DNA of 45,284 nt from Methanothermococcus sp. SCGC AD-155-E23. Lineage in GTDB: Archaea; AGJL01; Methanococci; Methanococcales; Methanococcaceae. A program made the translations under genes and the position numbers. The stretch's first letter is position 1. Each line of letters begins with the position of its first letter. Shown piece after piece: positions 1-45,284 of this stretch. The DNA lies in assembly GCA_019561615.1 (NCBI GenBank), contig JAHEQA010000006.1, positions 1-45,284 on the forward strand, written 5' to 3'. Under the pieces are notes generated by a model that was not told the origin of the DNA, made no database searches, and saw only the letters and a program-made list of their open reading frames with translations.

Positions 1-624
1 TACTTCATCTCAGCAATAGGTGCTGGGATAGAGATATTCGGGAAATACAAAGAGATTCAAGACTACCAGGGTAACAAGATAGAGATATCCCAGATGCTGG
101 AGATCCTCCGAAATATAGTAACTGATTACGCCGTGAGAAGAATACTCCGGGATGGAATATCTCAGGAATTAACCCCTCTCACCAGGTTCTATATCCTCTG
201 GAGATGGAGCTATGGAGAGGCCAAGGTACACTACGACGATGCCCGGAAACTGGCACAGTCAGTGGGACTTTCTCTAGAGAAGGAATGGAATAAGGGATTC
301 ATAAAGAGGGAGAAGGAGTACATAAGGGTTCTAGGACCCCAGGATAGAAAGTTAGAGGAGATAAGGGTAAGAGACCTTATCGACGAGATACATAGAGCCC
401 TCCTCCTATGGAAAAACAATAGAAAAGAGGAGCTCCTGGAACTCCTGGAGAACAGTAGATACGTAAGCAGGGGAGTATTCTACCAGGTAGCCCAGGCCAT
501 CTCAGAGACACTACCTATAGAGAGCACGGAGAAGAAACTCCTAGACGGCTTCCTAAGCAGCATGGATAAACTAATAAGTGAGGTAGAGGATATCAGGAGA
601 CAGAAGAAACTCACGGAATACTAA
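1..624 (+). CDS. DUF1156-type adenine DNA methyltransferase, C-terminal part (starts before the window)
   Basis: Frame is open from base 1 (YFISAIGAGIEIFGKY...). FISAIG..E.FGKY and TRFYILWRW..G.....DDARKLA resemble DUF1156 methylase C-termini, and a DUF499 gene follows directly. Catalytic motifs lie outside the window. Confidence 0.72.
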   Translation, partial: YFISAIGAGIEIFGKYKEIQDYQGNKIEISQMLEILRNIVTDYAVRRILRDGISQELTPLTRFYILWRWSYGEAKVHYDDARKLAQSVGLSLEKEWNKGFIKREKEYIRVLGPQDRKLEEIRVRDLIDEIHRALLLWKNNRKEELLELLENSRYVSRGVFYQVAQAISETLPIESTEKKLLDGFLSSMDKLISEVEDIRRQKKLTEY

Positions 625-637
625 AAAGGTGATTATT

Positions 638-3193
638 ATGAAGGCATTCAATCAGATAGCCATACCTCATGAGGATATAAGGGAAGGAAGATTAACAATG
701 GACATCTTTGCCGCCGATCTCTGGCAGGTGGTAAAGGGTACAGCACCTAGAGACTACCAAGACCCAGATGTCTTCTTCAGAAAAACTCACATTACAAAGG
801 GCTTAAAAAATATCCTTCAGGTTGCAGAATCTAGACTTAAGGGAAGGGGAGGAGATGCCGTTATCCAGTTACAAACACCCTTTGGAGGTGGTAAGACCCA
901 CACCTTAATAGCCCTCTATCACAAGGCCAGGGAGTGGGGGGCCAACGTAGTGGTATTTGAAGGTACTAATTTCGATGCAAAGGAGACTAGAATATGGGAG
1001 GAGTTGGAGAGACAGTTGACAGGAAAGGTTGAACTAACAAAGGGGGACACAGCCCCTGGGAAGGAGAAAATTATCAAACTCCTCTCAGAAAATGCACCGG
1101 TACTGATACTCATAGATGAACTCCTGGAGTATATAACAAAGGCTGCTGGAGTAAAGGTTGGAGATTCCAATTTAGCCTCCCAGACATACGCCTTTATCCA
1201 GGAGTTAACTGAAGCAGTACGTGCCGTTGGAAATGCCATGCTAGTTATAACCCTTACCTCAAGTACCCTGGAACAGTACGATGAAAAGGCAGAGGAGGCA
1301 CTTAACAGACTTCAGAAAATCCTTGGAAGAACTGAGAAGATATATACACCTGTAAGTGACGAGGATATAGTCCCTGTAGTGATAAAGAGATTATTTAGCA
1401 GGATAGATAAGAAGGAGGCTAAAAAGATAGTAGATGAATTTGTAGATTACATAGAACAGGAGGGGGTCCTATCCAAGGAGGAGGCTGCCCGCTACAGGGA
1501 GAAATTCTTAGAGAGCTATCCCTTTAAACCTGAGGTAATAGAGATACTCTACAAGAGATGGGGATCCTTTCCAAGTTTTCAGAGGACAAGGGGGGTCCTG
1601 AGACTTCTATCCCTGGTGGTCTACCATATGCTAGACAGGGGGGTACCCTTTATAAGACTTGGAGACTTCGACCTAAGTAACGAGGAGATTAGGAGGGAGT
1701 TGATAAAGCACATCGGTAATGAGTGGGACAGTATAATATACAGTGATATCACCGCCGAGGATTCTGGAGCTAAAATAGTAGATAAGATGGTAGGAAGTAC
1801 CTATAGACCTTACAAACTTGGAACAGTGGTAGCTACCACCATATTTATGACCTCTTTCTCTGGCAGGGGGGAGAGAGGAGTAACCATGAAGGAGTTGAAG
1901 CTCTATACCCCCCTTCCAGTATTCCCGGCAAGTATAATAGACACAGTACTTGGCTACCTCAGGGAGAGACTGTTCTACCTCTCAGATGAGGGTCTCTACT
2001 TTGTAACACAGCCCAATCTAAATAGGATAATCCTAACCTATGAGGAGAACATATCACCTGAAGAGTTGTACGAGGAGGAGCGCAGCCTACTGGAAAAGAA
2101 CATCTCATACAAACCTAAGTTTAAGGTATACATCCATCCAAAGTTTCCAAGGGATATAGCAGATGATCCAGAATTAAAACTCCTTATAATGAAAAATGAT
2201 CAGGTAGATAGGGAGTTTGTAGAGAAGTACGGGGAGAGTCCAAGGATATACAGGAACACCCTCATATTCCTATGTCCTGACGAGAACTACAGAATGGACT
2301 TCCAGAAGGATCTAAGGAAATACCTGGCACTGAGGAGGATTAAGGAAGAAAAGCTAGATGAACTGACAAAATCCCAGCAAGAGGAGGTTAAGAGGAAGTT
2401 TGGAGATATTAAAAATAGACTTTATTCAAGTCTAAGGGAGTTCTACAGAAGGATATTCCTACCAGAGAGAGAGGGATTCGAGATAGTGGAAATGGAACGT
2501 CCCCATCCAGGGTCAGAGGATAAGTTGGACGAGGCTGTCTACGATAAGTTGAAATCTGAGGGCTATATAGTAGATGAGATAAGCCCTCGGATAATAAAGG
2601 ATAGATATCTAAGGGACAGAGACTACCTAGAAATCAAAAAGCTTTATGAGTCCCTTTTGAAGATCCCTGGAGAGCTAAGAATAGCATCCAAGGAAGGTTT
2701 CATAAGATCTATAAAGGAGGGGGTAAAAGAGGGATACTTTGGATATGGGAAATTAATAGATGGAAGGATAGAGGTTATCACAATTGGAGAGACTCCAGAT
2801 ATCCAACTATCTGAGGAAGAGGTAATAGTAAAACCTGAACTATGTGTCAGAGAGGAGAAGGAGGAGAAACCTGTAGAAACACCTCCAGTAGAAAGTAAGG
2901 AAGAGATCACTGAAGAGGTAAAACACCCGCCTAGATCAAAGGCGGTGGAAGAGGGTGTTTATAGGGATATAACATTGAGGCTTGAAATCCCCCTGGACTC
3001 CCCTTCAAATGTATACAAGGTATTTTCAACTATACTTAATATCCTTAAATGTCTAAAAAGTAAGTTCAAAAACTGTGAAATGGAGGTTACCATCAGGGCT
3101 AAAGATGGGGAGATAAGTAAATCCGATTATGAGAATGTTATTGTAGAGGCTCTTAGACAGTGTAACATCTCCTTTAAAGTGGATAAAAAATAA
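638..3193 (+). CDS. DUF499 family AAA+ ATPase (restriction-like defence component)
   Basis: N-terminal PHEDI..G....FAADL, Walker A QTPFGGGKTH, Walker B LILIDE, YPFKPE and FQRTRGVLRLL. ATG at 638 follows a GGTGA RBS. Confidence 0.88.
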   Translation: MKAFNQIAIPHEDIREGRLTMDIFAADLWQVVKGTAPRDYQDPDVFFRKTHITKGLKNILQVAESRLKGRGGDAVIQLQTPFGGGKTHTLIALYHKAREWGANVVVFEGTNFDAKETRIWEELERQLTGKVELTKGDTAPGKEKIIKLLSENAPVLILIDELLEYITKAAGVKVGDSNLASQTYAFIQELTEAVRAVGNAMLVITLTSSTLEQYDEKAEEALNRLQKILGRTEKIYTPVSDEDIVPVVIKRLFSRIDKKEAKKIVDEFVDYIEQEGVLSKEEAARYREKFLESYPFKPEVIEILYKRWGSFPSFQRTRGVLRLLSLVVYHMLDRGVPFIRLGDFDLSNEEIRRELIKHIGNEWDSIIYSDITAEDSGAKIVDKMVGSTYRPYKLGTVVATTIFMTSFSGRGERGVTMKELKLYTPLPVFPASIIDTVLGYLRERLFYLSDEGLYFVTQPNLNRIILTYEENISPEELYEEERSLLEKNISYKPKFKVYIHPKFPRDIADDPELKLLIMKNDQVDREFVEKYGESPRIYRNTLIFLCPDENYRMDFQKDLRKYLALRRIKEEKLDELTKSQQEEVKRKFGDIKNRLYSSLREFYRRIFLPEREGFEIVEMERPHPGSEDKLDEAVYDKLKSEGYIVDEISPRIIKDRYLRDRDYLEIKKLYESLLKIPGELRIASKEGFIRSIKEGVKEGYFGYGKLIDGRIEVITIGETPDIQLSEEEVIVKPELCVREEKEEKPVETPPVESKEEITEEVKHPPRSKAVEEGVYRDITLRLEIPLDSPSNVYKVFSTILNILKCLKSKFKNCEMEVTIRAKDGEISKSDYENVIVEALRQCNISFKVDKK

Positions 3194-3202
3194 CTATTCC
3201 TA

Positions 3203-3209
3203 TTTTTTT
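3203..3209 (+). terminator. Oligo-T tract, possible archaeal terminator after the DUF499 gene
   Basis: T7 run 10 nt after the stop codon. Confidence 0.35.
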
Positions 3210-3220
3210 GGTGGTAAGAG

Positions 3221-4591
3221 ATGGATTTAGAGTACTACCTGGAGAAACTTGAGAACCTGTCCCTGGATGCCTACTGGGATATAAGGGTGATAAACAACAG
3301 GTCCAACAACATCATAGTGAAGGATGGGGAGATAGAGGAGATATCCTCAGGTAAAACCTCTGGAGTTGCAGTTAGAGTACTTTACAAAAATGGATGGGGG
3401 TATGGAAGTTCCCACAGGACAGACTTTGAAGAGGTAAAAACACTTTTGGAGAGGGCCTACAGGAGGGCTAAACTCTCCAATGAGCACTCAAAGAAGAGGG
3501 TAGTACTTAAGGATGTGAAGGTATACAGGGATAGGGTAAGGTGCCAGGGGAGGATAAACCCTGAGGATATAGGTATAGAGGAGAAGATGGAGTATATTTT
3601 GGAGACCCATAAAAACCTGTTAGATAGGGAGGGGAAGATAGTAAGTACCTCGGTGCTCTACTCAGATGTCCAGGGGGACTCCCTATTTCTAAGTAGTGAA
3701 GGAGCCCTGATAAGGGAGGAGACCAGTAGGGTATTTATGAGTATAAGTGCAGTTGCAAGGGATAACTCCAATATACAGTATGCCTCAGAGCGTATTGGAG
3801 GCTACGGCTTCGAGGTTGTAAAGGAGGGTAACATTGAGAATTTAGCCAGGAACACCAGGGAGAGGGCTATAAGGTTACTTGGGGCAAAACCATGTCCAAA
3901 GGGGGAGTTCAAGGTTGTACTAGATCCTGAACTTGCAGGAGTCTTTATCCACGAGGCTGTAGGTCACGCCTCAGAGGCTGACCTGGTACTCCAGAGGGAC
4001 AGTGTATTCAGGGACAAGATAGGTGAGAGGGTTGGCAGTGACTACGTAACTGTTATAGACAACCCCCTTATAGAGGGGGCCTTTGGATATTATAAATACG
4101 ACAGTGAAGGTGTGAAGGGCAGGGAGACTGTTATAATAGAGGAGGGTATCTTGAAAAGTTACCTTCACAGTAGGGAGACTGCAGGGCGGCTGAATATGGA
4201 GGTTACAGGGAATGGGAGGGCAGAGGGGTTAAATAGACCACTGGTTAGAATGAGTAACACCTATATAAAGCCTGGGGATTGGGGTTTTGAGGAGTTGATA
4301 GAGGATACAGGGAATGGTATCTTCCTCAGGGGTTCCCGTGGGGGACAGGTGGATACAGGTAAAGGTCTCTTCCAATTCAATGCAGTGGAGGCATTTTTAA
4401 TTGAGAATGGGGAACTTACAACACCCTTGAGGGATGCAGGTCTCAGTGGGGAGATAATGGAGATACTTCATAACGTAGATGGTGTTACAAGGGAGTTTAA
4501 ACTAAGTGTTGGATACTGTGGTAAAAATGGACAGAGTGTACCAGTGGGAGATGGGGGAGGGAGTATAAGAACTAAAACAGTAATAAGCTGA
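3221..4591 (+). CDS. tldD: TldD/PmbA family metalloprotease (TldD)
   Basis: HEAVGHASEAD metal motif, RMSNT, and C-terminal GYCGKNGQSVPVGDGG. Confidence 0.92.
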   Translation: MDLEYYLEKLENLSLDAYWDIRVINNRSNNIIVKDGEIEEISSGKTSGVAVRVLYKNGWGYGSSHRTDFEEVKTLLERAYRRAKLSNEHSKKRVVLKDVKVYRDRVRCQGRINPEDIGIEEKMEYILETHKNLLDREGKIVSTSVLYSDVQGDSLFLSSEGALIREETSRVFMSISAVARDNSNIQYASERIGGYGFEVVKEGNIENLARNTRERAIRLLGAKPCPKGEFKVVLDPELAGVFIHEAVGHASEADLVLQRDSVFRDKIGERVGSDYVTVIDNPLIEGAFGYYKYDSEGVKGRETVIIEEGILKSYLHSRETAGRLNMEVTGNGRAEGLNRPLVRMSNTYIKPGDWGFEELIEDTGNGIFLRGSRGGQVDTGKGLFQFNAVEAFLIENGELTTPLRDAGLSGEIMEILHNVDGVTREFKLSVGYCGKNGQSVPVGDGGGSIRTKTVIS

Positions 4592-4599
4592 GGGATAGG

Positions 4600-5880
4600 A
4601 TGATACTTATAAGGGATGTTAGACTACTGGAGTGTAATGGCAACTGGGACATCCTTGTAGAGGGGAACAGGATAAAGAGGATAGGAAGGAACTTGATAGA
4701 GAAGGAGGGTATTGAGGACAGGGATATAGAGGTAATAGATGGAAGGAACATGGTGGCAATCCCAGGACTTGTAAACACCCATACCCACATACCTATGACC
4801 CTGTTCCGTGGAGTTGCAGATGACATCCCCCTAATGGAGTGGCTGAACAACTACATCTGGAAGATGGAGTCTAAGTTAAACGAGGAGCTGGTCTATATAG
4901 GCACACTCCTTGGAGCCATAGAGATGATAAAAAGTGGTACAACTACATTTAACGATATGTACTTCTATCTAGATGGGATAGTAAAGGGGGTACTTGAAAG
5001 TGGTATAAGGGCTGTCCTCTCCTACGGTATGATAGATCTGTTCCAGGAGGATAGAAGGGAGAGGGAGATAAAGAACAGTGAAAAAACAGTGAAGAAGATA
5101 ATGAAGCTGGACAATCCAAGGATAAAAGCTGCCATAGGTCCTCATGCACCCTACACCTGCTCCAGGGAACTTTTAACAGCTGCCCATGAGATGGCAAGAA
5201 AATACAGTATCCCCATCCACATACACATGAACGAGACTCTAGATGAGATAAAGATGATAAAGGAAAAGACAGGAATGAGACCCTTTGAGTATCTAGATTC
5301 CATAGGGTTCTTTGAGGGGGTAAGGGTAATTGCAGCCCACTGTGTCCATCTCTCAGATAGGGAGATAGGGATTATGGAAAAGAGGGATGTTGTAGTATCT
5401 CACAACCCTATAAGTAATTTAAAGTTGGCCTCAGGTATTGCACCTATTCCAAAACTTCTAGAGAGGGATATCCCTGTCACCCTTGGAACAGATGGCTGTG
5501 GCAGTAACAACAACCTGAACCTCTTTGAGGAGATAAAGATGGCCTCCCTTATACACAAGGGGGTATCCCTTGACCCCACCCTGGTACCTGGGGAGGTCTC
5601 CTTTAAATTCGCCACGTTAAATGGAGGAAGGGCCTTAAACTTGGAGGTTGGAGTGTTGAAGGAGGGGTATTTAGCAGATATAGTACTTATAGATCTTAGA
5701 AAACCCTATCTAATACCAGTTGAAAACTTAAAATCCCATTTAGTCTACGCCTTCAAGGGGGTTGTTGATACTGTACTGATAGATGGGAAGGTGGTTTTAA
5801 GGGATGGAAAGATGACCAGTATCCAGGAGCATAAGGTATATGAGATGGCTGAAAAGGCCTATAGGAAGTTAGTAGATTAA
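4600..5880 (+). CDS. dadD: 5'-deoxyadenosine/MTA/SAH deaminase (amidohydrolase)
   Basis: PGLVNTHTH, PHAPYTCS, HIHMNET, AAHCV, SNLKLASG and LGTDG..SNN motifs. Confidence 0.82.
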   Translation: MILIRDVRLLECNGNWDILVEGNRIKRIGRNLIEKEGIEDRDIEVIDGRNMVAIPGLVNTHTHIPMTLFRGVADDIPLMEWLNNYIWKMESKLNEELVYIGTLLGAIEMIKSGTTTFNDMYFYLDGIVKGVLESGIRAVLSYGMIDLFQEDRREREIKNSEKTVKKIMKLDNPRIKAAIGPHAPYTCSRELLTAAHEMARKYSIPIHIHMNETLDEIKMIKEKTGMRPFEYLDSIGFFEGVRVIAAHCVHLSDREIGIMEKRDVVVSHNPISNLKLASGIAPIPKLLERDIPVTLGTDGCGSNNNLNLFEEIKMASLIHKGVSLDPTLVPGEVSFKFATLNGGRALNLEVGVLKEGYLADIVLIDLRKPYLIPVENLKSHLVYAFKGVVDTVLIDGKVVLRDGKMTSIQEHKVYEMAEKAYRKLVD

Positions 5881-6953
5881 ATAAATCTCCCGTACTTGTA
5901 GAATATATTACAGGTGCCCTCCTCGGAGACCATACAACTTCCCACAGGGTTGAGAGGGGTGCAATACCTCCCAAACAACTTACAGTCTGTAGGTAACTTC
6001 TCACCCCTAAGTATCTCCCCACATATACAGTTACTGTTTACTACCTCCTTCATCTCAGGTATATCCTCCTGGTAGTAGATGTCAAACTCTCTATACTTTT
6101 CCCTAAGTTTTAGCCCCCCATTTTTTATCACTGGAAAACCTCTCCAAGGTATATCCACAGGTTCAAATACCTCCTTTATCAGTTTCTGGGCCATGGGGTT
6201 TCCCCCCTCCCTAACAGCCCTCCTGTACTCATTCTCCACCTTACACTCCCCTTCCACCAGTTGTCTCAGTATCATCACTATAGACATTAACACATCTACA
6301 GGTTCAAAACCTGCCACCACCATGGGAACTCTATACCTACTAGATAGTTCATAGTAGGGTTTTAACCCTGTAACAGTGGAGACGTGACCTGGACATATGA
6401 AACCCTGGATGTTACTACCCTCCTCAAGTAGGAACTCTACAACTGGTGGTATCTGCCTATGACAGTTTAACACGTAGAAGTTATCTATCCCCTTGGATTT
6501 AACACTGAGGACCTCGGCTGCAGTTGTTGGTGCTGTTGTTTCAAATCCAATAGCTATGAATACTACCTCCCTTCCCTCCCTCTCTGCTATCTTCACTGCA
6601 TCCCCTATTCCATAGACTATCCTTATATCTGCCCCCTCAGATTGTAACTCCATAAGGGACTTCTTACTACCAGGTACCCTGTACATATCCCCTAAAGTTG
6701 CCACCGTATACCCTTCCTCAGCAAGATATATGGCAGTATCTATCTCCCCCTGGGTAGTTACACATACTGGACATCCTGGACCTGGGACGACAGATATATT
6801 TTCAGGTAGTACATCCCTTATCCCGTATCTACATATGACATGTTCATGGGATCCACAGAGGTGCATTATTTTAATACTATCTAATTTACTGGAGAGTTTT
6901 TTTATTACTTCAATGGATCTTTTTATGACTCTTCTATCGTTGACATCTATCAT
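5877..6953 (-). CDS. hypD: Hydrogenase maturation protein HypD
   Basis: CGSHEH, GPGCPVC, GFETT, PGHVS and C-terminal Fe-S cysteines (CMVSEEGTC). Start placed at ATG 6953 (MIDVND) after GTGA. Confidence 0.95.
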   Translation of the reverse strand: MIDVNDRRVIKRSIEVIKKLSSKLDSIKIMHLCGSHEHVICRYGIRDVLPENISVVPGPGCPVCVTTQGEIDTAIYLAEEGYTVATLGDMYRVPGSKKSLMELQSEGADIRIVYGIGDAVKIAEREGREVVFIAIGFETTAPTTAAEVLSVKSKGIDNFYVLNCHRQIPPVVEFLLEEGSNIQGFICPGHVSTVTGLKPYYELSSRYRVPMVVAGFEPVDVLMSIVMILRQLVEGECKVENEYRRAVREGGNPMAQKLIKEVFEPVDIPWRGFPVIKNGGLKLREKYREFDIYYQEDIPEMKEVVNSNCICGEILRGEKLPTDCKLFGRYCTPLNPVGSCMVSEEGTCNIFYKYGRFI

Positions 6954-6967
6954 TCTTTCACGTTTAA

Positions 6968-7080
6968 TACTGATTCGTATCTCCATCCTCTGTGGCGTCA
7001 ATTGCCCTTGAATTGTAGAGTAGTTATCAGGGACGTAGATAGTGTCTCCATATAGGGAAAAAATAGAATTAAGAGAAGTT
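6968..7080 (-). pseudogene. Frameshifted relic of the N-terminus of a NosD/CASH (right-handed beta-helix) surface protein
   Basis: Minus strand reads GDTIYVPDNYSTIQ, then after a 1-nt frame break AIDATEDGDT, matching the IYVPDDY.TIQ.AID.A..GDTI motif. A hydrophobic LLLILFF stretch precedes it in another frame. Confidence 0.7.
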
Positions 7081-7084
7081 TAAT

Positions 7085-8839
7085 TTAACAGTACCTCCTC
7101 CTCTTCTCCACCTCATCCATGTAGTCAACAACCTTCTTCCACTCCCTGTAAACCTTATATCCCTCAAGTATCCTATCCCACACCTCCTCAAATACCCTGT
7201 AGTGGGTACTCATTATAGACTTCTTCAGTACTATGAGATCTATAGCCTTATCTTCCAGCATACTTGAGAACTTCCCTAACCCAAAGTCTATAATATAGAC
7301 TTTATTCTTTTCCAGAAGTTCCCTATCAATCTTAAGACTGTCCTTATCCTCTTTACTATAGCCCAAATCCCCCTGATTAAGATCACTAGATAACCTATGG
7401 TCTTTACTGTCCTCAGTATCTTTCCCAATGCCATTGGTACCACTCTCCTTCACCACTATAAAGTTAGATGTTGTAAGGTCGTTATGGACTATATCCCTTT
7501 CATGGAGTTTCCCTACTATTACACCGATGTTGTAGCAACAGTCTAAGTTACCCCTCTCTATCTCCTCCTTTGCAAGGTTCCCAGGAATATAGCTCATAGT
7601 TAGGGTATATCTCTTCTTATCTATGTCCCATATATAGGGAGAGAGGATACCATAATCTTTAACGAGATATAGGAACCTCCCCTCCCTTACAGTTCTCCTC
7701 AACCTTATAATAGTGTCCAACTCCTCCAACCTATACCTCTTCTTCACCCTCTCCTTTACAACACACTCCCAGCCTAGGTAGGAGGCCCTCCTTATATCTG
7801 CCTCTGCCCCCTTCCCTATAAGATGCTCTGGTATTCTCCTCCTCTTCCCTTCATACTCCTTTTCATCTATCCAGGTCACCTCTACAGTGTCACTTCTATA
7901 GTTGGGGATAGGTTTTGTCTCCTCTATGGACATCCTCCTTCCACTGAGATACATCAACAGTCCTAGATGTGCTATCATTACCCCGTTGTCTCCACAGAGG
8001 TCCCTCCTAGGTACGTAGAAGTCCACACCCTGCTCCTCACACATGTCCTTTAACATCTCCCTAAGCCTCTGATTAACTGCCACCCCTCCAACTAACATAA
8101 CCTCCCCCTTCTCTGTATGTGCCAGTGCCCTCTCTGTAATCTCTGTAAGCATGGAGAAGGCTACCTCCTGAAGGGAGAAACATACATCCTCCAACCTCTC
8201 CCCCTGCTGATACTTCTTTATGGCGGCAGTTAGTAACCCTGAAAAGGTAATGTCCATCCCCTTAATGGTGTAGGGCAAATCTAACAACTTCCTGCCCTTC
8301 CTGGCAAGTTGCTCCACGTATGGTCCCCCAGGATGAGGAAGTCCACAGTTCCTTGCAAATTGATCTAGACAGTTACCTATGGCGATGTCCAAGGTCTCTC
8401 CAAATATCCTGTACCTCCCTCCAACGTAGGCCAGTATCTGGGTGTTCCCACCACTTACATAGAGTGTCAAGGGGTCCTGGGCATCTGTAACCAACTTCCC
8501 AATCTCAACATGTGCTATACAGTGGTTGACACCGATAATAGGTTTCCCTAGTGCAAGTGCCAAGGTCCTGGCAGCAGTTGCAGTAACCCTAAGACTTGGA
8601 CCTAGTCCTGGTCCCTGGGAGAAGGCTATTAGATCTATCTCCTCCTTAGGTACATGTTCAAAGGCCTCCTTAATCAACTTTGGGAAGGTTTCTGCATGGT
8701 GATCTGCAGCCTCCCTTGGATTTATACCCTGTACTGGAGGCTTATACATTACAGTCTTGTTAAAGAGTATATTGCCCTCAGAGTCTATGATTCCCACCCC
8801 AGTTTTTTCCGCAGTACCCTCTAGTCCCAGAGCTATCAT
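7085..8839 (-). CDS. kae1: Bifunctional KEOPS protein Kae1-Bud32 (t6A synthase + kinase)
   Basis: Kae1 motifs [28 protein letters not shown] and DNGVMIA. Bud32 motifs [14 protein letters not shown] and DFGLG. Confidence 0.96.
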
Positions 8840-8848
8840 ACTATCACC

Positions 8849-10243
8849 TCAACCCTCCAATACAGAGTAGTCGTATCTGTAGATCCCCCTTACCTTTACA
8901 ACCTCCTCCCTTATTAAACCTGAGAATATTAACTTCTGAAGTTCATTTAAAAACTCTGATTCCGATAACCCCCTCTCCTTTACAATACTTAGTAGTCTTC
9001 TCCTCCCCCTTATCCTGTCCTCCCTTCTAAGGATATCCAGGATTGGACTTTCCCTACACCTATCCCTGAATTGAAGGAGTATCTCCCGTAGATGGTTGAT
9101 ATCTATCTTCTCCCTTAACTCCTTACACCTATCTGGAGGACTGTACAACCTTACATCCCAGGATCTCATATAGGCCCATTTTAGATTCCTTGCAAGAGGG
9201 GATATCTCATCTAACCTATACCTCCTCTCACCTGAAAGTACTGTAATCCGATGTTCACTTATCTTGGGGTAAGGGGGTATGTCCAGGAATAGAGTTGTGT
9301 TAAACCTTTCCGAGAGCTCCTCCTCTATCTTCCTTATCTCCTCCTCTCCCAGGTTTATCAGTATCCACTTCTCGTAGGGTGATAACTGGTTGTACTTAGC
9401 TACAAGTACATTCTTAAACAACTCCCTCCTGTCAAGCATCCTGATCAATTTATTGCCCTCTCCCTCAGATCTTCTCAGGATACTTATTAGATCTATGTCG
9501 TCCATCTTAGAGAGGTCCTTCACCTGGAAGAGTCCCTCCTCTATTCCATAGATAACGGCATTCTTCAACATGGTCTCAGAGATCCTTGAGGTGGGATGCA
9601 TATACACAGAGGTGTACATCTGATACCTGGCTATGAGGAGGGACTCTGCCGCAACTACCCCCTTCTCCAGTATACCTAACTTAGGTTTACCCTCCTCGAA
9701 GAGGACTATACACCTAATCAGCCTGTTGTAGTCTATAGATCCATATGCCACTCCAGTGTGATAACTGTCCCTTAGAAGGTAGTCTATCCTGTCTATGTCT
9801 ATGTCCCCACCTATCAAGGATCCCTCAGGCCCCTTACACTGTAGTACCTCTATAACCTCCCTTGGGGAGTAGTTCTCAATTTCCAGATTTTTTATTATCC
9901 TCCTGGTATAGTACTCGTGGTTGTAGCCTCTAATCTCTAGGGAGTGGGAGAAGGGTGGATGACCTATGTCGTGAAGTAGGGCCGATATCCTTATTAAGTT
10001 ACAGTCCACACCCTCTAAACCCTTGGATACCTCCCCTGCAATATGCATGGCACCTAGGGAGTGTTCAAAACGGGTATGGGTTGCACTGGGGTATACCATA
10101 TAGGTTAATCCAGTTTGCTTTATATTCCTCAGCCTCTGGAACTCTTGGGTGTCTATCAAGGATATCTCACTACTACTAACATGGATGTCGTAGTATATTG
10201 GATCCCGAATTATCTTATCCCCTGTCATATTAAATAGTCTCAT
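8849..10243 (-). CDS. HD-domain phosphohydrolase (SAMHD1/dNTP triphosphohydrolase-like) with a C-terminal extension
   Basis: RDPIY, FQRLRNIKQ.G, HTRFEHSLG, LLHDIGH.PFSH, DIDRIDYLLRD and RYQMY..VY.H. Confidence 0.88.
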   Translation of the reverse strand: MRLFNMTGDKIIRDPIYYDIHVSSSEISLIDTQEFQRLRNIKQTGLTYMVYPSATHTRFEHSLGAMHIAGEVSKGLEGVDCNLIRISALLHDIGHPPFSHSLEIRGYNHEYYTRRIIKNLEIENYSPREVIEVLQCKGPEGSLIGGDIDIDRIDYLLRDSYHTGVAYGSIDYNRLIRCIVLFEEGKPKLGILEKGVVAAESLLIARYQMYTSVYMHPTSRISETMLKNAVIYGIEEGLFQVKDLSKMDDIDLISILRRSEGEGNKLIRMLDRRELFKNVLVAKYNQLSPYEKWILINLGEEEIRKIEEELSERFNTTLFLDIPPYPKISEHRITVLSGERRYRLDEISPLARNLKWAYMRSWDVRLYSPPDRCKELREKIDINHLREILLQFRDRCRESPILDILRREDRIRGRRRLLSIVKERGLSESEFLNELQKLIFSGLIREEVVKVRGIYRYDYSVLEG

Positions 10244-10264
10244 ATTTTAATATATAAATACATA

Positions 10265-10282
10265 ACCGAAAAGTATATATAT
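10265..10282 (+). promoter_or_regulatory. BRE + TATA box of the tRNA promoter
   Basis: ACCGAAAAGTATATATAT about 30 nt upstream of the tRNA, typical of methanococcal stable-RNA promoters. Confidence 0.75.
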
Positions 10283-10313
10283 GTGGTGGCGGATCTATAG
10301 ATATCGCTATTGA

Positions 10314-10390
10314 GCCTTGGTGGCTCAGCCTGGTAGAGCGTCTGCTTGGTAAGCAGAAGGTCGCGGGTTCAAATCCCGCCCAAGGCTCCA
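10314..10390 (+). tRNA. tRNA-Thr (GGT), CCA encoded, no intron
   Basis: Acceptor GCCTTGG/CCAAGGC, D arm GCTC/GAGC, anticodon stem TCTGC/GCAGA with loop TT-GGT-AA, T arm GCGGG-TTCAAAT-CCCGC, discriminator T then CCA. Confidence 0.97.
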
Positions 10391-10406
10391 TTTTTTATTT
10401 ATTTTC
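10391..10406 (+). terminator. T-rich terminator after tRNA-Thr
   Basis: TTTTTTATTTATTTTC directly after CCA. Confidence 0.65.
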
Positions 10407-10466
10407 TTAATATCCAATTATTTAAATATATTGATATCTCCCTTATTAAAAGAGAGGGAGTGAACC

Positions 10467-11232
10467 ATGCTTATACTTGCAGGTCTTGGACTCTACGACG
10501 AAAAGGATATGACGTTAAAAACCTTAGAACATGCCAAGAGGGCAGATAAGATATATGCAGAATTCTATACCTCCCTATTAACTGGTACAACTGTGGAGAG
10601 GATAGAGAAGGTTATTGGGAAGAAGATAACCCTCCTCACCAGGGAAGATCTAGAGTACAGGGGTTATAAGTTAATTGAGGAGGGTAGGGATAAGGTGGTA
10701 ATGCTCCTAACAGCAGGAGATCCCATGGTGGCAACAACCCATGTAGATCTGGCTATAGAGGCTAAAAAGAGAGGTGTGGATGTTAGAATTATTAACGCCC
10801 CCTCTATATACTCTGCAGTGGGGATCACTGGATTGCAGATATACAAGTTTGGAAGAACAACCTCAATTCCCTGAACCTAATTACTTCCCAGAGACACCTT
10901 ACAATGTTATAAGGGATAACCTGAGGATGGGACTTCATACCCTATGTCTCCTAGATATACAAAGTGATAAAAATAGATTTATGAGTGCTAACGAGGGTCT
11001 AAGAATCCTCCTTGAGATAGAGGAGAGAAGGAAGGAGAATGTTTTAAGTGAGGATACTAAAGTTGTTGTACTAGCTAGGGCAGGGAGTTTAAAACCAAAA
11101 ATAGTGTATGGCAGGATTGGAGATCTCCTTGATTACGACTTTGGACCTCCACTTCACTCTATCATTATCCCTGGAAAACTACACTTTATGGAGGAGGAGG
11201 CTCTAAAGTATCTATGTGAGAATGTACCCTAG
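10467..11232 (+). pseudogene. dph5: Diphthine synthase Dph5, split by a frameshift at about 10869-10874
   Basis: First frame: GLGLYDEKD, YAEFYTS, GDPMVATTH, GLQIYKFGRTTSI. The +1 frame continues FPEPNYFPETPY...HTLCLLDI...FGPPLH..IIPG.LHFMEEE. Confidence 0.9.
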
Positions 11233-11418
11233 TTAGGTAGAGGCCTTTATTCTTCTCAACCTCTCGTTTATCCTCTCCAACTCCTCCCTGGTTAACCTGG
11301 TGGACTGTTTAAGGTATTCCAACTCCTTCTTTAACTGGACTATTTTTATAAATAGTACAACGTTCAGTATAAGGCTGATAATCGCTACTATCATGGCTAC
11401 TGTGCCATAAAACGGCAT
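11233..11418 (-). CDS. Small single-TM + coiled-coil protein, third copy in the direction of transcription (minD-associated)
   Basis: 61 aa with hydrophobic N-terminus then LKKELEYLKQSTRLTREELERINERL. GAGGGGAG RBS. Paralogue of 11586-11768. Confidence 0.8.
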   Translation of the reverse strand: MPFYGTVAMIVAIISLILNVVLFIKIVQLKKELEYLKQSTRLTREELERINERLRRIKAST

Positions 11419-11657
11419 TTTCTCCCCTCATTTTTAAATTTTAAGGTTTTCCAGTCTCTCGTTTATCCTCGTAGACTGCTTCAACTGGTCCAACTCCCTT
11501 CTCAGTTGAAGTGCAGTTGTAAGTAGTAAAAGACATAGGGAGAGGCTAGAGAGGGAGAGTATAGATATTAAATTTTTTCCCTTTACTATGTTATCTTTAA
11601 TCTTCTCAGTCTCTCGTTTATCCTCTCCAACTCCTCCCTGGTTAACCTGGTGGACTG
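11261..11657. repeat. Perfect 47-bp direct repeat (11261-11307 and 11611-11657) within the paralogous small genes
   Basis: CTCTCGTTTATCCTCTCCAACTCCTCCCTGGTTAACCTGGTGGACTG occurs twice, 350 bp apart. Confidence 0.93.
11434..11571 (-). pseudogene. Middle (uncalled) copy of the small TM + coiled-coil gene, lacking a canonical start and 8 internal codons
   Basis: Minus strand reads LISILSLSSLSLCLLLLTTALQLRRELDQLKQSTRINERLENLKI*. Confidence 0.8.
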
Positions 11658-11768
11658 CTTCAACTGATCCAACTCTCTCTTCAACTGGATCAACTTTATG
11701 GAGAGTATAATATTCAGGGTAATGCTCAAGGTGGCTATAATTATAGCTATTGTGTCGTAGGATATCAT
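11586..11768 (-). CDS. Small single-TM + coiled-coil protein, first copy (coupled to minD)
   Basis: 60 aa. Its ATG overlaps the minD stop (ATGA). TM segment followed by LKRELDQLKQSTRLTREELERINERL. Confidence 0.82.
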   Translation of the reverse strand: MISYDTIAIIIATLSITLNIILSIKLIQLKRELDQLKQSTRLTREELERINERLRRLKIT

Positions 11769-12553
11769 TTTCTACCCCCGAATATCCCTCTAAGGAATTT
11801 TTTAATGAAGGACTCTTTCTCCTTCTTCTTCTCAGGTATGTACTTCTTACCTATCAACTTGGCAGCTATCTCCATGATAGCCTGAGCTGCTGGTGAGTCT
11901 GGATACTTTAGTACAATAGGTTCTCCAAATGCGGCACACTTTCTTACATTTGGATCCTCTGGAACTACCCCTAGTATTGGAACCTCTAAGATAGTTGCAA
12001 TGGCCTTTGAACTTAATTCTGAATCCTCCTTCATCGTTCTGTTTATTATGGCACCTAGTACATTTGTACCTAATTTTTTTGCAATGGCTATAACCTTCAG
12101 GGCATCGGCTATGGAGGATATCTCTGGGTTAACTACCAGTATTAGATGTTCCGAAGCTGAGATTGCTGTCAAGGCCTCCTTTCCAATACCTGCTGGACAG
12201 TCTATGATGATAATCTCTGCCATGTCATGTAACTTCTTTAACACCTCCTCCAATTTTTCCGGTCTTGCCTTCCTAAAGGCGTCTAGGGAGATACCTGCAG
12301 GTATTACCTTTACCCCTGCAGGTCCCTCGTATATAGCCTCCTCTATACTTGCATTGCCGGCAAGAACGTCGTTTAAAGTTTTACCCTTCTTCCCCTCAAT
12401 CCCCAGTACCAACTCCAAATTAGCCATTGCTATATCTGCATCTAACACTATTACATCCTTCCCAAATTTTGCCAGGGCTACTGCCAGGTTTGCCGCGATG
12501 GTGGTCTTACCTGTACCCCCTTTACCTGATGCTATTGCAATGGATGTAGCCAT
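11765..12553 (-). CDS. minD: Archaeal MinD/ParA-family ATPase
   Basis: Deviant Walker A SGKGGTGKTT, DADIAMANL, IIDCPAG and C-terminal amphipathic helix SFIKKFLRGIFG. ATG 12553 follows GGTGA. Confidence 0.92.
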   Translation of the reverse strand: MATSIAIASGKGGTGKTTIAANLAVALAKFGKDVIVLDADIAMANLELVLGIEGKKGKTLNDVLAGNASIEEAIYEGPAGVKVIPAGISLDAFRKARPEKLEEVLKKLHDMAEIIIIDCPAGIGKEALTAISASEHLILVVNPEISSIADALKVIAIAKKLGTNVLGAIINRTMKEDSELSSKAIATILEVPILGVVPEDPNVRKCAAFGEPIVLKYPDSPAAQAIMEIAAKLIGKKYIPEKKKEKESFIKKFLRGIFGGRK

Positions 12554-12558
12554 CTTTT

Positions 12559-13875
12559 TCACCTACTTAGAAGAATATTTTCCAATTTTTCAACTACAGT
12601 AACTATATCTTCCTCTTTTACCCCTAGGGGTGCACTTATAACAAGGTAATCGTAGGGATACCTCTTGAGATAGCAGGTGCCAAATTTATCAGTGGATCTT
12701 ACCCCTCTTGGACCTGTGACCCTTAAATTGTAAAGCTTCCCTGCTATCTCAACAGGGTCTGAATGGACGGTGACAGATAGGGATATTGGATTATCTATAT
12801 TTAAAACTTTACCTCCTGTCTTTTCAGCTAGGTTATTCAAAAGTTCTTCCAGTAGATCTCTACATCTCCTCTGCTCCTCCATCAACTCCAGGTATCCCCT
12901 CATACCCAGGGATAGTAGGGAGACAAGTATATTTACAACAGGGGTTGCACAGGCCCTACCTGGATAACTTAGTGACACCTCCCTTAAGAAATCCCTATCC
13001 TTGGAGTATACAATGCCCCCTCCTATAGGTGTAAGTAGGTTCTTATCTGAGGAGCTTACTACAGCATCTAGACGGTACTTAAGAGCCCTCCTAATTCTCT
13101 CTATGTAGTATCTACTTTGAAGTGCATAGGCGCCATTTACAATATGAGGTATGTTGTACTCCTCGCATATCCTGGCGATCTCCTCTATATTATCACTCTC
13201 CCTAGGTGGAAAGAAGGTTAAGGTACTTAATACACAGGGGTTGTTACCCTCCCTTATCTCCTGGACTATGGCATCCTCTATATCCTCCACATCCACCTTC
13301 ACCTTATCCCCGTAAAGTTTAGTCTCCACCAACCTCATCCTAAACCCAGCTAGATAGACCCCTTTTATTGGGCTCTTATGGGCTGCATAGGGGTATATTA
13401 CCACGTTGGAGTTGTACATCCTCCTGGCGGCGTTGAGGCAGAGAGAGAGGGAGAGTCCAGTTGCCACAGGTAGTCCTATCCCATAAACCTTTAAGCCAAG
13501 ATTTCTCAGGAAACTTGTTAGTATATCGTTGGTTAACCTGTACATTGCACTTGCACCTGGGGCCTTAGGTTGGGGATCTACAAGGTTACCACTTCTACCT
13601 ATTCCATGACAGAATCCAGAGACTAGCTCCTCCTGGATCCTGGAGACACATCTACCCTCCCTCTCCCCTACCCTTACAACCTTGGGATCCTTGTCAGTAT
13701 CCATAAGTGAGAGGAACTTTAAAAGTAATCTTATCTTGTCCTCAGGTATCCCCTCCCTTGGAATCCTTCGATGATCCAGGATGTCCTCGATATACCTTAG
13801 GTTGTCCTTCAACACCAGGAGCCCTCTATCTTCCAGGTTTTTAGGGATCAATCCACTTATATTCATTCTTAACAT
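12559..13875 (-). CDS. spcS: O-phosphoseryl-tRNA(Sec) selenium transferase (SepSecS)
   Basis: MDTDKDP...VGEREGR, HGIGRSGNL.DPQPKAPG, PLP lysine in SSSDKN, and YPGRA. Confidence 0.93.
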   Translation of the reverse strand: MLRMNISGLIPKNLEDRGLLVLKDNLRYIEDILDHRRIPREGIPEDKIRLLLKFLSLMDTDKDPKVVRVGEREGRCVSRIQEELVSGFCHGIGRSGNLVDPQPKAPGASAMYRLTNDILTSFLRNLGLKVYGIGLPVATGLSLSLCLNAARRMYNSNVVIYPYAAHKSPIKGVYLAGFRMRLVETKLYGDKVKVDVEDIEDAIVQEIREGNNPCVLSTLTFFPPRESDNIEEIARICEEYNIPHIVNGAYALQSRYYIERIRRALKYRLDAVVSSSDKNLLTPIGGGIVYSKDRDFLREVSLSYPGRACATPVVNILVSLLSLGMRGYLELMEEQRRCRDLLEELLNNLAEKTGGKVLNIDNPISLSVTVHSDPVEIAGKLYNLRVTGPRGVRSTDKFGTCYLKRYPYDYLVISAPLGVKEEDIVTVVEKLENILLSR

Positions 13876-13897
13876 ACTTCCACCTAATAGGGATACT

Positions 13898-14734
13898 ATG
13901 GGCATAAGGGATTACATGGACCTTATAAGGGTGAAGAACTGTTTAATCGCATCCCTTGGGGCCGCTATAGCTGGACTAATCGCCTCTAACTTTAACATCC
14001 ATATGCTAGATAGGATACTCCTCGCCTCCCTTGTAGTCTTCCTTATCTGTGGTTTTGGTAACGTTATAAACGACATCTACGATGTAGATATTGACAGGAT
14101 AAACAAACCTCACCGCCCCCTACCCTCTGGTAGGGTATCTCTAAAAGGTGCCAAAGTACTGGCCTGGATACTGGCTATATCTGGACTACTCCTTTCCCTT
14201 TTCAACTGGATATGTTTTGTTATAGCCCTACTTAACACCTTTATCCTCTACCTCTACGCCAGATTATTTAAAAGGGATAAGAGGATAGGTAACCTTCTAG
14301 TGGCATACCTTACAGGTTCTGTCTTTCTCTTCGGTGGTGCATCAGTGGGTAATATCCTTATTACATTTATACTCTTCCTCTGTGCCCTGTTAACTACCTG
14401 GGCCAGGGAGGTAGTTAAGGACTTTGAGGATATGGAGGGGGATAGGGAGAGGGGGGTAATCTCACTTCCAATAAAGTACGGTAAGAGGGCACTCTACCTT
14501 GCACTGGGACTACTGATTCTGGCAGTGATTCTAAGTCCATTGCCTTACCTCATGGGAATATTCAGCTATCTCTACCTTCTAGGTATAGCACTCTGTGATG
14601 TACTACTTCTCCACTCTATAGTAAAACTACTGAGGAACCCTACAAGGGAGGAGGCAGAGAGATGTGCCAGAGAGATAAAGATGATTATAAGTTTTATACT
14701 GATAGCCTTTATACTAGGGACAATCTCTGGATAA
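13898..14734 (+). CDS. UbiA family prenyltransferase, digeranylgeranylglyceryl-phosphate synthase
   Basis: INDIYDVDIDRINKPHRPLPSG and REVVKDFEDMEGD motifs, multiple TM helices. Start placed at ATG 13898. Confidence 0.88.
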   Translation: MGIRDYMDLIRVKNCLIASLGAAIAGLIASNFNIHMLDRILLASLVVFLICGFGNVINDIYDVDIDRINKPHRPLPSGRVSLKGAKVLAWILAISGLLLSLFNWICFVIALLNTFILYLYARLFKRDKRIGNLLVAYLTGSVFLFGGASVGNILITFILFLCALLTTWAREVVKDFEDMEGDRERGVISLPIKYGKRALYLALGLLILAVILSPLPYLMGIFSYLYLLGIALCDVLLLHSIVKLLRNPTREEAERCAREIKMIISFILIAFILGTISG

Positions 14735-14751
14735 ATCTATAGGGGGAGATT

Positions 14752-15399
14752 ATGAGTGGATTAAAGGATATAGAAAAATTTAAAAGGTTTATCAAAGGGG
14801 AGGAGAGTGATAAACCTGAGGTTATAGTTACTGGAAGATCCAACGTGGGGAAGTCCACCCTAGTTAGGATGATAACAGGTAATAAAAATGTGAGAGTTGG
14901 AAAGAAACCAGGGGTCACCTTAAAGATAAACAAATACCCCATGAAAAACTACATCTTAGTGGATCTTCCAGGTTTTGGATATATGAGAGGTCTGGAGAAG
15001 AAGGTTGAGGAGTCTATAAAGGATAAGATAGTGTGGTATATAGAGGATAACTGTGACAAAATAGCCTGCTCAATCTTGGTGATAGATGGGAAGGCCTTTC
15101 CCGAGATAGTGGAGAGATGGGACAGTAGAAATGAGATACCTATAGACATCGAGATGTTCCAATTTTTAAAGGAGTTGGATTTAAACCCTATAGTACTTGT
15201 AAACAAGATGGACAAGATAAAGAGGGAGAGATGGGATGAGCAACTAGATAGGATAGTGGAGTTATTTGGATACTCCCCTCCCTGGAGACAGTGGTCTGAT
15301 ATCTTCGTAGTTGGTTCTTTGAAGAAAAATTTTGGATGGAGTAGGATTCTCAGTATGATCAACAGATACGTTGAGGAGTATAGGAGAAAAAAGAGATAA
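14752..15399 (+). CDS. engB: GTP-binding protein EngB/YsxC
   Basis: [19 protein letters not shown] and NKMD. Confidence 0.92.
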
Positions 15400-18072
15400 T
15401 TAAGTCACCTCCCCTCTCCTTGAAAGTACCTTTGTGAATATCTTGTCTAAGTCTACAGCCTTTCCATGATCTGCCTTGGCAGGATCTACCCCATCCTCTC
15501 CATAGGTGAATTGGACTATAAGTCCCTTTGCATCCCTAACTGTACCGTCGTACTCTACCTTTAAATCCTGGAGGGCATTTATAAGTCTCCTCTGCATATA
15601 CCCTGACTGGGCAGTTCTAACTGCCTGATCTACTAAACCTTCCCTTCCTCCCATGGCGTGGAAGAAGAACTCAGTTGGAGATAACCCATCTTTGTAACAA
15701 CTTCTAACAAATCCATGGGATCTTGCAGATAGACTTCCCTTCTTGAAGTGTGGAAGTGTTCTACCCCTGTAACCTCTAAATATTCTACCCCCTCTTACAG
15801 ACTGCTGTCCTACACAGGCTGCCATCATGGTAATGTTTAGGAGAGATCCTCTGGCACCAGTTCTAGCCATAAGTGCAGCATGGTTATCCTCACTTAGATA
15901 CTTCTCTGCAATTTTACCTGCCTCATCCCTTGCCCTACCTAGTATCTGCATAATGTAGGTTTCCCTGGATTCCTCCAAACTTCTTCCAGGTAGGGGCTCA
16001 AGGGTTCCCTCCTCGTAGGCCTTGATAATCTTCTCTACCTCCTCCTCAGCCTTATCCAGTATCTTCCTAATCTCCTCCTTGGCCTCCTCTGGAATATCTA
16101 CGTCATCTATACCTGTGGTGAAACCCCTTATCATAAGGGTCTCAATGGCCATCCTAGTAGACCTATCTAGGAAGTCCCTTGCAACCTTAGATCCATACTC
16201 CTTCACTATGGTATTCAGGAGGACACCAGCCTCTGCACCGTATCCATTTTTATCAATAACCCCCTTTACAAGTTCCCCATCCTTTATAACTACCTTGGCG
16301 TCGTAGGGACACTCCTCCTTGCATACGTCACACTTCTTACAGATCTTTGCCTTGTACTTTAGATTGATTCCCTTTGGTATTACCTTACTAAAGAGTTTCT
16401 TTCCACTGTAGAGCTCTACACCATCCTTGACCATATCAGGTTCTCCCAACCCCTCCCTGATACCTCCAGCTCTCAGTATAAGGGCTGCCTCATCCTTTGT
16501 AAAGTAGGAACTTGTTAGTATATAGGCTCCAGAGATGTGATCATGGATGGCCCCTATAATAGGTCCTCCAAACCTTGGGGAGATGATATGTTTCTCCACC
16601 AACATGAGGACTTCAGCTTCAGCCCTTGCCTCCTCGTTTTGAGGGACGTGGAGGTTCATCTCGTCTCCATCGAAATCTGCGTTATAGGGTGGACATACAC
16701 AGAGGTTGTGTCTAAAGGTTCTGTAAGGTAGAACTTTAACTCTATGGGCCATGATGGACATCCTGTGGAGGGATGGCTGCCTGTTGTAAAGTACTATATC
16801 CCCATCCATGAGGTGCCTCTCAACTACCATTCCCTCCTCAACCTTTTCAGCCCACAGATCCTTGTTCTTCTCATTTATCTTAATCTTAACCTCCTCCTCC
16901 CTTCCATCTGCCAACCTTATCTTCTTTATTATATAGTTCACTCCAGGGTGCTTATTTGCACCGTTCTTTATCAACTTCCTTATTCTCTCTATGTTATGTT
17001 TTGTAACCTTCTCAGGTACTGTCAACTTCATGGCTATTTCAACAGGCACCCCTACCTCGTTTATACTAAGTCTTGGATCTGGGGAAATAACAGTTCTTGC
17101 AGAGAAGTTTACCCTCTTACCTGCAAGGTTGTGTCTAAATCTACCCTCCTTCCCCTTCAACCTCTGGGCCAGTGTTCTAAGGGGTCTTCCACTTCTATGT
17201 TTAGCAGGAGGTATACCTGGAGCCTCGTTGTCAAAGTAGGTATTTACATGGTACTGGAGAAGATCCCAGAGATCCTCGATAATTAGATGTGGAGCTCCTC
17301 CCTCAATATTCTCCTCCAACCTCTGGTTTATCCTTATAATATCCACTAACTTATGGGTTAGATCGTCCTCACTTCTCTCTCCACTCTCCAGTGTAATGGA
17401 GGGTCTTACAGTAACTGGAGGTACAGGTAGTACAGTTAGGACCATCCACTCTGGCCTTGTAGTCTCTGGATTTATCCCTAAAAGTGGACAGTCCTCATCA
17501 GGTATCTTCTCCAGTATCTCCCTAACCTCTGAAGGGGTCATCTGTTTCTCTGTTTTACCCTCTATCCTGTAGTAGGTTGTAGGTTTGGAGTACTTGATAG
17601 TGTACTTGGTCTCTCCACAGTAGGGACATACCTCCTTCCCTGCAGCATCCTTAAGTATCTCGTCTACAAGGTCCCACTTGTTCCCACCTTCCTCCTCCAA
17701 CTTCCTCATCTTCTCTAGATACTCCTCTCTCTTAGCCTCAGAGAGTGTTACCCTTCCACAGTGAGGACATACAGCCTTAAGAATCTTGTATATCTCCTTT
17801 GCAAATCCAATATGTATTACAGGCTTTGCAAGTTCAATATGTCCAAAGTGTCCTGGACAGGTTCCAATCCTTCCACCACATGTTTTACATATTAACCCAG
17901 GGTCTATAACACCTAACCTTGTATCCATTAAACCTCCTTCTATTGGATAACCGTCATCGTCGTAGGTATCAGGGGTTACAATTCTCGCTACAGATATCTT
18001 CCTGATGTAGTCAGGTGAGAGAAGTCCAAATACAATCTCTCCAATATCCTTTGGAATGTCGTACTTATCCAT
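15400..18072 (-). CDS. rpoA1: RNA polymerase subunit A' (Rpo1N), intein-free
   Basis: Zn-binding CKTC...CPGHFGH, NRQPSLH, catalytic YNADFDGDEMN, and RTAQSGYMQRR. ATG 18072 follows GGTGA. Confidence 0.98.
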   Translation of the reverse strand: MDKYDIPKDIGEIVFGLLSPDYIRKISVARIVTPDTYDDDGYPIEGGLMDTRLGVIDPGLICKTCGGRIGTCPGHFGHIELAKPVIHIGFAKEIYKILKAVCPHCGRVTLSEAKREEYLEKMRKLEEEGGNKWDLVDEILKDAAGKEVCPYCGETKYTIKYSKPTTYYRIEGKTEKQMTPSEVREILEKIPDEDCPLLGINPETTRPEWMVLTVLPVPPVTVRPSITLESGERSEDDLTHKLVDIIRINQRLEENIEGGAPHLIIEDLWDLLQYHVNTYFDNEAPGIPPAKHRSGRPLRTLAQRLKGKEGRFRHNLAGKRVNFSARTVISPDPRLSINEVGVPVEIAMKLTVPEKVTKHNIERIRKLIKNGANKHPGVNYIIKKIRLADGREEEVKIKINEKNKDLWAEKVEEGMVVERHLMDGDIVLYNRQPSLHRMSIMAHRVKVLPYRTFRHNLCVCPPYNADFDGDEMNLHVPQNEEARAEAEVLMLVEKHIISPRFGGPIIGAIHDHISGAYILTSSYFTKDEAALILRAGGIREGLGEPDMVKDGVELYSGKKLFSKVIPKGINLKYKAKICKKCDVCKEECPYDAKVVIKDGELVKGVIDKNGYGAEAGVLLNTIVKEYGSKVARDFLDRSTRMAIETLMIRGFTTGIDDVDIPEEAKEEIRKILDKAEEEVEKIIKAYEEGTLEPLPGRSLEESRETYIMQILGRARDEAGKIAEKYLSEDNHAALMARTGARGSLLNITMMAACVGQQSVRGGRIFRGYRGRTLPHFKKGSLSARSHGFVRSCYKDGLSPTEFFFHAMGGREGLVDQAVRTAQSGYMQRRLINALQDLKVEYDGTVRDAKGLIVQFTYGEDGVDPAKADHGKAVDLDKIFTKVLSRRGEVT

Positions 18073-18083
18073 AGATCTCACCG

Positions 18084-19928
18084 TTATACTCTATCTCTAA
18101 CCTTCAACTTTGGATTTATACACATACTCTTAAGTTCATCTAGGAGCAACTTAAAGGCATAGGGCATCTTAACCTTTGGTATCTTCTTGTTACTTTGGGC
18201 GTCCTCGATCTCTCCACATACCTGACAGTACTTAATACCCTTTCTATGGTCGTATATGGCAATCTCTCCACAGTTTGAACAGATGTAGCACTCGTAGGGG
18301 TCAGATTCATCAAACAACCTCTCCTTTAGAAGTAGGGCAGCACCATGCCCTATGAGTACATCCCTCTCCATCTCTCCAAATCTTAGACCACCTTCCCTTG
18401 CCCTACCCTCTGTAGGCTGTCTTGTAAGTACCTGTATTGGTCCCCTACTTCTTGCGTGGATCTTACCTGCAACAAGGTGGTGCAACTTCTGATAGTAGGC
18501 TATACCTATGAATATCTCGCACTCAAACTTCTCTCCAGTCTTCCCACTGTACATTACCTCCCTTCCATGGTGTTTAAAACCGTACATCTCAAGGGTCTTC
18601 CTTAGATCCCACTCCTTCTCTCCACTGAATATGGTACCATTTATCCTCCTACCCTCCAGGGCTCCAACCTTCCCCCCTATCATCTCTAGAAGTTGCCCTA
18701 TGGTCATCCTTGAGGGTATGGCGTGGGGATTTATTATGAGATCTGGTACTACTCCACTTTCAGTAAATGGCATGTCCTCCTGGGGAACAATAAGTCCAAT
18801 AACCCCTTTCTGTCCATGTCTTGAGGCAAATTTATCTCCCAACTCAGGTATTCTCAAATCCCTAACCTTTACCTTTACCAGTCTATTTCCCTCCTTAGTC
18901 TCTGTAAGTACTACAGTGTCTACTGTCCCCCTCTCCCCATGTCTCACTGTAACAGAGGTGTCCCTTCTCTGGGATTTGGTCCTAAGGGATATATCCTGCT
19001 CCTCTAGGAACCTTGGTGGAGATGTCTTTCCAATTATTACATCCCCAGACTCTACCTCTGCCTCAACCTCAGCTATACCATCCTCTCCAAGGGCTCTATA
19101 GGCCTCCTCAGATCTGTATCCTCTAACTCCCCTTTCAGGTATTTCAAATCTATCCATCTGTCCTCCTGGGTATCTCTTCTCGTAACCTTCATAACATCTA
19201 AAGAAGGTACTTCTACCTAGACCTCTCTCAATGGAGGCCTTGTTAAATATAAAGGCATCCTCCATGTTGTATCCTTCGTAACTCATAATAGCCACTACCA
19301 AGTTCTGCCCGGCAGGTCTCTTATCGAATCCTATTATGTCCTGATGTTTTGTCTTCACTATAGGTATCTGTGGGTAGTGGAGAAGGTGATCCTTGGTATC
19401 CATCCTCTGTCTAATGTTGGACATTGGGAAACCTATGGACTGCTTTGCCATGGCTGCTGCCATGGTAATTCTCGGTGCAGAGTTGTGCTCAGGGTAGGGG
19501 GCGACACCTGCACCTACCCCTAAGATAGTCATAGGATCTATCTCTAGATGGGTGTGCTCCTCAGTTAGCTCATTCTCATATACTGCAATATAGGCATTCT
19601 CCTCCTCTTCAGCATCTAGATATTCAATAACCCCCTCCTTAACTAGATCTGAGAATGAAATCTCTCCCCTCTTTAACTTCTCAATATGTTCCTTAGTTAA
19701 CTTAGGTTTCCCATTTTCTACTACGATAAGGGGTCTTACAATCCTACCACCATCTGTGGAGATATGTATGTCGTTACTCTCCTCGTTGTAGGATATAGAG
19801 GTGTAAGGTGGTAACTCCCCCTTCCTCCTCTTCTCCCTTAAATATTTAACAACCTCCTCTGGATTATCTACAGTCCCTATCAACTTTCCGTTGAGATAGA
19901 GGTTTGCCTCCTTTCTCAAGGGTTTCAC
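18084..19928 (-). CDS. rpoB1: RNA polymerase subunit B' (Rpo2C)
   Basis: [29 protein letters not shown] and a C-terminal Zn finger. True start may be TTG 19919. Confidence 0.98.
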
Positions 19929-19948
19929 CTTTAAGGTGTTTTCATATC

Positions 19949-21493
19949 TTAGGAACTAGGTGGAGTTAGAAACTCTTTTACAGGGTTTATAGGAAGATCT
20001 TTCAAAACTTCCAAAACCTTTTTCTCCCCTTCCTTATCCTCTGTGGTAATCTTACACATTATTGCAAGGTTCTTAACGAGACCACAGTTTGGACCCTCAG
20101 GGGTTTCAGAGGGACATATCTTACCCCACTGGGTAGGGTGAAGATCCCTGGCCTCGAAGTGTGGCTGGGACCTGGAAAGTGGAGATACTACCCTTCTCAG
20201 CTGGGAGAGGGTGGAGAGGTAACTTGTCCTATCTAGCAGCTGACTTACTCCAGTTCTACCTCCTACCCAGTTTCCTGTAGCCATGGCATGTCTTATCCTC
20301 TCAGTTAAAACGTCACTTCTAACTGCAGACTGGATAGATGGAGATCTATTTCTAAGGACCTGCCTCTCCAGCTGATACTTTATATCCTTGACCAACTGGT
20401 TGAAGGAGTATCTAAAGAGATCCTCCATTAACTCCCCTGCAGGTTTCAACCTCTTGTTTCCATAGTGGTCCTTGTCATCCTCAACCCTGAGACCTAGGTA
20501 TAACTCTATGGCATTTCTCGCCATCCTTCCCAGGAAGGCACACTTCTTAATAAAGTCCTCTCTTTTAACACCCATATGTGGTAGTAGATAGTTACAGAGT
20601 ATAGTCTCCGCCCTCTTCAGTCTGTAATCCCTAGGCTGTCCAGGTGCTACCTTCTTTCCAATATACTCCAGGGCATCCTCCTGGGTAGCTATGTTGTACT
20701 CCTCCCTAACCTCGAGAATATTTGTAATCAACTGCATAACCACTCTTTGATCGTCAGATATCATGTTTATTATATCACTGTCACTCTCTGCTCCAAGTGC
20801 CTTCATAACTATAACAAGGGGGATACTTCCAGAGAGACCTGGAAATGTTACATTTAACTTACCATCCTCCTGTCTCTCAACGGTACATAGGGCCCTAAAA
20901 CCATGTCTGGTGGAAAATACCTTGGCTACATAGATCATCTTGTTGTTCCTCTCGGTCTTCTCACATAGGATCCTGTTTTGGACTAGATCCTCCTGGGTTA
21001 CCAGTACCCTCTCAGAACCGTTTATTATAAAGTAGCCAAAGGGATCCCTGGGATCCTCTCCCATCTCTATTAACTCCTCTCTACTTTTACCGTAGAGATA
21101 GCAGGCCTTGGATCCAAGCATAATAGGTAGTTCTCCTATATACACCTCTACAGTTTCACCTACAACCTCCTCCTCTCCCTCTCCTCCAACAATAGGGGTC
21201 ATCTCAAGATAGAGTGGAGCGGAGTAGGAGAGGTCCCTTATTCTAGCCTCCATAGGGGTTATCTTTCTTATGGAACCATCTGCCTCCTTGTTTATAGGTT
21301 TTCCCACTCTGATCTTTCCAAGTTTTACCTTATAACCTCCTTTAATCTCTGTCTCTATAACTCCAACCTCATCTACAATCTTCTGTAACTTGTAATCTAA
21401 AAACCTGTTAAAGGAGTCTATCTGATGCTTAACTAAACTATTCTCTTTAAAAAAGGAATCAACTATAACTTGGCTTTCCATAGCCCTCCCCAT
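19949..21493 (-). CDS. rpoB2: RNA polymerase subunit B'' (Rpo2N)
   Basis: [21 protein letters not shown] and [13 protein letters not shown]. Confidence 0.98.
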
Positions 21494-21514
21494 AAAAGTA
21501 ATTTTGATTAAAAT

Positions 21515-21751
21515 TTAGACAGTCTTTTTAATTACCAATCTGTAATATACACTCCTCCCAGCAGTAGGACTCTCCCTGGTTATTCTAATAACATCCCCTG
21601 GCTTCGCCCCAATCTCCTCAACAACAGGATCTGTATCTAGTATCTTAGGTAACTGCTGTATCTTTATGTTATACTTCTTCAACAACTCCTCTACCTCTTC
21701 TTCAGACATAATTTCATGTTTAGGTACCAACACGTGGGAGGTTACCTTCAC
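21515..21751 (-). CDS. rpoH: RNA polymerase subunit H (Rpo5)
   Basis: [16 protein letters not shown] and SPTAG...YYR. Start placed at GTG 21751 after GGAGG. Confidence 0.96.
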
Positions 21752-21891
21752 AATCTTAGCCTCCAAAAAAGTTAATTCCCTCGAGGTGCATCATACAGAA
21801 TATTTTCTACTAATATATATCCTTTTCGGTGTAAAAAGTATTTAAATAATCCTGGTTAAAATATAGACAGTAAAAGTGTCGAGGAAGAAGT

Positions 21892-22440
21892 ATGGGTAAG
21901 ATATACGTAGACTGTGAGGATAAGGCAGGAGAGGAGATATACTACAAGGTGATACAGACAGCCCTACTAGATGTAGTTATTGGGAAGTCTTTAAACAAAG
22001 TAGTTATGATATGTAGGGAGAAGGATCCCTACTTTATTATAGGTGTACTGCCAAAATCCACCTCTAGACCTGTAAAACTTAGGGATGTTGTAAGTGTTGA
22101 GGAGAGTAAAAAAGAAGGGGATAAAATTATTACTAAGTTAAGGATAGTTGACGAGACCTACGCCCCCCAGGTGTTGGAGAAGTTAAATGTAATCGATCAA
22201 CCCTCAAGGTTTGAGATTATTACAGACACCCCAATAGACCTAGATATGGTTATATACGATGCAGAAGAGGAGTTTATAGCCAAGGTACTGGACTTTATGA
22301 ACAGGGTGTTTCCAGAGGGAATGAGGATAAGGAAGGCATTCTACGGCAAGAGTATTGTTATGATAGCCTCTGAGAGACCCTTTGAAGAGGAGTGGATAAA
22401 GAGAGCCCTTGAATTAAAGGAGGAGTTGGAAAGTGGATAA
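21892..22440 (+). CDS. Methanogenesis marker protein 17
   Basis: Recognised from overall pattern (G.EIY..VI..AL.D, DETY.P.VL, DQPSRFEI, RVFPEGMRIR, MIASE). Confidence 0.75.
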   Translation: MGKIYVDCEDKAGEEIYYKVIQTALLDVVIGKSLNKVVMICREKDPYFIIGVLPKSTSRPVKLRDVVSVEESKKEGDKIITKLRIVDETYAPQVLEKLNVIDQPSRFEIITDTPIDLDMVIYDAEEEFIAKVLDFMNRVFPEGMRIRKAFYGKSIVMIASERPFEEEWIKRALELKEELESG

Positions 22441-22442
22441 TG

Positions 22443-22715
22443 TTATATCCTATGCATGTACTTAAATATATCCTCATGTTGTACTATCACCTTCACCCCT
22501 ATCTCCTCACCCACTCTATTCAACCTCTTCACCAACTCCTCAAATGCACACTTCGACTTAGATATATCTACTAGCATTATCATGGTAAAGAGATCCCCCA
22601 TAATAGACTGCCTTATATCCAGGATGTTTACGTTATTCTCTGCAAGTGTGGAGGCTATCCTTGCCACTATCCCAACCCTGTCCTTTCCAGTTACTGTAAT
22701 AACAACCCTCTCCAT
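22443..22715 (-). CDS. ACT-domain protein (UPF0237)
   Basis: VITVTGKDRVGIVA, NILDI.Q and QHEDIFKYMHRI. Confidence 0.9.
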   Translation of the reverse strand: MERVVITVTGKDRVGIVARIASTLAENNVNILDIRQSIMGDLFTMIMLVDISKSKCAFEELVKRLNRVGEEIGVKVIVQHEDIFKYMHRI

Positions 22716-22734
22716 TCCATACCACCTAACTCTT

Positions 22735-23601
22735 CTAATGGGAGAAGTGTTTCAGGTTGTAGATATTCAACCTCTTTTCAGATAAGAGACCTACAGCATC
22801 TGATCTACACTGCCTACATGCCCTAAACTGGGGTAGATATTTTCCGCACATCTCCCTTACCTTCCTTATCTCCTCACATGTAGGAGGTCTTAGATCCTTC
22901 ATCTTGTAAAGGGGTATAAGTGGTATAATGTTCTGGAGATAGGCTATATCCTTAAAGGTTTTAGCCACCTCCACAAGGTGGTCCATGTTAATCTCAGGTA
23001 TCAGTACACTGTTTATCTTCACTACAAGTCCTTCATCATGGGCCCTTTTAACACCCTCTATCTGATTCTTTATAAGTATGGCTGCCCCCTCCTCTCCCCT
23101 GTACACCTCCCCGTCGTAGTATATCCACTCCACAATATCCTTAAGTATCTTTGGATCCACGGCATTTACAGTTACTGTTACAGTTTTTACATCTAGATCT
23201 GCAAGTTTCCTGGCATACCTTGGAAGTAGTAGGCCGTTGGTGGAGAGGCACTTTATCAACTCTGGAAACTTCTCCTTTAGTATCTCCAAGGTTTCAAAGG
23301 TCTCCCTGTTAAATAGACTGTCCCCTGGACCTGCTATACCTACAACCTTTAGGTTAGGTATCTTTTTAAGTAACTCCCTTAGATAGCCCTCAACCTCCTC
23401 AGGTTTCATAATACGCCTTGCCACTCCAGGCCTCTCCTCACAGCACTCCTTACCTATACTTCTCCTACAGAACTTACAGGTGATGTTACACCTAGGGGCA
23501 ACAGGTAGGTGGACCCTACCTATCTTGTCATGGAGTTTCTCGTTGTAACAGGGGTGTACCTTGAGTATGTGGGCAAATTTAGACATTTTTTTACTTGCCA
23601 T
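22735..23601 (-). CDS. nifB: Single-domain radical SAM NifB
   Basis: HPC, CNITCKFC, ERPG, AGPGD, TVTVN and CRQCRSDA, the NifB fingerprint set. ATG 23601 follows GGTGA. Confidence 0.92.
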   Translation of the reverse strand: MASKKMSKFAHILKVHPCYNEKLHDKIGRVHLPVAPRCNITCKFCRRSIGKECCEERPGVARRIMKPEEVEGYLRELLKKIPNLKVVGIAGPGDSLFNRETFETLEILKEKFPELIKCLSTNGLLLPRYARKLADLDVKTVTVTVNAVDPKILKDIVEWIYYDGEVYRGEEGAAILIKNQIEGVKRAHDEGLVVKINSVLIPEINMDHLVEVAKTFKDIAYLQNIIPLIPLYKMKDLRPPTCEEIRKVREMCGKYLPQFRACRQCRSDAVGLLSEKRLNIYNLKHFSH

Positions 23602-23624
23602 CCTTTCACCAAAAATAAAAAAAT

Positions 23625-24917
23625 TTAGAAGGGACATCTGAAATTCCTTCCTGCATACTTGGGATATCCAAGTTCCTCCTCGATTCTAATAAGTTGGTTG
23701 TACTTGGCAGTTCTCTCCCCCCTAGCAGGTGCCCCTGTTTTTATCTGACCGGTATTTAGGGCAACTGAGAGATCTGCAATGGTGGTATCCTCAGACTCCC
23801 CACTTCTATGGGATACTATAACTCCATAACTGTTTCTAAAGGCTAGATTTGCCGCATCTATGGCCTCTGTCAGAGTACCTATCTGATTCACCTTTAGAAG
23901 CAGTGCATTTGCAGCCCCCCTCTTAATACCCTCCCTTAACCTCTCGGTATTTGTTACAAAGAGGTCATCTCCCACTATCTGGATACCCTTCAACTCCTTT
24001 GTAATCATTGCAAAGCCTTCAAAGTCATCCTCATGGAAGGGGTCCTCGATGGAGACTATGTTGTACTCATCTACTATCTCCTTGTAGAGTGAGAGGAGAT
24101 CATCCCTAGATAACTCCTTACCCTGGAGGATGTAACAGTCCTTCTCCCTGTTATAGAACTCTGTAGCTGCACAGTCTATGGCGTAAACTATTTTGTCCTC
24201 ATAACCTGCCTGCTTTACAGCCTCATCCAGTAGATCTAAGGCCTCCCTAATCTCCCTTACAGGTGGGGCAAATCCTCCCTCATCCCCAACGTTTATTGCA
24301 TCCCTACCGTACTTGTCCAGGATTACCTTCTTCAAGGTGTGGTAGACCTCTGAAGAGATCCTTATAGCCTCGGCGATGGAGTCTGCACCTACAGGCATTA
24401 TCATAAACTCCTGAAACTCCAACTGATTACCTCCATGGATACCTCCGTTAAGTATGTTCATCATTGGGACAGGCATAACGTAGGAGTTGCAACCCCCAAT
24501 ATACTTGTAGAGGGGCATTGATGCAGTATCTGCCGCAGCCTTTGCAACTGCAAGGGATACTGCAAGTATGGCATTGGCGCCTAACTTACGTTTATCCTTG
24601 GTGGAGTCAAGTTCCTTCATAAGCATATCGATCTCTCTCTGCATACGGGAGTCAAACCCTACTAACTCAGGTTTTATAATGGAGTTTACATTCTCCACTG
24701 CCAGGAGCACACCCTTACCTCCAAATCTCATCTCCCTATCTCTAAGTTCCATAGCCTCGTGGGCACCTCTAGAGGCACCACTGGGAACTATTGCCCTACC
24801 GTATCCTCCACCCTTTGTTATAACCTCCACCTCTACAGTGGGATTTCCCCTGGAGTCTATAACCTCCCTACCTATCAAATCCTTTATCTCAAAGGACTCA
24901 TCTACGTTTTTCAGCAC
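23625..24917 (-). CDS. eno: Enolase
   Basis: DSRGNPTVE, GDEGGFAP, LLKVNQIGT, SHRSGE and RGERTAKYN. Confidence 0.98.
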   Translation of the reverse strand: MLKNVDESFEIKDLIGREVIDSRGNPTVEVEVITKGGGYGRAIVPSGASRGAHEAMELRDREMRFGGKGVLLAVENVNSIIKPELVGFDSRMQREIDMLMKELDSTKDKRKLGANAILAVSLAVAKAAADTASMPLYKYIGGCNSYVMPVPMMNILNGGIHGGNQLEFQEFMIMPVGADSIAEAIRISSEVYHTLKKVILDKYGRDAINVGDEGGFAPPVREIREALDLLDEAVKQAGYEDKIVYAIDCAATEFYNREKDCYILQGKELSRDDLLSLYKEIVDEYNIVSIEDPFHEDDFEGFAMITKELKGIQIVGDDLFVTNTERLREGIKRGAANALLLKVNQIGTLTEAIDAANLAFRNSYGVIVSHRSGESEDTTIADLSVALNTGQIKTGAPARGERTAKYNQLIRIEEELGYPKYAGRNFRCPF

Positions 24918-25024
24918 CTTATCACCTTCTCTTTTGTTGAGAGTGTATTATAGCTCCCTCTTATTTTTTATATTTTTTTAATAAAATTAAAACATAATAT
25001 CCTAGAGAGTTACATGGTGATTCA

Positions 25025-25420
25025 ATGTCTGAAAGTATTGAGGATTTCCTAGAAAAGGTTTATATCTTCACCAGGGATAAGAACAGACCTGTAAAAACTA
25101 CAGAGTTGGCAAAACTCCTGAATATAAAACCCCCAGCTATTACAAACATGGCTAAAAAACTTCATAAATTAGGTTATGTGGAGTATGAACCCTATATAGG
25201 CATAAGGTTAACGGAAAAGGGTATGGAAAAGGCAAAGGTTATCATGGAAAAACATAGAACCATAGAAAAATTCTTAGTGGAGTGTTTAGGGCTTGATAAA
25301 GAGGTGGCCTATAGGGAGGCCTGTAAGTTGGAACATGCCATGTCCGACATAGTATTTAAGAGATTTAAGGAGTTTGTGGAGAACTATAGAAAGTGTAAAA
25401 AGAGGCTAAACTCCCATTAA
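25025..25420 (+). CDS. DtxR/MntR family metal-dependent repressor
   Basis: EDFLE...HTH...YEPY.GI.LT..G, then HR..E.FL and EACKLEH. Confidence 0.9.
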   Translation: MSESIEDFLEKVYIFTRDKNRPVKTTELAKLLNIKPPAITNMAKKLHKLGYVEYEPYIGIRLTEKGMEKAKVIMEKHRTIEKFLVECLGLDKEVAYREACKLEHAMSDIVFKRFKEFVENYRKCKKRLNSH

Positions 25421-26215
25421 AACTCTAAATAAATTCCTAAGTCCAGGGGCAAGACCTAGAGCCATAATTGCTATTTTCAAGATATTTTTAAGACCCCTGT
25501 CTTCCACCTCCCTGTTAAGTATATAGAGGACAGTTACAACTGCCACCAACTTCAGGGGTATCATTATATAGGGACCAAGGAGTTCTATGAAAAATCTTGG
25601 TAGGGGATGTTGCTCCCAGTATCCATACAATCCAACTCCAAGGGCGGTGGATGTCCCATCTATAAGTTGGGCCAGTATAACGTACTTATCCATAGGCTGA
25701 AATATGTGTCTTAAAGGTTCTACCCTCTCAAGGAGGTAGTGAAGGGCTGCATATATCAGGGCCACTATGAAGAAGAGGTAGAAGAGTACCTCCACATGGA
25801 CTATATTTTTTAAAAAGATAGGGAGGAGATAGAGGATAGGTATTACCGCCATAGATACTGCCAGTATATAGTACCTCTCTCTAAGTAACAGGGCAGATAT
25901 TACAGTTGCCACCATGTAATACATACCCACTACTACAACGATACCAGGGGTGACAGTGTAGTAGGTACGGGGGATATGTCCACCATCTACAAGGGCCCTT
26001 ATAAGTGATATAAGAAGGATGTAAAATACTGTAACCAGTACAAACCTTCTATCTATCTCTATCTGAAGTTTCTTACATATCCTGTAGAAGAGGTACACCA
26101 TGAAAAACAGTAAAATACCGTAGGTTATCTCCTGGATGTAGTTGTACCCTGACTGTTTTTCTATGGGCTCTATGTAGTACCTGTAGAGGAAGTTTTTGAT
26201 AGCTGAGAGATCCAT
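25406..26215 (-). CDS. DUF63 family membrane protein
   Basis: GYN..E.TYG, RALVD, TPGI, Y.EQHPLP and LGLAPGLRN, with multiple TM helices. Confidence 0.8.
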   Translation of the reverse strand: MDLSAIKNFLYRYYIEPIEKQSGYNYIQEITYGILLFFMVYLFYRICKKLQIEIDRRFVLVTVFYILLISLIRALVDGGHIPRTYYTVTPGIVVVVGMYYMVATVISALLLRERYYILAVSMAVIPILYLLPIFLKNIVHVEVLFYLFFIVALIYAALHYLLERVEPLRHIFQPMDKYVILAQLIDGTSTALGVGLYGYWEQHPLPRFFIELLGPYIMIPLKLVAVVTVLYILNREVEDRGLKNILKIAIMALGLAPGLRNLFRVLMGV

Positions 26216-26333
26216 CTATTCACCTGGGGATAAGATTTTTAAATGAATACTTATTCTCTAGATCATGGAAAAAATATATAACCATGATAAAACCACTTTT
26301 CAGAGACAAAGTTATCAAAAGGGTGAAAACTCC

Positions 26334-27170
26334 ATGAGTAACACCTTTCCTATTAAAAACACGGAGATTGAGGAGTTGGAAAGAATAGCTAAGAGGATAA
26401 GGTACAATATTGTAAAGATGATAGGGTTGGCTAAATCTGGTCACCCAGGTGGATCCCTCTCTGCAACTGACATTATAGTTGCACTTTACTACAAGATAAT
26501 GAATCACGATCCTAAGAATCCCAACAAAAAAGACAGGGATATATTTGTACTAAGTAAGGGGCACGCCTGTCCTGCACTCTATGCAGTTCTTGCAGAGTTG
26601 GGATACTTCGATAAGGAGGAACTGTGGAGATTGAGGAAGGTTGGCGCCCTACTTCAGGGACATCCCTCTATAAGTATTCCAGGGGTTGAGGCCAGTACAG
26701 GATCCCTGGGGCAGGGTTTCTCTATTGCTGTAGGGATAGCCCTGGGATGTAGGCTAGATAAATTGAATAACTGGGTCTACGTCCTTCTGGGAGATGGGGA
26801 ATGCCAGGAGGGTCAGGTATGGGAGGCTGCCATGGCAGCTCATCACTACAAACTTGACAACTTAATAGGGTTTGTAGATAGAAACAGGCTCCAGATAGAT
26901 GGCTGTACTGAGGATGTGATGAGTTTAGGAGATTTGAAGGAGAAGTTTAGGGCCTTTGGATGGGATGTATTTGAGATAGATGGGCATAACTTCAGGGAGA
27001 TAATAGATACTGTCAACATGGCAAAGTCCTTAAAGAACGGCAAACCTAAGATGATCATAGCAAACACTGTCAAGGGTAAGGGAGTTTCCTTCATGGAGGG
27101 TAACGTTAGATTCCACGGTAAGGCTCCAAATGAGGAGCAGTTGGAGAGGGCACTTAAGGAACTCTCTTAA
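26334..27170 (+). CDS. Transketolase, N-terminal (ThDP-binding) subunit
   Basis: [19 protein letters not shown] and [11 protein letters not shown] 26334 follows GGTGA. Confidence 0.93.
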
Positions 27171-27189
27171 AGTATAGGAAGGAGAGAGT

Positions 27190-27852
27190 ATGGTGAAGAT
27201 AGGAGCCTCTATACTCTCTGCGAACTATGGACATCTAGAGGAGGAGGTTAAAAGGGTAGAGAGAGCAGGTGTAGACTTTATCCATATAGATGTAATGGAT
27301 GGACACTTTGTACCTAACATAAGTATGGGTATAGGGATAGCCAACTATGTAAAAAGTATAACCTCTCTACCTACTGAGGTCCACCTCATGGTAGAGCATC
27401 CAGAGATGTTCATACCTATGCTGGAAGATATGGATATGATCACCTTCCATATAGAGAGTTGTAGATTCCCCTTTAGAACTATAAACCTCATAAGGGAGAG
27501 GGGCTCCAAAGCTGTAGTGGCTCTCAACCCCTCTACCCCCTTAAATACCCTAGAGTACATCCTAGAGGAGGTTTATGGAGTACTTGTAATGACTGTGGAA
27601 CCTGGGTTCTCAGGGCAGAGGTTTATACCCCAGATGCTAAGGAAGATAGAGAGGTTAAGGAGACTTATAGACAGGGAGGGGTATAACACCCAGATCTTTG
27701 TAGATGGGGGTATAAACCTAGAAAATGCTCCAAAGGTAGTAAAGGCAGGTGCAGATGGGCTAATCTCTGCCTCTGCAATATTCAATACTGGGGATATAGA
27801 GGAGGCTGTTAGAAAACTAAGGGAGGCTGTAAATTTAGAGGTGAATCTATGA
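27190..27852 (+). CDS. rpe: Ribulose-phosphate 3-epimerase
   Basis: HIDVMDGHFVPN, VHLMV, MTVEPGFSGQ and VDGGIN. Confidence 0.96.
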   Translation: MVKIGASILSANYGHLEEEVKRVERAGVDFIHIDVMDGHFVPNISMGIGIANYVKSITSLPTEVHLMVEHPEMFIPMLEDMDMITFHIESCRFPFRTINLIRERGSKAVVALNPSTPLNTLEYILEEVYGVLVMTVEPGFSGQRFIPQMLRKIERLRRLIDREGYNTQIFVDGGINLENAPKVVKAGADGLISASAIFNTGDIEEAVRKLREAVNLEVNL

Positions 27853-28802
27853 GGTATAAACTTGGTGAAAAGAAGGGTATGAGGGTTGCCTACGGAGAGA
27901 CCCTTGTTAAACTGGGAAAGGAACTTCCAAACCTTGTAGTCCTAGATGCAGATCTATCAGGATCTACAAAGACTTCCATGTTTGCAAAGGCCTTTCCAGA
28001 TAGGTTCTTCAACGTAGGTATTGCAGAGCAGAATATGATGGGCATGGCTGCTGGACTTGCCATAACTGGGAAGATAGTATTTGCCTCCTCCTTTGCCATG
28101 TTTGCAACTGGAAGGGCATGGGAACAGATTAGAAATTCCATAGCCTATCCAAATCTCGATGTAAAGATTGTGGCAACCCACAGTGGAATAACTGTGGGGG
28201 AGGATGGTGCAACCCATCAGATGACTGAGGACATTGCCATAATGAGATGTATTCCAAATATGAGGGTGATATCTCCAACGGACTACTACGAGACAAAGAG
28301 TATAATAGAGTGGTGTGCAAAGAATGAGGGGCCAGTTTATGTAAGGATGCCAAGGAGGGATACAGAGACTGTATTCTCCAGTGAGGAGGATGCAAAATTC
28401 CAATTTGGAAAGGGGAGGATACTGGAAGATGGCTCAGATCTTACCATTGTTGCCACTGGGGAGATGGTACCAGAGGCCATAAAGGCCCTAGAATTATTAA
28501 AAGAGGAGGGGATAGAGGCTCAACTTATAGCCATGGCAACAATTAAACCTATAGACGAAGATATTATAGTTAACTCCACCAACGACCTTATAGTGTCCAT
28601 AGAGGATCACAACATCGTAGGTGGGTTGGGAAGTGCCATAGGAGAGGTCATTGCAGAACATGGTCTAAACAAGAGACTCCTTAGGATGGGGATAAGGGAT
28701 GTATTTGGTATCTCTGGAAGTGCCACAGATCTACTGAGATACTATGGATTAGATGGGGAGAGTATATACAGAAGGATTTTAGAGGAAATTAAAAACAAGT
28801 GA
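27849..28802 (+). CDS. Transketolase, C-terminal subunit
   Basis: DADLSGST, GIAEQNM, GEDGATHQ and EDH...GGLGS. Confidence 0.93.
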   Translation: MRYKLGEKKGMRVAYGETLVKLGKELPNLVVLDADLSGSTKTSMFAKAFPDRFFNVGIAEQNMMGMAAGLAITGKIVFASSFAMFATGRAWEQIRNSIAYPNLDVKIVATHSGITVGEDGATHQMTEDIAIMRCIPNMRVISPTDYYETKSIIEWCAKNEGPVYVRMPRRDTETVFSSEEDAKFQFGKGRILEDGSDLTIVATGEMVPEAIKALELLKEEGIEAQLIAMATIKPIDEDIIVNSTNDLIVSIEDHNIVGGLGSAIGEVIAEHGLNKRLLRMGIRDVFGISGSATDLLRYYGLDGESIYRRILEEIKNK

Positions 28803-28807
28803 TTTTA

Positions 28808-29590
28808 ATGAGGCTAAAAATTGGCATCCTTGAAATTTTGGTGATACTCTCTATTCTAATATCCTCGGGAGCCCTAGTATATAAATTTCTTTTATCTGGG
28901 GATAACTATTACTTCGATGGAAACCAGATGTACAAGTGTGCATGGATCTCTGAAAAGATTCTATCTAAGGGTTTTCCACTCTATGCAGATGTTTACGGCA
29001 GATGGACCAATACTGGAGAGGAGTTTAACGGTACAGTACTCATAGTGGAGGCCCGTGGTGGAACCCTCTACGGCCTATACAACAGTCGGCCTGTAACTAT
29101 AGGGGGAAGGATGGCCTACAGGGAAGACATTGCTGCCGAGAGGATTGTCCTAAAACCCCTGGGAAATACTATAGTAGTCTATGAGATAGACCCTGTTAAG
29201 GGATACTCCTTCAAGGATGTGAAGAATAAGATAGAGAAGAGTATTAAGCCCTATAAAAAGTTGAATATTACTGTACTTGAGACCTATATCTCGGGGACCT
29301 TTGCAGTGGATTCAAAAACCTATACCCCCACTGAACAGCAATATATTAAAAATAAGATAGGAGATATAAACAACAGGGGGGAACGTATTAGAGTATACTT
29401 CCTAGACAGTGGACTGGTTATAGAGGGAAAGCAGAGGATAGATACTTTAGAGATTTACGACAACCTTACAACACCTGAGAGGATACTTACATCAAAGATA
29501 AGGGTATACCTTGTTGTAAATGAGACCTTAAAGGAGTTACCTAGGGATATTAGATCCTACAACATCACAAATCTAGTAACCTTAAAGTAA
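28808..29590 (+). CDS. Hypothetical membrane-anchored protein (N-terminal TM)
   Basis: Host-like codon usage, single hydrophobic N-terminal helix, and tight coupling to the preceding gene. Confidence 0.7.
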   Translation: MRLKIGILEILVILSILISSGALVYKFLLSGDNYYFDGNQMYKCAWISEKILSKGFPLYADVYGRWTNTGEEFNGTVLIVEARGGTLYGLYNSRPVTIGGRMAYREDIAAERIVLKPLGNTIVVYEIDPVKGYSFKDVKNKIEKSIKPYKKLNITVLETYISGTFAVDSKTYTPTEQQYIKNKIGDINNRGERIRVYFLDSGLVIEGKQRIDTLEIYDNLTTPERILTSKIRVYLVVNETLKELPRDIRSYNITNLVTLK

Positions 29591-29605
29591 TAACAACGGA
29601 TTGTC

Positions 29606-30700
29606 ATGGAGTGGATTAAAGTATATTGGGGAGAGAAGTTAGAGGGGCATCATCTATTTTTAATACTTACCTCCCTCTTTATAGTACTCACAGGAGTATC
29701 CTACTATACAGGTGTTTTAGTACTTCTCAGTGCCCTGGTATTCTACATCTCCTTCCTTGTAGGTAAGAGATTGTTTTACATCCTGGGATTAGAGGAGCTA
29801 GAGTGTAGGGAGGTAGATAGGAGAGGGTATATCTTGGGGTTAACCCTTATGACTGTAGGGTTACTCTTTTTAATCCTGGATCTTCTCTGGGCAGGGGGTA
29901 TACCCCTATTTGATCCAGCCTCCAAAAGGTTTTTAAGCCCTCTATATACAATGCTTTCCCGTCTCTTAATCCTGGGATGGGCCATAGTAATAGCCACTAA
30001 CCTCACCCTGGATAAAATAAGGGTGGTAGTATACGCCCTTATCTTCTCAGGTACTGTAATGCTTCTAGGATATAGAACAGGGGTAATGGTACTACTGATG
30101 TCCACCCTCTTTGTCCTCTACTATACCAACAGGATAAAAAATAGGGAGTTAATGTTACTAGCCTCTGGAGTGTTCCTCCTACTTCTCCTCCTCTCCCTGG
30201 TAAGGATGAAGATATTAGATAGTGGTGGTATCCCCCTACTCTCCAGGATGGATCTAACAATGAGTGTGCTAGATATAATAGTACATAACTTCAAGGGTGT
30301 ATTCAACGGCTATCTAACATACTGTGCCATATACTCCTACCTTGGAATGGCCCCAGGTCCAAGGACCGTTATAGCAAATACCTTAGGTATCTATGGTGTC
30401 ACAATAACTCCAACGATCTTTGGAGGGGTAATTGGAGATTACGGTATATTAGGTATTGTACCATACTTTGGTATACTGGGGTTATTTATGGGACTTCTAT
30501 CTAAAATAGCCCAAAGTTTTAAAGGGATATATTTAGGGGTTTACGCTGTAATGCTCTCCTATCTACTGGTAGGTATTGAAACAGGTATCCTGGACCTAGA
30601 TGTAATAATGTACTTTGTCCTAGGTTTTCTACTGTGTATCTACCTTGTAATTAGAAGTTTTATAAAGAGAAAAAAAGAGATTATTCAAATTTTACCTTAA
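29606..30700 (+). CDS. Oligosaccharide repeat-unit polymerase (Wzy-like) membrane protein
   Basis: Polytopic, with GGIPLF, LLGYRT, GPR..I and TPTIFG....DYG motifs. Confidence 0.72.
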   Translation: MEWIKVYWGEKLEGHHLFLILTSLFIVLTGVSYYTGVLVLLSALVFYISFLVGKRLFYILGLEELECREVDRRGYILGLTLMTVGLLFLILDLLWAGGIPLFDPASKRFLSPLYTMLSRLLILGWAIVIATNLTLDKIRVVVYALIFSGTVMLLGYRTGVMVLLMSTLFVLYYTNRIKNRELMLLASGVFLLLLLLSLVRMKILDSGGIPLLSRMDLTMSVLDIIVHNFKGVFNGYLTYCAIYSYLGMAPGPRTVIANTLGIYGVTITPTIFGGVIGDYGILGIVPYFGILGLFMGLLSKIAQSFKGIYLGVYAVMLSYLLVGIETGILDLDVIMYFVLGFLLCIYLVIRSFIKRKKEIIQILP

Positions 30701-30875
30701 TGGCCTTTGTTGGACAGAGGTCTTCACAGACACCACAACCTGTACATAGCTCCTCCTGGGCTACAACAACCTTGTCCCCTTCAACGGCAAAAACCTCCAT
30801 GGGGCAGTTATGGTAACACTCTCCACACTCCTTTGCACCTCTGCATAACTGGTAGTCTATAGTTACAGTGGGCAT
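30681..30875 (-). CDS. 2x[4Fe-4S] ferredoxin
   Basis: CRGAKECGECYHNCP and CTGCGVCEDLCP. Confidence 0.92.
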   Translation of the reverse strand: MPTVTIDYQLCRGAKECGECYHNCPMEVFAVEGDKVVVAQEELCTGCGVCEDLCPTKAIKVKFE

Positions 30876-30930
30876 CTATTCACCGTTATAATCTTTTTTT
30901 CTTTTCTGAGAAAGCTTATAATATATAAAC

Positions 30931-31767
30931 TTACCTATCTTTTGAGCCCTCCCCTACCACTCCATAGTGGAACTCCCTAGCTGTCTCAAATATCTTTATG
31001 CATCTATCCCCAAACCTTTCAACATCCTTCAGGAACATTCCAAATTGGATGTAGTAATTTATATCTGTGGTCTTACACTTCTCCTTCTCACAGAGAACCT
31101 TCAAGATCTTATCCAACTTTCTATGAAGCTCCTCCTCTAAATCGTATATTTCAAAGGAGACCTTCTTATCCCTAACCATATCCATGGCTATTGTGAACAT
31201 CCTCTTAATTATGCTAAATATCTCATCTATGTCCTCGTGGAGATACTCCTTTATATACAGCCCCTCTATAACCTCCTCTGCAATGTTGGAGAGGTAATCT
31301 CCACATCGCTCAATATTGGAGGCTATCTTGGAGAGAAGTGCCCTCTGTCTTGGAGGTAGGTATCTGAGGCTGTCCATCTTAAGGGTGATATCAACCTCTT
31401 CCTCCAATTTGTTAAGGGTGTAATCCTGAAATATTACACTTTTCGCATCCTCAATATTCCCTGTCTTCAGTGCATTGTGAACCTTATCCAAGTTCTGTAG
31501 TACCTTGTTACCCATCTTATCCAGAAGATCTATAATCTGGGATATTGGTTTCTCTATAATGTTGTATATCTCCAACTTTGACAACTTCTCTATATCTACA
31601 ACGTAGGGGTGTAGTACTATTTTCTCATCTATCAGGGGCTTTAACAACTTTGCAACGTATCTCCTACTTATGTTCAACTTCTTTGCTATCTCATCCTGGG
31701 TTTCAGGTTCCTCCCTTATTATGGTCTCTATAATGGCCGCCAATGTGGCGTCTTTGCCCCTTAACAT
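30931..31767 (-). CDS. HTH + PhoU-domain regulator
   Basis: N-terminal HTH (TQDEIAKKLNISRRYV) and two PhoU repeats (IERCGDY..NIAE; VERFGD). Confidence 0.82.
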   Translation of the reverse strand: MLRGKDATLAAIIETIIREEPETQDEIAKKLNISRRYVAKLLKPLIDEKIVLHPYVVDIEKLSKLEIYNIIEKPISQIIDLLDKMGNKVLQNLDKVHNALKTGNIEDAKSVIFQDYTLNKLEEEVDITLKMDSLRYLPPRQRALLSKIASNIERCGDYLSNIAEEVIEGLYIKEYLHEDIDEIFSIIKRMFTIAMDMVRDKKVSFEIYDLEEELHRKLDKILKVLCEKEKCKTTDINYYIQFGMFLKDVERFGDRCIKIFETAREFHYGVVGEGSKDR

Positions 31768-32564
31768 CCTATCCCATTTTTGGCATATCTGTACATATTA
31801 TAGGATTTGAGCACCTCATCCTTTAATATATTTACTATCCTCTTCCTGTACTCTATAAACTCCAGGCTATCCCTTTTCCTAGGCCTTGGGAGATCTATGG
31901 GGATAATATCCTTTATCCTTCCAGGTCTTGCAGTCATTACTATAACCCTATCTGAGAGGTATACAGCCTCCTCTACACTATGGGTAACAAATACCACCGT
32001 CTTCTTCTCCTTCTCCCATATCTTTAGCAGTTCATGTTGAAGTATAGCCCTAGTCTGGACGTCCAGGGCTGCAAAGGGTTCATCCATAAGTACTACCTTG
32101 GGGTCGTTGGCCAAGGTCCTGGCAATAGCTACCCTCTGCTGCATACCTCCACTAAGTTCATAGGGGTAGGCCTCCTCAAATCCCTCCATCCCTATCATCT
32201 TTATAAACCTCCTGGCAATCTCATACCTCTCCTTCTTAGGTACACCTCTAATCTCCAGTCCAAAGGCAACGTTATCCAAGACGTTCCTCCAGGGTAGTAA
32301 GGTGTACTGCTGGAATACTAAACCCCTCTCTGCCCCAGGTCCCTCAATCCTCCTACCCTCCATAAGGATCTCCCCAGAGGTGGGCTTCTCAAGCCCTGCA
32401 ATCATCCTTAACACTGTAGATTTACCACATCCACTGGGACCTACTATGGAGAGAAATTCGTTGTACTTGACATCAAAGGTAAGATTATCCACAGCCAGGA
32501 TCTCCCTGTTATTACTGACAAACTTCTTACTTACATTCCTGATCTCCAGTATGTTCTCCATCAT
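31761..32564 (-). CDS. ABC ATPase, NitT/TauT (SsuB-like) family
   Basis: GPSGCGKST, LSGGMQQR, LMDEPFAALD and THSVEEA. Confidence 0.93.
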   Translation of the reverse strand: MMENILEIRNVSKKFVSNNREILAVDNLTFDVKYNEFLSIVGPSGCGKSTVLRMIAGLEKPTSGEILMEGRRIEGPGAERGLVFQQYTLLPWRNVLDNVAFGLEIRGVPKKERYEIARRFIKMIGMEGFEEAYPYELSGGMQQRVAIARTLANDPKVVLMDEPFAALDVQTRAILQHELLKIWEKEKKTVVFVTHSVEEAVYLSDRVIVMTARPGRIKDIIPIDLPRPRKRDSLEFIEYRKRIVNILKDEVLKSYNMYRYAKNGIGC

Positions 32565-32571
32565 AGACACC

Positions 32572-33330
32572 TTACTTTATTAGATACCTCCATTTGAAGT
32601 ACCTGTCCTCTATGTACCTCAACCCCCTGTCTAGGATAAGCCCTATTATCCCTATAACTATCATACAGGCGATAACTACATCCATTCTACTTAGGGAGTA
32701 GGCGTACATGATGAGATAACCTAAACCTGCACTACTACCAGGGAGCATCTCTGCCGCTACAACACACATCCAGGCGATACCTGCCCCTATCCTCAACCCT
32801 GTAAGTATACTTGGAAGGGATGCAGGTATAACCACCTTTAGGAGGATGTCCTTCTCCTTGGCCCCAAGGGTTTGGGCAGTCTCTATAAGTATCTTAGGTA
32901 CTCCCTTTACCCCTGCAATGGTGTTAAGTAGTATGGGGAAGAATGCACCTATAAATATGATAAAGAGCATAGAGGTCTCTCCCATACCAAACCATGCCAG
33001 AGCCAGGGGCACCCATGCAAGAGGTGGAATAGGTCTCAGGAGCTCTATGATAATGTCAAATAGATCCATTACCAGGGGGTAGTAACCCATAAGTATTCCC
33101 AGGGGCACTCCAACGGCACCTGCCAGGATAAACCCTGAGAGTACCCTCTTTATACTTACCAGGGTGTTATCAAGTAGGGTACCTGTTCCCAGGATAGAGA
33201 TCTGGGGATTTATTAAGACCTTTATCACCTCCTCCACTGGAGGGAGTACCACTGGGTTATTTAACCATAGGGCTAAAAGTTCCCAGAGTGCAAGTCCAAG
33301 TAAAGGTGCTATAAACTTTCTGAGATTCAT
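32572..33330 (-). CDS. ABC permease, NitT/TauT (SsuC-like) family
   Basis: RPIPPLAW.P, EAA-like ETAQTLGA, and VVAAEM...GLGY. Confidence 0.93.
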   Translation of the reverse strand: MNLRKFIAPLLGLALWELLALWLNNPVVLPPVEEVIKVLINPQISILGTGTLLDNTLVSIKRVLSGFILAGAVGVPLGILMGYYPLVMDLFDIIIELLRPIPPLAWVPLALAWFGMGETSMLFIIFIGAFFPILLNTIAGVKGVPKILIETAQTLGAKEKDILLKVVIPASLPSILTGLRIGAGIAWMCVVAAEMLPGSSAGLGYLIMYAYSLSRMDVVIACMIVIGIIGLILDRGLRYIEDRYFKWRYLIK

Positions 33331-33453
33331 CCTACCTCCTCCCAGTACTTACCCTTTATAGTATAGTACTGTATTTTTATACTTTAAGATTAAATCTATG
33401 GGTGATGTTATACAATAGTATAATTCACATTAATTTTTATTGTTGGTGAAATT

Positions 33454-34506
33454 ATGAAAAAAAGAGAGGATAATCCATTTAAGAAGATCCCTACCATCCT
33501 CTTTCCAGAGGAACTTATGGACAAGGCCTACAACAGGGCAGAAAAGGCTGCAGATAAACTTAGAAAATCTACGATAGGTTTTAGCCTATACAAGTCCAGG
33601 ATTGTAGAGGACCAGAAGGTGAGAACAGCAGCTTCCGTTGTAGCAGATTACCTCTCCAACATCGTCAAGAGAACACCCTCTCTAGACAATCTCAGTCCCT
33701 TTTACAGGGAGATAGTGGAGATCCTCATAGATACCGATGAATTTAAGAAGTCCCTTGGAGCTATAAATTGGGCCTCCCAGTTGATAAGAAAACTTGGAAA
33801 CACCTACAGTAAAAGGGTAAGGAGGGCAAGAACTCCACAGGAGGCCTCTAAGATAAGGAGGGAGTTCTTCGGTAGGGTCTCCTCCATACTTAAACAGATA
33901 TATCCACATCTAGCCTGTGTTGCAGTGGCCAGGGAGAAGTTGAAGAATATCCCCACTGTCAAAGATATGCCAACAGTGGTGATAGCAGGGTATCCCAACG
34001 TTGGAAAGTCCTCACTTCTAAGAAGGTTGACAGATGCAGAACCTGAGGTTAACTCCTATCCCTTTACAACTAAGGGGCTCAACATAGGATACTCCCACTA
34101 CGGTATCCAGTTTATAGATACACCTGGAATACTTGATAGACCTATCTACGAGAGGAACGACATAGAGCTACATGCAGTGGTGGCCCTTAACTACCTTGCA
34201 GATGCAATAGTGTATGTAATAGATCCTACAGAGTACTGTGGTTACTCCATAGAGGAGCAGTTGAATCTACTGAAGGAGATCATAGAGACCTTTGACGTAC
34301 CTGTGATAGTTGCCATCAACAAGATAGACATAGATGAGAAGGAGTACAGGGAGAATTTAGAGAAGGTGGAGAAATTTTTAAAGGAGATGGGTATTAAAGA
34401 TGTTGTCAAGATATCCACTGAGAAGGGTATCAACCTGGACACCCTCAAGAAGAAGATAATTGAGGTATTGAGATCCTCCAAAAAACTTGATTCCCAGGAG
34501 GACTAA
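33454..34506 (+). CDS. NOG1 family GTPase
   Basis: GYPNVGKSS, YPFTTK, DTPGILDR....RN.IE and NKID. Confidence 0.92.
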   Translation: MKKREDNPFKKIPTILFPEELMDKAYNRAEKAADKLRKSTIGFSLYKSRIVEDQKVRTAASVVADYLSNIVKRTPSLDNLSPFYREIVEILIDTDEFKKSLGAINWASQLIRKLGNTYSKRVRRARTPQEASKIRREFFGRVSSILKQIYPHLACVAVAREKLKNIPTVKDMPTVVIAGYPNVGKSSLLRRLTDAEPEVNSYPFTTKGLNIGYSHYGIQFIDTPGILDRPIYERNDIELHAVVALNYLADAIVYVIDPTEYCGYSIEEQLNLLKEIIETFDVPVIVAINKIDIDEKEYRENLEKVEKFLKEMGIKDVVKISTEKGINLDTLKKKIIEVLRSSKKLDSQED

Positions 34507-34512
34507 TATTTC

Positions 34513-35580
34513 TTAAATCTTTTTATAGACGTGGATATGTCTAGTTAGGCCACCGTGGACGTACAACTTATGTACCTCCATCAACTCTAAATCCAACTTC
34601 ACCTCCCTGGGGAAGGCAAAAACCATATACCCTCCATCCTTTAGAATACCTCCAAGTTTTTTTAGAATAGCTGGTATGTCCCCCTTTACAGAGGTAAGTA
34701 TACCGTAAGGTGGGTCTGTAACGATGGCATCTACACTTTCAATGCCCCTGGATCTTAGATAGTCCACAAGGTCCTTGGCATCCATCCTCTTTATCTCCAC
34801 TATCCTATCCTCCAGGTTGTAGTGTTTTAAATTTAATAGGGTACCTCTTATCATCCTCTCATCGATGTCACAACCTATTAACCTACAACCTATCATCCCC
34901 CCCTCTATGAGAAATCCCCCTACTCCACAGAAGGGATCTAGAAGTATATCCCCCTCTCTCAACCTAGCCAGATTTATCATCCCTCTGGCAAGTTTTGGGA
35001 GGATACTTCCAGGATGGAAGTAGGCCCTTAGGTGGGGCCTGTTGTTGTAGAAGTACTTCCTATCCCTCTTTCTCACAAGTAGCCCAAGGTATATCCTGTT
35101 TTGAAGTATTACCACCTTTATAACCTTAGAGGGCTCCTCAAGGTTTACCCCTGCTCCAGTCTTCTCCTTTAGAATACCTCCAACTACCCTCTCCACGGTA
35201 GGGGAACTTACATCCCCATCCCCTATCTTCACAGCCCTAACTGCAAAGGTATCCCTAGAGGGATCCATCTGAAGGGTGGAGAGGATCTCCTCAGAGGGGA
35301 GTTCCCTTAACCTCTGGAGAAGTATTTCAAGGCCCTCCCTTAGAGATCCACTGTAATCCACCTTAGTAACTATGAGGTGCCCCTCCTCGTTATAGGCACC
35401 TCTCCAAATAATCCTATCTATGTAGTGAACAAGTGTGGATCTATCTAGGGAGGAGGATACCACCCCGTAGTTGTTGAGAACCTCCAACTTATCTCCCACT
35501 GGATAGACCTCCAGGAGGGCCTTTAACTCAGATAGTGGAAGTGTTTCATGCTCCTTTAGAAGGAGAAATCCAGCCTCCAT
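34513..35580 (-). CDS. trm11: tRNA G10 N2-methyltransferase (THUMP + MTase, TrmG10/Trm11)
   Basis: THUMP region, RAYFHPGS..PKLAR, DPFCGVGG and TDPPYG. Confidence 0.85.
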   Translation of the reverse strand: MEAGFLLLKEHETLPLSELKALLEVYPVGDKLEVLNNYGVVSSSLDRSTLVHYIDRIIWRGAYNEEGHLIVTKVDYSGSLREGLEILLQRLRELPSEEILSTLQMDPSRDTFAVRAVKIGDGDVSSPTVERVVGGILKEKTGAGVNLEEPSKVIKVVILQNRIYLGLLVRKRDRKYFYNNRPHLRAYFHPGSILPKLARGMINLARLREGDILLDPFCGVGGFLIEGGMIGCRLIGCDIDERMIRGTLLNLKHYNLEDRIVEIKRMDAKDLVDYLRSRGIESVDAIVTDPPYGILTSVKGDIPAILKKLGGILKDGGYMVFAFPREVKLDLELMEVHKLYVHGGLTRHIHVYKKI

Positions 35581-35589
35581 GATCACCCC

Positions 35590-36198
35590 TTATCCCCTTA
35601 AACTCTTCTCGACTACTGGACCTCGAGGACTAACCTCCTCAAATATCTGGGCCTGGAAGGAGTATATCTTTACAGGGTATTTAAGCCAGGCATCTGGAGG
35701 TAGGGAGGCCTTGAGACATAGGTGGGAGAGATACTCTGCAACCTCCCATCCCTGCTCCACAGGGACCTGAGGTAGTAGTAACCCCCTGTACATACCATAC
35801 TCAATTATCAACCCATCTCTACCTATCTCTATCTTCTCTAGATACTCCAGGGGATCCTCCACCTCTATCAACTTAGGTGGTGTTAATACACTTACCTCTA
35901 CTACTATGTTATCCATCTCATCTAGGGTGACAGGGGGGAATCTAGGATCCTTAACTGCAGCACTTATTGCAGCCTCCTTGAGGGCCTTTATAAGGGGCAT
36001 GATAGGTTCAGGTATTCCAATACATCCCCTCAATTCACGCTCTGGATAGGTATGAAGGGTTACAAAAACACCCCTAGGTTCATCGAACTTTTTAGGGTAG
36101 TCTACTGCCTCTATATCTCTACCTGCCAGGTAATTTTCAATAACAGACCTGGCATATTTTACAGCAAATGTACCCTCTTCTAAGGTTAGTCTATCCAT
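35590..36198 (-). CDS. AMMECR1-domain protein (TIGR00296)
   Basis: GVFVTL, LRGCIG, DPRFPP, GLLLPQV and LCLKA. Confidence 0.92.
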   Translation of the reverse strand: MDRLTLEEGTFAVKYARSVIENYLAGRDIEAVDYPKKFDEPRGVFVTLHTYPERELRGCIGIPEPIMPLIKALKEAAISAAVKDPRFPPVTLDEMDNIVVEVSVLTPPKLIEVEDPLEYLEKIEIGRDGLIIEYGMYRGLLLPQVPVEQGWEVAEYLSHLCLKASLPPDAWLKYPVKIYSFQAQIFEEVSPRGPVVEKSLRG

Positions 36199-36266
36199 GA
36201 TATCTCCTTAACCTTTATAACTCAATAGTAAAAATTATTATCACTACTATTTATAAGGTGATCTCA

Positions 36267-37538
36267 ATGTTTGCAAGGGAGATAGAGTTAAAGGGGCATA
36301 TAATAGACAACCTTATCCTGCCAAAGGTATTTGACACTATACTGGAACTTGGAGGGGACTACAAGGTACTGGAGTTCAACATAGGTAAGAGGAAAACTGA
36401 CATCTCCTATGCAAGGATACTTGTAATAGGGAAGGATCAGGCACACCTAGATAAAATACTGGAGGAGTTACAGAATATTGGGGCGGAGATTCCAGAGATT
36501 GAAGATGTGGAGGTGAAGAGGGCTGAGAGGGACAAGGTACTACCAGATGGATTCTACTCCACAACTAACCATCCCACCTATATCAAGTATAAGGGTCAGT
36601 GGATAGAGGTGGAAAAACCTAAGATGGATGGAGTTATTGTAGTTTATCCAGAGGAGATGAGGGCAGAGACTAAGGTTATAAGGGAGGTTAAGAAGGGGGA
36701 TCTTGTAGTTGTAGGCCATAAGGGGATAAGGGTAATACCGCCAGAGAGGCCTAGGGAGAAGGGGCAGCTATTTGAATTTATGAAGTCTGAGGTCTCTGCG
36801 GAGAAACCAAAGGAGGCTATTATCAAGAGGATAGCTAAGGAGATGTATAGGATAAGGGAGGAGTACAGGAAAACTGGGAAGGGAGGTATAGTAGTGGTGG
36901 CAGGTCCTGCAGTGATACATACTGGAGGGGGTCCAGCACTTGCAAAGTTGATAAGGATGGGATACGTCCAGGCACTCTTTGCAGGTAATGCACTTGCAAC
37001 CCACGATATAGAGAGTGTCCTCTACGGCACCTCTTTAGGAGTAGATCTCTCAACGGGAAAACCTGTATTAGGAGGGCATAAACATCACATCTACGCCATA
37101 AATACTATTATGAAGGCTGGAAGTATTAAAGATGCCGTGGAGCAGGGGGTAATAAAAGAGGGTATAATGTACGAATGTGTAAAGAATAAGGTTCCCTATG
37201 TACTAGCTGGGAGTATAAGGGATGACGGCCCACTACCAGATGTTATAACTGACGTTGTAGAGGCCCAGGATAGGATGAGGGAACTACTCCTAGATAAGAA
37301 GATGGTCCTTATGATGTCCACCTTACTTCACTCCATAGCAACTGGGAATCTCATGCCCTCCTATATAAAAACTATCTGTGTAGATATTAACTCAGACGCT
37401 GTAACAAAGTTAATGGATAGAGGTACCTCCCAGGCTATAGGGGTTGTTACAGATGTTGGAGTATTTATAACTAGACTGGTGGAGGAGTTGGAGAAGTTGG
37501 AAGGGGAGAGGGGTAAGGAAGTGGATAGCAATCAGTGA
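36267..37538 (+). CDS. TIGR00300 family (LOR/SDH-domain) ornithine cyclodeaminase-like protein
   Basis: GHIID, FYSTTNHPT, GNALATHDIE, GSIRDDGPLP and KLMDRG. Confidence 0.8.
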   Translation: MFAREIELKGHIIDNLILPKVFDTILELGGDYKVLEFNIGKRKTDISYARILVIGKDQAHLDKILEELQNIGAEIPEIEDVEVKRAERDKVLPDGFYSTTNHPTYIKYKGQWIEVEKPKMDGVIVVYPEEMRAETKVIREVKKGDLVVVGHKGIRVIPPERPREKGQLFEFMKSEVSAEKPKEAIIKRIAKEMYRIREEYRKTGKGGIVVVAGPAVIHTGGGPALAKLIRMGYVQALFAGNALATHDIESVLYGTSLGVDLSTGKPVLGGHKHHIYAINTIMKAGSIKDAVEQGVIKEGIMYECVKNKVPYVLAGSIRDDGPLPDVITDVVEAQDRMRELLLDKKMVLMMSTLLHSIATGNLMPSYIKTICVDINSDAVTKLMDRGTSQAIGVVTDVGVFITRLVEELEKLEGERGKEVDSNQ

Positions 37539-37549
37539 AGTGTGATACT

Positions 37550-38209
37550 ATGGACAGGATGGAGGACTCAAAGGCCCTGATAAAGAAGGCCATCTCCACA
37601 ATACACACCCTAAGTACTCAGGGGAGGAATACTCAAGAGGTGAAATCCTCACTATCCTACAGGGATGCGAAAGGGGGAAGGATAGATGTAGGGGAATTTA
37701 AAAGTGCCATATATACCCTTATAGAGGCTGACGATTACCTCTACAGGAAGGCACCCCACCATAAACTAGATGAGGAGGAGGCTAAGGAGTTCTGTAGGCT
37801 GATATTCAAGTGTAAAAAACACCTGGACAAGGTGTTGGAGGGTTTTGGTTTTAAATTCCATGGGGAGGGGAAGTTAAGGGGGGATGTGTTGTACATAGTT
37901 AGTAGTAAAAAATTACTTAGAAGTTTAAAGAGTAAGATGCCCGAGATAAATGTAATCTCCACAGATGGTGTCTTACACCCAGAGGATATGAAGTTAATAA
38001 GACCAGATATAAGTGAAAAGGCCCTTAAAGGTATCTCCAAAAAGTGTGAAATTGTGAGAAGAGAGATAGAGAGATTGATAGATAAGTTGAAACCCTCTGA
38101 GGTGGTGGTTATAGTGGATGAGAAGAACAGGGGAGATCACCTGGTATACTTAAGGGCCAGGGAGTTATACGGGGCTAAAAAGATGGATATAGAGGAGTTA
38201 GATCTCTAA
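37550..38209 (+). CDS. Conserved methanogen protein, probably DUF2100
   Basis: DAK.G.ID..EF, LY.KAP.H.L and ED.K.I.P.I.EKAL.GI patterns. Confidence 0.65.
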   Translation: MDRMEDSKALIKKAISTIHTLSTQGRNTQEVKSSLSYRDAKGGRIDVGEFKSAIYTLIEADDYLYRKAPHHKLDEEEAKEFCRLIFKCKKHLDKVLEGFGFKFHGEGKLRGDVLYIVSSKKLLRSLKSKMPEINVISTDGVLHPEDMKLIRPDISEKALKGISKKCEIVRREIERLIDKLKPSEVVVIVDEKNRGDHLVYLRARELYGAKKMDIEELDL

Positions 38210-38217
38210 GGGATAGT

Positions 38218-38973
38218 ATGCTCTACGTGGTAGGTATAGGGCCAGGTGGAGAGAAGTACTTTACAAGGGAGGCTGAGGAGGTGTTGAATAGGGTTGACCT
38301 TATAGTGTGTTACAGTGGATATAGAAGGTATGTAGAGAGGTTTAAAAAAGAGATATACACCACAGGGATGAGGGGAGAGATAGAGCGTGTAAGGTATGCC
38401 CTGAAGGAGGGGGAGAGGAGGGATGTTGCACTGGTATCCAGTGGGGATGCCACCATATACGGTATGGCCTCCCTAGTTTACGAGTTAGCTGAGAGGGATG
38501 GATACAAGGTGCCTATAAAGGTGGTAAGTGGTGTCACTGCCGCCAGTGTATCCTCTGCCATATTGGGAGCCCCTCTGAACCACGACTTTGTAGTTGTCAG
38601 TCTAAGTGACCTACTTACACCTCTGGAAATAATACTTAGAAGGGTAAGGTGTGCCTTGGAGGGGGATTTTGTTTTGGTGATATACAACCCTCTAAGTAGA
38701 AGTAGAAAGAAACCCTTTTTAAAAACTCTGGAGATTATAAAAGAGTACTGGAAAAAGAGGGGGGTAAACTATATAGTAGGTATTGTTAAAAATGCTGGAA
38801 GGGAGGGGGAGGAATACAGGATTACAACCATAGAGGATATATGTGATCACTTAGAGGAATACCTGGAGTTTATAGATATGAATACCACCTTGATAGTGGG
38901 AAATACCAGCACCAGGATAATTCTTAACAAGATGGTTACACCTAGAGGGTATCTTAAAAAGTATAAGGTTTAA
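38218..38973 (+). CDS. cbiH: Precorrin-3B C17-methyltransferase
   Basis: LYVVGIGPG, SSGDA.IYGMA, GAPLNHDF..SLSDLLTP, YNP.S and MVTPRGY. Confidence 0.92.
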   Translation: MLYVVGIGPGGEKYFTREAEEVLNRVDLIVCYSGYRRYVERFKKEIYTTGMRGEIERVRYALKEGERRDVALVSSGDATIYGMASLVYELAERDGYKVPIKVVSGVTAASVSSAILGAPLNHDFVVVSLSDLLTPLEIILRRVRCALEGDFVLVIYNPLSRSRKKPFLKTLEIIKEYWKKRGVNYIVGIVKNAGREGEEYRITTIEDICDHLEEYLEFIDMNTTLIVGNTSTRIILNKMVTPRGYLKKYKV

Positions 38974-39362
38974 GATTCCTCCTCTCCACCCTCCTCAAAT
39001 AACACTTTAAATAATTTATCGTTGTAACTCTTCGCCAACTTACAGGCGTCGTAGATACTGAACGCTATTATTAGCGGAATAATAAGGAAACCGATAAGTA
39101 TTATACAGAATAACAGTGCAATAAAGTAGGTGCTAAATATAACTAGGCCTCTTATACCCTTCCCTATATAGAGATGTCCAACTCCAGGTGCTAAAAGGCT
39201 AAGAAGGGCTGCAATTCCTACATTCTTCTTCTTTAGCTCATAGTAAATAACCCTGTAATTTTTATCCATATCCTTAACCAGTTCCCTAACTGTATTCAAC
39301 TCCTTCTCCCAGTCCTCATCTATGGTGTCTATAAATTCCTTAATAAGATCTCTCTCCTCCAT
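38970..39362 (-). CDS. TM2-domain-like small membrane protein
   Basis: KKNVGIAALLSLL.PGVGHLYIG followed by TM helices and IYDA. Confidence 0.7.
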   Translation of the reverse strand: MEERDLIKEFIDTIDEDWEKELNTVRELVKDMDKNYRVIYYELKKKNVGIAALLSLLAPGVGHLYIGKGIRGLVIFSTYFIALLFCIILIGFLIIPLIIAFSIYDACKLAKSYNDKLFKVLFEEGGEEES

Positions 39363-39379
39363 ATTTTCACCTTTTTTAT

Positions 39380-39976
39380 TTAATCCTCCTTTTTGGAGGT
39401 AAGTACCCTATAACCTCCCTTCACAGTGACAGTTCTAACGTTGCCAAATACCTCCTCCATATACTTTGCAAGGGACTTTGCCCCATGCTTCCTCTGGACT
39501 ACCAACCATATACTACCTCCCTCCTCTAACAAATCCTTCCCCTCTCTCACTATCCTATGGATCACATCCTTCCCAGCCTTTATAGGGGGGTTGGAGATAA
39601 TCTTGGTAAATTTCCTATCCTTAACCTTCTCGTAGAGGTCACCTTGGAGTACCTCTATATTCCTATCCTCCAGGTTGTTTATCTTTACATTCTCCCTTGC
39701 AAGTTTCACAGCCCTCCTGTTTATATCTGTCATAACTACACTGTCCACCTCGTCACATATGCTTATACCTATAACTCCATATCCACAGCCAACATCTAAC
39801 ACCCTGTCTCCCCTCTCCAACTCCAAGGCCTCCACAAGTACCTTTGTACCCTTGTCAACCTTCTTAGGGGAGAATACACCACTGTCTGTTTTAAATACAA
39901 ACTTTTTACCCCTCAATACATCTTCAATTAACCTCTCCCTGTGGGCAGATGTGGGTTTCTCAGAGAAGTAGTGCAT
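39380..39976 (-). CDS. Class I SAM methyltransferase, RsmC/MTS-like
   Basis: MHYFSE.P, GVFS...VD.GT, LDVGCGYG and SNPPIKAG. Confidence 0.88.
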   Translation of the reverse strand: MHYFSEKPTSAHRERLIEDVLRGKKFVFKTDSGVFSPKKVDKGTKVLVEALELERGDRVLDVGCGYGVIGISICDEVDSVVMTDINRRAVKLARENVKINNLEDRNIEVLQGDLYEKVKDRKFTKIISNPPIKAGKDVIHRIVREGKDLLEEGGSIWLVVQRKHGAKSLAKYMEEVFGNVRTVTVKGGYRVLTSKKED

Positions 39977-39985
39977 ACTATCCCC

Positions 39986-40678
39986 CTACATCAACCTCTG
40001 GGTTATCAACTTAATAAGTATCTTTATACCTGTAATTATGTTTGTACCCCTTGACATGGAGTACTCCGTATATATGGTCTTTATAGGCACCTCCTTAAAT
40101 TTCAACCCCTCCCTCCTGGCAATTATTATAAATTCAGAGGAGACCTCGTATCTGTTACTCTTTAAGTTGGAGAGTATTACCTCTGCAGCCCTCCTGGAGA
40201 AGGCCCTTAAACCACTTTGACTGTCTGTAACGAGATAACCCCCAAGGAGGTAGGTTATAATATTAAGTATTCTATTTCCCACTCTCTTTACAAGGGGCAT
40301 ATTCTTTAACTCCTTCTTATCCATTAGCCTACTGCCCACTACCATATCGTAACCTTCGTAGAGTATAGGCTCTACCACCTTCTCTATATCCCTGGGATCG
40401 TGCTGTCCATCTGCATCGAAGGTTACTATTACCTTGGGGTTGTACTCCAGGGCACATCTTATGCCTGTACCTAGGGCTCCCCCTAAACCCCTGTTAATAA
40501 TATGTCTACAGAGTATAACCTCCTCCTCCTTAGCTATCTTGGAGGTGTTATCCCTACTACCGTCGTCAACTACGATAATGTTATGATAACCCTCATTCTT
40601 CAACTTCCTAAGGGTATCTCTAATTACCTTCTCCTCGTTGTAGGCAGGTACAACAACGTAGATGTCTCCCTTGTCCAT
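39986..40678 (-). CDS. GT2 glycosyltransferase (dolichol-phosphate glycosyltransferase-like)
   Basis: VVPAYNEE, VDDGS.D, DADGQH and DSQSGLR. Confidence 0.9.
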   Translation of the reverse strand: MDKGDIYVVVPAYNEEKVIRDTLRKLKNEGYHNIIVVDDGSRDNTSKIAKEEEVILCRHIINRGLGGALGTGIRCALEYNPKVIVTFDADGQHDPRDIEKVVEPILYEGYDMVVGSRLMDKKELKNMPLVKRVGNRILNIITYLLGGYLVTDSQSGLRAFSRRAAEVILSNLKSNRYEVSSEFIIIARREGLKFKEVPIKTIYTEYSMSRGTNIITGIKILIKLITQRLM

Positions 40679-40698
40679 GGTAATCCCAATTAAAAATT

Positions 40699-40911
40699 TT
40701 ACTTTACAATTATATACCTTGCCAAACCTCGCCCCAGGGCTATCTTACAGTTCCCTACCCGAGCTATAATTGGTCCCCTGTCGTTGGAGATTACCATTAT
40801 CTTTGAGCCTGGCACTATTCCTAACTGGTAGAACTTACTACAGGGTTTAGTTATCTTTACAACGGTGTAAATACCTGGACCTTTATCTGCAAGGGTATCC
40901 ACATCTACCAC
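40699..40911 (-). CDS. feoA: FeoA family protein
   Basis: LGIVPG..I, GPII..V and IALGRGLA.YI.V. Confidence 0.8.
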   Translation of the reverse strand: MVDVDTLADKGPGIYTVVKITKPCSKFYQLGIVPGSKIMVISNDRGPIIARVGNCKIALGRGLARYIIVK

Positions 40912-40924
40912 CTACTTGAAAATT

Positions 40925-41407
40925 TTAGCAGAGTCCCTCACATACACAGAACTCACAGAGGGAGTACTCATTCTTCTGCTTATTCTTCACTGGACAGTAG
41001 TACCTCTCTCCTCTTTTTTCAATACACCTTCCTCCAGGAAACCTAGTTCCTACTGGATGTAGAGGTTTCCTCTCTATAAAGATTAGATAGGGCACCACTA
41101 TCTTGGAGAGTTTAATAAAGGCATCCTCCCCCTTAACCCCCCTTTTAAAACCCTCTATCCTCTTAAGAAGATCCCTTAATTTCCCCTCATCTACAGGGTA
41201 GTCCTCAATATCCTCCACCTTCCTCCTCTTTATCTCCTTGAGGGTATTTATAAAGTACATGATCTGATTTTTAAGGTAGTGCTCCCTGTAATCCTCAGGT
41301 AGATACTTCATATCCTCCTCCAGGAAGACCCTCACCTTCATAAGATCCTGGATGTTGAAATCCTTCGCCATCTCCTTAATTCTCTTAAATAACTCCCTAC
41401 TTCTCAT
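40925..41407 (-). CDS. DUF2115/UPF0305 protein with C-terminal Cys cluster
   Basis: YLP..YR, PLHPVGT.FPGG and YYCPVK......LCEFCVC. Start placed at ATG 41407. Confidence 0.8.
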   Translation of the reverse strand: MRSRELFKRIKEMAKDFNIQDLMKVRVFLEEDMKYLPEDYREHYLKNQIMYFINTLKEIKRRKVEDIEDYPVDEGKLRDLLKRIEGFKRGVKGEDAFIKLSKIVVPYLIFIERKPLHPVGTRFPGGRCIEKRGERYYCPVKNKQKNEYSLCEFCVCEGLC

Positions 41408-41972
41408 ACTTCCACTGCAACATACCCTCAATTGCAAAACTTATAAGGGCCACTAGCAAACCAGTTACAGCCATCTTGAACCCTGAGAGTACAATATTCT
41501 CCCTGGATATCCTACCTATATAGACCCCTAGGATAAAGAGTATAAGGGTAGTTATCACCACTGCAAGGAAGATGGCAACCTCCTTTGGAAAGAGGAAAAA
41601 GGGAGTTATAGGAATGATGGAACCAAAGGTTGTAGATAGCCCATCCCATATACCACTTATGGTTGTTCTATTTAGTGCCTCCCTGTAGGCTAGAGAGGAC
41701 TTTAGATATCCCTCCTCCTTTAGAAGTGCCTTCTCCTGGGACATCCTTACACTTTCCACTATTGCCCTCTCTGCAGTTAACGCCCCCAGGATATTGGAGA
41801 TACCATTTGCCACTCCCCCTCCTACACCCGCTGTAATTATTAGGGAGGTATCCCCTCCACTGGCCCCTATTATAACGCCCAGAGAGGAGAGGGATCCGTC
41901 GATGATCCCCCTTATCACATACCTTATATCGAAGTTTTCAAAGAGAAGCCTCTTAATATCTCCCAGGCTCAC
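41397..41972 (-). CDS. VIT1/CCC1 family (TIGR00267) metal transporter
   Basis: GIIDG..S.LG, VANGISN.LGA..AE and multiple TM helices. Confidence 0.8.
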   Translation of the reverse strand: MSLGDIKRLLFENFDIRYVIRGIIDGSLSSLGVIIGASGGDTSLIITAGVGGGVANGISNILGALTAERAIVESVRMSQEKALLKEEGYLKSSLAYREALNRTTISGIWDGLSTTFGSIIPITPFFLFPKEVAIFLAVVITTLILFILGVYIGRISRENIVLSGFKMAVTGLLVALISFAIEGMLQWKYEK

Positions 41973-41986
41973 CTGCTATCCCCCAC

Positions 41987-42220
41987 CTATCCCTCTCTAA
42001 CAATCTCCAGGATCTTAAGGGACATCTCGTAGTTCTTAAAGTAGTCGTCTAATACATTCTTCAGGGAACCTATGGAGTCTGTCTCTACGTAGAGTTCCAG
42101 CATCTCCTTTTCCCCATTGTAGGAGGTCCTTATTATAAGTCCCTCGTTAACGTCATCTACCTTTAAACTCCTGTACACTATCTCGTTTCCAGGTATCCTC
42201 ATCCTGTATCTAACCCTCAC
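41987..42220 (-). CDS. pcc1: KEOPS subunit Pcc1
   Basis: 77 aa, with IVYRSL.VD and L....SIGSLKN.LDDYF pattern. Confidence 0.72.
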   Translation of the reverse strand: MRVRYRMRIPGNEIVYRSLKVDDVNEGLIIRTSYNGEKEMLELYVETDSIGSLKNVLDDYFKNYEMSLKILEIVREG

Positions 42221-43239
42221 GGCATCACCTCTAAATACCTCTTTACCTCCTCTATAACCTTATCTGTAACCTCTCTAGTTTTTAAATTTCCCCCTAGATC
42301 TGGGGTTGTATATCCCTTCTCAACTACAGATTTAACAGCCATTCTCAATATCCTACTTTCCCTCTCCATACCTAGGTATTGGAGCATCATGGCACCACTT
42401 AATATTGAGGCTAGTGGGTTTGCTATACCCTTTCCAGCGATGTCAGGTGCAGAGCCATGTACTGGCTCAAAGAGACCATATCTATCTCCAATGTTTGCAG
42501 AGGGTGCCAGACCAAGACCCCCAATTAATCCAGAGGCCTCGTCGGAGAGTATATCCCCAAAGAGATTTGTAGTAACTATGACATCAAAGAGTTGAGGATT
42601 CTTTACAATGTAGAGGGCTGTAGTATCTACGAGATAGTCGTCGGCCTCTATGTTGTACCTTTTATAGTGTTCACTGACCTCGTAGAAGGTCTTTAAAAAT
42701 AGTCCATCTGTTACCCTTAGGACGTTGGCCTTGTGAACACAGGACACCTTTCTCCTATGGTGCTCCAGTGCATACTCAAATGCAAACCTTACTATCCTGT
42801 AACATCCCCTCTTGCTAATCACCCTCTCTGCAACAGCCTCCTGGGTATGGGGGTTGTAGTACTCCCTACCTACGTAGAGGTCTTCCGTATTCTCCCTTAT
42901 TATTACAAAGTCTATGTCTTTGAAGTTGGATATTGGGCGGATATTTGCATAGAGATCTAACTCTCTCCTCAAGGTGATAATGGGACTCCTGTATCTCTTC
43001 CCCTCTAACTCATGGGGCTTTGGAGTGGTTACAGCTCCAAAGAGTATGGCGTCGCACTCCCTTGCAGTTTCTATGGTCTCCTCAGGTATAGGATCACCGT
43101 ATCTCTTGAAGCACTGGTAACCTGCATATCCCTTTATAAATTGAAAGTCTCCAAGGTTTTCAAGTACCCTTACAGTTTCAGGTATTACCTCCTTTCCTAT
43201 CCCGTCACCCTCTATAACACATATTTTATACCTCTTCAT
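42217..43239 (-). CDS. aksF: Homoisocitrate dehydrogenase (IDH/IPMDH family), probably AksF
   Basis: GDGIGKEV, RENTEDLY, HKANVL, NLFGDILSD and EPVHGSAPDIAG. AksF rather than LeuB is inferred from GAVTTPKP.E.....YRSPI. Confidence 0.75.
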   Translation of the reverse strand: MKRYKICVIEGDGIGKEVIPETVRVLENLGDFQFIKGYAGYQCFKRYGDPIPEETIETARECDAILFGAVTTPKPHELEGKRYRSPIITLRRELDLYANIRPISNFKDIDFVIIRENTEDLYVGREYYNPHTQEAVAERVISKRGCYRIVRFAFEYALEHHRRKVSCVHKANVLRVTDGLFLKTFYEVSEHYKRYNIEADDYLVDTTALYIVKNPQLFDVIVTTNLFGDILSDEASGLIGGLGLAPSANIGDRYGLFEPVHGSAPDIAGKGIANPLASILSGAMMLQYLGMERESRILRMAVKSVVEKGYTTPDLGGNLKTREVTDKVIEEVKRYLEVMP

Positions 43240-43319
43240 CTACTCACCAGGTAGGTAATTATAATTTTTATAGTGACAATCTTTTTAATAGGTTATCTAA
43301 CAGTAAAGGGGGAAGTACT

Positions 43320-43532
43320 ATGAAGATCCTAGAAACCTCAGAGAAGGACATACTTAAGGTTATACCTGAAAATTTAGATGACCTCTGGCACCTCTACAAC
43401 ATCATAGAGAAGGACAACATAGTATGGGCAATGACAGAGAGAAGAATAGAGGATAAAGGTGATAAATTAAGGGCTGACAGAGGTGCCAAGAAGAAGATAG
43501 GATTATCCTCTTTGACAAGGAGAAGGAGATAG
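43320..43532 (+). pseudogene. pelA: Pelota (aDom34) N-terminal fragment only
   Basis: KVIPENLDDLWHLYNII...VWAMTERR...LRADRG.KK is the pelota N-terminus. Similarity ends at about 43499; full-length pelota is about 350 aa. Confidence 0.88.
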
Positions 43533-43573
43533 CCCTGGAATATTTGGATAAAGATTAATTTTAGGGACCCTCT

Positions 43574-44512
43574 ATGATGGATATTTTTTTAAACTCCCTT
43601 AAAATTTCCCTGATTTGCACCCTAAAGATGTTGTTTATAATACTCCCCACTATCTTTCTTATGAACTACCTTATCAACTCCGGTGTTATGGAGAGGATAT
43701 TAGAGACCCTACTCCCCCTTGTAAAACATCTCAATATAAATCCCATCTCCCTCTCCTCTATACTGGCCTGTTTATTCAGCCCTACAGTGGGATACTCCAT
43801 CCTTGCAGAGGGTTTAAGGAGTGGGAAGATAAGTGAGGAGGAGGTAATTGCAACCTCCCTTGCAAATTCCTTCCCCTCTATACTCTCCCATACCCTTACC
43901 TTCTTCCTACCTGTGGTAATCCCTATACTAGGTTTAACTGGAGTAATCTTCTTAATAATAAGGCTAGGTGTGGCACTTGTAAAGAGTATACTGGGAATAC
44001 TCTACCTCTGGAGGATATCAAGGGGTGGAGATACTGAAAAAGAGTTGAAGATTAAAGGTTATAAAAAGAGGGATGTAAAGGCCTCCCTCTACAGTACCTT
44101 GAAGTTCTCAAAGAGAGTGGTACCTGTAATGTTTATTACCATGTTTCTAGTGGTACTTCTATCTAACTTAGGTGTCTTCCAGTACCTTAACAGTTTAATC
44201 ATGCCAGTAACTGAGAGGTTTCATCTAAATCCCAATATTGGTCTCCTGGCCTTAACAGAGGTGATAAACGTCTATGGAGCCGTGGTAATGGCTGGAGAGT
44301 TTTTAAGGGAGAATATACTAAGTCCTAAGGAGGTACTTATAGGACTTGTCATAGGAAATGTTGTAACCTTCTCCTCGAGATATGTGAAACACTCCCTCCC
44401 CCTCCATATCGCCCTCTTTGGACCAAGACTTGGAAGTAAGGTAGTAATGATAAATGGGATCATCACCCTACTTCTGGATATAATAGTAATAGGTCTTCTC
44501 CTTATTATCTAA
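43574..44512 (+). CDS. Nucleoside-recognition (Gate) domain membrane protein
   Basis: Two hydrophobic repeats (FSPTVGY..L...L.SG.I...E; G.LS.KEVLI.L.IGN). Confidence 0.65.
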   Translation: MMDIFLNSLKISLICTLKMLFIILPTIFLMNYLINSGVMERILETLLPLVKHLNINPISLSSILACLFSPTVGYSILAEGLRSGKISEEEVIATSLANSFPSILSHTLTFFLPVVIPILGLTGVIFLIIRLGVALVKSILGILYLWRISRGGDTEKELKIKGYKKRDVKASLYSTLKFSKRVVPVMFITMFLVVLLSNLGVFQYLNSLIMPVTERFHLNPNIGLLALTEVINVYGAVVMAGEFLRENILSPKEVLIGLVIGNVVTFSSRYVKHSLPLHIALFGPRLGSKVVMINGIITLLLDIIVIGLLLII

Positions 44513-45284
44513 AGCCAAAGAATTTTTTAAATATCCCTCCTACTATCTTGGAGGGACTGTCCATGTCCCCCTCCCTTACTATGTATTCTACAAGTCCCCT
44601 CTTTTCAATAAACTCTAAAAGTTTATCTATCATGCCATCGTCCATTCTCTTTATGATACCTATAAACTTAATTCCAAGGTCTATCTCCCTACCTATCTCC
44701 TTTCTCCACAGTGTATGGTATCTCTTTAAATACTCCAGGTCGTAGTCTACACTGAGATACTCCTCTATAATCCTTCCGCAGATCTTGGCACACTTTGCCC
44801 CGTAGTACAGTCCTCCTCCACTTAGGGGTTTTACCTGTCCTGCAGCATCTCCAACAAGGAGAAGGTTGTTTTTAACAGTCTCTTTTAAATAGCCTATAGG
44901 TAGGGCACCTACAGAGAACTCCACAGGTACACCCCCTCTTAACATCTGGGAGGCCAGTGGATGGTCCTCTATAAAGTTGATAAGCTTCCTGTAACTATCT
45001 GAGGAATCACATAGGCCAACCCTTACCCTGTCCTCTCCCATGGGGATTATCCAGGCAAAGAAATCCCTGGAATACCTCCTGTCTAAAAATATATAGACAA
45101 AGTCACTGTCAACATCTACATTTACCATCTCCAGCTGTGCCCCAGAGAGTATCTCCCTCTTCATAGGTATACCTGCAGCCCTTCCAATACTGGATTTTGC
45201 CCCATCTGCACCTACTACAACCTGAGGATTTAAATGGTAGTTGTCCCCCATGAAACTTATGAATAGGGAGTACCTGTCCTCCTG
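44505..45284 (-). CDS. Geranylgeranyl reductase family FAD oxidoreductase, C-terminal part (starts beyond the window)
   Basis: VVGADG..S, FAWIIP and LVGDAAGQVKPLSGGG. Frame is open to the window edge. Confidence 0.88.
   Translation of the reverse strand, partial: QEDRYSLFISFMGDNYHLNPQVVVGADGAKSSIGRAAGIPMKREILSGAQLEMVNVDVDSDFVYIFLDRRYSRDFFAWIIPMGEDRVRVGLCDSSDSYRKLINFIEDHPLASQMLRGGVPVEFSVGALPIGYLKETVKNNLLLVGDAAGQVKPLSGGGLYYGAKCAKICGRIIEEYLSVDYDLEYLKRYHTLWRKEIGREIDLGIKFIGIIKRMDDGMIDKLLEFIEKRGLVEYIVREGDMDSPSKIVGGIFKKFFGFR

Follow-up and report, generated by a model that had tools for sequence, protein, structure and literature searches.

A conserved gene pair of archaeal minD and a transmembrane microprotein, with a tandem array in a Methanothermococcus genome

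The gene for the archaeal MinD ATPase of Methanothermococcus sp. SCGC AD-155-E23 is tightly coupled to a gene for a microprotein of about 60 amino acids with one N-terminal transmembrane (TM) helix, and this pairing is conserved over deep archaeal lineages. The main result of our analysis of the window, the whole 45,284-nucleotide stretch of contig JAHEQA010000006.1 that carries the locus, is therefore a conserved gene pair rather than the triplet described in an initial sequence-only reading, which was confirmed in part in its observation and supported in part in its interpretation. Because the linkage to minD recurs in several distant archaeal lineages, the microprotein is a good candidate for a partner of archaeal MinD, and we give a probability of about one half to a two-gene module in which a tailed MinD would be served by the coupled microprotein as its dedicated partner, regulator or site anchor. 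A protein of this size is easily overlooked in annotation, and its attachment to minD over such distances makes it a concrete candidate that can be tested.

The minD gene and the microprotein family

All the genes described here lie on the minus strand. The minD gene occupies positions 11765..12553, with an ATG at 12553 just preceded by AGGTGA and a stop codon at 11765-11767, while the longest open reading frame begins at a GTG at 12562. Its product matched the TIGR01969 (minD_arch) model with 370.4 bits against a cut-off of 201.75, as well as the ParA/CbiA models of Pfam, and scored 166.8 bits on the bacterial TIGR01968 model, below that model's cut-off; a search of the whole genome with TIGR01969 returned the same locus. 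The nearest solved chain was 1hyq_A (277 bits), and the score against chain 4v03_A was 143 bits. The deviant Walker A motif (xKGGxGK[ST]) is present as SGKGGTGKTT at residues 12-21 of the 265-residue frame, and its G13, K14, G15, G16, G18, K19 and T20 were invariant in 31 MinD orthologues. The C-terminal tail, SFIKKFLRGIFGGRK (11768..11812, minus strand), is amphipathic and is kept among the aligned orthologues; by analogy with bacterial MinD and with Haloferax volcanii MinD4, as described in the accessible text of that report (10.1101/2020.04.03.021790), it is a putative membrane-targeting sequence (MTS). A minD with an amphipathic C-terminal tail was what the sequence-only reading had proposed, and both the model score and the conserved tail agree with it.

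The first microprotein gene (copy 1, 60 amino acids, 11586..11768, minus strand) starts with an ATG that overlaps the minD stop codon as ATGA, so that the coupling of minD to a small gene claimed earlier holds for this copy. Its TM segment, which carries S15 and N19, has a best 19-residue KD window of 2.3 at residue 6 and is followed by a basic tail with 11 K+R against 6 D+E, a charge distribution that predicts a cytoplasmic location for the tail. AF2 predicted one helix over residues 4-59 (pLDDT 83.5, with lower confidence over 31-60); of the TM helix plus coiled coil first proposed, the coiled coil therefore amounts to a predicted single long helix. A helix-turn-helix hairpin for the tail, prompted by a GG in distant family members, was rejected for the window protein on the same prediction.

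Across 36 sequences from both phyla, S15, L22, L42, E46 and R53 were invariant, and N19, L29, L54 and K58 were at least 90% conserved, which indicates purifying selection on a real protein. Searches with hmmsearch gave 49 representative clusters, all of 44-104 amino acids, with the same architecture in the 48 whose sequences were inspected; a search for homologous proteins returned 17 close relatives, and the nearest clusters in the ESM Atlas were archaeal hypothetical proteins (score 0.90). Pfam and NCBIfam have no model for the family, and the MinE family model matched neither of the two intact copies in the window nor any of 43 family members. Our literature search found no paper describing a MinD-linked archaeal microprotein, nor any on the locus tags MJ0544-MJ0547.

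Linkage to minD across archaea

In the order to which the window belongs (families f1 and f2), the microprotein gene lay directly 3' of the minD orthologue and on the same strand in 29/29 relatives' loci, which verified the statement in the sequence-only reading that other methanococci have a single similar small frame beside minD. The same linkage was found in all five loci of families f20 and f24, with a second pair in G047, and in 19 of 30 loci of the phylum of G040, including one (L087) cut by a contig end; the remaining 11 loci of that phylum comprise 10 without minD nearby and one (L089) too short to judge. These counts answer the concern that homologues might not be linked to minD elsewhere. 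The distance from the minD stop to the microprotein start was between -4 and +10 nt in 49 of 51 scored pairs, and minD was the sole constant neighbour: SepSecS was found upstream only in genus g1 (nine relatives' loci), and the downstream position was taken by a convergent dph5, by a membrane protein gene, or by a gene for a secreted protein together with a GT2 gene.

Within the order, a MinD orthologue with at least 70% identity always had the microprotein, and one genome (G015, 99% complete) had neither. In three genomes that lost the microprotein (G018, G021 and G022) the syntenic MinD showed an identity of only 49-50%, where sister genomes had about 71%; in a quick tree the MinD branch of G022 measured 1.33 against 0.2 or less. 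Paired MinDs mostly formed one group of 25 rows in the quick tree, apart from the unpaired MinDs (SH-aLRT 89). At a wider scale, TIGR01969 scored above its cut-off in 227 of 401 archaeal genomes and the microprotein profile matched in just 56 of the 401, so most of the MinD-bearing archaea sampled do without the microprotein, which counts against its reading as a dedicated partner. High-scoring MinDs of families f15, f27, f57, f65, f133 and f136 had no microprotein gene downstream, and a search with the MinD alignment gave no match to the microprotein profile in the 80 loci listed, mostly of bacterial MinD/ParA; eight archaeal loci that were inspected among them had no family member downstream, and the organisms named in this search were Methanobacterium and, for the second paralogue, Methanothermococcus.

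Some of the loci would suit a microprotein with a job of its own, in membrane stress or in another complex, that shares the minD transcript through operon inertia. Of the loci of the other phylum, 10 have paralogues away from MinD, one of them, in G047, adjoining the gene of an HtpX-like protease, and the complete genome G005 keeps an intact microprotein beside a MinD truncated at about residue 211, which means that the pair is dispensable there or that the microprotein has another role; both observations also tell against the two-gene module. Microproteins made of a TM segment and a helix are common, and DUF948, Vpu and FtsL gave weak matches attributable to chance. However, the overlapping or near-abutting linkage to minD persists over a phylum-level distance while the other neighbours change, and loss of the microprotein accompanies loss or strong divergence of MinD, and we regard an independent role as rather unlikely. 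The G005 locus was also considered as a Rosetta-stone fusion and rejected, since the MinD frame enters the first microprotein copy out of frame, which indicates a deletion.

Candidate roles and known positioning systems

As a rule, ParA/MinD ATPases are activated by small partners, according to the accessible text of PMC11407121. Archaea have MinD homologues, while MinC and MinE are reported absent (PMC13228585, accessible text), and no partner of archaeal MinD was named in the accessible parts of the literature searched, in agreement with the premise of the sequence-only reading that archaea lack MinC and MinE and that the partners of their MinD are largely unknown. The minD-microprotein pair would be a fresh variation on this theme of a ParA/MinD ATPase plus partner, with a candidate partner family that is not described in that literature.

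In the module that we favour, the microprotein would be bitopic, with a short N-terminus outside, one TM helix with the invariant Ser and the near-invariant Asn on one face, and a basic helix of about 35 residues facing the cytoplasm. MinD would dock on the membrane through its tail, and the cytoplasmic helix would then meet the ATP-bound MinD dimer. There the microprotein would most likely control the ATPase activity and membrane residence of MinD, a MinE-like function performed by an unrelated protein, or it would instead keep MinD at particular membrane sites. It is the gene linkage and the protein architecture that point to the possible role of anchor or MinE-like ATPase stimulator which the sequence-only reading had put forward. 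A single prediction of the MinD dimer with ATP, Mg and microprotein residues 24-60, with a separate alignment per chain, gave ipSAE values of 0.08 and 0.05 and a mark of 0.32, scores that weigh neither for nor against binding. We know of no MinD or ParA activator that is permanently anchored by a TM helix, and this counts against the regulator model.

Rather than a regulator, the microprotein could be an adaptor or tether that connects MinD at the membrane with cargo in the envelope. Examples of such cargo are the GT2 glycosyltransferase and the secreted protein, rich in Asn and anchored at its C-terminus, whose genes come next in most Methanococcales; the task of MinD would in that case be to place a surface structure or a glycosylation site, with a parallel in MinJ, which bridges MinD in Bacillus. 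Most of the relatives' loci are ordered accordingly, with minD, the microprotein, a signal-peptide protein of 116-255 amino acids with a C-terminal TM segment and GT2, and the invariant Ser and Asn of the TM helix fit helix-helix docking to another membrane protein. Archaeal MinD-like ATPases have, in addition, been tied to pili, archaella and chemotaxis, not to division, in the accessible text of two reports (PMC4858521; 10.1101/2020.04.03.021790). Yet the secreted protein and GT2 are missing from the window, from other g1 genomes and from the loci of the other phylum, where the pair has different neighbours, and GT2 still adjoins MinD in the three genomes that lost the microprotein; we consider the adaptor role unlikely.

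The regulator model can be carried further, to a proposal that we hold to be improbable on present grounds: the microprotein would be the missing second component of an archaeal Min-type system, a TM-anchored MinE-like activator that forms, with the MTS-bearing MinD, a reaction-diffusion or positioning device on the membrane. Such a device would operate in lineages reported to be without Dip: the Methanococci and, through a divergent analogue, the Thermococci. It would determine where the cell divides or where envelope machinery is placed, and the extra gene copies in this vent lineage would adjust the dose of the activator. Should the microprotein regulate MinD, archaea would have their first TM-anchored activator or adaptor for a MinD-type ATPase and, beside Dip, a second case of Min-like logic built from unrelated parts; one that does not bind MinD would still represent a widespread unannotated archaeal family. 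Provided that the relatives covered here include Methanococcus maripaludis, for which genetics exist, that species has a single copy of the pair.

A close comparison is with MinCDE of Escherichia coli, where a tailed MinD ATPase is likewise encoded beside a small, helical, membrane-associating protein; here, as there, the small partner would have membrane-bound MinD as its target. The system differs in that minC is absent from our locus and in the small partner itself. MinE has an amphipathic helix and a dimeric alpha/beta domain, whereas the microprotein bears a true N-terminal TM helix and shows no sequence relation to MinE; judged by this helix, in place of the amphipathic N-terminus of MinE, and by the lack of a Pfam match, it is not a member of the MinE family. 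Among archaea, MinD4 and MinD2 of H. volcanii are MinD homologues like that of the window, and the C-terminal MTS of MinD4 is essential for its function of positioning cellular machinery (10.1101/2020.04.03.021790; PMC11588486, both in their accessible text); its role, in contrast, concerns archaella and chemotaxis arrays, and no partner protein is named in those portions. The Dip system of Haloferax, which positions the divisome and consists of the GTPase DipA with DipB and DipC (He et al. 2026 preprint, PMC13228585), resembles the proposed module, as far as the accessible text describes it, in combining a membrane-binding NTPase with a small partner whose action frees the NTPase from the membrane, but the proteins are unrelated and DipA is a GTPase, not a MinD.

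In Thermococcales (G104, G125 and G240), a microprotein of 80-81 amino acids also starts with a 4-nt overlap on the stop codon of a MinD that has an MTS-like tail; the S..LN motif recurs in the N-terminal TM helix of this microprotein, after which comes a charged helix. The tail, however, is acidic and cannot be aligned with that of our family, and the hhalign probability of 86% covers 25 TM columns only, so that it is a positional analogue and possibly a distant homologue. FtsL/DivIC-type proteins are likewise small, with one TM helix and one further helix, and a single one of 43 family members matched TIGR02209, weakly (E 2.6e-4, with a reporting threshold of E 0.001). The coiled coil of FtsL/DivIC-type proteins is extracellular, whereas the charge distribution of the microprotein predicts a cytoplasmic tail.

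Copies and gene conversion in the array

Copy 3 of the microprotein gene (61 amino acids, 11233..11418, minus strand) is intact, lies 350 nt downstream of copy 1 (E 1.4e-21 to copy 1; 105.5 bits) and has its own Shine-Dalgarno-like motif, GAGGGGA, upstream. Between them, copy 2 (about 11434..11577, minus strand) is a homologous open frame with no ATG, GTG or TTG ahead of its last 19 codons and with eight codons missing, those of the TRLTREEL region, and its profile score is 37.9 bits against about 100 for the intact copies. Compared with the closest relative, G011, in which this copy is an intact 59-residue gene, copy 2 has a 15-bp deletion that takes the ATG and four codons and a further in-frame deletion of 24 bp. 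The window therefore contains two intact microprotein genes and one relic, not the three paralogous genes of about 60 amino acids that had been described.

That the small frames or the array are unreal, as chance frames or as an artefact of repeat assembly, is very improbable. The genome assembly is 86% complete in 51 contigs, copy 2 is defective and the adjoining dph5 has a frameshift, which would suit such an artefact, but conservation at the protein level extends over 36-43 sequences, three-copy arrays are also present in the independent assemblies of G011 and G004, and the window agrees with contigs of runs from different studies. Contigs of runs X1 and X2, from two studies, cover all 30 bins with no differences or indels, and one X5 contig is an exact match over 11387-11549, spanning the site of the 24-bp deletion, although one of these runs may be the source of the window. 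An assembly artefact behind the duplication, which the sequence-only reading had allowed for, was thus not borne out. In one X3 contig, position 11442 is followed directly by 11587, without the 144 nt of the relic; since one side of this junction measures merely 30 nt and the likeness was set at 90, it was judged too weak and a two-copy strain is not claimed.

Copies 1 and 3 are identical at 133 of 180 nt, and a tract of 47 nt covering codons 38-53 (QSTRLTREELERINER) is the same in both (11611..11657 in copy 1 and 11261..11307 in copy 3, minus strand). This identity, already noticed from the sequence, is real and is not expected by chance, with a run as long in 0/100000 permutations of the mismatch positions, and the divergence of the TM parts beside a similar helix-coding part was equally reproduced, with 65% identity in the upstream (TM) part against 93% in a core of 54 nt. 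Copies 1 and 3 of G004 share 96% identity, with a run of 128 nt, but only 68-73% with the copies of G000; the core in G011 is 81% identical. These values support the gene conversion suggested earlier, which would have kept copies 1 and 3 alike in the helix-coding core, with concerted evolution in the three-copy subclade. The expansion in copy number also proved specific to the lineage: three copies are confined to the subclade of G000, G011 and G004, fragments are found in G001, G005 and G009, and a single copy is the rule. The array in the window is best explained by tandem amplification of the partner gene within this lineage, with decay of the middle copy.

The minD-microprotein gene pair

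The minD gene and the microprotein gene that follows it form a tightly coupled and deeply conserved pair. In the window, both minD and the downstream array lie on the minus strand; the minD ORF (11765..12562) encodes 265 aa from a GTG, and the ATG at 12553, with AGGTGA before it, is the likelier start and coincides with the end coordinate proposed by the sequence-only reading. The product was identified as archaeal MinD by TIGR01969 (370.4 bits, cut-off 201.75), scoring only 166.8 bits, under the cut-off of 212.9, with the bacterial TIGR01968. Its Pfam matches are the ParA/CbiA/AAA_31 set, and among solved chains 1hyq_A ("cell division inhibitor MinD-1", 277 bits) comes nearest. The MinD of the pair has a tail resembling a membrane-targeting sequence (MTS): the amphipathic C-terminus noted earlier (...KESFIKKFLRGIFGGRK) is present and conserved across aligned orthologues. 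The stop codon of minD overlaps the start of microprotein copy 1 (11586..11768, minus strand, 60-aa ORF) in AAAATGATA, as the ATGA coupling first noticed by eye implied.

We searched for this arrangement in other genomes. A single-protein query (E <=1) matched 35 of 41 genomes, a count that includes the window's own genome (G000) and a weak match in G040, and the A1 family profile (E <=0.01) matched 34 of 40. The expected linkage of homologues to minD was found in every relative's locus fetched from the Methanococcales (29 of 29), where the microprotein lies directly 3' of minD on the same strand and the minD orthologues are 70-99% identical to the window's MinD. In the phylum of G040, a second profile (A3) gave matches in 25 of 38 genomes, and the microprotein comes right after a MinD 52-58% identical to the window's in 19 of 30 fetched loci (18 scored for the gap, plus L087, where both genes are present and a contig end cuts the locus); ten of the remaining 11 loci carry paralogues that lack a neighbouring MinD, and the last is too short for a call. 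Two further families add 5 linked loci out of 5, and the genome G047 holds a second linked pair. The distance from minD stop to microprotein start is -4 to +10 nt in 49 of the 51 scored pairs.

All other neighbours of the pair vary. Upstream of minD in the window, the SepSecS gene (12559..13905, minus strand; TIGR03531, 548.6 bits) ends with a spacing of 5 nt to the minD ATG, an adjacency confined to the genus (9 relatives' loci). On the downstream side, the window has dph5 in convergent orientation and G002 a gene for a membrane protein. In the other phylum the neighbour is a second, convergent minD: 10 of 15 loci (L072-L086) carry this MinD paralogue, which shares 41-45% identity with the MinD of the window, immediately past the microprotein gene. 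In most Methanococcales loci (L014-L041) the microprotein is followed by a 116-255-aa Asn-rich protein (signal peptide, many N-x-S/T sites, C-terminal TM anchor) and then by a GT2 glycosyltransferase; both genes are missing at the window locus. The window's dph5 (diphthine synthase, 10467-11232, plus strand) is itself split into two frames, 135 aa and then a 152-aa ORF, with the break near 10868-10875. Its orthologue in G011 is intact (256 aa, ...GRTASIVFPEPNYF...), and the window version, reading ...GRTTSIP*, is seemingly a few bases short there, either by a real frameshift or by an assembly error. A tRNA-Thr (GGT) gene (10314-10390, plus strand) lies between dph5 and an HD-domain gene (8849..10243, minus strand).

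Among 401 sampled archaeal genomes, 227 have a protein above the TIGR01969 cut-off and 56 match the microprotein profile. In six other families, MinDs with high scores are not followed by a microprotein gene; in five of the six a PfkB-like ORF occupies that place. The second TIGR01969 paralogue of G000, which lies on another contig and groups with a Methanothermococcus record, likewise has no microprotein-type ORF downstream. This grouping, the archaeal SepSecS and the vent metagenomes containing the stretch point to a Methanococcales archaeon of hydrothermal-vent origin.

Two genes and a relic in the window array

The array had been read as a tandem triplet, of which copies 1 and 3 (the latter at 11233..11418, minus strand, a 61-aa paralogue) stand as intact genes and the middle copy does not. 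A whole-genome search of G000 (1.04 Mb, 51 contigs, 86% complete) returned copies 1 and 3 and, between them, a weak third match; no other hit was convincing. That third match, at ~11434..11577 on the minus strand, is a frame homologous to the microprotein (...KNLISILSLSSLSLCLLLLTTALQLRRELDQLKQSTRINERLENLKI*) with no ATG, GTG or TTG ahead of its last 19 codons. In G011, the closest relative (99% MinD identity to the window), the counterpart is an intact 59-aa gene, compared with which the window copy has lost 15 bp (the ATG and four codons) and, in frame, 24 bp (the TRLTREEL segment). It scores 37.9 bits with the profile, against ~100 for intact copies. Given the missing start codon, the two deletions and the low score, the window contains two genes and one decaying copy.

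The array is not a product of assembly: G011 and the 99%-complete G004 (5 contigs) carry three-copy arrays as well, and metagenome contigs match the window. Vent metagenomes contain the window stretch: contigs from two studies (runs X1 and X2) span all bins of 11000-12700 with 0 differences and 0 indels, and an X5 contig exactly matches 11387-11549, spanning the 24-bp deletion site, although the source sample of the window may be among these runs. The copies of G001 and G009 are located at contig ends, as expected because repeats break assemblies. One contig of run X3 fuses 11442 to 11587, omitting the 144 nt of the relic, which hints weakly (one side measures 30 nt, and likeness was set at 90) at a two-copy variant in a vent population.

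Copies 1 and 3 are identical at 133 of 180 nt, and the 47-bp identity previously pointed out between them is exact (11611-11657 and 11261-11307, codons 38-53). Twelve codons differ synonymously outside this run and none inside it; a run of 47 nt was reached in 0 of 100000 permutations, part of this signal being protein constraint. In G011, the 54-nt core of copies 1 and 3 is 81% identical, the longest run measuring 26 nt. The same copies of G004 match each other at 96% identity, including a 128-nt run, but match the G000 copies at only 68-73%. Within one genome, then, the paralogues resemble each other more than orthologues from different genomes do, a signature of gene conversion or repeated re-duplication. 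The triplet is a minor lineage-specific amplification, made up of two live copies and one relic and marked by gene conversion.

Architecture of the microprotein family

The microprotein is bitopic; its TM segment has a conserved polar face, and its basic helix is conserved too. The 33 proteins of the order in alignment A1 align without internal gaps and share invariant S15, L22, L29, E32, K37, T40, L42, T43, E46 and R53, with N19 near-invariant; S15, L22, L42, E46 and R53 are still invariant when the comparison extends to 36 members linked to MinD in two phyla. When 1.84 billion representatives were searched with a profile (E <=1e-3), 49 clusters came up, all of 44-104 aa. The 48 with sequence inspected have a common layout, in which a hydrophobic helix containing S...N at the N-terminus is followed by L..EL...(G)v.L[ST].EEL..l..RL..lK. 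The top 19-residue hydrophobic window begins at residue 6 (KD 2.3). With a net charge of -1 at the N-terminus and 11 K+R against 6 D+E in the tail, the positive-inside rule would place the tail in the cytoplasm. AF2 with the alignment predicted a single helix over residues 4-59 (mean pLDDT 83.5, down to 70-78 over 31-60). Neither Pfam nor NCBIfam has a model for the family; sub-threshold chance matches occur in 0 to 2 of 43 members. An unlinked paralogue subfamily is exemplified by locus L187 (G047:C15:149500-154700; ORF 2505-2690, minus strand, MIEGGA...YGTKLSREELEAIRRRLSKFK), which lies immediately 3' of an HtpX-like M48 protease gene with no MinD adjacent; similar copies occur in L099-L101.

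A comparable arrangement was seen in family f19, called Pyrococcus-like because the second MinD of G240 is ~92% identical to PDB 1g3q_A, whose organism we take to be Pyrococcus. In three loci (L198, L205 and L208, from G125, G104 and G240) an 80-81-aa TM microprotein (MN..LLVVLLISVLLNII...EETK.QLKRRV.HLKEDLESELEEF...) overlaps by 4 nt the stop of an MTS-bearing MinD. It shares the S..LN motif, and its profile-profile likeness to the family covers the TM helix only (86% probability over 25 columns), so that we treat it as a positional analogue that may be a distant relative.

Relation of the microprotein to MinD

The finding of value is the conserved pair itself, whose small member belongs to a family that lacks annotation and a curated model; our literature search found no description of it. 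In PMC11407121, ParA/MinD ATPases are described as working with a small partner that stimulates the ATPase and frees it from its matrix, and PMC13228585 states that MinC and MinE are absent from archaea. Haloferax MinDs are reported to have no role in divisome placement, and MinD4 is reported to require its MTS (10.1101/2020.04.03.021790). The microprotein is not a member of the MinE family, being instead a variant of the known ATPase-plus-partner theme. We give a probability of about one half to its being a dedicated MinD partner, whose cytoplasmic helix would contact MinD-ATP at the membrane and then either regulate MinD ATPase and residence time (MinE-like) or fix or bridge MinD (MinJ-like), the regulator being somewhat favoured over the tether.

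The co-variation of both genes bears on this reading. No MinD orthologue at least 70% identical to the window's lacks a microprotein in the order; G015 (99% complete) has neither gene, and G007 (54% complete) and G039 (81% complete) show only the other MinD paralogue. In a quick MinD tree, the microprotein-linked MinDs form one group of 25 rows (SH-aLRT 89), all linked except the divergent MinD of G022; unlinked MinDs fall elsewhere, and the linked ones of family f24 and those of f19 lie outside the group. Three genomes of genus g3 (G018, G021 and G022; L193, L191 and L192) have neither the microprotein nor the secreted-protein gene, only an AT-rich spacer with no recognisable microprotein relic, and keep the syntenic MinD directly upstream of GT2. 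This MinD is fast-evolving, 49-50% identical to the window's against ~71% in sister genomes, with a G022 branch of 1.33 against <=0.2 in the rest of the order. That the microprotein instead serves as an adaptor for envelope cargo appears improbable, set beside the persistence of GT2 next to MinD where the microprotein is gone and the variable neighbours of the pair. A membrane protein acting independently of MinD is a comparably doubtful explanation, with the linkage in two phyla speaking against it and, in its favour, a counter-example to the co-variation: in G005 (complete, one contig; L015, G005:C1:142368-145541), a deletion runs out of frame from about MinD codon 211 into the first microprotein copy, leaving a truncated MinD and one intact 61-aa microprotein downstream.
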